From NCBI GenBank assembly GCA_963827755.1, contig CAWHCQ010000017.1:46071-110070 (forward strand): a stretch of 64,000 bases of DNA, in the 5' to 3' direction. Made by a program: the position numbers and the translations under genes. The stretch's first letter is position 1, and each line of letters starts with the position of its first letter. A model generated the notes under the pieces. The model ran no database searches, was not told the origin of the DNA, and was given only the letters and a program-made list of their open reading frames with translations. This document shows, piece after piece, positions 1 to 64,000 of this stretch. The stretch is from an uncultured Gammaproteobacteria bacterium. GTDB lineage: Bacteria; Pseudomonadota; Gammaproteobacteria; UBA9214.

Positions 1-2
1 AT

Positions 3-395
3 ATCCGCTCCAGAAAATCGGCAGACTATGCCTTCTGGTTATATATATTCGGTGTAATTGCCTTCTGGTGCGGTCTGTCGCTGCAGCACTCGGACAGCGA
101 ACTCTCCAAACTGATTTACTTCTGTATAAACATGGGCCTCATAGGGATCGGTGCCGTGCTTGTCAGGCGGGTATTTGTCGTTTTCGGGGTACTGGGATGT
201 GCGGTATATTTTGAACACCTGGCTTCAACTATATTTGAGGATAGCTGGCTGTTCCCGATTGCGTTAACGGTGATCGGCCTGGCAATTATGTACCTCGGTA
301 TTATCTGGCAAAGACATGAGGCGGCAATAACCCGTAATATCAGGAGAGTATTGCCCGTAGAGTTGCAGGAACTGCTTTCCGAAAGAACGGGATAG
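3..395 (+). CDS. Membrane protein, C-terminal part (DUF2157-like), 5' end outside window
   Basis: Frame of ORF 132..395 is open back to position 3 (IRSRKSADYAFWLYIFGVIAFWCGLS...); several hydrophobic segments; family call from remembered motifs. Confidence 0.55.
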   Translation: MRSRKSADYAFWLYIFGVIAFWCGLSLQHSDSELSKLIYFCINMGLIGIGAVLVRRVFVVFGVLGCAVYFEHLASTIFEDSWLFPIALTVIGLAIMYLGIIWQRHEAAITRNIRRVLPVELQELLSERTG

Positions 396-486
396 CGGGC
401 AGGCATTCGGCAACCCGTTCTGCTCTACATGGGTGGCCGACACCGGGTGCGATGTTTTTCAAATAATTAATTAAAGGGCGAATACT

Positions 487-993
487 ATGGGAAAAAATAT
501 GCTGGCGATGATCATTGCTGTTGGCAGCCTTTTTGCCTTCCCGGTGCAGAGTCCCGCGACAGAGCCGCATGACCCGTCTCAACGTATCGGTTTATCGCCG
601 GATTTGCTGGCTCTTCTTGGTGAGGAGATGCGTGAAATTGCCGCAGGTGTGCAGGGCATAGCCTTGTCCCTGGCGACTGCGGACTGGAAGTCGATGGAGG
701 AAACCAGTGCGAAGATTCAGGCCAGCTACATTATGCAGAAGAAGCTTACCCCGGCCCAGGCCAGGGAACTGGAGCATGCGCTGCCCGCGGATTTCAAACG
801 GATAGATGCGGAGTTTCACCAGCGGGCAGGAAGACTGGGCCTGGCCGCAGCAGCCCATGATCCCGAGCTGGCCGCCTTCCACTATTCACGCCTGGTGGAA
901 AGCTGTGCGCTTTGTCATGCTGCCTATGCAAGGCAGCGGTTTCCGGGTTTCTCACCCATTGGACCGCAGGGCCACCACCACGCGAAACATTGA
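487..993 (+). CDS. Periplasmic cytochrome c'-like (class II) protein
   Basis: Signal peptide, helical body, single CxxCH (CALCH) near the C-terminus. Confidence 0.7.
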   Translation: MGKNMLAMIIAVGSLFAFPVQSPATEPHDPSQRIGLSPDLLALLGEEMREIAAGVQGIALSLATADWKSMEETSAKIQASYIMQKKLTPAQARELEHALPADFKRIDAEFHQRAGRLGLAAAAHDPELAAFHYSRLVESCALCHAAYARQRFPGFSPIGPQGHHHAKH

Positions 994-1062
994 CTTCCGC
1001 TGCAGGCGGCAGCCCGAATGGGCCGCCATCCTGACACCCGTTGAGGCTTTAAGGAGGAGACT

Positions 1063-1590
1063 ATGAAAAAATATATGCTTGCCGTGATTTTGAGTGGCAT
1101 CGTATTGTTCCTCTGGGGCTTCTTCTCCTGGGCCGTATTGCCCTGGCACAACACGGTTGCCAACGAATTTACAAGTGAACAGACCGTTGCCCGGGTGTTA
1201 AGGGAAAACGCACCAGGGGCCGGGGTTTATTACCTGCCTTTTGCAGAAGAGGACCGCGGGGCTGGAGAGACCGGCGCATTTGTCAATGTATTGCCCGACG
1301 GGTTTGATATGAATATGGGGAAACTGATGGGGCAGGCCTTGCTGGGGCAAATGATGGCTGCGTTCCTGGTGCTTTTGCTGCTGCGCAATACATCGGGCCT
1401 CGCGTACATGCAGCGGGTGGGTTTTGTTGCCCTGGTGGGCCTGACGATCGGCTTTGTGGGTCATTTCCCCTACTGGAACTGGTTCGGATTTTCAGCAGCG
1501 TATGTAATTGTCATAATACTCGACTCGTTAATTGCCTGGACCCTGGCAGGGCTTGTAATGGCAAGGCTTGTCGATGGTCAAAGGGCGTAA
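1063..1590 (+). CDS. Hypothetical integral membrane protein
   Basis: Strong RBS AAGGAGGAG before ATG; about 4 TM segments. Confidence 0.75.
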   Translation: MKKYMLAVILSGIVLFLWGFFSWAVLPWHNTVANEFTSEQTVARVLRENAPGAGVYYLPFAEEDRGAGETGAFVNVLPDGFDMNMGKLMGQALLGQMMAAFLVLLLLRNTSGLAYMQRVGFVALVGLTIGFVGHFPYWNWFGFSAAYVIVIILDSLIAWTLAGLVMARLVDGQRA

Positions 1591-1722
1591 CAATTAATAC
1601 ACGCCGGATGCGTGGCATGGGCGCCCGGGTTTTCTGCACCCCGGATATCCGGGTATTCAGCATGTCATCATTCAGGCAGCGTATTTATTCCATGCCAGGC
1701 AAAACAGGAGGGAAGTAGGGAA

Positions 1723-2001
1723 ATGGAAAAAAAAGACAATATGCCGATATGGGTTTTTCTCGCTTTTTCCAGTATCGAGACCAGGAAGGCGGCCTTGCTG
1801 CTGATTTCGGTCTGCGTGGTTTTTTCACTCTATTGTATTCCCTGGTCATTATTATTCACGGACAACATCTGGGTTGCGAAAATATTCCTGATCGATGACT
1901 GGAGCTGGCTTGCGATGATGATCCCGATTGTAGTCTGGTACTGGTTGAGTCTACGCTGGGTCGATAATCATTCCGGCTGGGAAGACGCCGGGCAGGATTA
2001 A
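1723..2001 (+). CDS. Small hypothetical membrane protein
   Basis: [10 protein letters not shown] start inside ORF 1612..2001 after a purine-rich RBS; Trp-rich TM segments. Confidence 0.6.
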
Positions 2002-2078
2002 GACGGCTTGCCAGCAAGGTATACTTGCATGTCCGCTTCCACCTGTCTGCTCCCTGCATACCCTGGCAGGCATATGCA

Positions 2079-2534
2079 GTGAATATCTGGGTCGATGCCG
2101 ATGCCTGCCCTGCGGTAATCAAGGATATCCTGTTCAGAGCTGCCGAGCGTACCGGGACCCGGTTGACGCTTGTAGCCAACCAGCCCGTGCGAATACCGCG
2201 TTCACGCTGCATTAAATTTGTTCAGGTCTCGCCTGGTTTTGATGTTGCCGACAACGAGATCGTCAGGAGGCTTGCAGCAGGTGACCTTGTTATTACCGGG
2301 GATATTCCCCTGGCATCAGAGGTGATTGAGAAAGGCGCCCATGCGCTCAATCCCCGCGGTGAATTATATTCAGCTGACAATATAAAGGCGCGCCTGAATA
2401 TGAGAGATTTTATGGACACATTGAGAGCCAGCGGAATCAACACGGGTGGCCCGCCGACGCTGAGCCAGAGTGATCGCCAGGCCTTTGCAAACAACCTGGA
2501 CAGGTTATTGACCAGGTATGCAAATAGTTCATAA
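2079..2534 (+). CDS. yaiI: YaiI/YqxD (UPF0178) family protein
   Basis: [10 protein letters not shown]-terminus, [18 protein letters not shown] motifs; GTG start at 2079. Confidence 0.9.
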
Positions 2535-2641
2535 CAAGCCGTCAAGAGGCACGCACCCTGGAATATGACGAAATAATAATAACGGAGGCCTACCCGAAAA
2601 AAGCGCGGCAACTCCGCTACCTGATCGGACTGGCAGCGATC

Positions 2642-3064
2642 ATGCTGGCCGTGGGACTGGTTGCGCCGATAGCGACATTGAACAAGTTTATTCTTGTTCA
2701 GAATACATTTTCAGTGCTATCAGGGGTGCTGGCGCTGTTCAGTGAAGGCCAGTTCTTCCTGTTCCTGCTGATAAGCTGTTTCAGTGTGCTGTTGCCGGTC
2801 CTGAAGCTCGGCGTTCTTTACCGGCTGGTCAGTCAGAATTCCACGATGCGGGAGCAGACGAAGCGCCTGTTGCACTGGATGCACCTGTACGGGAAGTGGT
2901 CGATGCTCGATGTGTTTGTGGTGGCGGTGCTGGTGGTCCTGGTGAAGCTGGGAGCGATCGCCAATGTAGAAATGCGTTACGGCCTGTATGCCTTTGCGGC
3001 ATCCGTGCTGCTGACCATGTTTGTTACGGCACGCATCGTGAGCCTGACGAGTGAACCGCACTGA
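2642..3064 (+). CDS. Paraquat-inducible protein A (PqiA) domain membrane protein
   Basis: GKWSMLDVFVVAV motif; true start may be ATG 2565 with a 1-base deletion near 2571. Confidence 0.8.
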   Translation: MLAVGLVAPIATLNKFILVQNTFSVLSGVLALFSEGQFFLFLLISCFSVLLPVLKLGVLYRLVSQNSTMREQTKRLLHWMHLYGKWSMLDVFVVAVLVVLVKLGAIANVEMRYGLYAFAASVLLTMFVTARIVSLTSEPH

Positions 3065-3404
3065 CAATGCTGCTGTAAATGCCACCCGCCAGGCTTCATT
3101 CTGCGCTGTAACAGGGCATAATTCCGACCTGAAAGGTGCAGGCCTGTGTGTCACGCACGTCCTTGTCAGGGCGCTTTTGAGTAGCCTGCCGAGTGAGCTG
3201 TAGCGGTGGATTATATTCCTGCGGCACGTGAAAAGGTGGCGCAGATATCGGCTAAAGAGTGCTACAATCGCTTGCGTTCAGGGTGGTTATTCCCCCTGTA
3301 AACCTGATGGTTACATGAGTGATGACCCGGCGCAGTCCGGGAAGTTCCTGTCCTTCAGGGGCCGGATTTATGAATATTTTGTCATGAGACTAATGGAGAA
3401 CATT

Positions 3405-3980
3405 ATGAAAGCTGTCGCAAAGGGTATTGTTTCGATTCTGCTGTTACCCCTGGCAATGGGTGCGCAAGCGGTGCTGGCCGAAGAGGGCAGCAGCAATAAA
3501 AACCCTGACCCGGTTGTGCAGGAGCAGGGCGCCATGGTCGAGGCTGCCGCAGCCATGGAGAACGAACAGGATACAGTGCAATACTCCGAGATGACAAAGG
3601 AAGAACAAAAACAATACAAGGCCGACATGAAGGCAGAAAAGAAGGCCGCACGCGAGCAGCTCAAGGCGGAAAAGAAGGCCGAACGCGAGCAGCTCAAGGC
3701 GGAAAAGAAGGCCGAACGCGAGCAGCTCAAGGCGGAAAAGAAGGCCGAACGCGAGCAGCTCAAGGCGGAAAAGAAGGCCGAACGCGAGCAGCTCAAGGCG
3801 GAGAAGAAGGCCGAACGCGAGCAGCTCAAGGCGGAAAAGAAGGCCGCACGCGAGCAGCGCAAGGCCGAAAGAAAGGCCGAACGTGATCGCCGCCGGGAAG
3901 AGCGCGAGCAAAAGAGGGCGATGAGGGAGCAGGATCCGAAGTATCGGCGCCCGATAGATGAGAGGTTCGAAGACTTCTAG
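3405..3980 (+). CDS. Secreted protein with 11-aa charged tandem repeats
   Basis: GGAG RBS, signal peptide MKAVAKGIVSILLLPLAMGAQAVLA, (KAEKKAEREQL)n. Confidence 0.75.
   Translation: MKAVAKGIVSILLLPLAMGAQAVLAEEGSSNKNPDPVVQEQGAMVEAAAAMENEQDTVQYSEMTKEEQKQYKADMKAEKKAAREQLKAEKKAEREQLKAEKKAEREQLKAEKKAEREQLKAEKKAEREQLKAEKKAEREQLKAEKKAAREQRKAERKAERDRRREEREQKRAMREQDPKYRRPIDERFEDF
3630..3893 (+). repeat. 33-bp coding tandem repeat, 7 near-identical copies plus 1 degenerate
   Basis: Unit AAGGCGGAAAAGAAGGCCGAACGCGAGCAGCTC head-to-tail, no spacers. Confidence 0.95.
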
Positions 3981-4230
3981 GTGACATCCTGCAGGGATTG
4001 CTCACCTGCAGGAAAAATCCCGGTCGTGGAACACGTGCCGGCCTGATCGGGGCACGTGAGTTCCGGGTGATCAACGACTGTATTTCACCTTCCCGGGTCG
4101 ATGTCGTTTTTTTCATCATTTGTATTCATGCAAGCTGCCACAGGGGCCAGTGCCAGCTTGCCTCGTTCATTTGCGCTGTACCGACAGCAGTATTGAAGGT
4201 ATTTCTTCAATCCAGATTCAGGGGGTTGTT

Positions 4231-4569
4231 ATGAAGGTTGCTTATATATTTTCCAGCCAGGGGCACACGGTGTCCTACAAGCTTGGCCAGATGATCCTCC
4301 CGCAGCTTGAAGCGGATGCGCATGGCGTTGACGTGGTGGGCATGTTTTTCTTTGAAGACAACACCTATGTGCTGGTAAAGGACAACCCGCTGGGGGAGCG
4401 TCTGGCAAAGGTCGCCAGTGAAAAAGGCATGTTGTTGATGGGCTGCGACAAGTGTTGCTACGAACGCGAGATCGATGGCAAGCTGGTCGACGGTGCCGTG
4501 ATCGGTTGCTTTCCGAACCTGTACGAAGCCCTTTCAGGGAATATGCCAGACCAGGTGATCACCCTGTAG
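4231..4569 (+). CDS. SaoD/DsrE family sulfur-relay-like protein
   Basis: MKVAYIF start, ILPQLE..HG.DVVGMFFF.DN, CDKCC, GCFP.LY, PDQVITL end. Confidence 0.7.
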   Translation: MKVAYIFSSQGHTVSYKLGQMILPQLEADAHGVDVVGMFFFEDNTYVLVKDNPLGERLAKVASEKGMLLMGCDKCCYEREIDGKLVDGAVIGCFPNLYEALSGNMPDQVITL

Positions 4570-4585
4570 GCTGTTTCCGGCAGAT

Positions 4586-5173
4586 TTATTCCGCGATCCT
4601 GATAAGTGTACTGTCAACGCCCTGTTTATTGAGCAACAGGCGTGTCTTGTTGAGCATATCAAGCTGTTGATAGGGGCCGACGCGCACGCGGTGATAGGTG
4701 TCGGTGTTATTGATGGTGACTGTCTGGATGCTTGTCTCAAGACCCAGCAGTATCAGTTCGGCCTTGAAGCGGTCGGCCTGTTCCCGGCTGCGGAATGAAC
4801 CCACCTGCAGATAGTAGGTGCCGGGTTGTTCAACCTGCTTGATGCCCGCCTCGGTCTTGCCCTGGATTTCCTGCTCCGGGATCACGACTTCCATCTCCGG
4901 TAACAGGGTATAAAAGTCAAAACGCGGTTTTGGCGGTGGCGGGATGACCGCCTGTTTTTCCTTGCGTGGCTCGAGTGCAGTCTGACGTGTTACCTCCGGT
5001 GCAGGGGTCTGCATGCCTGCCGCAACCGGGTGCTGACCGGCCGGCTGCATTTTTATATAGACCAGGAAGGCCACAAACAGTCCAGTACTCAGCCCGGCAA
5101 GGAGGGTTAACCAGGGCGAGACGGGCTTGCGCTTTTTCCTTCTCTGCGCCCGGTGTTTGTAGTCTCTTGGCAT
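4586..5173 (-). CDS. SPOR-domain cell division protein (FtsN-like)
   Basis: N-terminal TM, PRFDFYTLLPE, YYLQVGSF and YHRVRVGPY SPOR motifs; follows argS. Confidence 0.85.
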   Translation of the reverse strand: MPRDYKHRAQRRKKRKPVSPWLTLLAGLSTGLFVAFLVYIKMQPAGQHPVAAGMQTPAPEVTRQTALEPRKEKQAVIPPPPKPRFDFYTLLPEMEVVIPEQEIQGKTEAGIKQVEQPGTYYLQVGSFRSREQADRFKAELILLGLETSIQTVTINNTDTYHRVRVGPYQQLDMLNKTRLLLNKQGVDSTLIRIAE

Positions 5174-6933
5174 TACATCGCATCCGGGGCCGACACACCC
5201 AGCAGCCCGAGGCCGTTGGCTATCACCTGGCGTGTTGCCTCGATCAGGTTAAGCCGCGCATTGCGCAGCGCGCTGTCTTCAACCAGGAAGGTGTGTGCGT
5301 TGTAGTAGGTATGGAAATCGTTGGCCAGCTCACGCAGGTAGTGGGTCAGCTGGTGCGGTTCGTGATTAACGGCGGCAGATTCCAGTACTTCCGGGTAGCG
5401 TGACAGCCTGATCATGAGTTCCTGCTCATGTTCCTCGGACAGTAAAGAAAGCCCGGCATTGCCGGCCGCCCGGTCCCGGTCGAGCTGCTTTTCCTGCAAT
5501 TGCCGCATGACGCTCATGACGCGCGCGTGCGCATACTGGATGTAATAAACCGGGTTTTCGTTGGACCGGGACTTGGCGAGATCCAGGTCGAAGTCCATAT
5601 GCTGTTCGCATTTGCGCATCACGTAGAAAAATCGTGCTGCATCATTACCGACCTCGTTGCGAAGTTCACGCAGGGTGACAAATTCGCCGGAACGCGTCGA
5701 CATCTGAGCCTTCTCACCATTGCGATAGAGCACGGCGAACTGTACCAGCAGTACATCGAGCCGCCCCGGATCATCCCCGAGTGCCTGCAACGCCGCCTTT
5801 ACGCGCGGGATATAGCCATGGTGGTCCGCACCCCAGACATCGATGACACGGTCGTAACCGCGTTCCAGCTTGTTGGCATGGTAGGCAATATCAGAGGCGA
5901 AGTAGGTGCTCTGGCCATTGTCGCGTACCAGCACGCGGTCTTTCTCATCACCGAAACCGGTGGAACGAAACCAGAGTGCGCCGCCTTTTTCATAGACGTG
6001 GCCACTCTGTTGCAGCCGTTCAATACTCTTTTTCACGGCCCCGGATTCCGTCAGAGAACGTTCCGGGAACCAGTCGTCGTAGACCACACCGAATTCCTTC
6101 AGGTCCTGGCGGATGTTGTGCAGGATGGCATTGAGTCCCTCGTCAAAGACTTTCCTGTAGTCTTCTGCACCCAGCAGTGACCGGGCGCGCGCAATGACGG
6201 CGTCGATATGTGTTTCCTTGTCACCACCTGCCGGTTCGTCCGGCGGCACGCCGCTGAATACGTCATTGACCGGATGCCTGAAGCGCTCGCCGTGTTCACG
6301 GTGCAGCGTGGCGCCGATATCCCAGACATAGTCACCCTGGTAGCCATTGGCCGGGAACGGTATTTCTTCCCCGCAGAGTTCGAGGTAACGCAGGTAGACA
6401 CTGGCGGCGAGGATATCCATCTGCCGGCCGGCATCGTTGACGTAGTACTCGCGGTGGACTTTATAGCCAACCGCCTCCAGCAGGTCGGCGACGGCGGCGC
6501 CATAGGCGGCCCCGCGTCCATGACCCACATGCAGCGGCCCGGTGGGGTTGGCGGAGACAAACTCTACCTGGACGCGCTGGCCGTCACCGTAGTGGCTGAG
6601 GCCAAAGCGGTTGCCCTGCTCAAGGATATCGCCGATGACACTGTGCCAGGCATCCGCGCCCAGGTAAAAATTGATAAACCCCGGCCCCGCGATTTCCACT
6701 TTTTTAATGCGCTCGCCGGTTTCGATGAGGGCAACAATCTTCTCAGCCAGTTCACGTGGCTTGCTGCGTGCCGGCTTTGCCAGGGTCATGGCCAGGTTGC
6801 TGGCGAAATCACCGTGCGCACGGTCGCGGGTTCGCTCGACCGTGACGTTCGGCACGATCTCCGCCGGCAGGTCGCCGCTGGCCTGCAGCCTGGCAACGGC
6901 GTCGGCGAGTACTTGTGTGAGGTGCTGTTTCAA
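5173..6933 (-). CDS. argS: Arginine--tRNA ligase
   Basis: [18 protein letters not shown] (HIGH), [26 protein letters not shown]. Confidence 0.98.
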
Positions 6934-7070
6934 TTAGTTTGTCTGATCGGTTGCGGGAAGGTTATCTGTATGCATGTTTGTCTGCTTTCTGAGGGCTGCC
7001 TATTATCCCGCCCAACGCTCCAGTTGCAACCGACAGTGCCGGATCCAGGAGGGTTCGATAAAATGCCTTT

Positions 7071-7101
7071 CCCGGATTGCGCTGCCCTCCACCCGGGCTA
7101 C
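7071..7101 (-). repeat. GTAG-family REP palindrome
   Basis: Minus strand reads GTAG-CCCGGGTGGAGGGCAGCGCAATCCGGG, an imperfect hairpin after a GTAG tetramer. Confidence 0.7.
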
Positions 7102-7106
7102 ACAAT

Positions 7107-7148
7107 TCACTTCTCACTTCTCACTTCTCACTTCTCACTTCTCACTTC
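7107..7148 (+). repeat. Heptamer tandem repeat (TCACTTC)x6
   Basis: Six exact copies read directly. Confidence 0.95.
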
Positions 7149-7186
7149 TGATACACTTCTGAACGGATCTCATCCGCGATAAACTC

Positions 7187-9400
7187 CTAATAGGTATCCG
7201 CCGGATCAACGTCCACGGACCAGCGCACCCGGCGGGCCAGTTTGTCCTGTTCCAGCTGGCGCACCAGCCGGCTGAGCAGCAACTGCAGATTACCGCGGCT
7301 GTCGGACTGCAGCATCAACTGGGCGCGGAAACGCCCGGCGCGGCGTTCCATGGCGGCCGCGACCGGTCCCCATACCTCGATTCGGCCGATGCCGGCTTCC
7401 TCGACCTGCGCGCGGACCGATTCGAGGAAACGCAGCGGCAGAGCCTCAGCGGTGGCCTCGGCGCGCAGCAGTGCGAGGCTGGTTACAGGGGGCAATCGCG
7501 CGGCATGTCGCTCGAGAAGTGCGGCCCGGGCAAAGGCCGGGTAGCCCTGCCTGACCAGTAATTGCAGCAGCGGGTGATCCGGGTGCCGGGTCTGGATGAC
7601 GACGTGCCCCGGGCGGTCATGGCGGCCTGCGCGCCCGGCGACCTGGACGATCAGCTGCGCCATGCGTTCGCTGGCGCGGAAATCGGTGCTGAACAGACCA
7701 TGATCGGCATCGAGGATGCCAACCAGGGTGACATTGGGGAAATGATGGCCCTTGGCAAGCATTTGTGTGCCAAGCAACAGCCGTCCATGGCCACTGCGCG
7801 CCTGCTCCAGCAGTTTGTCGAGTTCGCCCTTGCGGCGGGTGGTGTCGCGGTCGATGCGCAGCAGTTCCACGCCCGGAAAATGTTCGCCCAGTGCCTGCTC
7901 GACGCGCTCGGTGCCCTGACCCTGCGGGTGCAGGTCGCGGCCCTTGCATTCCGGGCAGTGGCTGTCGAGCGGGCGCTGGCTGCCGCAATGGTGACAATGC
8001 AGCCGGTTGTCGCGCCGGTGCCAGGTGAGATGTGCGTCGCAGCGCCGGCAGTCTGCAATCCAGCCACAGCCGTAACACATGAAGGTGGGCGCATAGCCGC
8101 GCCGGTTCAGAAACAGCAGTACCTGTCCCCCTGCATCCAGGTGGACCCGGATCCGCGCAAGCAGGTCAGCGGAGAGGCCATCTTCCAGTGCCTGTTCACG
8201 GACATCGACTATGGCGTACTCCGGCATGCACGCGACCCCGGTGCGCTCCGGCAGTGGCAGACGCCGATAGCGCTGTTGTTCAACGTTATACAGGCTCTCC
8301 AGCGAGGGGGTGGCCGTGCCGAGCAGGACGGGGATATTCAGGCGGCGTGCCCGCCACACGGCCAGGTCGCGTGCCGAGTAGCGGAAGCCTTCCTGCTGCT
8401 TCAATGACGGGTCGTGCTCTTCATCAACAATCAGCAGCCCGGGCCGCGCCAGCGGCGTGAAGATCGCCGAACGGGTGCCGATGACGATAGGTGCGAGGCC
8501 GCTGCGTGCGCGCTGCCAGGCATCGAGGCGTTCGCGCTTGCCGAGCCCGGAGTGCAGCACGGCAAGGGGTACCGCGAAACGTGACTGGAAACGTTTCACC
8601 AGTTGCGGGGTCAGGCCGATTTCAGGCACCAGCAGCAGTGCCTGCCGGCCGCGCGCGAGTACCTGCTCGATGAGCTGTATATAGACCTCGGTCTTGCCGC
8701 TGCCGGTGACGCCTTCCAGCAGAAAACCCTGAAAATGGTCCAGGTGTTCCAGCACCTCGTCAACGGCATGCTGTTGCGCCGGGTTCAGTGAGTGGCCGGG
8801 CGAGCAAGGTGCTGCCGTGGCAGTGGACTGAGTCGGTTCAGCTGGCGCCTGTTGAAAGCTTTCAATCCAGCCCTTGTCGGCCAGGGCGTGCAATACACTG
8901 GCCGGGGCATCCAGTGCCGCGCGCTCCATTCCCTGCGGGTGCCGGTGGAGTTCGGCCAGTACACTGGCCTGGCGCCGCGCGCGCTTCAGGTCGTCGGGGT
9001 CGATTCGCCGGCCGGCCTCCGTCAATCGCCAGACGGTGCTGGCGACAGCAATCGGCGCCTGCCCCTCGCGCAATAATACCGGCAACGCTGCCGCCAGCGC
9101 CTCGCCGATCGGGTACTGGTAATAGGCGCTGGCCCATTGAACCATTTCAAGAATCTCGCCACTGATGACCGGTTCCGAATCAAGAACCTCAAGTGCGGCC
9201 TTGAGTTTTTTCGGGTCGACATCGCTGTCTGCGGGCAGATCGATAAGCACGCCAATGGTCGAGCGGCGACCAAACGGAACGCGCAGGCGCATGCCGGGTT
9301 GCAGGCTGGCAAGCGCCGTGTCGGCGGGCGGCAGGTAGTCAAATTCGCGATATAAGGGTGAAGCAACGGCGACACGCAGCACGCGTTTATCGGTTGCCAT
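7187..9400 (-). CDS. priA: Primosomal protein N'
   Basis: GVTGSGKTEVY, VDEEHD, two Zn-binding Cys clusters, GTQMLAKGHHFP; start taken at MATDKRVLRVAV. Confidence 0.97.
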   Translation of the reverse strand: MATDKRVLRVAVASPLYREFDYLPPADTALASLQPGMRLRVPFGRRSTIGVLIDLPADSDVDPKKLKAALEVLDSEPVISGEILEMVQWASAYYQYPIGEALAAALPVLLREGQAPIAVASTVWRLTEAGRRIDPDDLKRARRQASVLAELHRHPQGMERAALDAPASVLHALADKGWIESFQQAPAEPTQSTATAAPCSPGHSLNPAQQHAVDEVLEHLDHFQGFLLEGVTGSGKTEVYIQLIEQVLARGRQALLLVPEIGLTPQLVKRFQSRFAVPLAVLHSGLGKRERLDAWQRARSGLAPIVIGTRSAIFTPLARPGLLIVDEEHDPSLKQQEGFRYSARDLAVWRARRLNIPVLLGTATPSLESLYNVEQQRYRRLPLPERTGVACMPEYAIVDVREQALEDGLSADLLARIRVHLDAGGQVLLFLNRRGYAPTFMCYGCGWIADCRRCDAHLTWHRRDNRLHCHHCGSQRPLDSHCPECKGRDLHPQGQGTERVEQALGEHFPGVELLRIDRDTTRRKGELDKLLEQARSGHGRLLLGTQMLAKGHHFPNVTLVGILDADHGLFSTDFRASERMAQLIVQVAGRAGRHDRPGHVVIQTRHPDHPLLQLLVRQGYPAFARAALLERHAARLPPVTSLALLRAEATAEALPLRFLESVRAQVEEAGIGRIEVWGPVAAAMERRAGRFRAQLMLQSDSRGNLQLLLSRLVRQLEQDKLARRVRWSVDVDPADTY

Positions 9401-9505
9401 CGAGACGTTCCGTATTGCCCCGAAAAGGGTTGAATTTAGGGTGCATGGCTGAGAGTCTTTGTTACCAAGTGAAGCTAACTCCTTCATCTGACTGGGGCCG
9501 CTTTT

Positions 9506-9719
9506 TTATCCACAAACTCTGTGGATAACTCTGTGGATGAATGCCGTTATCGTGTTTTTTATGCCTATTTTTCCAGCATGAGCGTTAAATTGAACACATT
9601 TTATCCCTTGGAAAAATTCCATTTAAAAACAATAACTAACAGTTAATTATAAGTTTCTTATATACTATTGTTGGCCGGTTTGTTGCGCGAAAACATCGCA
9701 TCCCCTTGACTGTGAATAA
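9506..9719. promoter_or_regulatory. DnaA-box cluster (DARS-like core) with AT-rich flank
   Basis: TTATCCACA 9506-9514, TGTGGATAA 9520-9528, TGTGGATGA 9532-9540, TGTGAATAA 9711-9719. Confidence 0.75.
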
Positions 9720-10071
9720 GCGTGTCTGCCTGGAGCCGGTCAAGCTTGCCTCTGCAACCCCTGTTTTTACTGGTTAAAGTTATTAAACGCCGCATTTTTG
9801 CCCTGTTTTGGACCACGGATTTCAGGCTCATGCATGATAGCACCGCAGGCTCGCAAACCGTGTCAAGCATTCGCCGCCAGGCGCTTGGACCGGCGTTCAG
9901 GGCGTGGTCCGAAAGGCTGCCAAATAACGGATCAATAAACTGGAGATGAAATCATGATCAGTCGTGGGAGCGCAGCAGGTTTTTCGACGAGGTGAGAGCC
10001 AGTGAGTGACCCTGTGATCATGCCCCGGGCCAGCGCCTTTTCAAGCGTTCGGACGCTGCCCCGCCCGCGGT

Positions 10072-11452
10072 TTAAAGCGCCTTGATGGCGTGGATCAGTT
10101 CACCTGCCATCGCCTGGCCGTCGCCGTAGAGCATGCGGGTGTTATCGGCGAAGAACAGGGCGTTTTCGACGCCCGAGAAGCCCTTGCCCTGGCCGCGCTT
10201 GATGACGATGACATTGTCCGCGTAGTCGGCATTGAGGATCGGCATGCCGTAGATCGGGCTCTCGGGGTTGCTGCGGGCCGAGGGATTGACCACGTCGTTG
10301 GCGCCGATCACCAGTGCCACATCGGCCTGGGCAAATTCGGCATTGATCTCGTCGAGGTCGTAGAGACGGTCATACGGCACGTCCGCTTCCGCCAGCAGCA
10401 CGTTCATGTGCCCCGGCATGCGCCCGGCCACCGGGTGGATGGCAAATTTCACATCGACGCCGCGCGAGAGCAACTGTTCCATGAGTTCCTTGATCTTGTG
10501 CTGCGCCTGGGCGACGGCCATGCCGTAGCCGGGAATGATGATGACCTTCTTGGCGTAGGCCATCATGATGCCGGCATCCGCGGCTTCAATCGGCTTCATG
10601 CTGCCTTCCACCGCTTCTTCCCGCACCATCGCCGCCGGCGCCGAAGGAGCTGAACAATACGTTGCCGATCGAGCGGTTCATGGCGCGGGCCATCAACTGG
10701 GTCAGCAGGGTGCCGGCGGAACCCACCACCGTGCCGGCAATGATCATGGCGGCATTGCCGAGCACGAAGCCCTCGAAGGCCACGGCCAGCCCGGTCAGGG
10801 CGTTGAACAGGGAGATGACCACCGGCATGTCGGCGCCGCCGATCGGCAGGGCCATGAAGATGCCGTAGGCCAGGGCCAGCACGAAAAAGGCAAGGATGAC
10901 CGTGCCGGAAAAATCAGCGCCGAAGAGCAGTATCCCGCCAAGGGCGACGGCGCCGACAAATACGCCGATGTTGAAGATTTGCTGGCCCGGAAAGCGTACT
11001 GGTCGGTTCATCCAGCCCTGCAGCTTGGCAAAGGCAATCAGCGATCCCGAGAAGGAGATCGAGCCGATCAGGCCGCCGAGTATTGCCAGGGTCAGGAAGG
11101 TGGTGGAGTGAAACTCGCCGCCCAGCAGTTCCATTGCGGCAATGGTGCCGGCGGCGCCACCACCCATGCCGTTATAGAGTGCAATCATTTGCGGCATGTC
11201 GGTCATGGCGACCTTCTTGCCGGACCAGAAGGCCAGTCCGCCGCCGATGGCGATGGCGACGGTCATCAGCAGGTAGTTCTCCATGCCCGGGTAGAAGAAG
11301 GTGATCAGCGTGGCGACCAGCATGCCGACACCGGCCCAGACGATGCCGCCGCGCGCCGTGACCGGCGAACTCATGCGCCGCAGGCCGACGATAAACAGGA
11401 TGGCCGCGATGAAGTAACTGATTTCGATAATGTTATCGATAATGTTCTCCAT
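10072..11452 (-). CDS. pntB: NAD(P) transhydrogenase subunit beta (apparent frameshift ~10621)
   Basis: ORF 10586..11452 (membrane domain, IGGADMPVVIS) plus ORF 10072..10629 (GYGMAVAQAQH, HPVAGRMPGHMNVLL). Confidence 0.92.
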
Positions 11453-11742
11453 CAGTTTTTCCCCTTGCTGCTCTTGAACATCTCGAGCATGCGCTCCGTG
11501 ACCACGTAGCCACCCACGGCGTTGCCGGCGGCGAGCATGACCCCGACGAAACCGATGACCAGTTCAAGCGTGCCGTGGGCATGCCCCATCGCGACCATGG
11601 AACCGACCAGCACGATGCCGTGGATGAAGTTCGAACCGGACATCAGCGGGGTATGCAGGATGACCGGTACGCGGCCAATCACCTCGTAGCCGGTGAAAGC
11701 GGCCAGCATGAAGATATAAAGTGCGGTGATGCCTTCGATCAT
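11452..11742 (-). CDS. pntA: NAD(P) transhydrogenase subunit alpha part 2
   Basis: LHTPLMSGSNFIHG, GGYVVTERMLEMF. Confidence 0.92.
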   Translation of the reverse strand: MIEGITALYIFMLAAFTGYEVIGRVPVILHTPLMSGSNFIHGIVLVGSMVAMGHAHGTLELVIGFVGVMLAAGNAVGGYVVTERMLEMFKSSKGKN

Positions 11743-12870
11743 GAGGCCTCCTCCAGCCGTTTCCGGGTCTGTTCATGGCGGATTTCGCCGCCGTGGGTGA
11801 CAACACTGGCCGAGAAGATCTCGTCATCCCAGTCCGGTTCGAGCCTTGCCTTCCTTGATCAGCAGATCCAGGAAGTTGGACAGGTTTTTTGCATACATTT
11901 CACTGGCATGCACCGCCAGCAGGGCCGGTACATTCAGCGGGCCGTCGATGATTACACGGTTATGGGTAATGCATTCACCGGGTTTTGTCAGTTCGCAATT
12001 GCCGCCACTTTCCGCGGCCAGGTCAATAATGACGGCACCCGCCTTCATGGCATCGACCATGGCCGCGTCGATGATGCGCGGCGCCGGCCTGCCCGGCACG
12101 GCAGCCGTGGAAATGACGACATCGGCCGCGGCAACATGTTTGGCGAGTACGGCGACCTGCTGCTGTTTTTCCTCGTCCGTGAGTTCGCGGGCATAGCCGC
12201 CGCTGCCCTCGGCCTTGACATCGATCTCGACGAACTTTGCGCCTAATGACTCCACCTGTTCACGGGTTTCGGGGCGGACATCGTAGGCCTCGACAATGGC
12301 GCCGAGGCGTCTTGCCGTGGCGATCGCCTGCAGGCCGGCAACGCCGACACCGATTATCAGTACCTTCGACGGGCGGATGGTGCCTGCGGCGGTGGTCAAC
12401 ATGGGGAAGAAACGCGCACTGCGGCTGGCGGCCATCAGAGCCGCCTTGTAACCGGCAATCGACGCCTGCGACGACAGCGCATCCATGTTTTGTGCGCGGG
12501 AGATGCGCGGAATCAGCTCCATGGCGAAACTGGTGATGTTGCGCTCGCGCAGCAGGGCGATGCGCTCCGTTGATTCGTGTGGCAGCAGGAAGCCGAGGAC
12601 GATGCTGCCTTCGCGCAGCAGGGCGATATCCTCGTTTGCCAGCGGCTGGACACTGAGGACAATGTCGGCCTTGCCTAACAGCTCAGCCCGGTCTGCAATG
12701 ATTTTGGCCGAGGCATAGTCTGTGTCCTGAAAGAAGGCACCCTCACCGGCGCCGGCCTCCAGCAGGACCTCGATACCGGGTGCAGCGAGTCGCTCGACGA
12801 TCTGGGGGACCAGCGCAACCCGGTGTTCACCGGGTCGGGTTTCTCTGGGCACGGCAACGCATATCGGCAT
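11739..12870 (-). CDS. pntA: NAD(P) transhydrogenase subunit alpha part 1 (apparent frameshift ~11844)
   Basis: RISRAQNMDALSS, GVGVAGLQAI, DLAAESGGNC; tail LEPDWDDEI...THGGEI continues in another frame to TGA 11739. Confidence 0.92.
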
Positions 12871-13265
12871 AAGGACCTCCGGATGCGACTTGTCGTGCTG
12901 TTAGCCCGGGGCAAGTAACATGAATAAGTTGATTTTTAACAGGTAAACGGGGTGTTGGCGCGCGTGCTTACCCGTCCAGCAAGGCGCGATGTTAGCAGGC
13001 ATTAATAGAGGAATACAATACATCTGAAGATTAATTCAAACGGCTTGTGCGCATGCCGGCAGTGCCCGATACCGATGGTTGGTATCGATCGGGGAATCAT
13101 GCTGTATTGGCGTGGTTGAGCGCTGGCAGAGGCGGGCAGCGGCCCCTTCTGGTGTGTGTTTTCCGGGCGTGATAATCTATGAAGCATTGCAGTAGTGCTG
13201 TTGTAGTGTTGCATTTAGCGGGTTACCGGTCATTCCAGTGAGCCGGCGAACCCACGAGAGTGGCA

Positions 13266-13886
13266 ATGATGGATTTGAATCACCAGGTATTGAGAACGGA
13301 CATTTCAGGGATGCCGCTCGAATGGGTGGGCTACCAGGATGCAGTGCGTCTCTATCACCTCGAGCAGGTGGCCTATAGCTGCGGCAGCCTGCTTTACCGG
13401 GTGCACGGAGGTATCTGCGCCCTGACGGGCCGGCAGAGCATCATCGAAGTCAATTCCATTATCGCTACCCACGGGCACAATCATGCGCTGACCAAACTGG
13501 GTGAGCGTTACGTTCCCCCCCTTAACAACCCGGCACTGTTCAGGCGCGATTCGCGTGTCTGTCTTTACTGCGGTGTTGCTTTTCCCACGCGCGACTTGTC
13601 GCGTGACCATGTCACGCCGATTTCCCGGGGCGGGCTGGATGTCTGGGGCAATGTGGTGACAGCCTGCCGGCGTTGTAACAATCACAAGGCCGGGCACACC
13701 CCGGAGCAAGCCGGGATGCAACTGCTGGCTGTGCCGTTCGTGCCGACCCATGCCGAGTACATTTATCTGCAGGGCCGCCGTGTGCTGGCAGACCAGATGG
13801 AATTCCTGCGCGCACATTTCCCGCGCAGCAGCCCGCTGCGCCGGCGTCTCGCGCGCACTGCCGGAAAGAGTGCACCCGGTCAGTAA
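13266..13886 (+). CDS. HNH endonuclease
   Basis: LFRRD..CLYCG...SRDHV.P.SRGG..W.NVVTAC..CN..K. Confidence 0.9.
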   Translation: MMDLNHQVLRTDISGMPLEWVGYQDAVRLYHLEQVAYSCGSLLYRVHGGICALTGRQSIIEVNSIIATHGHNHALTKLGERYVPPLNNPALFRRDSRVCLYCGVAFPTRDLSRDHVTPISRGGLDVWGNVVTACRRCNNHKAGHTPEQAGMQLLAVPFVPTHAEYIYLQGRRVLADQMEFLRAHFPRSSPLRRRLARTAGKSAPGQ

Positions 13887-13891
13887 ATCAA

Positions 13892-14788
13892 GTGGCCGAC
13901 AACAAGCGCTGCGTCTATTTGATCGACGCCAGTATCTATATATTCCGCGCGTACTATTCGGTTCCGGATACCCTCACCAATAATGACGGACAGCTGATCA
14001 ATGCGCTGCACGGTTTTGCCGGGTTTCTTGCCGAGTTCCTGGAAAAGGCAAGGCCGGAGCATGTTGCGGTGGCCTTTGACGAGAGCCTGACGACATCTTT
14101 CCGCAATGAAATCTATTCAGGCTACAAGGCCAACCGGGAGTCACCGCCCGAAGAACTCAGCCTGCAGTTCGGCTTTTGCCGCTCGCTGGTACAGACGCTG
14201 GGGCTGGCGGATTATTCCAGTGAGCACTACGAGGCCGATGACCTGATCGGAACGCTGGCACAGCGCCTGCGTGAACAGGGATTCTCGGTCGTGATACTGA
14301 GCGCCGACAAGGACCTGGCGCAGTTGCTTGAAGAAGGCGATATATTATGGGACTTTGCGCGCAACCGTAAACACGGCTATGCAGGCGTGCACGACTGGCT
14401 CGGCGTGCATGCCGGCCAGGTAGCCGACTGGCTGGCGCTGGCGGGTGACAGCGTCGACAACATACCGGGTGTCCCCGGCATCGGCGCAAAGACGGCAGCA
14501 GCACTGCTGGCGCAGTTCAGTTCGCTGCAGGAGATATACGAGCGCATCGACGCGGTTGCCGATCTCGAAATACGCGGCGCCGCGCGGGTGCAGCGCCTGC
14601 TGCTGGAGCATAAAGAGGCCGCCCTGCTGGCGCGCCGCCTGACCGGCATCGTGACGGATGCTGATATACAGGGCGATGCGCAGCATGTGTTGCGCCGCAG
14701 CGTCCGTGCCGATGAGCTTGCAAGCGTCTGCGACCGGCTGGGACTCGGCCGAATGACGCAAGCGCGCCTGTTGCGGTTGTCGGGCTAG
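13892..14788 (+). CDS. Stand-alone 5'-3' exonuclease / flap endonuclease (PolI N-domain-like)
   Basis: YLIDAS.YIFRAY, YKANR, EADDLIG, SADKDL, GDSVDNIPGVPGIGAKTA (H3TH). Confidence 0.9.
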   Translation: MADNKRCVYLIDASIYIFRAYYSVPDTLTNNDGQLINALHGFAGFLAEFLEKARPEHVAVAFDESLTTSFRNEIYSGYKANRESPPEELSLQFGFCRSLVQTLGLADYSSEHYEADDLIGTLAQRLREQGFSVVILSADKDLAQLLEEGDILWDFARNRKHGYAGVHDWLGVHAGQVADWLALAGDSVDNIPGVPGIGAKTAAALLAQFSSLQEIYERIDAVADLEIRGAARVQRLLLEHKEAALLARRLTGIVTDADIQGDAQHVLRRSVRADELASVCDRLGLGRMTQARLLRLSG

Positions 14789-14821
14789 GGCGATGTCGTG
14801 TCCTTTGTGGAAAATCAGAAT

Positions 14822-15734
14822 ATGACAATCTGGAAAACCATCCAGGCCGATATAGAAAACACGACCGGCGCAAGGGCCTCGCTGGATCAGCAGGGTTCGG
14901 TCGGTGGCGGCTGCATCAACCGGGCCGTGCGGGTGCGCTACGGCGATACGGGCTATTTCGTCAAGCTCAACAGCGCGAGCAGGCTGGAGATGTTCGCGGC
15001 CGAGGCCGAGGGTCTGCTGGAACTGGCGCGCAGCAAAACCCTGCGGGTGCCCGTGCCAGTCTGCCGGGGTGATGACGGCGATACGGCCTACCTGGTGATG
15101 GAAGACCTGCAACTGGGCGGGCAGGGTGATCCTGCAGCACTGGCCGACGGACTGGCGAACCTGCACCGGGTGACGCGTGACCGCTTTGGCTGGTCCAGGA
15201 ACAACACCATTGGTGCGACACTGCAGGTCAATACCGAGACGGATGACTGGGTTGATTTCTGGCGGCAGCAGCGCCTGCAGTTTCAGCTCGAACTGGCGGC
15301 CGGCCACGGGCATGGCGGTCGCCTGCAGTCACAGGGGGAGCGCCTGCTGGATGTCTTGCCGCAGTTGTTTTCAGCTTATTCCCCGCAGGCCTCGCTGTTG
15401 CACGGTGACCTGTGGGGCGGGAACTATGCCTATAGCCGGGACGGCGAGCCGGTGATCTTTGATCCCGCCGTGTACTACGGCGACCGCGAGGCGGACCTCG
15501 CCATGACGGAACTGTTCGGCGGGTTCAGTGGTGAATTCTATTCGGCCTATCGAAGACCAGCTGCCGCTGGATGACGGCTACCCGGTGCGCAAGACGCTCT
15601 ATAATCTGTACCACGTATTGAATCACCTGAATATGTTCGGCGGTGGTTACCTTTCACAGGCGCAGGGTATGCTTGATTCATTGCTGAGTGAGCTGAACTG
15701 GATAACTTCTGATGGCACCGGTCAGGACTGCTAG
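14822..15734 (+). CDS. Fructosamine kinase family protein (apparent frameshift ~15553)
   Basis: GGGCIN, YFVKLN, LLHGDLWGGN, FDPAVYYGDREADLAM; tail LYNLYHVLNHLNMFGGGY in ORF 15528..15734. Confidence 0.88.
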
Positions 15735-15735
15735 A

Positions 15736-16296
15736 ATGAATCACATGGGTTTGCGATTTATATTCCCGCTGCTGGTCGCGCTGTCGTTACTGGCAGGCTG
15801 CAGGGCCGGCCTGCAGGTGGAGGCCGGGCAGTCATTGTTTCACGCATTGCCCGGCAGTGAATTTATTCTGCGCGCGGATATCGTTATTCCGCCCGGCCGG
15901 TTACGTGCCAGCTTTCAGGGTGGAAAATTATTAAACGGTGCCAGCGAATTCGAGCCGCGTTGTGAACTTGAACTCCGAAACTTCAGTGAAGAGCCGCAAA
16001 CTATCCCTGCAGGTACTTACAGGATTGACAGGGTCCGTGGCCTGGACCGTTACGTCAGTCGTCCGGACGAAAAGATCCTGCTGGCTGCGGCGGAGGTGCT
16101 GCAACTGGCCTCTGATGCAGGAGACTCGCAATGGTACATGCGTACCTACCATATGACCCTGCAATCGGAAATGCAGGCCGATGCGCCAGTGCTGGTTTGT
16201 GGCGGCGCCTATAATTACGCATTTGACGTCCGCTATCCCACGCTGTCGGAAATGCTTGTTGCGCTGGGTGATTACGCCGTACTCAGGCTGCGCTGA
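15736..16296 (+). CDS. Hypothetical lipoprotein
   Basis: Lipobox LLAGC after a hydrophobic signal. Confidence 0.65.
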   Translation: MNHMGLRFIFPLLVALSLLAGCRAGLQVEAGQSLFHALPGSEFILRADIVIPPGRLRASFQGGKLLNGASEFEPRCELELRNFSEEPQTIPAGTYRIDRVRGLDRYVSRPDEKILLAAAEVLQLASDAGDSQWYMRTYHMTLQSEMQADAPVLVCGGAYNYAFDVRYPTLSEMLVALGDYAVLRLR

Positions 16297-16326
16297 CCGT
16301 CTGCCCTCTGTGCAGGAGCCCGGCGC

Positions 16327-17391
16327 TCAGTCGTGGTATTGCCTGCTGAGCTGGTGAACGGCACTGATCATGGCGCCAACGTGTTCCGGATTGACGTCGG
16401 GGTTGATGCCATGGCCAAGGTTGAATACATGGCCGGTGCCGGCGCCATACTGTTTCAATACCGCGCCGACCTTTTCGTGAATAATTTCCGGCGCCGCATA
16501 CAGGGTAGCAGGGTCGAGATTGCCCTGTAACGCGACCCGGTCACCAACCCGCTTGCGCGCCATGGCCAGGTCGGTTGACCAGTCAATGCCAAGTGCATCG
16601 ACACCGGTGTCGGCCATCGCCTCCAGCCACTGGCAGCCGCCCTTGGTAAACATAATGACCGGAACCTTCACACCCTCGTGTTCACGCTTAAGGCCGTCGA
16701 CAATCTGTTGCATGTAGCGTAGCGAGAATTCGGCGTAGTCCTCGGGGGTGAGGATACCGCCCCAGGTGTCGAAGATCATCACGGTCTGCGCACCGGCGGC
16801 AATCTGTGCATTCAGGTATGCCGTCACCGACTCTGCCAGGATGTTCAGCAAACGATGCATTAACGCCGGTTCGTTGTAGAGCATGCCCTTGACGCGCGAG
16901 TAGGTCTTCGACGCACTGCCCTCGACCATGTAGGTCGACAGCGTCCAGGGACTGCCCGAAAAACCGATCAGCGGAACGCGGTTGTTAAGCTCTTTCCGGA
17001 TCAGGCGCACGGCATCCATCACGTAACGCAATTCGTTTTCCGGATCCGGGACGCCAAGCGCCTTGATGTCGGCGGCCGTGCGCACCGGCTTGTGGAACCG
17101 CGGGCCTTCGCCTTCTGCAAAATACAGCCCGAGTCCCATGGCGTCCGGAATGGTGAGGATGTCCGAGAACAGGATGGCCGCGTCCAGCGGAAAGCGCTCG
17201 ATCGGCTGCAGGGTGACTTCGCAGGCCAGTTCAGGGTTGGTGCACAGGTCCATGAAGCTGCCGGCCTGTTTGCGAATCTTGCGGTATTCCGGCAGGTAGC
17301 GGCCGGCCTGGCGCATCATCCATACGGGAGTGACGTCGACGGGCTGGCGCAGCAGCGCGCGGATGAAGCGGTCATTTTTTAGTGGTGGCAT
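16327..17391 (-). CDS. hemE: Uroporphyrinogen decarboxylase
   Basis: [26 protein letters not shown]. Confidence 0.98.
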
Positions 17392-17450
17392 TGGGGTATT
17401 GTAAGCGGGGATGGTGTTTTGCGTAACTAGTTTTCAGTTTTTTGGGTTTT

Positions 17451-18122
17451 GTTTCGCCCTGACCGGGCGAGGCACCTTTCTCCGCTCCGCCGATTTGGTA
17501 GAAGCGCCTTGCAGGCGCTGGTTTTATTTTATGCGGGCTCTCGCGCCCGCGCGGCGAGATACTTTTCTTTGCTCCGCCAAAGAAACGTATCCAAAAGAAA
17601 GGCGGCCCGAAGGTGCAGCCCGAATACTCATTTTCAATGAGTATTCGGGTTCCCTGCGCTTCTCGCGAAAACCGGCGCATGCGCAACTCGCAATCTCGCT
17701 GCGCTCGAAAGCTCAGACAGGGCGCATGCTTCATCCGGTTTTCACTGCGATGCTCGGCTGCGCCTACGGGAAGGTAGGTCAACTCCCACATACTCACGGA
17801 TTGGGGGTAGATTTACCCACCCGTAGCACTCACCGAGTACCGCAGCCAATCCGGGGAATAGCCGCGCACCCTGTCTGAGCTTTCGAGCGCAGCGAGATTG
17901 CGAGTTGTGCGCGGCCCCCGGATTGGCGAGGAACGCAGGGGACCGGCGTAGCCGGTGAGTGCTCCGGGTGCCTTTCTCTTTGGGTACTTTCTCTTGGGCA
18001 AGCAAGAGAAAGTACCTCGCCGAGCGGGCGCGAGAGCCCGCATCCAAAAACAACCGCGCCTGCAAGGCGCCCCAACAAACAAGCGCAGCAAAGAAAGAGC
18101 ACCTAGCCCGACAGGGCGAAAC
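17451..18122. repeat. Inverted pair of ~330-bp structured repeat elements (MITE/structured-RNA-like)
   Basis: 17451-17788 aligns with the reverse complement of 17802-18122; identical 39-nt core at 17684-17722 and 17869-17907. Confidence 0.9.
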
Positions 18123-18163
18123 CGAAACATCAAACGGCGTAAAAAAATAACAATGCCAATTGA

Positions 18164-19616
<1,453 letters not shown>

Positions 19617-19618
19617 GC

Positions 19619-22600
19619 CTAGTGACCTCCCTTTGCGGCACGTGCCGTGACCACCTGGGCCGCTTGCATCTCCTGCAGCGCACGCCGGTAATCGACCGGC
19701 ATGACCTTGATGAATTTCGGCAGCATAGCGGCCCAGTTATCAAGGATGCTGCGGCCGCGTGCGCTGTCGGTATAGTGCACATGTCTTTCGATCAGGCGGT
19801 GCAGTCGCAGGGCATCATAACGGGTCATATCGCTGCTGATGTCTACGCGGCCGTGGGTCTCCAGGTCGCCGCCCTGGTGGTCGAGTTTTTCAAGTGCGTC
19901 GTCCTCGGCCGCAATCGGCTCGAGTTCGACCATGGCAAGGTTGCAGCGTTGTTCGAAGTCGCCACGCTCGTCGAGTACATAGGCGATGCCGCCACTCATT
20001 CCGGCAGCGAAGTTCCTGCCCGACTCGCCCAGTACCACGACGATTCCGCCGGTCATGTATTCGCAGCCATGGTCGCCGACGCCTTCTACAACAGCGCAAG
20101 CGCCGGAGTTGCGTACTGCAAAGCGCTCACCGGCAACGCCCCGGAAATAACATTCACCGCTGATGGCGCCATAGAGCACCGTGTTGCCGACGATAATGTT
20201 TTCTTCGGCGATAATCGGCGTTTCCGCGGGCGGATAGACGACGATGCGGCCGCCACTGAGGCCCTTGCCGACGTAATCATTGCCTTCGCCGATCAGCGTC
20301 AGGCTAACGCCATGCGCTGCAAAGGCCCCGAAACTTTGTCCGGCGGTTCCGCGCAGCGTGATGCTGATGGTGTCTTCCGGCAATCCCGCGTGCCCATAGC
20401 GCCTGGCGACTTCGCCGGACAGCATGGTGCCCACGGTGCGGTTGGTATTCTTCACCGGCAGGTCGATTTGCACCGCTGTTTTGTTATCCAGTGCCGCGCG
20501 CGACAGTTCGATCAGTTGATTATCCAGTGCCCTGGTGAGGCCGTGGTCCTGTACGTCGGCGCGGTAAATGCCGACGCCTGCTGGCGCCGCAGGCTTGTGC
20601 AGGACGCGTGAAAAATCGAGACCCTGGGCCTTCCAGTGATTTATGGCGTGACGCATATTAAGGCACTGTGACTGGCCGATCATGTCGTCAAACCTGCGGA
20701 AACCGAGTTTCGCCATCAGCTCGCGAATCTCTTCGGCAACGAAGAAAAAGTAGTTCACCACGTGTTCCGGTTTGCCGGTAAAACGCTTGCGCAGCTCCGG
20801 GTCCTGGGTGGCGACACCGACCGGGCAGGTATTGAGGTGACACTTGCGCATCATGATGCAGCCTTCAACAATCAGCGGCGCGGTGGCAAAGCCGAATTCA
20901 TCGGCACCCAGCAGTGCGCCGATGACCACGTCGCGGCCGGTGCGCATGCCGCCATCGACCTGCACCGCGATGCGCGAACGCAGGTTGTTCATCACCAGTG
21001 TCTGGTGGGTCTCGGCAAGGCCGATTTCCCAGGGAGATCCGGCGTGCTTGATCGAGGTCAGCGGGCTGGCGCCGGTACCACCGTCATGGCCCGAGATAGT
21101 GACATGATCCGCATGTGCCTTGGAAACGCCGGCTGCAACCGTACCCACGCCGACTTCTGACACCAGCTTCACACTGATGTCTGCCTGCGGATTGACGTTT
21201 TTCAGGTCGTGGATCAGTTGTGCCAGGTCCTCGATGGAATAGATGTCGTGGTGCGGCGGCGGCGAGATCAGGCCAACGCCCGCCGTGGAGTGGCGAACCC
21301 TGGCGATAGTTGCATCGACCTTGTGACCTGGCAGCTGCCCGCCTTCACCGGGCTTGGCACCCTGTGCCATCTTGATCTGGATCATGTCGGAATTGACCAG
21401 GTACTCGGTAGTTACCCCGAAACGGCCGGATGCCACCTGCTTGATGGCGGAGCGTTTTGAATCCCCGTTTTCAAGCGGCTTGAAACGCTCGGTCTGTTCA
21501 CCGCCCTCACCGGTATTGGACTTTCCGCCAATTCGGTTCATCGCAATGGCCAGCGTCGTGTGGGCCTCGTAGGAAATGGAACCGAATGACATGGCGCCCG
21601 TCGAGAAGCGTTTGACGATTTCCTTCGCAGGCTCGACTTCATCCAGCGGTACCGGTTTTTCCGGAAAGTTGAGCTCGAACAGACCGCGCAGATTCAACAG
21701 GCGTTCATTTTGTTCATCAACCAGTTGCGAAAACTCCCGGAAGGTCTTTGCATCATTTGCGCGCGTGGCATGTTGCAATTTTGCAATGGAGTCCGGCGTC
21801 CACATGTGGTCTTCGCCACGCAGGCGGAAGGCATAATCGCCGCCGACATCAAGCTTGTTCCGGTAGATCGGGGCGTTGCCATAGGCATTCTGATGCCAGC
21901 GTACGGTTTCGCCGGCGACCTCCGCGAGCCCGATACCTTCGATGGTGGTTGCGGTGCCGGTGAAGTAGGCATCGACAAATTCAGTGCTCAGGCCGACGGC
22001 ATCAAAGATCTGGGCCCCGCAATAGGACTGGTAGGTCGAGATGCCCATTTTCGACATGACCTTGAGCAGACCCTTGCCGATGGCCTTGATATAGCGTTTA
22101 CAGATCTCGTGTTCGTCGAGTTTTTCTACCAGCTGTTCACGAATGGAGATGAGTGATTCAAAGGCCAGGTACGGGTTGATTGCCTCGGCGCCATAGCCGG
22201 CAAGCGTCGCAAACTGGTGAACTTCGCGGGCGGTGCCGGTCTCGATGACCAGCCCGGACTCGGTGCGCAGGCCGGCCTGCACCAGGTGCTGGTGGACGCT
22301 GGAGGTGGCGAGCAGGGCCGGGATTGCGATGCGATCGATGTTGGCGCCGCGATCCGACAGGATGAGGATATTAAAGCCTTCCTGCACCGCGTCTGTTGCC
22401 TGCTGGCAGACAGAGGTGAGTGCGCCCTGCATGCCGTCCGCGCCTTCTGCGGCGTCATAGCAGATATCGATGGTATGCGTGCGAAATGCACCATCGGTGT
22501 GGTCCTGGATGTGCCGGATGCGTTCGATATCGGTGTTGGTCAGGATTGGCTGGCTGACTTCAAGACGCATGTGTCCGCCGGTTGATTCGAGTTCCAGCAG

Positions 22601-24259
22601 GTTCGGGCGCGGACCAATCAGAGAGACCAGCGACATCACCAGTTCTTCGCGAATCGGGTCGATTGGCGGGTTGGTGACCTGTGCAAAATTCTGTTTGAAG
22701 TAGTTCGACAGGGGCTTTGGCTTGTTCGACAGCACCGCTACCGGGTTATCGGCGCCCATCGAACCGATGGCTTCCTGGCCGGTGAGGGCCATCGGGGTCA
22801 TCAGGAACTTGATGTCTTCCTGGGTATAGCCAAATGACTGTTGCCGATCGAGCAGGGTCTCGTGATCCGGGGCCATCGCGCTGACCTCGCCGGGCAGATC
22901 GCGGAGCCGGATCTGGGTCCTGTTCAGCCAGTCCTGGTAGTCATGGCTGTCGGCGAGGGCGTTTTTGACTTCCTCGTTATCGATAATGCGGCCCTGCTCC
23001 AGGTCGATCAGGAACATCTTGCCGGGTTGCAGGCGCCATTTTTTGACAATGCGCTCTTCCGGGATATCGAGCACGCCCATTTCCGAGGCCATGACCACAA
23101 GGTCGTCATCGGTAATCAGGTAGCGCGCCGGGCGCAGGCCGTTGCGGTCGAGGGTGGCGCCGATCTGGCGGCCATCGGTAAAGGCGACGGCGGCCGGTCC
23201 GTCCCAGGGTTCCATGACGGCGGCATAATATTCGTAAAAGGCGCGGCGTTTTTTATCCATCAGCGGGTTGCCGGCCCAGGCCTCGGGGATCAGCAGCATC
23301 ATGGCATGGGCGAGGGAATAACCACCGGTGACCAGTAATTCCAGCGCATTGTCGAAGCAGGCGGAGTCCGACTGGCCTTCGGCAATCAGCGGCCAGAGTT
23401 TCTGCAGGTCTTCACCGAACAGTTTCGATGTCATGGATTGACGGCGTGCATTCATCCAGTTGATATTGCCGCGCATGGTGTTGATCTCGCCGTTGTGGGC
23501 GATCATGCGAAACGGATGTGCCAGGTCCCATGACGGGAAGGTGTTGGTGGAAAAGCGCTGGTGTACCAGGGCAAGTGCCGAGATCACGCGCGTATCATTC
23601 AAATCGGTGTAGTAGGTATTGACCTGGTTGGCCAGCAGCATGCCCTTGTAGCACAGGGTGCGCGCGGACATGGACGGGACGTAAAAGGTCTCGAGGCCTT
23701 CCCGGTCCGAATTCTGCAGCATGATTTCGACGCGCTTGCGGATAATGAACAGCTTGCGTTCGAATGTATCGGTATTCAGGCAATTCTCGCCCTTGCGGAT
23801 GAATACCATGCGAATGACCGGTTCAACCTGCCTGACGGATTCACCGAGGCCGGAGTTGTCGGTGGGGACGTCGCGCCAGCCGAGCAGGCCCTGGCCTTCT
23901 TCGGCAGTGATCCCGGTGATCAGGGTTTCGCAAAAATTGCGAATCTCCTCGCGGGCCGGCAGGAACAGCATGCCCACGCCATAGTCACCGGCAGCCGGCA
24001 GGTCGATGCCGAGGGCGGCGCATTCCTCGCGCAGGAAGGCATCCGGGATTTGCATGAGGATGCCGGCACCGTCACCGGCCAGCGGGTCGGCACCGACCGC
24101 ACCGCGGTGGGTCAGGTTTTCCAGGATGCGCAGCCCCTGCTGGACGATCTCATGACTCTTGCGCCCCTTGACGTTGGCGATGAAGCCGACGCCACAGGCA
24201 TCATGCTCGTTGGCAGGGTCATACAGGCCTTGTCGGGGTGGCAGCGTACCGTACTTCAT
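19619..24259 (-). CDS. gltB: Glutamate synthase large subunit
   Basis: [48 protein letters not shown]. Confidence 0.98.
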
Positions 24260-24498
24260 TGATTTTACCCGCTTGTGAGGTTTCTCAGCCCGGCGCCCGG
24301 GATACAGACTCCGTGAAAAAATAATAAATACAGTACTTTACAATATTGTAGCCAGTAATCGTTTGGCCGCGAGCATCCTGAATCCGGGCGGGGGCCAAAA
24401 GGCCGAATAGTATAGCGCTGCCGGGCCGGCGGTTCAATTTGCGATGGAGTGTTTTTCCTTTTTAATTTCAGGGATATGCAAAGTGCTCGTACAGCAGC

Positions 24499-24747
24499 CT
24501 ATTTCGAATGTGCCTGCATGAACACCACCTGGTAGCCGCGCTTGAGCTGTTCATCGCGGATCTGCAGCAGCGCGGCCTCTGCGTCGCCCTGCTCACTGAA
24601 ATGCTCTTTTTTGATCCGGCCGGCGGCGCCCTGGTAACCCCATTCCCGAATCAGCGACCAGCCCTCAAGCAGGTCTTCCTGCAGATGCAGGTGATAGAAG
24701 CGGGGTGCCTTGTCGCCTTGCGGCGGGATTTGCATGTAGATGCGCAT
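24499..24747 (-). CDS. Stand-alone WGR-domain protein
   Basis: RFYHLHLQEDLLEGWSLIREWG..G...K RGY pattern; start MRIYMQ. Confidence 0.75.
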   Translation of the reverse strand: MRIYMQIPPQGDKAPRFYHLHLQEDLLEGWSLIREWGYQGAAGRIKKEHFSEQGDAEAALLQIRDEQLKRGYQVVFMQAHSK

Positions 24748-24808
24748 GGGTATCGGGAAATAAAAAATTATCTCACGCAGAGGCGCAGGGTGAGACAGCA
24801 TTCATTCA

Positions 24809-25981
24809 CTAACGCTCCTGTTTGATGATGCGTTCATACTCCGCGAGGGCGTAGCGGTCGGTCATGCCGGCGATGTAGTCGGCGACTGCGCGGGCGCGGC
24901 CGTTCCGGCCGTCGGCGGTTTCCAGGTTGGCCAGGTGCTCGCGGGACTCGTCCGGCAACAGGTCTGCGTCCGTGAAATAGGCCCCGAACAGGGCGGTGAC
25001 CGTTTCTGCCGCCCGGGTGCTCATGCGCTGTACCTGTGGATGGCGGTAAAGGTTGCTGCGCAGGAAACGTTTCAGCTCGAGATTTTTTTCGCGCATGCCG
25101 TCACTGAAAGCGATCAGGGCCACGCCGTGGTTGCGGACGGCCTCGAGATCTTCGGGGGCTGCCTGCTCGAGATTGCGGGTGCTGGTCTCGACCAGGTCGA
25201 TCACCTGGCAGCCTATCAGGCGCCGTACTACCTCGTGGATGGTGCGGCGTGGCGGCAGGTCGGGGTAGAGACTGCAAACCGTCTCGTGCTGTTCCCGGTA
25301 CAGTTCGATCTCATTCAGGGAGTCGACGTCAATCAGACCGGAGCGCAGGCCGTCGTCCACGTCGTGAGAATTGTAGGCGATCTCGTCGGCCAGGTTTGTC
25401 AGCTGCGCCTCCAGCGAGGCCTGTTTTTTCTCGATAAAGCGTCGCCCGACTTCTCCAAGTGTTCCGGCATTCTTTATGGAACAGTGTTTGAGGATGCCCT
25501 CGCGGGTTTCAAAGGTCAGGTTCAGACCGGAGAACTCTGCGTAGCGCTGCTCGAGTTTGTCGACGACGCGCAGTGACTGCAGGTTGTGTTCAAAGCCGCC
25601 ATAGTCTTTCATGCAGGCGTTCAGGGCATCCTGGCCGGCATGCCCGAAAGGTGTATGACCAAGGTCGTGCGCCAGCGCGATACCCTCGGTCAGGTCTTCG
25701 TTGAGATGCAGGGCGCGGGCAATCGAGCGCGCAACCTGTGCGACCTCGATGGAATGCGTCAGCCGGGTGCGGAACAGGTCGCCCTCGTGATTGACGAACA
25801 CCTGTGTCTTGTATTCGAGCCGCCGAAAGGCGGCGGAATGGATGATCCTGTCACGGTCTCGCTGGAATTCCGTCCGGTACGCCGGCGCGGGTTCGTGGTG
25901 CCGGCGACCTTTTGAACAAAGCCCGGTGACGGCGTAGGGTGCAAGCGTCGAGGTTCGCGATGCCGTGGCTGCGTCGTTCAT
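24809..25981 (-). CDS. dgt: Deoxyguanosinetriphosphate triphosphohydrolase-like HD protein
   Basis: [48 protein letters not shown]. Confidence 0.92.
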
Positions 25982-25987
25982 GGGGTA

Positions 25988-27061
25988 TCAGGCCGCCGCC
26001 AGTGTCTGGTTCAGCAGGTCCGCATCGAAGTCACTGGTCAGAAAGGCGTCGCCGATGGCCTTTAGCAGGATCAGGCGTATGCCGTCATCGACCACCTTCT
26101 TGTCGACCGCCATGAGTTTCATGAAGCGTGCCGGCTCCATCTCATCCGGTGGATGGGTTGGCAGGCCGGCCTGCAGCAGCAGTTTTTCGATGCGCCCGAC
26201 CGCCTCGTCTGTCAGCCAGCCATGCCGTGCCGACAGGTCGGCAGCCATGAGCATGCCGGTGGCGACCGCTTCGCCATGCAGCCAGTTGCCGTAGCCGGTG
26301 CCGGTCTCGATGGCATGCCCGAAGGTATGGCCGAGATTGAGCAGGGCGCGCTGGCCGCTTTCACGCTCGTCCGCGGCGACGATTTCCGCCTTCAGTGCAC
26401 AGGAGCGCTCGATGGCCAGGGCCAGAGCCTTTTTGTCGCGTGCCATCAGCAGGCCGATGTTCTTTTCGAGCCAGCCAAAGAAAGCGGCATCGCGTATCAG
26501 GCCATACTTGATGACTTCAGCCAGCCCCGCGGCCAGCTGCCGGTCGTCGAGTGTGTCGAGTGTGTCGGTGTCGATCAGTACGCAGGCAGGCTGGTGAAAA
26601 GCGCCGATCATGTTTTTGCCGAGCGCGTGGTTGACGCCGGTCTTGCCGCCCACCGATGAATCCACCTGTGCCAGCAGCGTCGTCGGGATCTGCAGAAAGG
26701 CCACGCCGCGCTGGTAGCTGGCAGCCGCGAAACCCGTAATATCACCGATGACACCGCCACCGAGGGCGACCAGTGTGCAGCCGCGGTTAAACCTGTTTTC
26801 CAGCAATGCGCTGAAGACCAGGTTCAGTGTGTCGAGGTTTTTGTACTGCTCGCCATCCGGCAGGACAACGGTTGCCAGCTCGAAGTCGCTGAAGATGTCG
26901 CGCACGCTATCCAGGTACAGCGGCGCAATGGTTTCGTTGGTTACCACCATGACCTGTCGGCCACGCACGTGCTTTGTCAGCAGTTGCGGGTCGCCCAGCA
27001 GGCCCTGGCCGATAAAGATCGGGTAGCTGCGTTCGCCAAGTTCAACCGTTAATGTATCCAT
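25988..27061 (-). CDS. aroB: 3-dehydroquinate synthase
   Basis: [34 protein letters not shown]. Confidence 0.98.
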
Positions 27062-27150
27062 GGTCCCGGATTGTGTCTGTAGAGACAGGCAGGATAGCGA
27101 AAAATCACGCCCGAGGGAAAAGTCTTGAAGACGTCTGTCAAAGTGCCGGG

Positions 27151-27666
27151 CTATTGCTGCAAGTCGCGGATAATTTTCCTGACAACATCGCGCACCCGCA
27201 TGCCATCGGTTTCGATGACCAGTCCAGCGGTTTCCCGGTAGAGCGGGTCGCGAATTGCCAGCAGTTCTTCCAGGGTCCTGCGCGGGTCCGGGGTTTGCAG
27301 CAGCGGCCGGTTACGGTCACGTGATGTCCGCGAGAGCTGCTGCCTGACCGAGGTATGCAGGTAGATGACGTAGCCGCGGCTGCGAAGCCGCTCCCGGTTT
27401 TCGGGGTCGAGTATGGCACCGCCGCCGGTTGCCAGCACGATATTCGGCAGGCGGGTGAGTTCGTCGATGACCTCGGATTCGCGCTTGCGGAAGCCGGCCT
27501 CACCTTCCAGTTCAAATATCAGCGGTATATCCACCCCGGTACGTTGTTCGATTTCATGGTCGCTGTCATGGAATGGCATCGACAACTGTTTTGCCAGCTG
27601 CCGGCCGATAGTGGATTTGCCGGCCCCCATGGGGCCCGTAAGAAAGATGCTGCCCGGCGTTTTCAT
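27151..27666 (-). CDS. aroK: Shikimate kinase
   Basis: [22 protein letters not shown]. Confidence 0.97.
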
Positions 27667-27723
27667 GTCGGGCAGGCTTGCCGAAACATGACTGTAGCGG
27701 CGGGAAATGCCGGCAGTGGATGC

Positions 27724-29866
27724 CTAGATATTGATGTCTTCCCTGACAATCTTCGGCGTAACGAAGATCAGCAGTTCGGCCTTGTCGTTGACAGTCAGGC
27801 GCTTGTTGAACATCCAGTCAACCAGCGGCAATTCACCGAAGAAAGGTACACGATCAATTTCCTGGGTTTTTTCCTGCTCGTAGATGCCGCCGAGCACCAG
27901 GGTTTCGCCGTTGTCGACCAGGACCTGGGTAGATACCTCGTTGGTATCGATGCTCGGGACGCCGAGGAAGATTTCGCCGACGCTGTCCTTGTTGATCTGC
28001 AGGTCCATGATGATGCGGTCATCCGGCGTTATCTGCGGCGTGACCCGCAGGCTCAGCACGGCTTCCTTGAATGACACGCTGGTTGCGCCGCTGGATGAGG
28101 CCTCCTGGTAGGGGATTTCCACGCCCGACTTGATGAAGGCCGCTTTCTGGTTCGATGTAATGACCCGCGGGCTGGAGATGACCTCACCGTGGCCTTCGGC
28201 TTCCATGGCGGTCAGTTCCATCTGCAGGAAGTGGCTGCCAAGCCTGCCGATCGCGAGGCCAAATGAACTGGTTGCACCGATAACCGGCAGGTCAACCATC
28301 AGGCCTTCGAGACCGCTGCCTGCCGGCGACTTCAAAACCTGTGACCTGTGCCGGCTGTAGATCACCGGCAAGCTTGCCGCCGAAGGTGCGGAAATGATCA
28401 TCGTTGAAGTTGGTGCTTTTAGAGAGTCCGAAGGTGACACCCAGGTCCTTGGAGAAATCATTGCTGGCAATAACGATCCTGGATTCAATCAAAACCTGTC
28501 GAATCGGTATATCCAGTCGTGCAACCAGGCTGCGCGCTTCTGCAAGTTTTGCTGCCGTGTCCTGTACCAGCAGGGTATTGGTACGCTCGTCAGTCGTGGC
28601 CTTGCCCCTGCCTGACAGCAGGGTGGTCTCTTCACTCTTCAGCAGGTCTGCAATGTCCGATGCCTTGGCATAATTGATCTGGATAAATTCGGAATACACC
28701 GGTTCGAGTTCCTCGATCTGCTTCTGCGATTCGAGTTCGAGTTTTTCGCGCGCGGCGATTTCCTCGCTCGGAGCAACCAGCATGACATTGCCGGTTTGAC
28801 GCATGGCCAGGCCCTTGGTCTTGAGGATGATGTCAAGCGCCTGGTCCCAGGGAACATTTTTCAGGCGCAGCGTGAGCCTGCCGCCGACCGTGTCACTGAC
28901 CACGATATTGATGCCGGTGAAGTCGGCAATCAGCTGCAGGACAGAACGCGCCTCGATATCCTGGAAGTTCAGCGAAAGTCTTTCGCCAAGGTATCCGAAC
29001 TCGTCTTTCTTGACGGCTTCCTCTTCTTCCCTGGTGAGACCCCGGACTTCGATCGTGAACTGGTTGCCTGACTGATAGGCGATATATTCGAAGGCACCCA
29101 GCGGCGAGATCACCATGTGAACGTTTTCGCCCTTGCTGTAGGCATCGATCGTTTTTACCGGCGTTGCAAAATCGAGCACATCAAGACGTCTTTCCATCTC
29201 CCGTGGCAACCGGGCGCGGTAGAAATCCACGACAACCTTGTCATCCTGCTGTTGCATGTCGACAGGAATAGAGGGGTCAGACAGGGTGACGATGACGCGG
29301 CCTTCGCCGGCTTCGCCGCGGCGAAAATCTATGTTACTGATACTGCCGGAAGCGGCGCCCATTGCAGCCGCGGCTGTTGCCCGTGCTTCGGACAGCTGAC
29401 TGCCTGCGTTTTGCACGGTGAGGATGATTTTGTTGCCCTCTGCATGGGCCTCGTAGGGAACCATGTCAAGCAGGTTGACAACGACACGGGTGCGTCCCTT
29501 GGCTTCAACAACAGCGATGCTTTCAGCCATGCCAATGCCGATCGACTGCCTGCGCTGCGCCAGTTCATTGGTGGTGTTGGGAAAATCCAGTGCAATACGG
29601 GCCGGGTTATCGATGGTGAAGCTGAGCGGGGTAGTGGCGGGCTGGCTCATGGTCAGGGTGATGACAGCCTTGTTGCCGGGCAGGGCAGAGAAATCGACGG
29701 CCTTGATAGAATTACTGGTCGCTGCCTGTGCAGAGATTAACCCACCCGCCAGAAGCAGGGCCGTTGCGAACAGCAGGCTCTGCAGCAAGCTGAAGCCGGA
29801 TTGCCTGGTGGCCCGAAACAGCAAAACATGTTTTGCCGGTGCGCGATGAGTGGTATTTCCGTTCAT
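27724..29866 (-). CDS. pilQ: Type IV pilus secretin (apparent frameshift ~28330)
   Basis: AMIN domains, LSLNFQDI, VPWDQALD, QVLIESRIV in ORF 28292..29866; secretin tail VTPQIT...ELLIFVTP in ORF 27724..28488. Confidence 0.93.
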
Positions 29867-29884
29867 TGCCTTGCCCCTGTGGGA

Positions 29885-30430
29885 TTATTCGCTAATTGTA
29901 ATCGAAGCCGGGCGTTCCACCCAGCCCCCGATACCATCCGGAATGATTTCAGTAAATTCAACTTCAAATTCCGTGATCTTGTTAATTTTACCGTGATTCT
30001 GGCCGGCATAATTGCCCGGCTGCACGCGGTGTATGGTGCCATCCGTGTCATTGATGAGCGCCCATGTCTCCTCGTTTTGCTCCAGTGTCCCAACCATTCT
30101 CAGGCTGTCAAGTGCGAATTCCTCAAGCGGCTCTGTCGGCCTGTCAAAATCGGGTGCGATGCCGTTGCCCGATGACACCAGGGTCGCGGCGCGTGGCTTG
30201 GAAAAAGTGGGCTCGGTAAACGGGTCCCGGAGATCGCCTGCCTGGTAGGCAAAGGACTTGTAGGGCTCGAATTCCGGCAGTGGTTCGATGCTGGTTTTTT
30301 GCCGGTTTTTCACGTCTTCGACGTAGAGTTCCAGGTCAGTTGTCGATTCCCCGGTGCAGGCAAGCAGTAACCCGGAAACTGAAACAATGCCAAGCCAGCG
30401 TGTCGCGAGTCGGTAAGCGCTGCTCATCAT
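29885..30430 (-). CDS. pilP: Type IV pilus lipoprotein PilP
   Basis: Lipobox LLAC, RDPF, EPLEEF.LD.L.MVG, GQNHG. Confidence 0.93.
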   Translation of the reverse strand: MMSSAYRLATRWLGIVSVSGLLLACTGESTTDLELYVEDVKNRQKTSIEPLPEFEPYKSFAYQAGDLRDPFTEPTFSKPRAATLVSSGNGIAPDFDRPTEPLEEFALDSLRMVGTLEQNEETWALINDTDGTIHRVQPGNYAGQNHGKINKITEFEVEFTEIIPDGIGGWVERPASITISE

Positions 30431-31035
30431 TTTGCCCCATCCTGCTTGTGTATTTCACTTTCTTCGAGGTAGCGATAGGTCTTGGCAGTAAGATTCATGG
30501 CCAGCAAACTGTCGTCTTTCCCGAGACGGGTAATATTGATGTCGTGCAGGGTTACGATGCGTGGCAAGGCCGAAAGGCCGCTTATGAAGTTTCCGAATTC
30601 ATGGAATTTGCCAATGACGCGTATGCTGATGGGTAATTCAGCATAAAATTCCCTCGGGCTTTCGTTCTCTGGCTTGAACAGCTCGAACTCGAGTCCGCTG
30701 GCAAGACCGGTCTGTGAGATATCAACCAGCAGGTCCGCGACTTCCGTTTTATTGGGTAATTGGCGCAACATGGCGCCGAAAGATTCGCGCATGTCTTCCA
30801 GTTGCTGTTCATAGGCTTCCAGGTTGGTCGCCTGCCCTGCCTTTTTCTCGAAGCTGGCTTTCAGCTCGCTCTCGAGCTGTTTTGTCTTGTCGAGTTCCAG
30901 CAGTTGATCCTTGGTATGGAACCAGTAGCCGAGAAATATGATGCTGCCCATCATGAACAGGATAACGACTGCACGTGCAGCAGCCGGCCAGCGGGCGACG
31001 TTCGTCAGGTCAAGGTCTTCCAGGTTCAGGTTCAC
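30427..31035 (-). CDS. pilO: Type IV pilus protein PilO
   Basis: QLPNKTEV, FYAELPI, LPRIVTLHD; operon order. Confidence 0.93.
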   Translation of the reverse strand: MNLNLEDLDLTNVARWPAAARAVVILFMMGSIIFLGYWFHTKDQLLELDKTKQLESELKASFEKKAGQATNLEAYEQQLEDMRESFGAMLRQLPNKTEVADLLVDISQTGLASGLEFELFKPENESPREFYAELPISIRVIGKFHEFGNFISGLSALPRIVTLHDINITRLGKDDSLLAMNLTAKTYRYLEESEIHKQDGAK

Positions 31036-31613
31036 AGCTCACCCCCGCTGCCGGCTTCGTCCGTGGACTTGTCGCGTGCACGCTGGGATCCCCGCAGGGT
31101 GAAGTTTGCAATCCGGCGGCGGTTGTTTTCTGTTGTCCTGATCTGGTCAAGGCGTGGATCGCTAAACCATTCTGATGAGTCTATGTTGCGCATATAGTCG
31201 GAAACACGTGCATTCGACTGCGCAACACCCTGCAGTGTCAGGCTTCTGTTCTGCTGGGTAAAGGTATTGATAAAGACGCCATCGGGCAGGGATCTGACCA
31301 GTTCATCCATCATGTGTACACTTTCCGGGCGGCTGCTTTGCAGGTCCTGGATAACGTTCATGCGTGCCAGCAGGCCCTGCTTCATCGACTCAAGGTCTTC
31401 AATGCGCTTGATGCGTTTATCAAGGATATTGATTTCAGACTGGAGAAATTGATTGCGATAATTCTGGAAAGATATCTTGCCATTAACAAACAGGTGAGCA
31501 GCAAATACCAGCAGCACGGCAAAGACCGCGCTGACTACGGTGGTGGTGACGAATTCCTTTTGCTTTTGTTTGCGCAGTTCCTCGCGCCATGGCAGGAGGT
31601 TGATATGTGCCAT
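31032..31613 (-). CDS. pilN: Type IV pilus protein PilN
   Basis: INLLPWRE N-terminus. Confidence 0.95.
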   Translation of the reverse strand: MAHINLLPWREELRKQKQKEFVTTTVVSAVFAVLLVFAAHLFVNGKISFQNYRNQFLQSEINILDKRIKRIEDLESMKQGLLARMNVIQDLQSSRPESVHMMDELVRSLPDGVFINTFTQQNRSLTLQGVAQSNARVSDYMRNIDSSEWFSDPRLDQIRTTENNRRRIANFTLRGSQRARDKSTDEAGSGGEL

Positions 31614-31614
31614 A

Positions 31615-32700
<1,086 letters not shown>

Positions 32701-32917
32701 TTACCCGTTGTTGAACAACATAGGTAGTCCGCCGCATTAGAGAATATTGGCAAGTATTTGTCAACTAATGCGTAAAGCACAACAAGTGTTATTGTATTGG
32801 TTATCGGACAGTTACCCTTTAAGGTTGAGAAGTATTTGGCCGGAAAATAATCCGGGTATGTAAACAATGTATCTCCACAATGTTCATTGAACTTGATCAC
32901 AGGTTGTTGCTGCGCAT

Positions 32918-35316
32918 ATGAAACTCTCTCGCACTGCTCGTTTTTTACTCTATACAATGCTGCTTGGCGGTCTTGCCGTATCAGTGTTAGTTGTTGTTCT
33001 ATATATAAAAATCGAGTCAAAGCTGCCGTCCATCGATGTCCTGAAAGAAGTCAAGTTGCAGGAACCGCTGCGGGTTTTCACCCGCGATCGAAAGCTGCTG
33101 GCTGAATTCGGCGACAAGCGCCGCAAGCCGGTCACGATTGAACAGGTACCGCAGGCGATGGTACAGGCTTTTCTCGCGGCAGAGGATGATCGCTTCTTTG
33201 AGCATTCCGGAGTCGATTTCGCGGGTTTGATGCGTGCCGCCGTCGAGTTGATCACGACCGGCGAGAAGCGCAGCGGTGGCAGTACCATCACCATGCAGAT
33301 GGCGAGAAACTTCTTCCTGCCCACTGAAAAGACCTATTTGCGCAAGCTCACGGAAATATTGCTGGCCTTCAAGATTGAAAACTCGCTGAGCAAGAACGAG
33401 ATCCTCGAGCTGTACCTCAACAAGATTTATCTCGGCAACCGCGCCTATGGCGTCGAAGCGGCGGCACGTGTTTATTATGGTAAAAGTATAAGTGACATTT
33501 CTTTGGCGCAGGTGGCCATGATTGCAGCCCTGCCCAAGGCGCCGTCACGTATCAACCCGGTGAACGACCCCGAGGCTGCGACGACCCGGCGTAATTATAT
33601 CCTTGGACGCATGCACCGCCTTGGCTACATTGACGAAGCAACCCGGGAGGCGGCAATTAACGAGGTGGATCAGGCCAGCCTGCACAAGGTCAGGTCCGAG
33701 GCCAGCGCCGCTTATCCTGCTGAAATGGTCCGCGATGAAATGGTCCGGCGTTTTGGCCTGTCGGTCTATACCGCCGGTTATGAGGTCATCACGACCATCG
33801 ATGCGGCGAAACAGACAGCCGCGAATCTCGCCTTGCGCAAGGCCCTGCTCGACTACAGCAAGCGGCATGGTTACCGGGGCCCTGAGGCGCGGGCCAGCCA
33901 GGAGGAGTATGACGTGGCGGATTATCCACAGCTGCTGTCAGACTATCCTCCGGTCGGTGGTCTGACGGCCGCCGTTGTCACCGGGACCGAAGAAAAGGTT
34001 GCCACAGCCGTCCTTGCCACTGGTGAAGTCATCACGATCGGCTGGGAGGGTTTGTCGTGGGCCCGGCCCTATATCGATGAAAACAGGAGGGGCAAGTCTC
34101 CGAAACTGGCCGCTGATGTGCTGGGGCCGGGAGATGTAGTCCGGGTTTTACAGGCCGGGGATGGCACCTGGCAGCTTGCACAGATTCCGACAGTCGAAGG
34201 TGCGCTGGTGTCGCTGCGTCCTGTTGATGGCGCGATCCAGGCATTGGCGGGTGGTTTTGACTTCGACCGGAGTAAATTCAACCGGGTCACTCAAGCCCGG
34301 CGCCAGCCAGGCTCGAGTTTCAAGCCGGTTATTTATACAGCAGCCCTCGACAAGGGATTTACTGCGGCAAGCCTGATCAACGATGCCCCGGTGGTGTTTG
34401 ATGATCCTGCACTTGAATCGACCTGGCGCCCGGAAAATTACAGTGGCCAGTTTTACGGGCCAACCCGTATGCGCGAAGCGCTCTACCGTTCCCGCAACCT
34501 GGTGTCCATCAGGATTCTGCGCACGATAGGTATCGGTTATGCTGCCGGCTACGCCGAGCGTTTTGGCTTCACCAGAGACCAGTTACCGAGGGACCTGACG
34601 CTGGCCCTGGGCAGTGCCGCGGTGTCACCCCTGCAGATGGCGCGCGCCTATGCCGTGCTGGCCAATGGCGGCTACCTGGTCGAGCCCTACATCATTCAAA
34701 GCATCCATGATCCTGATGGCAATGCGGTGTTTCGCGCCAACCCGGCCCTGGTGTGTCCCGATTGCCCGCAGACACTGGAGAACATTGATGATTCTTCCCC
34801 CCCACGGCAATCAATCCTGCCGAGCAGGTCATCTCTCCACAGACTGTCTGGTTGATGACGTCGATGATGCAGGATGTGATCCAGCGCGGTACCGGCAAGC
34901 GGGCGCGCGTCCTGAATCGCACGGACCTGGCCGGTAAAACCGGCACCACCAACGACCAGAAGGACGCCTGGTTCTGCGGATTCAACCACTCACAGGTGGC
35001 GATCGCCTGGGTCGGTTTTGACAAGCTGGCCCCGCTGGGCCGCCAGGAGACCGGGGGGAAGGCGGCCTTACCCATGTGGATAGACTATATGCGATCAGCG
35101 CTGTCGGGCGTCGAGCAGAGAAAGCCAGGGCCGCCGCAAGGCCTGGTCACCGTGCGCATCGATCCTGCCAGTGGTTTACTCGCAGGAAGCGGGCAGTCCG
35201 ATGCGATATTCGAGACCTTTCGCGAAGAATCCGTACCGCAACAGACCTCTGATGCAGGTGCCATGGGGGAAAACGGTGGCGGGCCGGGTGGCGGACCGGG
35301 CGAGCAATTATTTTAG
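32918..35316 (+). CDS. mrcA: Penicillin-binding protein 1A (apparent frameshift in C-run 34797-34803)
   Basis: EDDRF, GGSTITMQ, SSFK, SRN; GKTGT in ORF 34852..35316; divergent from pilM. Confidence 0.93.
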
Positions 35317-35436
35317 GGCATTGCTGCGGCGGGCAGAATGGATAAAGGCAGGCCTTCACCCGATTCTGCAGGGGCGCCTTGCCGGCGTGATATGACGAAC
35401 GTCGAGCTGGTTTGCGCTCCTGCGCAACGGGTTGTC

Positions 35437-36357
35437 CTACAACTGTTTCAGATCGGCACGGATACTTTCGATCGATGCGAGAAAGCCTTCCTGCTCATTG
35501 GCATCCAGCGGTAGTTCGACGATTTCCTCAATGCCGTTACAGCCAAGGATCGCCGGTACACCGGTGGTAATGTCCTGCTGTTGGTATTCACCCTCGAGGA
35601 TGCATACGCAGGGCAATACCCGCCGCCGGTTGTTGGCGATGGAATCCACCATGGTCGCGATAGCCGCGGCCGGTGCGTTGTAGGCGCTGCTGGTCTGGCG
35701 CAGCGCCAGTACTTCCCCGCCGCCGTGCCGGGTCTTGTCGTTGATGCGTTCGATCGTGTCCGGGTCAAGAAAGGTCGTGGCCGGAACGCCGTTGACGGTA
35801 CTGAACCGGGTCAGCGGCACCATCAGGTCGCCGTGTCCGCCTATGACCATGGTGTGAATGTCCTTGATGGAGATACCGGTTTCCGTGGCGATAAAACTGG
35901 CCATGCGCGAGGCATCGAGTACGCCGGCCTGTCCGAATATCCGCCGGCGGTCCCAGCCGGTGCGCTTCCAGGCGTGATGCGTGAGCACGTCGACCGGGTT
36001 GGTGACCAGCAACAGCAGGCAGTCCGGGGCATATTCGAGGACGTCGTCGAGGATACTGTCGATGACGGCGCGGTTGATGCCGAGGACGTCGCTGCGTGAC
36101 ATGCCGGGTTTGCGCGGCGAACCTGCCGTGATAATGACCAGCTCCGATCCTTTCAGCAGGGCGGGGTCGCTGCCACCGGTCACGCGGACATCGGATCCGA
36201 AAAACGGCGCCGCCTGGCGAATATCCAGGGCCGCTCCGTCTGCCGCACCTTCGCGGACATCCAGCAGGACGACTTCATTACACATTCCATGTTGTGCCAG
36301 TGTTTGTGCCGTGGTTTCTCCGACCCGGCCTGCCCCTACAATGCTGATCTTGTTCAT
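35437..36357 (-). CDS. mdh: Malate dehydrogenase, LDH-like type
   Basis: GAGRVG, TAGSPRKPGMSRSD, VTNPVD, LDASR, GGHGD. Confidence 0.85.
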   Translation of the reverse strand: MNKISIVGAGRVGETTAQTLAQHGMCNEVVLLDVREGAADGAALDIRQAAPFFGSDVRVTGGSDPALLKGSELVIITAGSPRKPGMSRSDVLGINRAVIDSILDDVLEYAPDCLLLLVTNPVDVLTHHAWKRTGWDRRRIFGQAGVLDASRMASFIATETGISIKDIHTMVIGGHGDLMVPLTRFSTVNGVPATTFLDPDTIERINDKTRHGGGEVLALRQTSSAYNAPAAAIATMVDSIANNRRRVLPCVCILEGEYQQQDITTGVPAILGCNGIEEIVELPLDANEQEGFLASIESIRADLKQL

Positions 36358-36429
36358 ATGGATTCCTTATGCGAATTCTTGTGCCGGCTATCATAGAGGG
36401 CGTGGCCCTGTAAAAACAGCTTCTTCGAC

Positions 36430-37341
36430 TTATTGGATTACTTTTAGCCATTGCGAGTCTTGCGGCTCGCCACTTGGATAGAGGCCGTTGAGCAGGCGCA
36501 GCTGTTCTTCCGGATAATTCGTGAGCGGTGAATTCCGGGCCAGTGCTGCCGGGTGTCGTATGTTCATCTGTAAACCGTCTTTTACCGGCCTGACCCAGCC
36601 ACGGGTTTCGATGCGCTGACCATCAAGCCCCTCCAGAAACCCGGGTTCGAAGTTCACAAAGTCCTTTTTGCCGATGCGCAACTGTAGCGGCCCTTCCAGG
36701 TCCAGCCACACATTATGCCGCGAATGACGTACTTCTTGCACTCTGCCACGAATGATATGAAATCCGCGGGTATCGCGGGGCAGTGCCGCGCTCTGCCGGG
36801 CCTTGTAGGCATCCAGCCCCCACAGCCCCCGGCCTGCGCCGCGCGCCCTGTCTTCATGTCGCTGATAGCAGCGATAACCCCAGGTATTGGGTGGCACGAC
36901 CAGTGTCGTTGCCAGCCCCTCCCGCAACAGCCGCACCGCAAGGTTCTCGCCATCCTCCAGGAAGGCATGTGCCAGCAGGCGTTTATAATGATCATGCTGT
37001 TGCCGGTCATCCTGTAACAGCAGGGTGCGGTTGTACGTATCCAGCAATTCCTGCAGGCGGGCCTTCGCCGCTTCGGCATAGGGCTGGTTGGGCTGGTCGT
37101 GATGCCGGGTTTCCGCGGTGTTGATGCCTATAAGCCGCAGCCGGCGTCCATCCTCGAGTTTTACCGTATCGCCGTCATAGACATGAATGACGCGCACACG
37201 TTCACTGATGTGTTCGGCCGCGCAGCTGTCCGCGAGGGTGGCCCGGGTGAGGCCGCCGACAAGCAGGCAGCCCAGTAGCAGCTGGCAAAAAAAAGGGGCA
37301 CCCGGTCCGGGCACCCCTTTTGCTGAACATCTTTGCAGCAT
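36430..37341 (-). CDS. Thermonuclease (SNase) family protein
   Basis: VYDGDT, RLIGINTAE, DHYKRLLAH, ARGAGRGLW; start approximate. Confidence 0.85.
   Translation of the reverse strand: MLQRCSAKGVPGPGAPFFCQLLLGCLLVGGLTRATLADSCAAEHISERVRVIHVYDGDTVKLEDGRRLRLIGINTAETRHHDQPNQPYAEAAKARLQELLDTYNRTLLLQDDRQQHDHYKRLLAHAFLEDGENLAVRLLREGLATTLVVPPNTWGYRCYQRHEDRARGAGRGLWGLDAYKARQSAALPRDTRGFHIIRGRVQEVRHSRHNVWLDLEGPLQLRIGKKDFVNFEPGFLEGLDGQRIETRGWVRPVKDGLQMNIRHPAALARNSPLTNYPEEQLRLLNGLYPSGEPQDSQWLKVIQ
37287..37321 (-). terminator. Intrinsic terminator after rpmE
   Basis: Minus strand AAAAGGGGTGCCCGG-A-CCGGGTGCCCC-TTTTTTTT. Confidence 0.75.
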
Positions 37342-37351
37342 TTGCCGTGGA

Positions 37352-37555
37352 TCACCTCTTTCCGAAGCGCTGGCGGAACTTGTCGACGCGGCCACCGGTA
37401 TCCACCATCTTTTGCTTGCCGGTATAAAACGGGTGGCACTGTGAGCAGACTTCGATGGTGAGATCCCTGCCCACGGTAGAACGTGTCTCGAAGCTTTCGC
37501 CGCAACTGCAGGTGACCTTGATGGCCTCGTAGGCCGGGTGGATATCGCTTTTCAT
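37352..37555 (-). CDS. rpmE: 50S ribosomal protein L31 (Zn-binding type)
   Basis: [32 protein letters not shown]. Confidence 0.97.
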
Positions 37556-37636
37556 AACTGCCTCTGGAATAAGTACTATCTGCGTTTGCACGGCCGCTTT
37601 TCAGCCGCCGCGAAAAGGCCGAGGATAGTACGCGAA

Positions 37637-38002
37637 TTACAGCCTGCCGGCAAGCTGGTCGGGAAATGGCAGGATTTCAGCTTCGTTGCGGGGCACTTGT
37701 GTATGGCGGTGCGGTGCATGCAGGTAATTCAGCCGCTCGATCAGGCCATGCGGGCCTGCGACCGCCTTCCAGAGCAGCCGGTTGATGAGCAGGCTGGCGA
37801 CCATCGGGGTGCTCGACGTCTTTCTGATCTGGTCCAGTTTCCATTGCAAACAGCGCAGCCGCGGCTGTTTTTGCCGGGGGGCCTGCCGGATCGCGGCTTC
37901 AATGACACGGGCGCGTTCTGCCTCGAAGGATGCCGGGTCCTGCCGGGCCAGCGTTGCCCAGTGATCGAAGTCATACCCGGACGGGCTGTCTGGTGCTGCC
38001 AT
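37637..38002 (-). CDS. DUF3135-like protein
   Basis: FDHWATLARQDPASFE...RLRCLQWKLD pattern. Confidence 0.7.
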   Translation of the reverse strand: MAAPDSPSGYDFDHWATLARQDPASFEAERARVIEAAIRQAPRQKQPRLRCLQWKLDQIRKTSSTPMVASLLINRLLWKAVAGPHGLIERLNYLHAPHRHTQVPRNEAEILPFPDQLAGRL

Positions 38003-38143
38003 GCTGTTCTCCTGCCTGTTTTTTGTGGTGCTTTTTTTATTGCATGCGCCCCCATCCTAGCACGGTGCAGAAGGGACAGGCCCGCAGGGGCCCCGCCAGA
38101 GCGGGAAATTACCATTACTCAGGTTGTTGCAACCCGCCTGTGC

Positions 38144-38295
38144 TGTGGACAAGTGGGTGGATAACTGCGGTAAAAGCGGCTGGTAAGCTGGGTACGGATG
38201 CCGGCCCTGCTGAAAAACTTCAATAAATACAATTAAAATCATAGGGTTATCTGCTTGAGTTGCCCACAGGCGTGCAGGGTGTTGCCTGTGGATAA
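38144..38295. promoter_or_regulatory. Second DnaA-box cluster with IHF-like site
   Basis: TGTGGACAA 38144, GGTGGATAA 38156, TTGCCCACA 38260, TGTGGATAA 38287; AATCATAGGGTTA ~38237-38249. Confidence 0.6.
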
Positions 38296-38383
38296 CTCTG
38301 GCGGTGCCGGCAAGTAAAACTCAAGAAATTCCATACGCTTACCGATAAGTATCTTGTGTTTTTTTATATTCTCGAGATATCCC

Positions 38384-40837
38384 ATGCCCAAAACATCTTC
38401 TGCAGCAATGGACCTGAACGCGCTCCGAGCTCAATATGCCGATAAACTCCCGGGCAATATCAGCCATATCCGGTCTCTCTGGGACAACCTGCTGCATGTC
38501 AAGTGGGATGAGAAAACGTTTCTGGTATTTCGCCGGCTTGTGCATAACCTGGCCGGTACCTCGTCGACCCACGGTTTTACAAAAATCGGCTCTACGGCCT
38601 TGCGCCTGGATCAACAGCTGGAAAAGCTGCAGGATACAGGCCGTCCACCGAGTATGCGTGAACGTGCCCAGGTCACGGGGCGATTGCAACGACTCTCGGA
38701 GTTGCTCAAATCGTCACGTAATCTCGAAATCCTGGATGTCGATGTCAATCACACGGTTGTCCCGACCAGCGAGGCACAGTCTGCCACCCGTGTGCTGATG
38801 CTCGAAGACGACGCCGATCACGCGGCGCTCGTTAAACTCTATCTCGAGCAGCGTGGTTGCGAGGTTGAGGTTGCAGAGGAGCCGCAATCCCTGCAGGCGG
38901 CTATCGACCAACAGAAGCCGGACATTTTACTATTGGACGTGATGCTCCCCGGGCAGCCTGCCGGTGGTATCGAAGTTCTCACGACATTGTGCAAATCCGG
39001 CGATCTGGATATACCCGTTCTTTTCATGTCGGCGCGTGGTGATCTGGAAGCACGGCTGGCGGCGGTTCGCGCCGGGGGGTCGGGTTATTTCATCAAACCC
39101 ATTGATCTGGCGGCATTGTCACAAAAGATCGAAAGTCTGAAAGACGCTTCGCACACCCGGTACCGGGTGCTTATTGTCGACGACGACGATGACCTGGCAG
39201 CCTTTCACTCGACGTTACTGAAAAAAGCCGGCATAAAGACACGCGCTGTCACCAATCCAATGCAGTTACTCAACGTGCTCAAGGAGTTCCGCCCGGACCT
39301 GGTTCTCATGGATCTCTACATGCCGAAATGTCACGGCGGAGAGCTCGCTCAGGTGATTCGGCAGGACCCAACCACCACCGACCTGCCGATTCTGTACCTC
39401 TCCAGCGAAAACAACGCCGAGCGCCAGAATGCTGCACTCGGCCAGGGTGGTGATGCTTTTTTAGTCAAACCGGTCGCTGATAAAGAACTGGTCAATGCCA
39501 TCACCAACCGGGTCAAGCGTGCGCGTTGGCTGAAACAACGGCTGCAATACCTTGGCCAGCAAGACTCCGGGACCGGGCTCATCAACCAGCGCGCACTCCT
39601 CTCGCAGCTGGAAACCACTCTCAACGAACTGGCAGGTGCCGAAGTCGGTGCCGCACTGCTGTTTGTCGAGATTGATCAATTCCGGACGTTGCGCGATCAG
39701 GGTGGTGTTTCTGCCGCAGAGCAAGTGGTGACCCAGGTGGCGGGAGTCATCCGCAGCGAAATGGGGCCGACTGAGCAGGTCGCGCGATTGGGCGAGGCCA
39801 GCTTTGTGGTATTGATGCCGGGCGTCAGCGCGGGAACGGCTTCAGCGGTGAGTGACCGGCTGCGCAAGACTATTGCCAGGCAGTTTTTCCGGGTTGGTGG
39901 CCGCTCGAACTCCGTGACTGTGAGTATCGGTATCGCCCCGCTGAGTGAAAGCTACCAGAACGGCGACGAGTGGCTCAGTGGCGCAGCGGTAGCCTGCGAC
40001 ATTGCCCGTAGCAGCGGGTATGACAAGAGTTATCTGCACCAGCCGATGAATGAATCACAGGCCGAGCAGGATGAGGATGAGCGCTGTCTGGAGCTGTTGA
40101 GGAAGACACTTCAATCCGATTCATTGCGTTGTGTGTACCAGCCTATCGCCAGCATGCAGGACAGCACCGTAGAGGTATATGATTTGATGGTGCGCATGAA
40201 CGATGCCGACGGACGGGAAGTGCTGCCAACGCGTTTTCTGTCGGTCGCCGAAACGCACGGGCTGGCAGCCTCGATCGACAGATGGGTAACGCGCCACGCG
40301 ATTCGGGTTCTGATGGAGCGTTACAGCACAGGCATCAAGACGGAGTTTTTTGTGAGGTTGTCAGCCGCCACCGTGGCGGATCAGGGGTTCAGTGGCTGGT
40401 TCAAAGAGCAGCTCGACCGCTCGGGCTTGCCGGCGACGGCGCTTGTTTTCGAGGTTGCGGAAAGCACTGTTACGACGCAACTGGATAATGCGCGCCGTCT
40501 GTTCGACAAGCTCCGTGGTTTTGGTAGCGGCATCGCCCTGATACACTTCGGCACCAGGCTGGGTTCGCTGCAGCTACTGGAGGATCTGAGCGTGGATTAC
40601 GTGAAGATAGACGGTTCCTTTAGCCAGGACCTCGCCAACAACCACGCGAATCAAAACAGCATTCGGGAAATAATCAAGTCGGCCCTTGATAGGGACATAT
40701 TGGTGATCGCAAGTTTTGTCGAGGATGCCTCGAGTCTGAGTGCGCTTTGGCAGTGCGGTGTACAGCTCACACAGGGTAATTTTCTGCAGGAACCCAGCAG
40801 CATGATGAATTTTACCTTCGGGGAAAGTGGGGTTTAG
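38384..40837 (+). CDS. Hpt-REC-REC-GGDEF-EAL signalling protein with degenerate catalytic motifs
   Basis: HNLAGTS (Hpt), LLDVMLP and LMDLYMP (REC), RLGEASF, YQPI...YDLMVR, VKIDGS. Confidence 0.85.
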   Translation: MPKTSSAAMDLNALRAQYADKLPGNISHIRSLWDNLLHVKWDEKTFLVFRRLVHNLAGTSSTHGFTKIGSTALRLDQQLEKLQDTGRPPSMRERAQVTGRLQRLSELLKSSRNLEILDVDVNHTVVPTSEAQSATRVLMLEDDADHAALVKLYLEQRGCEVEVAEEPQSLQAAIDQQKPDILLLDVMLPGQPAGGIEVLTTLCKSGDLDIPVLFMSARGDLEARLAAVRAGGSGYFIKPIDLAALSQKIESLKDASHTRYRVLIVDDDDDLAAFHSTLLKKAGIKTRAVTNPMQLLNVLKEFRPDLVLMDLYMPKCHGGELAQVIRQDPTTTDLPILYLSSENNAERQNAALGQGGDAFLVKPVADKELVNAITNRVKRARWLKQRLQYLGQQDSGTGLINQRALLSQLETTLNELAGAEVGAALLFVEIDQFRTLRDQGGVSAAEQVVTQVAGVIRSEMGPTEQVARLGEASFVVLMPGVSAGTASAVSDRLRKTIARQFFRVGGRSNSVTVSIGIAPLSESYQNGDEWLSGAAVACDIARSSGYDKSYLHQPMNESQAEQDEDERCLELLRKTLQSDSLRCVYQPIASMQDSTVEVYDLMVRMNDADGREVLPTRFLSVAETHGLAASIDRWVTRHAIRVLMERYSTGIKTEFFVRLSAATVADQGFSGWFKEQLDRSGLPATALVFEVAESTVTTQLDNARRLFDKLRGFGSGIALIHFGTRLGSLQLLEDLSVDYVKIDGSFSQDLANNHANQNSIREIIKSALDRDILVIASFVEDASSLSALWQCGVQLTQGNFLQEPSSMMNFTFGESGV

Positions 40838-40958
40838 TCCGTAGCTTCGAAAAACCGGGCCCTGCCGGGATGGAAAGGCTCGTGCACACTTCCTGGCCGC
40901 CAGGCCTTTCGTCTGCAAACCCGGCTGCCGCAGGACGGTCAGCGCGGGATTGCTTGTC

Positions 40959-42431
40959 TCAGTTCGCCGCCACGGTCCGTGATTTTGCCCAGTTCCTCAG
41001 GCGGTCAATCTTTTCGGACATGACCTGAGACAGCGGCCGTGTCTGTTCGATCTCGGACTGGATGTGGCGGGTCTCCAGCGGGGCGTCCTGTTCGCGCGCC
41101 AGGTAGGTCGCGGCGACGATGGCCTGCTCGATTTCGGCGCCGGAAAAACCCTGCGTCGCCCTGGCAAGCGAGCGGATGTCGAAATCGTTCGGCTGGTGGT
41201 CGCGTTTGCGCAGGTGGATGGCGAATATTTCCGCCCGGGTGGCGATATCGGGCAGGTCGACGAAAAAGATTTCATCGAGCCGTCCCTTGCGGATCAGTTC
41301 AGGCGGCAGGTCTTCGATGACATTGGCCGTGGCGACGATGAACACCGGGGCCGTGCGCTCCGACATCCAGGTCAGCAGGTTGCCGAGGAGGCGGCGCGAG
41401 GTTCCGCCGTCGTGGTCGCCGGAAGAAATGGCCTTCTCGATTTCATCGATCCACAGCACGCAGGGTGCCATGGCCTCGGTGGCCTGCAGGGCCTCGCGCA
41501 GGTTGCGCTCGGTTTCACCGAAGAACTTGTTGTAGAGGGTGCCGAAATCAAGCCTCAGTAAAGGCAGCGACCACAGGCCGGCGACGGCCTTCGCAGCCAG
41601 GCTCTTGCCGCCGCCCTGTACGCCGACCAGCAGGATGCCCTTCGGCGGGTCGATGCCGGCGTGCGTCTGCAGGAAAGCCGCCTGCCGCAGTTCGATCCAG
41701 CGTTTCAGTTTTTTCAGTCCACCGACGTCGGCAAAGTCGGCAGTGTCGAATTCACAGGACAGGGCACCGTTGCTTTCCAGTAAGCGGTAGCGTCCCCGGG
41801 TGACCCGCTCCAGGTCGTCCTCCTTGATGGCGCCGTCATCATAGATGATGCTGCGGATAATGCGGCGTGCATCGGCAGCGGTCAGGCCGCGCAGCCGCCC
41901 GGTTACAAGGTCCAGTGTCGTGCGTTCTGTCCTGACCTGTTTGCCCGGGTTGGCCTGTGACCAGTGTCCGGCTTCCTCGCGAACGATCTCCTCGAGGTGT
42001 TCCCGGTCGGGCAGTGACAGGGAAAAGCGCGCACTGTAACCCTCGAGTTCTGCCGGGATCTTCAGCGCATGACTGACCAGCGCCAGCGTGTGTCCGAGCC
42101 GGTGATAATCGAGTGCGATTTCTTTCAGCAGCCGGACGTTGTAGGCATCTTCCAGGTAGGGATGAAAGTCCATCAGCAGGTAAATCGTCGATGTTTCGGT
42201 TGCCCTGATTTGTCCGAGGGCCTGTGCGGGTTCGCTCGCGTGGCGTTGCGGCGCACTTTCAAGATCAATGCGCTGCAGCCCGGTTGTTGCAGACCAGGAC
42301 ATTGCCGGCATGGCCAGCTTGACCGCCAGCCTGGCGAACAACCGGGTTACCCGTTTCTCGTCTGTCGTCTCGATTATGATCAGCGGGATGCGGGAACGCA
42401 GTAACAGTTCAAGGTCGTGTAGATCGTTCAT
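40959..42431 (-). CDS. Ycf46-like AAA+ ATPase
   Basis: Walker A GVQGGGKS, Walker B LWIDEIEK, PPELIRKGRLDEIFFVDLP; degenerate N-terminal AAA domain. Confidence 0.85.
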   Translation of the reverse strand: MNDLHDLELLLRSRIPLIIIETTDEKRVTRLFARLAVKLAMPAMSWSATTGLQRIDLESAPQRHASEPAQALGQIRATETSTIYLLMDFHPYLEDAYNVRLLKEIALDYHRLGHTLALVSHALKIPAELEGYSARFSLSLPDREHLEEIVREEAGHWSQANPGKQVRTERTTLDLVTGRLRGLTAADARRIIRSIIYDDGAIKEDDLERVTRGRYRLLESNGALSCEFDTADFADVGGLKKLKRWIELRQAAFLQTHAGIDPPKGILLVGVQGGGKSLAAKAVAGLWSLPLLRLDFGTLYNKFFGETERNLREALQATEAMAPCVLWIDEIEKAISSGDHDGGTSRRLLGNLLTWMSERTAPVFIVATANVIEDLPPELIRKGRLDEIFFVDLPDIATRAEIFAIHLRKRDHQPNDFDIRSLARATQGFSGAEIEQAIVAATYLAREQDAPLETRHIQSEIEQTRPLSQVMSEKIDRLRNWAKSRTVAAN

Positions 42432-42453
42432 CTGTCTTTAGCAGGGCCCTGGT

Positions 42454-42645
42454 TCAGTCGTCGTCGCGTCGCGTCGTCAGGCTGGCAAGTTCGCCATCGG
42501 GACCGACTTCAAGGTGAAACTCGATCGGCCGGCAACACACCTGGCAATCCTCGATGTAGTCCTGGCTGCCGCTGGAACAGTCCACTTCGGTCTCGAACTG
42601 TTCGCCGCAGTAGGGGCAATCAACCGGTTTTAGCACTGTCTTCAC
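42454..42645 (-). CDS. CPXCG motif cysteine-rich protein
   Basis: CPYCGE...YIEDCQVCCRPI. Confidence 0.85.
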   Translation of the reverse strand: MKTVLKPVDCPYCGEQFETEVDCSSGSQDYIEDCQVCCRPIEFHLEVGPDGELASLTTRRDDD

Positions 42646-43810
42646 CGGGTGTCTCGCTTATCCAGTATTGCAGCAGTTCATTCAGGTGTTGCTGTCCCTT
42701 CGGAGTTGTGCGGATAGTGTTGTCTTCCTGCAGCAACAGTCCTTTTTCGCAGGCCGCCGTGACGGTTTGCTGCATACAGGAAAACGGCAGGCCGGTGGTT
42801 TCGCTGAAGCCCGTGGTAGTGAAACCCCGGTCGAGGCGCAATGCATTTAACACGAATTCCAGTTTTACATCGGCTTCGCTCAACTCATTGTACGAGCTGA
42901 TGCGTTGCGCACTGCCTGCGTTTTCCATGTAGCTGCGCGGCTGACGGGTTTTTGCGCTGCGCCGGATGGTCTGCCTGGCGGCATCGGTTATCTTCGCGTG
43001 TGCGCCGGCGCCGATCCCGAGATAATCGCCGAACTGCCAGTAGTTCAGGTTGTGCCGGCATTGCCCGCCGGCCCTTGCCTAGGCGGAGACTTCATAGCGC
43101 GTGTAGCCGTTGGCCTCCAGCAGTTCGCGTCCTGATTCTTGCATGTCCCAGAGTGTGTCGTCATCGACCGGTTCGGGCGGGTGGCGGTGAAACCAGGTGT
43201 TCGGTTCGATGGTCAGTTCATAGCGGGATATGTGTGCCGGCTCAAGCCCGATGGCCGTGTGCAGATCGTCCAGCGCCTGCCTGCCGGTCTGTCCGGGCAG
43301 GCCATACATCAGGTCCAGGTTGATATTGGCAAAGCCCGCCTGTCGGGCTGCCGTGACGGCGCTCAATGCCTGCCGGTCATCGTGGATCCTGCCGATCTTT
43401 TCCAGCAGGCCCGGCTGGAAGCTCTGCACCCCGATCGACAGCCTGTTGACGCCGGCGGCGTAAAAACCCGCGAATCGTTCCTGGTCGACTGTGCCGGGAT
43501 TGGCTTCCAGCGTGATCTCGGCATCCGGTTTCAGGGGAAGTCGTGCCCGCACCTCGCTTAACAGGCGCTCAATGGCTGCCGCTGAAAACAGGCTGGGTGT
43601 GCCGCCACCGATAAAAACGCTCTCCACGCTGCGTCCCCAGACGCCGGGCAGGTCCTGTTCGAGGTCGGCGATCAATGCATCGACATAGGCCTGTTCCGGG
43701 AGAGTGTCACGCGCTTCATGCGAGTTGAAATCACAATAGGGGCATTTGCGTACGCACCACGGGATATGGATGTAGAGGCTCAGTGGTGGTGTAGCTGTGA
43801 AGTCGAACAT
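42620..43810 (-). CDS. hemW: Radical SAM heme chaperone HemW (in-frame TAG at 43079-43081)
   Basis: YIHIPWCVRKCPYCDFN, GGGTPS; same frame continues after the TAG as ARAGGQCRHNLNYWQFGDYLGIGAGAH. Confidence 0.9.
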
Positions 43811-44013
43811 GGAGTCGTTACTGTAAACCTTTCATCATTATGTGCAAACAGGCTCTTTACGGGTATCGGGCTCGCATTACATGTGGTTTTGTGTACTCCA
43901 TCACATCAGCCATGCGCACTTTTTCGTATGCTTGGTACCGTGCTCCTCGCTGCCCGGAGGGTTGACGGGGCAGTCACAATTTAGCGCTGGTATTTGAGCC
44001 TCGGACGGGTAAT

Positions 44014-44229
44014 ATGAAAAATCCATTGTCAATGATCATCAGGGTGGCCGATTTGAAAATTCTGCCGTTGGTCTTTTCGCTGTTGCTGCTGCAGGGTTGT
44101 GCCGCGATGGTGGTCGGTGCAGTCGTTGGTACTGCGACCACGATTGCCGTTGAAACGATAAAGGTTCCGTTCAAGGTCGGCGCAGCAGTTATCGACGTCG
44201 TCAGCGATGACGAGGAAGAAGAAGAGTAG
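44014..44229 (+). CDS. Small putative lipoprotein
   Basis: LLLQGC lipobox, AVET.KVPFKVG.AV.D, acidic tail. Confidence 0.6.
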   Translation: MKNPLSMIIRVADLKILPLVFSLLLLQGCAAMVVGAVVGTATTIAVETIKVPFKVGAAVIDVVSDDEEEEE

Positions 44230-44845
44230 GCCCTGTCAGCGTCTGTCCCTGCGCCACCTCTGCAAATGCCGCCAGCAGCTTGCGCAAGGCCTGTCCGCGG
44301 TGACTCAGTGAATTCTTGATATCCGCCGGCAATTCGGCCGATGAGCAGTTGTGTGTCGGCACGTAGAACACCGGGTCATAGCCAAAACCGTTTTCACCGC
44401 GTGGCTCGAACAGGATGCGGCCCTCCCAGGTGCCCTGGCAGATGAGCGGTGTCGGGTCGGTTGCGTGGCGCATGTAGACCATCAGGCACTGGAACCGTGC
44501 CGTGCGCTTTTCTTCTGGCAGGTCACCCAGTTCGCGGAGCAGCTTTTCCAGATTGGCCTGGTCACTGGCGCCGACCCCGGCATAGCGTGCCGAATAAATA
44601 CCGGGTTCACCGCGCAGGGCATCCACCTCAATGCCGGAGTCATCGGCGATTGCCGGCAGCCCGGTGTGCTGTGCCGCGTTGCGTGCCTTGAGGATGGCAT
44701 TTTCGACAAAGGTCAGCCCGGTCTCATCGATATCAGGCACGCCGAAGCCTGTTTGCGGCTGTACCTGCAGGTCGAGTCCCGCGAGTAACTGGTTGATCTC
44801 GCGGACCTTGCCCTGGTTACTGCTGGCCAGAACGATTTCTTTCAT
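44201..44845 (-). CDS. rdgB: Non-canonical purine NTP pyrophosphatase
   Basis: LASSNQGK, ADDSG, GFGYDP, SHRG. Confidence 0.95.
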   Translation of the reverse strand: MKEIVLASSNQGKVREINQLLAGLDLQVQPQTGFGVPDIDETGLTFVENAILKARNAAQHTGLPAIADDSGIEVDALRGEPGIYSARYAGVGASDQANLEKLLRELGDLPEEKRTARFQCLMVYMRHATDPTPLICQGTWEGRILFEPRGENGFGYDPVFYVPTHNCSSAELPADIKNSLSHRGQALRKLLAAFAEVAQGQTLTGPTLLLPRHR

Positions 44846-44962
44846 TGCATTAATCCGGGCAAGTGGTTGTAGCGGCAGCTTGTTTACAGCCTGGCGAAAT
44901 CCGGGGATGTAACCGCAGCAGGGTTGCCGGTTTTGGTCTTGCGGGCCAACCCGGGCCGGCGG

Positions 44963-45682
44963 TCAGCCCTGTTCGAGGGCGGCCTGCTGCGAGGCGAGTA
45001 ACTCCCCGATACCTTTTTTTGCCAGTGCCAGCATGGCATTCAGTTCATCCTGGCTGAAGGGGTGTCCTTCTGCCGTGCCCTGTACTTCAATGAAGTTTTC
45101 CGTGTCATTCATGACCACGTTCATGTCGGTTTCGGCATTGCAGTCTTCCGGGTAGTCCAGGTCGAGTATCGGTGTTTCCTTGTATATGCCGACAGAGACA
45201 GAGGCCACCCGTCCGGTGATCGGGCTTTTAGTCAATACATTGCTGTCCAGCAGTTTCTGGATCGCGTCGGCAAGTGCGACATAGCCACCGGTAATACTGG
45301 CGGTGCGGGTGCCGCCATCGGCCTGGATTACATCGCAGTCGATGGTGATGGTGCGCTCACCGAGCAGCTTCATGTCCATCACGGCACGCAACGAGCGACC
45401 GATCAGTCGCTGGATCTCCATGGTGCGCCCGCCCTGTTTGCCGCGTGCGGCTTCACGTCCCATGCGGCTGCTGGTTGAACGTGGCAGCATGCCGTACTCG
45501 GCGGTCACCCAGCCTTCGCCCTTGCCGCGCAGAAAACCGGGCACCCGTTCTTCCACGGAGGCATTGCAGAGGACGCGGGTATCGCCGAACTCCACGAGTA
45601 CGGAACCCTCGGCATGCTTGGTGTAGTTGCGTGTGATGCGTACGTGGCGCATTTCGTCCGGGGCGCGTTTGCTGGGCCGCAT
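44963..45682 (-). CDS. rph: Ribonuclease PH
   Basis: [36 protein letters not shown]. Confidence 0.98.
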
Positions 45683-45848
45683 GGTGCTTTCCTGTCTGTA
45701 AATGAGGCGCGGATTATAGCGCGATATCTGCCGGTGATTGGTGCTGAATCGGTGTTAATTGAACAGCCATCCTGTTATAAACAGTCTGTCACGGGGGCGG
45801 GCCGGGATGCTTCCAGGCAGATTTCTGTTCAGACCAGCGGGAACCATT

Positions 45849-46925
45849 ATGAACAATGATGCTATTACAAGGACCAGCGGGCTGCTGGTGTCACTGGCGG
45901 CCTTTGTCGTGGTGGTTGCGGGGATGAAGGCCGCGGCCCCGTTGCTGGTGCCTTTTTTGCTGGCCCTGTTTATTGCGGTGACGATTGCATCCCCCTACAG
46001 CTGGCTGCAGGGCAGGGGGCTGCCGCCCGGACTGGCGCTGCTGGTCGTGCTGGGCCTGTTTATCGGTGTCGTTTTCCTGATCGGCTCGCTGATCGGGACG
46101 TCGGTCGATGATTTCTCGCGCAGCTTTCCCGAATACCAGGCGCGCCTGAAGACTATGACGGATGGCCTGGTCACGTGGCTGGGCAGTATGGGTATTCATG
46201 TTTCAGGCGAACTGTTGTCCAGCTATATGGACCCGGCCAAGGCGATGAAGATGACGGCGAATATTCTCAGCGGCATGGGCGGCCTGCTGACCAACGGGTT
46301 TCTTATTATCATTACGGTGATTTTCCTGATGCTGGAGGCGGCCGGTTTTCCCGGCAAGTGGCGCGCGGCGCACCGCAACGCTGAAGACTCACTCGAGCGG
46401 ATCAATACAGCCATTCGCAATATCAACCAGTACATGGGAATCAAGACGCTCACCAGCCTCGCAACCGCTATCGTCATCGCCGCCTGGCTTGGCATCCTCG
46501 GTGTGGATTACGCCATGCTCTGGGGGATGCTTGCCTTCCTGCTTAATTTTGTGCCCAACATCGGTTCCATCATCGCCGCTGTACCGGCCGTGTTGCTCGC
46601 GCTGGTACAGCTGGGGGTTGCCTCGGCCGTATTGACGGGACTCGGCTACCTGGTGGCGAACGTGGTCATCGGCACGTTTCTCGAACCGCGCTTCATGGGC
46701 AAGGGCCTGGGGTTGTCGACCCTGGTGGTGTTTGTTTCACTGGTCTTCTGGGGCTGGGTGCTCGGGCCGGTGGGGATGCTGTTGTCGGTGCCGCTGACGA
46801 TCGTGATCAAGATTGCGCTGGACAGCAACGGCAATTCGCGCTGGATGGCCGTCATGCTGGGCCCCGGTGTCGCGCCCGAACCCCCGGCTGCCGACGACGC
46901 GCAGGCTGGGTCGCCCGAAGCCTGA
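45849..46925 (+). CDS. AI-2E family transporter
   Basis: FLLNFVPNIGS, EPRFMG..LGLS, FWGWVLGPVGMLLSVPLT. Confidence 0.9.
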   Translation: MNNDAITRTSGLLVSLAAFVVVVAGMKAAAPLLVPFLLALFIAVTIASPYSWLQGRGLPPGLALLVVLGLFIGVVFLIGSLIGTSVDDFSRSFPEYQARLKTMTDGLVTWLGSMGIHVSGELLSSYMDPAKAMKMTANILSGMGGLLTNGFLIIITVIFLMLEAAGFPGKWRAAHRNAEDSLERINTAIRNINQYMGIKTLTSLATAIVIAAWLGILGVDYAMLWGMLAFLLNFVPNIGSIIAAVPAVLLALVQLGVASAVLTGLGYLVANVVIGTFLEPRFMGKGLGLSTLVVFVSLVFWGWVLGPVGMLLSVPLTIVIKIALDSNGNSRWMAVMLGPGVAPEPPAADDAQAGSPEA

Positions 46926-47207
46926 TATCCGGTTTCGGCCCCGCTGCGCAGCTTAAATATAAGTTATTGATAGTTGAATGATTGTTGTGAATGTATTATG
47001 TTGCTCTGGCAGTTGCCAGGGAAGCTGGCCCAGCGCCGCCAGCGGGGCAGTTGAGTGGGAGTGGATTCAAGCTGTTTGAACGCCCTCTCATTCAATGTTT
47101 CAAGTCTTTGTGCATTCAAGACAGGCGAACGAGCGGTCGATAGACGGGTATCCGCGCTGCGGAAACTGGTCCTGTCACCCGGATCACACATTTGGAGATG
47201 CGCCATT

Positions 47208-47519
47208 ATGAAAAATTCACACAGAAAGCTGATTTCCTGCCTGATGGCTGCCGTGCTTGCTTTTGGCAGTCTGTCAATGGCCGGGCTGGCCTCGGCCGGT
47301 GAAACCTACGATTTCAATTCCAGGCCCAACAGCGGGGAAATCTTTTTAGATATGCTCATCATGAGGCCGGTGATGCTGGTGGGTACCGTCATCGGTGCCG
47401 CGGCATTTATCGTCAGTCTGCCATTCAGTGCACTTGGCGGAAATGTCGCTGATACGGCCGAGACACTGGTGATGGAGCCGGTGCAATATACCTTTCTGCG
47501 TCCGCTGGGAGATATTTAA
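47208..47519 (+). CDS. Conserved small exported/membrane protein
   Basis: GGAG RBS, signal peptide, D..MRP...SLPFSALGGN...P..YTF.RPLG. Confidence 0.7.
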   Translation: MKNSHRKLISCLMAAVLAFGSLSMAGLASAGETYDFNSRPNSGEIFLDMLIMRPVMLVGTVIGAAAFIVSLPFSALGGNVADTAETLVMEPVQYTFLRPLGDI

Positions 47520-47540
47520 CAGCGCCTGAATACGTTCTGC

Positions 47541-47580
47541 AAAGCCACGCATGCCGGAAATGGCTGCGTGGCTTTTTTTT
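47541..47580 (+). terminator. Intrinsic terminator
   Basis: AAGCCACGCA...TGCGTGGCTT followed by a T-run. Confidence 0.8.
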
Positions 47581-47679
47581 GCCTTCATGCGGCCACAAAA
47601 CCGGGCAGGTTGGCCTGTCCACTGTTTTGCTTTGCCAATAAGGCTTAACATGGCGGCCTTGTTACAGACGGGTGAGACG

Positions 47680-49186
<1,507 letters not shown>

Positions 49187-49256
49187 CCGGGATCATTCGG
49201 GTAGACTGCGTCACCCATTTGGCAGTATTGGTGTTACCTGTTTTTCGGAGTGGATT

Positions 49257-49622
49257 ATGGCACGTGTAACCGTTGAAGATTGTCTGGACAAGGTTGAAAA
49301 CCGCTTTCAGCTGGTGCTTGTTGCAACCAAGCGTGCCCGGCAGCTTGCGAATGGCGTGATGCCGCTGGTGGAGTGGGAAAATGACAAGCCCACCATTGTC
49401 GCGTTGCGCGAGATTGCCGATGGCCTGATTGACGCTTCCATTCTTGATGAGCCGCTTTACCCTGACCTGTCCATGAAAGAGACCGAAGAAGAGGCTGCCG
49501 CCGACGAGGCTGCTGGCTCCGCCGATGAAGCTGTTGAGGCGGCGCCTGCCGGCGAAACCGATACGGCCGCCGCTTCTGAAGATACCCCGGCGGAGGAAGC
49601 CGCGTCGAAAGACGCCGACTGA
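49257..49622 (+). CDS. rpoZ: RNA polymerase omega subunit with acidic C-terminal extension
   Basis: MARVTVEDC...[24 protein letters not shown]. Confidence 0.97.
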
Positions 49623-49790
49623 GCCCGGTTCCACCCGCCACTGCCCCCGCCCCGGGGGCCGCAGGCTTTTACCCGCACAATCCTTTTCCCCCGTCGGGCC
49701 GATTCGACCTGCATGCTTACCTGTGCACGGTATTGGGGTTATAGTCCGGTAACTGAAGACAATAAACCCGAGGCGGAATGCTGACGATCA

Positions 49791-51968
49791 GTGTCGGCCT
49801 GGCTACAGCGGATGGCAAGAAGACAGGAAATACCCGGCGATGACGAATCGCGTTTTTTAATCAGTGACCTGCTCAGGTTGCTGGAAACCTACCTTGAGCC
49901 GGAACAGGTGCAGGAGGTTTACCGGGCCTACCTGTTTGGCGCTGAAGCACACGAGGGGCAGCATCGTCTCAGTGGCGAGCCCTATATCTATCACCCCGTT
50001 GCAGCCGCGCAAATTCTCGCTGAACTGCGGCTTGACCATAAATCAATCATTGCCGCGATTCTTCATGATGTGATCGAGGACACCTCGACGGTGAAGGAGC
50101 AGATCACTGCCAGTTTCGGCAGTGATGTCGCGGAACTCGTCGACGGTGTCAGCAAGTTGACCCAGATTGAATTTGAAAGCGCGGCGGAGGCCCAGGCCGA
50201 GAATTTCCGCAAGATGCTGCTCGCCATGGTGCGCGATATCCGCGTCATCCTCGTCAAGCTGGCCGACCGCCTGCACAACATGCGCACGCTCGGCGTGATG
50301 CGCCCTGACAAGCGTCGCCGTATTGCCCGGGAGACGCTCGATATCTATGCGCCGATAGCCCACCGGCTGGGCATCAATTCCGTGCGCGTAGAGCTCGAAG
50401 ACCTCGGCTTCGAAGCGCTCTATCCACTGCGCTACAAGGTCCTGAAAAAAGCGGTGCATGAGGCGCGCGGCCACCGCAAGGAGGTGTTGAACAAGATCGA
50501 GAAATCCCTCAAGCGGCGCTTGCGTCAGGAAAAGATTTCCGGCCGGGTCCTTGGCCGCGAGAAGCATCTCTACAGCCTCTATAAAAAAATCCGCGACAAG
50601 ACCCTGTCGTTTGAAGAGACCTACGACGTGTATGCCTTTCGTGTCGTCGTCGAGGAGGTCGACAACTGTTACCGTGTACTCGGTGTGGTGCATAACCTGT
50701 TCAAACCGGTGCCGGGGAAATTCAAGGACTATATCGCCATACCCAAGGCAAATGGCTACCAGTCCCTGCATACCATTCTGTTCGGTCCCTATGGTGTACC
50801 GATAGAAGTCCAGATTCGCACCGAGGAAATGGACAGGGTTGCAGAAGCGGGGGTTGCGGCGCACTGGGTATACAAATCCGGCGAGGAGAATATCGACCAG
50901 ATGAACTCGGGCGCACGCGAGTGGTTGCGCGAGCTGCTGGAAATGCAGAAGCATGCCGGTAATTCACTCGAGTTCCTGGAGAACGTCAAGCTCGACCTGT
51001 TTCCGGATGCTGTGTACGTGTTTACGCCGGCGGGTGAAATCATGAAGCTGCCGCATGGTGCAACGGTCGTCGACTTCGCCTATTCGGTTCATACCGACGT
51101 CGGTAATACCTGTATTGCAGCAAAAATTGATCGTCAGCTGGTGCCGCTGCGTACCACGCTGCACAACGGACAGACGGTAGAAATTATTACTGCCGACGGC
51201 GGCCGTCCGAGTCCCGCCTGGTTGAGTTTTGTCGTGTCTGCAAAGGCGCGCTCGAATATTCGCCATCACCAGAAGAACCTGAAACGTGAAGAGGCCATCG
51301 ATCTGGGGCGGCGCATGCTTGATCGTGCACTGGCCGTGTTTGACAGTTCGGCGGAGAAGGTGTCCGGGGAACAGTTACAGTTCTTGTTGAAAAGCTATCA
51401 CCTGGCAACGGTCGATGACCTGCTTGTAGAGATTGGTATGGGTCGCCGGCCGTCAGTGCTGGCCGCGCGCGCCCTGGCTTCGGTCAGCGACGGTGATGAC
51501 AGTGCGCGCGATGAAAGAAAGATACGACCGTTGGTGATCAAGGGTACCGAGGGCATGGTGACGCGTTTCTCGAAATGCTGCCGCCCTATACCGGGAGACC
51601 CGGTGGTTGCTATTATCACCGGCGGACGTGGCATCATGATCCATACACAGACCTGCAGGAATATTTCCGAGGGCAAGGTTTCCGCTGAGAACTACCTCGA
51701 TGTTCAATGGGAGCCGGGACTGGATGAGGAATTTCCTGTAGAAGTCAGTGTGGTTGTCGAGGAGCGGCGCGGAATGCTGGCAACGGTGGCCGCCGCTATC
51801 GGCGATGCCGGCGCGAATATTGAAAATGTCGGTATCGAGGATGGTGACGGTCTGTCCAATACCCTGAAATTCAGGCTTGCTGTGCACAACCGTGAGCACC
51901 TGGCGAGTATCATGCGCCGGGTGCGCAGCATTCCTGAAGTGATACGCATCAGCCGGGATAAACGTTGA
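49791..51968 (+). CDS. spoT: Bifunctional (p)ppGpp synthetase/hydrolase
   Basis: HDVIED, KLADRLHNMRTL, KANGYQSLHT, TGS and ACT domains; follows rpoZ. Confidence 0.95.
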   Translation: MSAWLQRMARRQEIPGDDESRFLISDLLRLLETYLEPEQVQEVYRAYLFGAEAHEGQHRLSGEPYIYHPVAAAQILAELRLDHKSIIAAILHDVIEDTSTVKEQITASFGSDVAELVDGVSKLTQIEFESAAEAQAENFRKMLLAMVRDIRVILVKLADRLHNMRTLGVMRPDKRRRIARETLDIYAPIAHRLGINSVRVELEDLGFEALYPLRYKVLKKAVHEARGHRKEVLNKIEKSLKRRLRQEKISGRVLGREKHLYSLYKKIRDKTLSFEETYDVYAFRVVVEEVDNCYRVLGVVHNLFKPVPGKFKDYIAIPKANGYQSLHTILFGPYGVPIEVQIRTEEMDRVAEAGVAAHWVYKSGEENIDQMNSGAREWLRELLEMQKHAGNSLEFLENVKLDLFPDAVYVFTPAGEIMKLPHGATVVDFAYSVHTDVGNTCIAAKIDRQLVPLRTTLHNGQTVEIITADGGRPSPAWLSFVVSAKARSNIRHHQKNLKREEAIDLGRRMLDRALAVFDSSAEKVSGEQLQFLLKSYHLATVDDLLVEIGMGRRPSVLAARALASVSDGDDSARDERKIRPLVIKGTEGMVTRFSKCCRPIPGDPVVAIITGGRGIMIHTQTCRNISEGKVSAENYLDVQWEPGLDEEFPVEVSVVVEERRGMLATVAAAIGDAGANIENVGIEDGDGLSNTLKFRLAVHNREHLASIMRRVRSIPEVIRISRDKR

Positions 51969-52093
51969 GGTTAGCCATGCCGGAGCAGGGTGTCGTGGGC
52001 CGCTCGCAGATTCAAAACAGAATGCCTTCTTCCTGATCCTCTGCCCTGGAGAGAGGAGAGATATGGGGGCAGCAACTTTTTAAAGGACATTAC

Positions 52094-52480
52094 ATGACAC
52101 GCCAGACAATTCAGACCGACCGTGCGCCACAGGCAATCGGTACCTACTCACAGGCCGTGCGCTGCGGATCCACCGTTTATATTTCGGGTCAGATCCCGCT
52201 GGTTCCGGGAACCATGCAACTGGTCGAAGGTGATATGGAAGCCCAGATCAGGCGTGTGTTAGACAACCTTTCGGCGGTTGCAGAGGCTGCGGGCGGGTCA
52301 CTCGATGATGTGGCCAAGCTGAATGTCTTCCTGGTTGACCTCGCACACTTTGCACTGGTGAACGAAATCATGGCCGGCTATTTCAACGAACCCTACCCGG
52401 CCCGCGCCGCCATCGGTGTCGCGGCCCTGCCGAAGGGTGCGCAGGTGGAGATGGATGCAGTTCTGGAACTGAAAAGCTGA
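52094..52480 (+). CDS. ridA: RidA family enamine deaminase
   Basis: [24 protein letters not shown]. Confidence 0.9.
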
Positions 52481-52531
52481 AAACCGGCTCGCGCAAAAAA
52501 CATTGCGTCCTGGCGCGAGCCGATCTTTGAA

Positions 52532-54640
52532 TTGAACAAGGCACCTGAACAATCAGCCCAGCTCGACACCGTGCCGGTGACGGTACTCAAGGGCGTAGGT
52601 CCGCGCGTTGCCGCGCGCCTCGAGCGGCTCGGTATCCGTACCGTGCAGGATGTGTTGTTTCACTTGCCGATGCGTTATGAAGACCGCACCCGGGTGATGC
52701 CGATGGGTACGCTGCGCCACGGACAACATGTGGTGGTGCAGGGCACAGTGGACCTGGCCGAGGTGAGTTTCGGGCGCAGACGCTCATTGCTGGTGCGTAT
52801 CAGTGACGGCACCGGTGATCTGACGCTGCGGTTTTTTCATTTCAATGCGGCGCAAAAAGCGGGTTTCGAACGCGGCCGGGGGATTCGCTGTTACGGTGAA
52901 GTGCGCAGGGGTGCGGCAACCCTGGAGATGATTCATCCCGAATACCAGCTTGTCGATCCGCATGAGCCTGTAGCGACAGAAGACCACCTGACGCCTGTTT
53001 ACCCGGCCACCGAGGGTGTGCATCAGCTGACGCTGCGCGCCCTTACCGAGCAGGCCCTGGCTTACCTGGATGGAGAACATGCGCATGCCCTGGTTGACTG
53101 GTTGCCTGCGGAGCTGGTGGCGGCGTTTAAAATGACATCCTTGTCAGCGGCCTTGCGTTATGTGCATCGGCCTCCGGTGAATGCCCGTGTCGAGTCCCTG
53201 AGCGAGGGCAGTCACCCGGCACAGCAGCGCCTGGCCTTTGAAGAGTTGCTGGCCCATCACCTCAGCCTGCGGCGTGTACGTTTGCGTGCCGAACATACGG
53301 CAGCCCCGGCCTTTGGCGATGCAGGCAAGCTGGCGGGGGCCTTTGTAAAATCATTGCCCTTTGCGCTGACGGCGGCACAGCTGCGTGTCAACAGGGAGAT
53401 ACAGGCGGATCTTGTGCGCGCACATCCGATGGCGCGCCTGGTGCAGGGTGACGTTGGCTCCGGCAAGACCGTGGTTGCAGCCTGCGCGGCATTGACGGCC
53501 GTCGAGTCCGGCTACCAGGTCGCCCTGATGGCGCCGACTGAATTACTCGCCGAACAGCATTATCGAAGCTTCAGTGAATGGCTGGCACCGCTGGACATAA
53601 GGCTTGTCTGGCACGCCGGCAAGGCCAGGGGCAAGGCGCGCGCGGCCGCATTGCAGGCAATAGGCAGCGGTGAAGCCGCCATAGCGATCGGTACGCATGC
53701 CCTGTTTCAGGAAGAGGTGGAGTTTGCGAAGCTGGGCCTGGTCATTATCGACGAGCAGCACCGCTTCGGGGTGCATCAGCGGCTGGCCTTGCGTGACAAG
53801 GGGCGTGCAGGCAGGGCCCGTCCACACCAGCTGGTGATGACCGCAACACCGATTCCGCGCACGCTGGCAATGACGGTTTATGCAGACCTGGACACATCGA
53901 TCATTGATGAGCTGCCGCCGGGCAGGGAACCGGTGAAGACCGTCGTTATCGCCCAGGATCGTCGCGAGGAAGTGATCCAGTCGGTAAACAAGGCCTGCCT
54001 GTCGGGAAGACAGGCGTACTGGGTGTGTACGCTGATTGAAGAATCGGAGGTATTGCAGTGCCAGGCGGCAGAAAAGACGCTGGAACTGCTGACCGGCAGC
54101 CTGCCGGACCTGCGTATCGGGCTGGTGCACGGCCGGCTCAAGGCTGCAGAGAAAGAGGCCATGATGGCGGCCTTCAAGGCCGCTGAGCTTGACCTGCTGG
54201 TTGCCACGACCGTCATCGAAGTGGGTGTCGATGTGCCCAATGCAAGCCTGATGATCATCGAGAACCCGGAACGTCTCGGCCTGGCGCAGCTGCACCAGCT
54301 GCGCGGCCGGGTGGGCCGCGGCCGCCGGCAGAGCAGCTGTGTGCTGCTGTATCAGCCGCCGCTGTCCGCCAGTGCCCGTGACCGGCTTGCCGTCCTGCGT
54401 GAGACGGGTGATGGCTTCGAGATTGCGCGCCGGGACATGGAGCTGCGCGGACCCGGTGAGGTACTGGGAACACGCCAGACCGGCGAAATGCAATTTCATA
54501 TTGCCGACCTGCTGCGCGACGAAGTCCTGCTTGCCGCGGTGGAACAAGCAGCGACCCGCTTGCTCGCCAGTCATCCGGAGAATGTCGACCCGCTTATCCG
54601 GCGCTGGCTGGGCGAGTCGGTGCATTATGGCGAGGTCTAG
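52532..54640 (+). CDS. recG: ATP-dependent DNA helicase RecG
   Basis: QGDVGSGKT, DEQHRFGV, MTATPIPR, QLHQLRGRVGRG. Confidence 0.98.
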   Translation: MNKAPEQSAQLDTVPVTVLKGVGPRVAARLERLGIRTVQDVLFHLPMRYEDRTRVMPMGTLRHGQHVVVQGTVDLAEVSFGRRRSLLVRISDGTGDLTLRFFHFNAAQKAGFERGRGIRCYGEVRRGAATLEMIHPEYQLVDPHEPVATEDHLTPVYPATEGVHQLTLRALTEQALAYLDGEHAHALVDWLPAELVAAFKMTSLSAALRYVHRPPVNARVESLSEGSHPAQQRLAFEELLAHHLSLRRVRLRAEHTAAPAFGDAGKLAGAFVKSLPFALTAAQLRVNREIQADLVRAHPMARLVQGDVGSGKTVVAACAALTAVESGYQVALMAPTELLAEQHYRSFSEWLAPLDIRLVWHAGKARGKARAAALQAIGSGEAAIAIGTHALFQEEVEFAKLGLVIIDEQHRFGVHQRLALRDKGRAGRARPHQLVMTATPIPRTLAMTVYADLDTSIIDELPPGREPVKTVVIAQDRREEVIQSVNKACLSGRQAYWVCTLIEESEVLQCQAAEKTLELLTGSLPDLRIGLVHGRLKAAEKEAMMAAFKAAELDLLVATTVIEVGVDVPNASLMIIENPERLGLAQLHQLRGRVGRGRRQSSCVLLYQPPLSASARDRLAVLRETGDGFEIARRDMELRGPGEVLGTRQTGEMQFHIADLLRDEVLLAAVEQAATRLLASHPENVDPLIRRWLGESVHYGEV

Positions 54641-54749
54641 TCCCGGTGCCTTGCAACTGCGGTCTGTTCCGGCTTGAAAAAAGACCAACATCCCGGGTGT
54701 GAGAAACATGCGATAATCCCGCCCGGTCAAATCCCGGACTGAAGGAACA

Positions 54750-55343
54750 GTGAATACCATCCACACCCGATTGGCCGCGACGCGCTGGCGGCCGCACCCT
54801 TTTTACCTGCGGGCAGCGATCCCGCGGCGGCTATGCAGCTGGTTACTGGATCCGGCGTCGCTGACCCTGCGACTGCAGGGCCTGTGCCCGGGAAGGTTCA
54901 GGGTGCGCCTGTTGTCCCTGGGGTGGGGACCACCACGGCTGGACGAGGCGCTGGCGCTGGGCATGAGACATGGCGAGCGCGCTGTTATCCGCCAGGTGCA
55001 CCTGCTGTGCGGCGACAGCCCCTGGGTGTATGCGCGCACCGTCATTCCCGCCACCTCGATGCGTGGCAAGCTGCGGCGCCTCGCGCATCTCGGCACCCGT
55101 CCGCTTGGCGCCATGCTGTTTGCCGATCCGGGAATGCAACGCGGGCCGGTCGAGCTTGCGAACATCGGGCCCGGGGAGCCCTTGTTCACGGATGCGACCC
55201 GTCATATGCGGCAACAACCCGGGGATATCTGGGGGCGGCGTTCGGTGTTCAGGATTGCGCACAAGCCGCTGCTGGTGAGCGAAATATTCCTGCCGCAATT
55301 TCCTGCCGGTGGTGTGGCAAGTCCGGCCTGGAAAAACCGTTGA
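54750..55343 (+). CDS. ubiC: Chorismate pyruvate-lyase
   Basis: WLLD..SLT.RL, PWVYARTVIP, RPLG, WGRRS.F, LLVSEIFLP. Confidence 0.9.
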   Translation: MNTIHTRLAATRWRPHPFYLRAAIPRRLCSWLLDPASLTLRLQGLCPGRFRVRLLSLGWGPPRLDEALALGMRHGERAVIRQVHLLCGDSPWVYARTVIPATSMRGKLRRLAHLGTRPLGAMLFADPGMQRGPVELANIGPGEPLFTDATRHMRQQPGDIWGRRSVFRIAHKPLLVSEIFLPQFPAGGVASPAWKNR

Positions 55344-55414
55344 CCACAAGGGTGTTAATCTCCGTCACGGGATTCATGGAGGAACAGGGAAAGATAAATT
55401 AACATCCCCTTTGG

Positions 55415-55590
55415 CCACGGAAGCACACGGAAATTCACGGAAAGATTAATCAATCTCCATTTTAACCACGAAGGCATAAGGAATAATGCTGAAATATCCA
55501 TCAACATTCCCTCTCCCGCCGGGAGAGGGCCAGGGAGAGGGGGTAAATCGGGGTTCTTCTGTAATCGATTTTTTCCGTGTATTTCCGTGG
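55415..55590. repeat. Composite orphan repeat: CACGGAA units, CCCTCTCCC hairpin, inverted TTCCGTG units
   Basis: CACGGAA at 55416, 55426, 55436; CCCTCTCCC-GCC-GGGAGAGGG 55509-55529; TTCCGTG at 55573 and 55583. Confidence 0.75.
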
Positions 55591-55607
55591 TTTTTTAACA
55601 GGACCTG

Positions 55608-56478
55608 GTGACGATGTTACGTACCGACCATATTCAGGATTACATCAGGCTGATGCGGCTTGACCGGCCAATCGGGATTTTCCTGCTGTTGTGGCCGACA
55701 CTCTGGGCCTTGTTGATTGCCGGCAAGGGTGAGCCGGATTTTGAGATTCTGCTCATCTTTGTAGCGGGTGTAATACTGATGCGTTCGGCAGGCTGCGTGA
55801 TCAATGATTATGCTGACCGGGACTTTGATCGACATGTTTCGCGCACCGAGGACCGACCGCTGGCAGCGGGCCGTATTCATCCCGCCGAGGCCCTGTTTAT
55901 TTTTGTCCTGTTGAGCGGTAGCTGCCTTTCTGCTGGTATTGCTGCTCAACAGGCTGACGGTGCTGCTGTCTCTTGTTGGCATCGGGCTTGCCGCCAGTTA
56001 TCCGTTTATGAAGCGCCTGACCCATCTGCCACAGGTCTATCTCGGTGCGGCATTTGGCTGGGCGGTACCGATGGTGTTTGCAGCACAGACGAACACGGTG
56101 CCGCCGCTTGCCTGGCTGATGTTTACGGCAACGGTTTTGTGGGCAACCGTCTACGACACCATGTATGCCATGGTCGACCGTGATGACGATATTGCCCTGG
56201 GTGTGAAGTCGACGGCCATCCTGTTCGGTGATCTTGACCGCAGGATTATCGGCTTGATCCAGGTAATGCTGCTGGTTTGCCTGCTGATGATTGGCCACCA
56301 GGCCGAACTCGGGCTGTACTATTATCTGGGTGTCATGGTTGCCGCCGGGCTGGCCGCCTGGCAGCAGTACCTGATTCGCTATCGTGACCGTGACGGCTGC
56401 TTCAGTGCTTTTATGAATAACAACTGGTTCGGCGCCGCCGTTTTTCTCGGTATTTACCTGGACTACCTGGTGGTCTGA
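55608..56478 (+). CDS. ubiA: 4-hydroxybenzoate polyprenyltransferase (apparent frameshift ~55918)
   Basis: [25 protein letters not shown]; YPFMKR and [13 protein letters not shown] in ORF 55939..56478. Confidence 0.92.
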
Positions 56479-56489
56479 CTGTCCTTTTG

Positions 56490-57221
56490 TTACCGCGCCT
56501 GTCCGCTGCCCGCCCGTGCAAGCACCCACACATCAACCTGTTTTGCCCCGGCCCGCTTCAGGGTGCGTGCCAGTTCACTGCTGGTATGTCCCGTTGTCAT
56601 GACATCGTCAATGATTGCTATGTGGCTGGCTGCCAGTGTTTTTCTGACCATAAAGGCACCGCGCATGTTTTTTGCGCGCTCGGCCCGCGGCAGCAGTGAT
56701 TGCGGCAGCGTGCGCCGGGTGCGTATGCACAGCCGGTAATCAACACGAATGCCGAGGGCGTGCCCGAGATGCCGCGCCAGCTCGGTAGACTGGTTGAAGC
56801 CGCGTTCGCGCAAGCGTGCGTAATGCAGCGGCACCGGCAGTATCAGGTCGGGCAGGGAGGTCAATGACCCGCCGATGCGTTCTGCCAGCAAGCGGGAAAA
56901 GAACGGGGATATCGCGAGTTCACTGGAGAATTTCAGCCGCTTGACCAGGTAGTCGAACGGTGGCTGGTAGTGAAACAATGCCAGCGTCTGATCAAACCCG
57001 GGCGGGTGTTGCTGGCAGCGCCCGCAGAGCGAACCGACCGCAGCCGCGGGCAGCGGCAGGCTGCAACGGATGCAGCCATAATTCAGCCAGGGGAGGTCGT
57101 TCAGGCAATGCGGGCAGAGCTGCTCACACGCAGCTACAGCGGTGCCACACAGGCGGCAATGCGCCGGGAATATCAGCGACAGCAGCTGCTCGACGCTTAC
57201 TTGTAAACCATTAATCTTCAT
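56490..57221 (-). CDS. comF: ComF family protein
   Basis: Double zinc ribbon, PVPLH..R..RGFNQ, IDDVMTTG. Confidence 0.9.
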   Translation of the reverse strand: MKINGLQVSVEQLLSLIFPAHCRLCGTAVAACEQLCPHCLNDLPWLNYGCIRCSLPLPAAAVGSLCGRCQQHPPGFDQTLALFHYQPPFDYLVKRLKFSSELAISPFFSRLLAERIGGSLTSLPDLILPVPLHYARLRERGFNQSTELARHLGHALGIRVDYRLCIRTRRTLPQSLLPRAERAKNMRGAFMVRKTLAASHIAIIDDVMTTGHTSSELARTLKRAGAKQVDVWVLARAGSGQAR

Positions 57222-57232
57222 CCAGGTTGACA
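57201..57232. promoter_or_regulatory. BirA (biotin repressor) operator
   Basis: TTGTAAACC-N15-GGTTGACA, 70 bp upstream of bioB. Confidence 0.85.
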
Positions 57233-57302
57233 GCCGAAAAGATCGGCTCCATAGTCCATCCCGCTGTTGTGCAAAATTTTCCCGTCTATCCGGTTGTAAT
57301 TT

Positions 57303-58283
57303 ATGAATAAACAAACCTCACGTCTGTCGGAGAAAGCTGAATATGGCGTGCGCCATGACTGGTCACGCTCGCAGGTCATGGCGCTGTTCGAGTTGCCGTT
57401 CAACGATTTGCTGTTCAGGTCCCAGTGCGTACACCGGGAAAACTTCGATGCCAATGCCGTGCAGGTCAGCACCCTCCTGAGCATCAAAACCGGTGGCTGT
57501 CCGGAGGACTGCCACTACTGTCCGCAGAGCGTGCACTATGACGCAGGCCTGGAACCCGAAAGCCTGATGGAGGTTGAAGACGTGGTCAGCGCGGCAAGAG
57601 CCGCCCGGGATGCGGGCGCCTCGCGCTTTTGCATGGGTGCGGCCTGGCGCAACCCCAGGGGCAGGAATTTCCAGCGCGTTCTGGAGATGGTGCGCCGGGT
57701 GCGTGACGAGGGGCTCGAGACCTGTGCAACGCTCGGCATGCTCGATGAAGGGCAGGCGCTTGAACTGAAACAGGCGGGCCTCGATTACTACAACCACAAC
57801 CTCGATACATCGCCGGAGTTTTACGGCGAGATCATTACCACGCGTACCTACGAAGACCGCCTCGACACCCTGGCCCATGTGCGCGAGGCCGGCATTAACG
57901 TATGCAGCGGCGGCATTGTCGGCCTGGGCGAAGACCGCTACGACCGGGCATCGATGTTGTGCGAGCTGGCCAACCTGCCGGAGCATCCCGGCAGTGTGCC
58001 GATCAACCGCCTGGTAAAAGTGGAGGGTACGCCGCTGGATGAGCAACCCGAGATTGAAGCGACTGAATTCGTGCGCACCATCGCCGTGGCACGCATCCTC
58101 ATGCCGCGCGCCTATGTGCGCCTGTCGGCCGGGCGCAGCGAGATGAGTGATGAAATGCAGGCACTGTGTTTCCTGGCCGGCGCCAACTCGATTTTCTACG
58201 GTGAGAAACTGCTTACCACGGGCAATCCCGATACCGCCAGCGACGATGCCCTGTTCGAACGCCTTGGGCTGCACCCGGCCTGA
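57303..58283 (+). CDS. bioB: Biotin synthase
   Basis: [33 protein letters not shown]. Confidence 0.98.
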
Positions 58284-58289
58284 AGGAGA

Positions 58290-58319
58290 GTAGGGTGCAT
58301 TTCATGCACCATTACGGTG
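58290..58319 (+). repeat. GTAG-family REP
   Basis: GTAGGGTGCATTTCATGCACC, identical to the copy at 59571. Confidence 0.85.
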
Positions 58320-58401
58320 TTGAAACGAAGCCACCCTCGAATCTCATATTGCAACGCTGTGCGCTGCGCGGCGGTAAAAAATCAACGCTCACACGCCTGA
58401 T

Positions 58402-59574
58402 ATGAAAAACCTGTCCGCAGCGCTCGCCGCCCGCAAACAGAAAAACCTGTACCGCAGCCGCCAGGTCACCGAGGGTCCGCAAGGCGTCGAGGTGTGCATC
58501 GATGGCACATCGTACCTGTCATTCTGCAGCAACGATTACCTCGGCCTGGCAAATCATCCGCAGGTCGTCGCTGCCTTTCACCGGGGGCTCGATGAGTTCG
58601 GTGCCGGCAGCGGTGCGGCACATTTGATCAGCGGTCACAGCCGGGCGCATCAGCGGCTGGAAGAGGAACTCGCCGGGTTTGTGCAACGCCCGCGGGCCCT
58701 GTTGTTTTCCACCGGCTACATGGCAAACCTCGGCGTGATGCAGGCACTGCTTGGCCGTGGCGACCGTGTTTTCCAGGATCGTGGCAACCATGCCTCCCTG
58801 CTGGATGGCGCACGCCTGTGCGGCGCACGCCTGCTGCGCTACCGGCACACTGACGTGGTCGACCTGGAGAGACGCATGTCTGATGCGCCCGCTGGCGAGT
58901 ACCTGCTGGCGACCGACGGCGTGTTCAGCATGGACGGCGATATGGCACCGCTGGCCGGGTTGGCAAAGGCCGCGGGACAACACGGGGCCTGGTTCATGGT
59001 TGACGATGCACACGGCATCGGCGTGGTCGGGCCCGAAGGTCGCGGCAGCGTGGCACAGGCCGGGCTCGGCCCGGAACAGGTGCCGATATTGATGGCAACG
59101 CTCGGCAAGGCGTTCGGCTGCTTCGGTGCATTTGTCGCCGGCAGCGAGGAACTGGTCGAGACCCTGATCCAGCAGGCGCGCACCTATATCTACACAACGG
59201 CGGCGCCCCCGGCCGTTGCCGTGGCGACTCGTGCGGCACTGAAACTGGTGCGGGAAGAAGGCTGGCGGCGCGAGCGGCTGGCGATGCTGCTGCAGCGTTT
59301 CCGTGCCGGTGCGAAACAGCTCGGCCTGGGCCTGGCTGATTCAAACACGCCGATACAGCCGCTGGTTGTCGGTGATGCCGGGATCGCCCTGCAATACAGC
59401 GAAGCACTGCGCCGACAGGGCATCCTGGTGACGGCCATACGACCGCCAACCGTGCCGCCGGGCACGGCGCGGCTGCGCATTACCTTTTCTGCCGCGCATA
59501 GCGAGGAGCACGTGGACCGGCTGCTGGATGCCCTGGAAAATATTTTTGTCACCGGGAACACAGAGACAGGGTAG
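58402..59574 (+). CDS. bioF: 8-amino-7-oxononanoate synthase
   Basis: SNDYLGL, HASLLDG, FSMDGD, DDAHG, TLGKA, IRPPTVP. Confidence 0.97.
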   Translation: MKNLSAALAARKQKNLYRSRQVTEGPQGVEVCIDGTSYLSFCSNDYLGLANHPQVVAAFHRGLDEFGAGSGAAHLISGHSRAHQRLEEELAGFVQRPRALLFSTGYMANLGVMQALLGRGDRVFQDRGNHASLLDGARLCGARLLRYRHTDVVDLERRMSDAPAGEYLLATDGVFSMDGDMAPLAGLAKAAGQHGAWFMVDDAHGIGVVGPEGRGSVAQAGLGPEQVPILMATLGKAFGCFGAFVAGSEELVETLIQQARTYIYTTAAPPAVAVATRAALKLVREEGWRRERLAMLLQRFRAGAKQLGLGLADSNTPIQPLVVGDAGIALQYSEALRRQGILVTAIRPPTVPPGTARLRITFSAAHSEEHVDRLLDALENIFVTGNTETG

Positions 59575-59657
59575 GGTGCATTTCATGCACCATTGCGGTG
59601 CTGGACCGTGGCGTGCGAATGTTTGCCGCGTGTCATGGTGCGTAGAACGCACCCTGC
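59571..59657. repeat. REP doublet (REPIN-like)
   Basis: GTAGGGTGCATTTCATGCACCAT 59571-59593 with inverted variant GCAGGGTGCGTTCTACGCACCAT on the minus strand at 59635-59657. Confidence 0.8.
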
Positions 59658-59673
59658 GCTGGCTGATTACATA

Positions 59674-60447
59674 ATGACGATCTATACACAAACAACCGGC
59701 AGCGGCCCTGACCTTGTCCTGATCCACGGCTGGGGCTTGCACGGCGGGATCTGGGATGAATTCGTGCCCCTGCTGGAAACGGATTTCCGGGTGACCTGTG
59801 TCGACCTGCCGGGGCATGGCCGCAGTGACTGGCAGGGCGAGACGACACTGGATGCGATGGTCGATGCGCTGCTGGATGCGCTGCCGCGTCCGGCTGCATG
59901 GCTGGGCTGGTCGCTGGGTGGGCTGCTGGCAAGCCGGGCCGCAGTGGTGCAGCCAGCCCGGGTGAATGCACTGGTGATGCTTGCCAGCACGCCGTGTTTC
60001 GTGCGCAGGCCGGGCTGGCAGTCCGCCATGCTGCCGGCCCTGCTGGATACCTTCGCCGCGGAATTGCAGGCGGATTACAGCCGCACGCTGAATCGTTTTC
60101 TGTCCCTGCAGGTGCGCGGCAGTGCGCAGGCGAACCAGGCCCTGAAGATCCTGCGCGGAAAACTGCTGGCGCATGGCGAGCCCTCGACGGCGGCCCTGCA
60201 GGCCGGGCTGGATATCCTGCGCAGCAGCGATTTGCGTGAACAGGTCTGTGCAATCCAATGCCCCGTCATGCTGCTGATGGGCGAGCGGGACACGCTGGTG
60301 CCGGTCAATGCCGGGCGTGAATCGGCGAACCTGTTTCCTGACGCCCGGCTCGAAGTGGTCGAAGGCGCCGGACATGCGCCGTTTATTTCGCAACCGGACG
60401 TTGTTGCGACACTGGTGCGGGACTTTCTGCAGGCCGGTGTGCAGTAA
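59674..60447 (+). CDS. bioH: Pimeloyl-ACP methyl ester esterase
   Basis: LIHGWG, DLPGHG, GWSLGG, GHAPF; inside the bio operon. Confidence 0.93.
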   Translation: MTIYTQTTGSGPDLVLIHGWGLHGGIWDEFVPLLETDFRVTCVDLPGHGRSDWQGETTLDAMVDALLDALPRPAAWLGWSLGGLLASRAAVVQPARVNALVMLASTPCFVRRPGWQSAMLPALLDTFAAELQADYSRTLNRFLSLQVRGSAQANQALKILRGKLLAHGEPSTAALQAGLDILRSSDLREQVCAIQCPVMLLMGERDTLVPVNAGRESANLFPDARLEVVEGAGHAPFISQPDVVATLVRDFLQAGVQ

Positions 60448-60482
60448 CTATCGGGAAGCATAATCCGAGCTGATGAATTCAT

Positions 60483-61353
60483 ATGACTGAAGCAGACAAC
60501 ATCGCATTGATTGATAAACGCCTGGCGCGCCGTGCCTTTGAAAAGGCGGCGAGCACCTATGATGCTGCCGCCGTCTTGCAAAACGAGATCGGCTCCCGCC
60601 TGATGGAGCGGCTCGATTATGTGCGGCTGCAGCCGACGCCGGGTGCTTGACCTGGGTGCCGGTACCGGTACCTTTACCGCGGCGTTGATGAAGCGTTATC
60701 GCAGGGCCGACGTGGTCGCGCTGGATATTGCACGGCCGATGCTGGAACGCGTGCAGCAGCGCGCCGGCTGGTTTCGCAAGCCGGGCTGCGTCTGCGGCGA
60801 CAGTGAATCGCTGCCATTTGCCGACGACAGTTTTGATTTGATTTTTTCCAACCTGATGTTGCAGTGGTGCACAGACCTGCCGGCAACCTTCGTCGAGCTG
60901 CGCCGGGTGCTGTCACCGGGTGGCCTGCTGATGTTCACCACCTTCGGACCGGATACCCTGATGGAGTTGCGCGCCAGCTGGGAGGCGGTTGACGGTTACA
61001 GTCATGTCAATTCGTTTATCGATCTGCATGATGTCGGCGATTCGCTGGTGCATACCCGCTGGGCGGAGCCGGTGATGGATTCTGAATACATCACGGTGAC
61101 CTACCGCGAATTGCGCGGCCTGATGCAGGATCTGAAACAAATCGGTGCGCACAATGTCACCTCCGGTCGCCCGCGCGGCCTGACCGGCAAGCGTCACCTG
61201 CAGCAGCTTGTCGAGGCCTATGAGCCGTTCCGCAAAGATGGTGTCCTGCCGGCCAGTTACGAGGTGGTATATGGCCATGCCTGGTCACCGGACAATAAAC
61301 ATGCCCCATCCGGCAGCCGGGAAGTGCCGCTGGCTGACCTTGAGGGGAGCTAG
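60483..61353 (+). CDS. bioC: Malonyl-ACP O-methyltransferase (apparent frameshift ~60639)
   Basis: MTEADNIALIDK..RRAFEKAASTYDAAAVLQ from 60483, then VLDLGAGTG, SNLMLQW, FGPDTL.EL in ORF 60619..61353. Confidence 0.92.
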
Positions 61354-61386
61354 TCATGTGATGTACGTCCGTTGATATCATAAAAA

Positions 61387-62088
61387 ATGGATAAAGGTTT
61401 TTATAAAAGCCCCGGTTATTTCATCACCGGCACCGATACCGGTGTTGGCAAGACGACGATCACGCTGGGGCTGATGCACTGCCTGCAGTCCCGCGGGCGG
61501 CGGGTCGCGGCGCTGAAGCCGGTGGCCTCGGGCTGTCAGGCGACGGCCGGGGGCCTGCGCAATGACGATGCCCTGGCATTGCAGCGCCAGGCCTCGGTGG
61601 CGCTGGACTACGGTCAGGTAAACCCCTATGCCTTTGAACCGGCGATTGCGCCGCATATTGCCGCGGCTCGGGCCGGGGTGCGGATCGACCCCGGGCGTAT
61701 TCGGCAGGCATACGCCGACCTGGCCGGCCGGGCGGATTGCGTGCTGGTCGAGGGTGCGGGTGGCTGGCAGGTGCCGCTGGACGGGCGCTACACCCTGGCC
61801 GATCTCGCCCGCAGGCTGGGTTTGCCGGTGATCCTCGTGGTCGGGCTGCGTCTCGGCTGCCTGAATCATGCACGCCTGACGGCCGATGCCATCGAGGCCG
61901 TCGGCTTGCCGCTGGCGGGGTGGGTCGCGAATTGCCCGCCACCGCCGGCAGATGCCGGGGAAGAATCGATTAATGCATTGATAAAAATTATTAATGCCCC
62001 GTTGCTGGGTATTGTCCCGTTACTCAAGGTTGTTACCGCAGAGGCCGTTGCCGCCCGCCTGTGCGCCACCCCGGCCGGCCACGGCTGA
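61387..62088 (+). CDS. bioD: Dethiobiotin synthase
   Basis: FITGTDTGVGKT, KPVASG, VEGAGGW, RLGCLNHA. Confidence 0.97.
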   Translation: MDKGFYKSPGYFITGTDTGVGKTTITLGLMHCLQSRGRRVAALKPVASGCQATAGGLRNDDALALQRQASVALDYGQVNPYAFEPAIAPHIAAARAGVRIDPGRIRQAYADLAGRADCVLVEGAGGWQVPLDGRYTLADLARRLGLPVILVVGLRLGCLNHARLTADAIEAVGLPLAGWVANCPPPPADAGEESINALIKIINAPLLGIVPLLKVVTAEAVAARLCATPAGHG

Positions 62089-62259
62089 TTTGGTCTTCAT
62101 TTGTATCGAAGGGAATACTAATATAAAATTTGCAGACTTTTTTCGGCCGAAATCCTCTACCAATGGCGCTTGCACCGGTTGAGGGCATTCAGGGTATAAA
62201 GTAGTATTCGCGCTCTGTTTCGCAGATCGGCCAGGCACCTGCGGCGTGTAAACAAGCTT

Positions 62260-62760
62260 GTGATTGAACGGGAATGCGCAGCTGCCGGTATGGACTGTCA
62301 CTGGGTGATTCGTCCGAACCAGTCCCTGTCATGGCGCAGTGCATTGAGGTTTTACGCGGCAATCAGTTTTTGCTGCCTGGGCATCGGCGTCGCATTTGCG
62401 TTTCACGGCTTCTGGCCGGTACTGCCATTTGCAGGTCTCGAGGTCGTTGTTTTGGGGATTGCTTTCTACCTGTGCCTGTCACGAAGCCAGGTGCGCGAGG
62501 TGATCTCGGTAAATGCTGAAGTCGTCAGCGTGGAAAAGGGACGACACCAGCCGCAGGAGCACTGGGAATGCCCGCGTGCATGGGCGCGCATAAGCCTGCA
62601 GCGTTCACCGATTGCCTGGTATCCGCAGCAGCTGGCGGTTGCCTTCCAGGGGAAGCAGGTCGTTATCGGCGAGTTCCTGAATGAAGGGGAGCGCTGTGCA
62701 CTGGCGGCGGAACTGGAACAGGTGATTCACCGCGATGACTGGCACGGGAGCGGCGCCTGA
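62260..62760 (+). CDS. DUF2244 domain membrane protein
   Basis: RPNQSLS, GFWPVLPFAGLE, IGEFL...ER. Confidence 0.85.
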   Translation: MIERECAAAGMDCHWVIRPNQSLSWRSALRFYAAISFCCLGIGVAFAFHGFWPVLPFAGLEVVVLGIAFYLCLSRSQVREVISVNAEVVSVEKGRHQPQEHWECPRAWARISLQRSPIAWYPQQLAVAFQGKQVVIGEFLNEGERCALAAELEQVIHRDDWHGSGA

Positions 62761-62822
62761 CGGGGTCGGCGCAGCACACGATTTACAAATTATATAAACT
62801 TTATAAGTCAGGGAGTCGATGC

Positions 62823-63950
62823 ATGTTCGCTAAATCGCTTAAAGGCGCCATCTGCAGTATCTGGGGCGTGGTCCTTCTGCTTGGTAGTGGCCCCGGCCAT
62901 GCCGAGTACATGTTCAACCTGGTACGAGGCGTTACCGATATCAGCCACAAGGTTTTCAACCTGCATATGCTGATTTTCTGGATCTGCGTTGTGGTATGTA
63001 TCGGGGTATTCGCGGTGCTGATCTACTCGATATATGCCCACCGCAAATCCAAAGGCGCGGTGCCGGCAACCTTTCACGAGAGCACCACGGTTGAAGTCAT
63101 CTGGACCACCATTCCTTTCGTGGTGCTGGTCGCCATGGCCGTCCCGGCGACCACGACCCTGCTGGCACTGGAAGATACCCGTGACTCGGATATGTCGATC
63201 CAGGTCACCGGTTACCAGTGGAAGTGGAAATACGATTACCTCGACGAAGGCATCAGCTTTTTCAGCACCCTGTCCACGCCGCGCGAACAGATCACCGGTG
63301 ATGCCCCGAAAGACGACACCTACCTGATGGATGTCGACAACCCGATCGTCGTGCCGATCAACAAGAAAATCCGTTTCCTGATTACCTCCAACGACGTGAT
63401 TCACTCCTGGTGGGTACCTGATCTGGGCTGGAAGCAGGATGCCGTGCCCGGGTTTATCAACGATGCCTGGACCGAACTGAAAGAGCCGGGCACCTACCGC
63501 GGCAAGTGTGCCGAGCTGTGCGGCAAGGACCACGGCTTCATGCCGATCGTGCTGATTGCCAAGACGGAAGACGACTACCAGCAGTGGGTTGCCGACCAGA
63601 AGGCCGGTGCGGCGGCCGAAGCGGCTTCCGCCACCAGGGCCTGGACCATGGCTGAGCTGATGGCCAGGGGCGAGACGGTCTACAACACCGCCTGCGCGGC
63701 ATGCCACCAGCCCACGGGCGCAGGTATCCCGGGCGTGTTTCCGGCCGTTACCGGCAGCGCAATTGCCATGGGCCCTGTTGCCGGGCACCTGGACATCATC
63801 ATTAACGGCAAGGCGGGCACGGCCATGCAGGCTTTTGGCGCCCAGTTGAGCGATGTTGATATAGCTGCGGTCACGACCTTTGAGCGCAACGGCCTTGGTA
63901 ATAGTGTCGGCGACATGGTGCAACCGTCTGAAGTTGCAGCCGCACGCTAA
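62823..63950 (+). CDS. coxB: Cytochrome c oxidase subunit II with C-terminal cytochrome c domain
   Basis: GYQWKWKY, DVIHSW, CuA motif CAELCGKDHGFM, CAACH. Confidence 0.96.
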   Translation: MFAKSLKGAICSIWGVVLLLGSGPGHAEYMFNLVRGVTDISHKVFNLHMLIFWICVVVCIGVFAVLIYSIYAHRKSKGAVPATFHESTTVEVIWTTIPFVVLVAMAVPATTTLLALEDTRDSDMSIQVTGYQWKWKYDYLDEGISFFSTLSTPREQITGDAPKDDTYLMDVDNPIVVPINKKIRFLITSNDVIHSWWVPDLGWKQDAVPGFINDAWTELKEPGTYRGKCAELCGKDHGFMPIVLIAKTEDDYQQWVADQKAGAAAEAASATRAWTMAELMARGETVYNTACAACHQPTGAGIPGVFPAVTGSAIAMGPVAGHLDIIINGKAGTAMQAFGAQLSDVDIAAVTTFERNGLGNSVGDMVQPSEVAAAR

Positions 63951-63987
63951 CAAAGTATCCAGAAATATTCAGTGGAGAGATAAAGCA

Positions 63988-64000
63988 ATGAGTACAGCGA
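63988..64000 (+). CDS. Probable start of cytochrome c oxidase subunit I (truncated by window)
   Basis: GGAG RBS plus ATG AGT ACA GCG directly after coxB; identity inferred only from usual operon order. Confidence 0.45.

Follow-up and report, generated by a model that had tools for sequence, protein, structure and literature searches.

A possibly uncatalogued family of hairpin-structured intergenic repeats in beta- and gammaproteobacteria, examined from a palindromic element between hemE and gltD

What is the near-palindrome that separates hemE from a gltD-like gene in the genome of an uncultured gammaproteobacterium? The 672-bp sequence, at positions 17451-18122 of the window (the whole 64,000-nucleotide stretch of DNA that was analyzed), is made of two diverged inverted arms of ~320 nt each. 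Its left neighbor, hemE (16327..17391, minus strand; Pfam URO-D, E 5.7e-147), encodes uroporphyrinogen decarboxylase and has its start codon 60 nt from the element. The right neighbor (18150..19616, minus strand; Pfam Fer4_20 and Pyr_redox_2) encodes a gltD-like glutamate synthase small subunit and has its stop codon about 28 nt away, with gltB (19619-24259; Pfam GATase_2/Glu_synthase) upstream of gltD. A preliminary description made from the letters alone recognized two homologous inverted arms, and an inverted-repeat search agreed, returning 118 nt at 74% complementarity and 45 nt at 96%. The answer that we favor, with a probability of roughly 0.45, is that the stretch is one copy of an uncatalogued, non-autonomous, hairpin-structured intergenic repeat whose family is spread over many beta- and gammaproteobacterial lineages.

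Read inward from the left, the element opens with a terminal GC hairpin (GTTTCGCCC-loop-GGGCGAG; 17451..17471, plus strand), which has a T run ahead of it and pairs with the right terminal GC hairpin (..CCCGACAGGGCGAAAC; 18103..18122, minus strand) as the terminal inverted repeat I5. The paired termini (17451-17466 versus 18107-18122) agree at 88% and have homologs in relatives and in another family; the terminal hairpin also recurs at other copies and in relatives with its stem and loop altered. Next come module A, a REP-like hairpin GCGCCTTGCAGGCGC followed by GGTTTTATTT that the terminator scan scored as terminator-like and inward-reading (17503..17529, plus strand), and module B, a hairpin (GCGGGC-TCTC-GCGCCCGC; 17533..17550, plus strand) that the sequence and a 13-copy alignment identify as a variant of the terminal hairpin. 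Module C, here of the beta type (GATACTTTTCTTTG-ctccgc-CAAAGAAACGTATC plus a third repeat, CAAAAGAAAGG; 17558..17602, plus strand), was defined from the sequence and from family searches and is conserved more widely than any other part of the family. The beta arm (17598..17770, plus strand; R1 match, fold and pair counts) contains helix P1, a long side hairpin P2 (17619-17649), a junction helix, P3, P4 and a distal loop formed by a 39-nt core (17684..17722, plus strand; identity to the alpha core). A short palindromic spacer (17771..17819, unstranded; copy alignment) separates the arms; in other copies it reads GGGAGGGGTAGATCAA..CCCC, and in two of them a further REP is nested there. The alpha arm (17820..17976, minus strand; R1 match and fold) follows the same plan with other stem sequences and a short P2 (ACCGGC-tac-GCCGGT), its own 39-nt core lying at 17869..17907 (minus strand; identity to the beta core). 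Outside it are an alpha-type module C (GGTACTTTCTCTTG-loop-CAAGAGAAAGTACC plus the third repeat CAAAGAGAAAGGC; 17970..18016, minus strand; inverted repeat I7 and sequence) and modules B and A (18024..18070, minus strand; sequence and terminator scan), which comprise the hairpin GCGGGCTCTCGCGCCCGC, then GCGCCTTGCAGGCGC, then GGTTGTTTTT directly behind gltD. R1 denotes a covariance model of the arm built from genus arms only; in the source genome, G000, it matches the beta arm at G000:C17:63668-63840 (155.4 bits) and the alpha arm at G000:C17:63890-64046 (163.3 bits). The described difference in side-hairpin length between the arms, the TACTTT..CAA.GAAA.GTA hairpin and the outer sub-copies with GCGCCTTGCAGGCGC are all present.

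The element does not look like a gene. No conserved credible ORF was found in the arms, whose side hairpins and stems differ by indels of lengths not divisible by three, and the earlier statement that the stretch holds no transposase or credible ORF was borne out. We rejected a small protein gene because the arm ORFs are not conserved and the sole ATG sits in the side hairpin, which is variable or absent. The scan for terminators found two such sites in the element (shuffle mean 1.3), a number not significant alone, a consensus scan returned 0 sigma-70-like promoter sites, and a by-eye check of the sequence found no fit to sigma-54 spacing.

Each arm instead folds as one long rod of ~170 nt with five helices (P1, the side hairpin P2, the junction helix, P3 and P4) ending in the distal loop. 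The single-arm folds have z scores of -4.4 and -6.3, and the three nested stems that were said to differ between the arms yet keep their pairing do so in both sequence and fold. Among 129 distinct arms, in an alignment fitted to the covariance model and therefore favoring pairing, 89.6% of the cells were paired, as opposed to 69.7% when shuffled and 36-45% when slid, and both sides had changed in 33 of 42 pairs. An alignment of 34 arms from several families, fitted in the same way, gave 89.2% against 62.6% in shuffles (slid controls, 36-46% across the arm sets) and 34 of 42 pairs changed on both sides; in its P3 helix all nine pairs had changed on both sides and six show all four Watson-Crick types. 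An independent MAFFT/RNAalifold run had already shown compensatory pairs. The wobble pairs were asymmetric, with 362 G-U and 99 A-C cells out of 5123, and at seven pair positions there were 15-117 G-U cells each and 0-1 A-C cells. This excess indicates that one strand is the folded one, and it is the strand that an inward-reading gene would transcribe. Covariation in the genus and cross-family sets and the strand bias of the wobbles support the earlier proposal that selection acts on a multi-stem, single-stranded fold. The covariation is as clear as in accepted RNA families, and the arms display the generic marks of a structured non-coding RNA (covariation beyond controls and a defined strand). 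The relevant nucleic acid may be ssDNA or RNA.

The conserved parts of the fold are not those that were expected. The preliminary description had the stems present a fixed loop, but the distal loop is the most variable part of the family; the fixed parts are the two unpaired junction strands, UCCCUGCGCUUCUCGC and CUGCGAUGCUCGG, which are invariant across families, and the outer module C. The 39-nt core is indeed identical in both arms (any match in 0 of 100 shuffles), yet the invariance ascribed to it ends outside the source genome: relatives have a different middle, a middle extended into a hairpin or none at all, with only CAACTCGC...GCTCARACAGGG kept, and in other families the entire distal part can differ. 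The stem changes are likewise real but not private to this pair: they separate alpha arms from beta arms, two lineages that reappear throughout the genus. Module C had been seen merely as a hairpin. The hairpin exists, but it is part of a widely conserved, near-invariant 41-nt palindrome-plus-repeat module, in which a 28-bp palindrome (halves of 11-14 bp, variable loop of 5-7 nt) is joined by a third copy of the purine half in direct orientation. The half-sites are invariant, the spacer is variable and the three repeats change jointly between the alpha and beta types.

A genome-wide search with the core established that the pair is not unique. G000 carries 29 cores with 0-2 mismatches at 16 loci, including 12 convergent pairs. 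R1 matched 29 arms in this genome, 16 in G003 (the next highest in the genus) and 15 in G012, the nearest relative; 27 of the 37 genus genomes were R1-positive, and at the order level the element is present in three of six genera. Most genomes have 1-16 arms, a copy number that is low for a selfish repeat and in this respect speaks against a spreading one. The spacers between element and flanking genes measure 6-60 nt at most ends, and the 13 loci with both neighbors include six convergent, five tandem and two divergent arrangements.

Occupancy of these positions varies among relatives. At gltD-hemE, arms were found in 14 of 30 loci (10 of them pairs) and none in 12, so that empty sites do exist, and deleted outer-module remnants persist in four of these 12. 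Arms at the rhodanese/RNase T locus were confined to G000 and G012, and both flanking genes are present without an arm in 24 of the 30 loci examined. The comparison shows gain at one locus and decay at another. Each of the two arms that G000 carries at hemE is 97-100% identical to the five arms closest to it at other loci (nine of these 10 neighbors assigned to G000), and one G048 arm is 99% identical to arms at three other loci, presumed to be of G048; arm identity between species is mostly 80-90%. From the differing occupancy between species and the 97-100% likeness of copies in one genome, we conclude that the element spreads, in line with the earlier suggestion of a non-autonomous mobile element that does not encode its own enzyme. 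In the comparison of filled and empty sites with G000, G012 shares the positions that are checkable or its contigs break at the element. No target-site duplication was detected in 13 G000 copies, the gltD-hemE series or four copies of another family; the flanks continue the palindrome or are unrelated, and old insertions could have lost a duplication. The ends are ragged, with a variable number of A-B-C' sub-units and no sharp constant end.

A first blastn search, with matches in 0 of 16 other-family genomes, pointed to a lineage-specific element. This reading was overturned by module C and R1 matches in other families, and with it the impression of an oddity confined to a few proteobacteria; the matches describe a broad family. 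Module C matches occur in replicons of Burkholderia, Ralstonia, Pasteurella, Aeromonas and Pseudoalteromonas. A 35-base pattern of the module hit 13 of 401 class genomes (control hits, 0) and a 23-base pattern with up to two mismatches hit 38 of the 401 genomes and 32 of 320 genera (control hits, 1). One of the genomes positive for the shorter pattern, G348, is unpublished. In foreign loci, 26 R1 matches lay directly behind module C (best E 4e-25). The GC content of module C carriers ranges from roughly 40% to over 70%. Phages gave no match to the element and E. coli none to module C.

Conservation of this kind is also what a functional RNA would show, and we consider it possible that the arm is primarily a structured RNA, either a cis element (one that stabilizes the transcript, signals its processing or termination, or offers Hfq-type A-rich/U-rich binding in module C) or an sRNA gene, with its multiplication secondary and its copies homogenized by gene conversion. 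The strong cross-family covariation, the invariant unpaired strands, the low copy number and the match between the G-U-rich folded strand and inward transcription are all consistent with such a role. The conservation of the junction strands and module C resembles that of a functional RNA or a protein-binding site more than that of a drifting transposon. The pyrimidine strand of module C could alternatively pair with the third repeat (nine contiguous pairs in the alpha type), and in five of eight oriented foreign loci the arm closely follows the end of a co-directional gene; against this, some solo arms point away from the upstream gene. In Burkholderia cepacia, a solo copy lies between pdhB/aceF and lpdA, a spacer for which an sRNA candidate, described as RT-PCR positive, has been reported in B. 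pseudomallei (PMC3521395). The report, rather than the B. pseudomallei sequence, hints at a long-term stability of the Burkholderia position. The Rfam entry for this candidate, RF02421 Bp1_684 (Bp1_Cand684_SIPHT), overlaps the element's terminal GC hairpin and the first 17 nt of module C, but it is on the opposite strand, lies mostly outside the element and matches neither the window nor other carriers.

Several observations weigh against a primary RNA function. Besides the missing sigma-70-like promoter sites and the weakness of the terminator-like hairpins, the element belongs to no Rfam family: with Rfam 15, the best match in window positions 17000-18600 had an E value of 0.84 and everything was far below gathering, 15 foreign loci returned 0 matches at E <= 0.01, and the sole match in Burkholderia and Pasteurella loci was Bp1_684, beside the element and on the other strand. 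On these scans we rejected a ribozyme, a riboswitch or a known sRNA. The sequencing runs that matched the element were metagenomes from sediment and three RNA runs in which only a small share of its sequence words was present. Among four runs compared, pieces of the element were present in contigs of two metatranscriptome runs, as an RNA would require, but in these assembled contigs its depth relative to the flanks was about the same as in a DNA run and hence they do not show transcription. The remnants in four of the 12 empty gltD-hemE sites and the absence of arms from 10 of the 37 genus genomes disfavor an essential role. Furthermore, a stem of fixed sequence with a variable loop, as in module C, is more suggestive of a protein that recognizes the duplex than of an RNA hairpin.

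There is also a bolder reading. The arm and module C, present in roughly a tenth of the sampled beta- and gammaproteobacterial genera, would represent an uncatalogued, ancient class of structured nucleic acid with a dedicated trans-acting protein, either a mobile element guided by structure, with an enzyme that is never encoded beside it, or a conserved RNA platform for regulation that became repetitive secondarily. The pairing of alpha with beta arms would then reflect two specificities of the proposed partner protein. We regard this reading as doubtful.

A search for the protein partner or a parent element bears on the remaining explanations. No coding capacity or transposase was found inside or beside the copies in G000 and the foreign loci, and when 721 ORFs from about 130 loci were clustered, no recurrent neighbor protein emerged, only orthologous housekeeping genes and artefactual ORFs overlapping the repeat. 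A parent element with an ORF was absent from the 16 G000 loci and about 130 foreign loci, a search that covered loci and not whole genomes exhaustively. A cargo-bearing or autonomous version was rejected for the same reason: neighbor clustering revealed none, and two solo arms 4.6 kb apart in G161 enclose HipA-like and MotY/OmpA-like genes but no transposase. The ribozyme or guide-RNA role raised in the preliminary description found no support, with no Rfam match and no adjacent IS110, TnpB or RT seen. In particular, an IS110 bridge RNA and a retron ncRNA were rejected, because G000 has no IS110 domain and its one RT, on contig C14, is unrelated and has no part of the element nearby; an IS200/IS605 PATE or omega-RNA gained no support either, as no Rfam model matched window positions 17000-18600.

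Candidates for an enzyme in trans were the RAYTs (Y1 transposases). REPINs are described as inverted REP pairs mobilized in trans by RAYTs (PMC3116915, PMC3337134), and the element could be a giant REPIN of this genome if a resident RAYT recognized the inverted outer module A, which would explain the 29 arms in G000. Module A, the free REPs and a relative's REP doublet, GTAGGAGCGCCTTGCAGGCGCGAT, form one sequence family; 32 of the 50 genomic copies of its 15-mer lie within elements, and the free copies are GTAGGAGCGCCTTGCAGGCGCGAT REPs. Moreover, it is part of the element in G000 and G012 (29 and 15 R1 arms; G003 has 16) and is absent from it in the other species inspected, and G000 has four Y1_Tnp genes. 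Those genes, however, are flanked by a different REP and by no arm, module A or module C, no RAYT adjoins any copy, and RAYTs in five other genomes are at least 2.5 kb from arms. The element's module A has GTTGG in place of the GTAG head and a different tail, and many lineages have the arm family without it. Y1_Tnp was present in 10 of 10 motif-positive and five of five motif-negative genomes and is non-discriminating at the Pfam-family level. With neither a flanking association nor a discriminating phyletic pattern, we rejected the RAYT link, and a giant REPIN is unlikely.

Quite unlikely, too, is a classical MITE formed when internal deletion joined the two ends of a DDE-type insertion sequence, to be moved by the parent transposase with module C and its third repeat as binding sites. 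Terminal inverted repeats (GTTTCGCCC..GGGCGAAAC here, GCTAGTGNNNGTTTCGGCC in another family), repeated sub-terminal motifs resembling binding sites and the occurrence of solo and paired forms suit this origin, but there is neither an ORF-bearing parent at the loci searched nor a direct target duplication, and the arms are homologous over their full length with an internal, strand-specific covariation that a DDE mechanism does not require. Module C as the site of a site-specific recombinase or other DNA-binding dimer, which would make the elements recombination or architectural sites rather than transposons, is very unlikely: its invariant half-sites, variable spacer and co-varying repeats presumably resemble dif/FRT-type sites (11-14-bp inverted halves, 5-7 nt spacer, third direct repeat), but neighbor clustering linked no recombinase to any copy and the covarying 170-nt rod would be left unexplained.

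The element also stands apart from the repeat families that it resembles most. REPINs measure about 70-110 nt and form a single hairpin, and the cognate RAYT gene is bordered by their REPs. Like them, the element is non-coding, palindromic, multi-copy and located behind genes, keeps its hairpins by compensatory change and shares a mode of inheritance described as largely vertical with slow turnover and a postulated trans-acting enzyme; the source genome carries true REP/RAYT systems as well, and module A is REP-like. The differences are its 672-bp size, arms of 230-330 nt with five helices, a REP-like part limited to module A, the lack of any RAYT flanked by arms and a candidate recognition site, module C, without the GTAG head. 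BIMEs, BOX, RIME and NIME also combine several palindromic units, variable end sub-units, nested small repeats and 3' spacers, but to our knowledge each is confined to a genus or family and has no long covarying rod, whereas this element shares a near-invariant 41-nt module and a homologous fold across many families. With DDE-derived MITEs (Correia, ERIC-type) it shares terminal inverted repeats, the lack of an ORF, intergenic location and presence/absence polymorphism between species, but its conserved parts are junction strands and a sub-terminal palindrome rather than the tips, and neither target duplication nor parent insertion sequence was found. The libraries searched held no strong match to a described Rfam or MITE family, and both further copies and covariation were found. 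MITE keyword literature on Burkholderia and Ralstonia, supplementary lists aside, does not describe the element, and a 2024 review of prokaryotic MITEs, searched by term, does not mention elements of Burkholderia, Pasteurella or Aeromonas (PMC10969869).

These comparisons leave the non-autonomous, hairpin-structured repeat as the reading that we prefer. Its unit is an arm of about 230-330 nt composed, from outside to inside, of a terminal GC hairpin, module C and the ~170-nt rod, in which compensatory change on a single strand preserves the pairing. Two arm types of long standing, alpha and beta, are joined head to head in this lineage as a palindromic element. It has multiplied recently, to at least 12 pairs besides solo arms, and most copies directly follow stop codons. 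A trans-acting protein that recognizes module C and the folded strand could make the copies, by REPIN/RAYT-like copying or another mechanism that leaves no target duplication. The element may be tolerated, and is possibly useful, as it sits in 3' spacers, where it would provide the transcripts of its neighbors with hairpins.

Most intergenic repeats of bacteria are short, restricted to one lineage and weakly conserved. The element combines three unusual features: a ~170-nt covarying fold, a 41-nt module preserved nearly letter for letter in distant families, and absence from Rfam and the MITE literature searched. A decaying selfish repeat, if it is only that, would be of modest interest but still a useful marker, and a family model would account for contig breaks and for 'orphan' conservation between genes in many metagenome-assembled genomes. 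Should there be a protein partner, the family would be a tractable model in cultured Ralstonia, Aeromonas, Pseudoalteromonas or Burkholderia cepacia, from which one could learn how structured repeats are maintained by enzymes not linked to them, or which could uncover an RNA element that is both new and widespread.

On inspection of the sequence, the element at window positions 17451-18122 is a 672-bp near-palindrome located between hemE (16327-17391, minus strand, Pfam URO-D), whose start end faces it, and a gltD-like gene (18150-19616, minus strand), whose stop end faces it and which has gltB upstream. A repeat search of the window aligned the two arms over 118 nt at 74% and over 45 nt at 96%, delimited a terminal inverted repeat (17451-17466/18107-18122) and recovered the internal hairpins of the preliminary description. 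Each strand of the window carries exactly one copy of the 39-nt core, which was matched in none of 100 shuffles. Both arms fold far more stably than shuffled sequences (z of -4.4 and -6.3), as does the complement of the left arm (z of -4.4), so folding energy alone gives no strand choice. Taken together, these results bear out the earlier claim of an inverted pair of homologous, structured arms.

The genome-wide search for the core that had been proposed revealed many more copies. A blastn search with the arms of the assembly that carries the window (G000; 2.85 Mb, 52 contigs, 91.8% complete) identified 16 element loci and two 40-nt scraps, with a total of 29 cores carrying 0-2 mismatches each. 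Convergent pairs with a core-to-core distance of ~145-150 nt account for 12 of the 16 loci; two loci on contig C4 are solo arms, and those on C20 and C45 are interrupted, either where the contig ends or by a nested repeat. The genes flanking 13 of the loci are convergent in 6, tandem in 5 and divergent in 2, and most element ends are separated from the neighboring gene by 6-60 nt. Alignment of 13 copies showed the element to be modular. Outermost is a T run with a GC hairpin (GTTTCGCCC-loop-GGGCGAG), followed inward by one to three sub-units, each composed of module A, a REP-like, T-tailed hairpin (GCGCCTTGCAGGCGC), and module B, the hairpin GCGGGCTCTCGCGCCCGC. Module C, in which CAAAAGAAAGG follows a perfect hairpin (GATACTTTTCTTTG..CAAAGAAAAGTATC), then leads into the arm proper and a short palindromic center. 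Some copies host other small nested REP-type palindromes. The REP doublet GTAGGATGGGTAAAGCG...CTTTACCCATCCTAC is nested exactly at the element center in two of them (C17:39730-40522, L105; C45:12008-12409, L114), and another doublet (GTAGGAGCCAGCGCCAGCTGGCGAA..) stands in place of part of one arm at C40:74202. Furthermore, the same insert of ~55 nt, perhaps another small element nested there, is present in the module-B hairpin loop at C40:74202-74967 (L110) and at a different locus (L124) of the nearest relative, G012.

Each arm folds as a single long irregular rod. Its helix P1 spans about 15 bp and includes an A-A or G-A mismatch, and P2 is a side hairpin whose length and sequence vary between copies. 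The junction helix between UGCGCUUCUCGC and GCGAUGCUCGG comes next, and P3, P4 and a distal loop that corresponds to the core complete the rod. RNAalifold already detected compensatory pairs when 32 diverse arms were aligned with MAFFT, for example P3 columns with CG/GC/AU/UA. We consider the fold suggested by the sequences secure, given this independent result and the large effect size obtained with R1, a covariance model of the ~170-nt arm (157 positions, 42 pairs) whose structure was drawn up manually from a cleaner alignment of 20 arms. In the 147 R1 matches (129 distinct), an alignment that was fitted to the model and thus favors the pairing figures, 89.6% of cells paired, compared to 69.7% in shuffles and 36-45% when the partner was slid; 33 of the 42 pairs had changed on both sides, with 923 doubly changed cells where 294 were expected. 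In the same alignment, G-U cells (362 of 5123) outnumbered A-C cells (99), and seven pair positions had 15-117 G-U cells each and only 0-1 A-C. This bias indicates that the folded strand, whether RNA or single-stranded DNA, is the one reading from the outer end to the center.

The core had been described as invariant. It is fixed within G000, yet in relatives its middle is changed (CAACTCGCGATCTCGCT..GCTCGATTCGCTCAAACAGGG), extended to a hairpin (GGATTTGCC..GCAAATCC) or deleted (CAACTCGCTGCGCTCAAACAGGG), and genomes of other families may have a different set of small hairpins in the distal part. The invariant columns are instead those of the junction strands and module C. Nor is the divergence between the left and right arms private to this pair. 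The left (beta: ..CGCGAAAACCGG.., 3' strand GATGCUCGGCUGCGCC, module C CTTTTCTTTG) and right (alpha: ..CGCCAATCCGGG.., 3' strand GGUACUCGGUGAGUGC, module C CTTTCTCTTG) types recur elsewhere in the genome and in further species. An element usually combines one arm of each type, and the alpha-beta pair is thus the spreading unit in the lineage; as exceptions, a few G000 copies are beta-beta or have an extra arm. In module C, the arm types differ coordinately in all three purine/pyrimidine repeats (CTTTTCTTTG/CAAAGAAAAG/CAAAAGAAAGG at 17558-17602 vs. CTTTCTCTTG/CAAGAGAAAG/CAAAGAGAAAGG at 17970-18016), a pattern that would fit two different specificities of binding or else an alternative pairing in RNA.

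Within the genus, 22 of 24 genomes had the element by blastn, as against none of 16 genomes from other families. R1 recovered arms in 27 of 37 genus genomes (29 in G000, 1-16 elsewhere) and in 32 of the 54 genomes of the order, a single family, representing 3 of its 6 genera. A core-pattern scan of named genome records returned 62 loci, all in uncultured MAGs labeled Burkholderiales, Burkholderiaceae, Gammaproteobacteria and similar, and the sequencing runs with near-identical words were sediment metagenomes. Contigs of relatives often stop inside or beside the element (e.g., G014:C187, G013:C441, G041:C140, G012:C291), so that in this lineage it is frequently responsible for broken assemblies. 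The search for empty hemE-gltD sites that had been suggested was carried out in 30 genomes: 14 had arms (10 pairs, 1 single and 3 cut by contig ends), 12 had both genes and no arm, and in 4 the contig stopped at hemE. Four of the 12 armless spacers retained recognizable remnants of the outer modules, two had REP-like palindromes and six (L076, L091, L093, L094, L095 and L102) were filled by a second inverted-repeat element, not related to this one, whose ends resemble CCTGTCTCGCGCAAAGCCGCCAAGGCGCAAAG. Palindromic repeats seem to be drawn to this site. Between the convergent rhodanese and RNase T genes, arms were limited to G000 and G012, and 24 of 30 loci had both genes, no arm and assorted REPs in the spacer, which marks the arms as a lineage-specific gain. 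Each hemE-locus arm of G000 is 97-100% identical to its five nearest arms, 9 of these ten neighbors being other G000 loci, and one arm of G048, another genome, is 99% identical to arms at three other loci, presumably also of G048. Between species, most arms share 80-90% identity, at HemE protein identities of 75-84%. These sequence similarities mean that the element transposes, that its copies are homogenized by gene conversion, or both.

A distant-homology search of a plasmid and chromid collection matched module C alone, in unannotated spacers of Burkholderia, Ralstonia, Pasteurella, Aeromonas and Pseudoalteromonas (85-88% over 50-54 nt). In Pasteurella multocida, the matching stretch forms the end of an inverted pair of ~400 bp that lies behind dapF and follows the same plan (C hairpin, CAAAAGAAAGGCGACCCG, P1 closed by CCCG/CGGG); Burkholderia cepacia has a short solo version in its aceF-lpdA spacer. 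In an evenly drawn sample of 401 genomes of the class, the 35-base pattern CTTTTCTTTG-N4-9-CAAAGAAAAGTNNCCAAAAGAAAGG was present in 13 genomes and 10 of 320 genera (control hits, 0); allowing 2 mismatches at most, the final 23 of its specified bases were found in 38 genomes (one unpublished) and 32 genera (control hits, 1), at 1-14 copies per genome. R1, which excludes module C and was trained on arms of this genus only, had 26 matches in 20 foreign loci, directly behind module C (best E of 4e-25). A cross-family alignment of 34 arms had 89.2% paired cells vs. 62.6% in shuffles and 34 of 42 pairs doubly changed, including all nine P3 pairs, six of them with all four Watson-Crick types. By these matches, the repeat family is far wider than the lineage of G000. 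E. coli lacks module C, phage records had no match to the element, and Rfam 15 had none for the window, 15 foreign loci or the Pasteurella copy. The only Rfam 15 match at the B. cepacia locus was Bp1_684, which lies next to the element on the other strand; this candidate is reported from the pdhB-lpdA spacer of B. pseudomallei, with a positive RT-PCR (PMC3521395).

We favor, with a probability of about 0.45, a non-autonomous structured repeat copied in trans by a putative protein. This protein would recognize module C and the folded strand and copy the element, which would be tolerated in 3' spacers. The half-sites of module C are fixed in sequence, its loop is variable and its three repeats change together between alpha and beta. 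The main rival, that the arm is primarily a functional RNA, is a tentative alternative: the unpaired strands are conserved, the G-U bias is on the strand that inward-reading genes transcribe, copy number is low and the Burkholderia position is apparently stable, but no promoter was found, some solo arms face away from upstream genes, the element decays in relatives and, in metatranscriptome contigs, its depth relative to the flanks was about that in a DNA run. It is improbable that the element is a giant REPIN driven by a RAYT via module A in G000. The four Y1_Tnp genes of G000 are flanked by other REPs, RAYT genes in five other genomes are at least 2.5 kb from arms, and the Y1_Tnp family is present in all 10 motif-positive and all 5 motif-negative genomes examined, and so does not discriminate between them. 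G000 has a separate REP/RAYT system, in which the classical REP family GTAGGAGCGGATCTAATCCGCGA flanks two RAYT-like Y1_Tnp genes (C17:33500-34450, outside the window; C11:210590-210720; L119/L121); the repeat segments next to the genes have up to 35-59 further matches in G000. A DDE-type MITE is somewhat less probable still; the element has a terminal inverted repeat, its ends are ragged and comparison of copies revealed no target duplication. Least likely is a recombinase or architectural site. As for other partners, G000 has no IS110 domain and a single RT, unrelated to the element, and clustering of 721 ORFs at about 130 loci revealed no recurrent neighbor gene. Cargo was considered at L191 (G161:C3:1569500-1579500), where two inverted solo arms 4.6 kb apart bracket HipA-like kinase and MotY/OmpA-like genes, with no transposase or other mobility gene between them.

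The favored reading and its rivals are not mutually exclusive. The element is of an already known kind, a structured, non-coding, mobile-looking intergenic repeat. What is absent from Rfam, and from the openly accessible articles searched, a review among them, is a combination of traits: as read from its sequences, the family joins a long covarying rod to an almost invariant palindrome-plus-repeat module and is present in about a tenth of the sampled genera.
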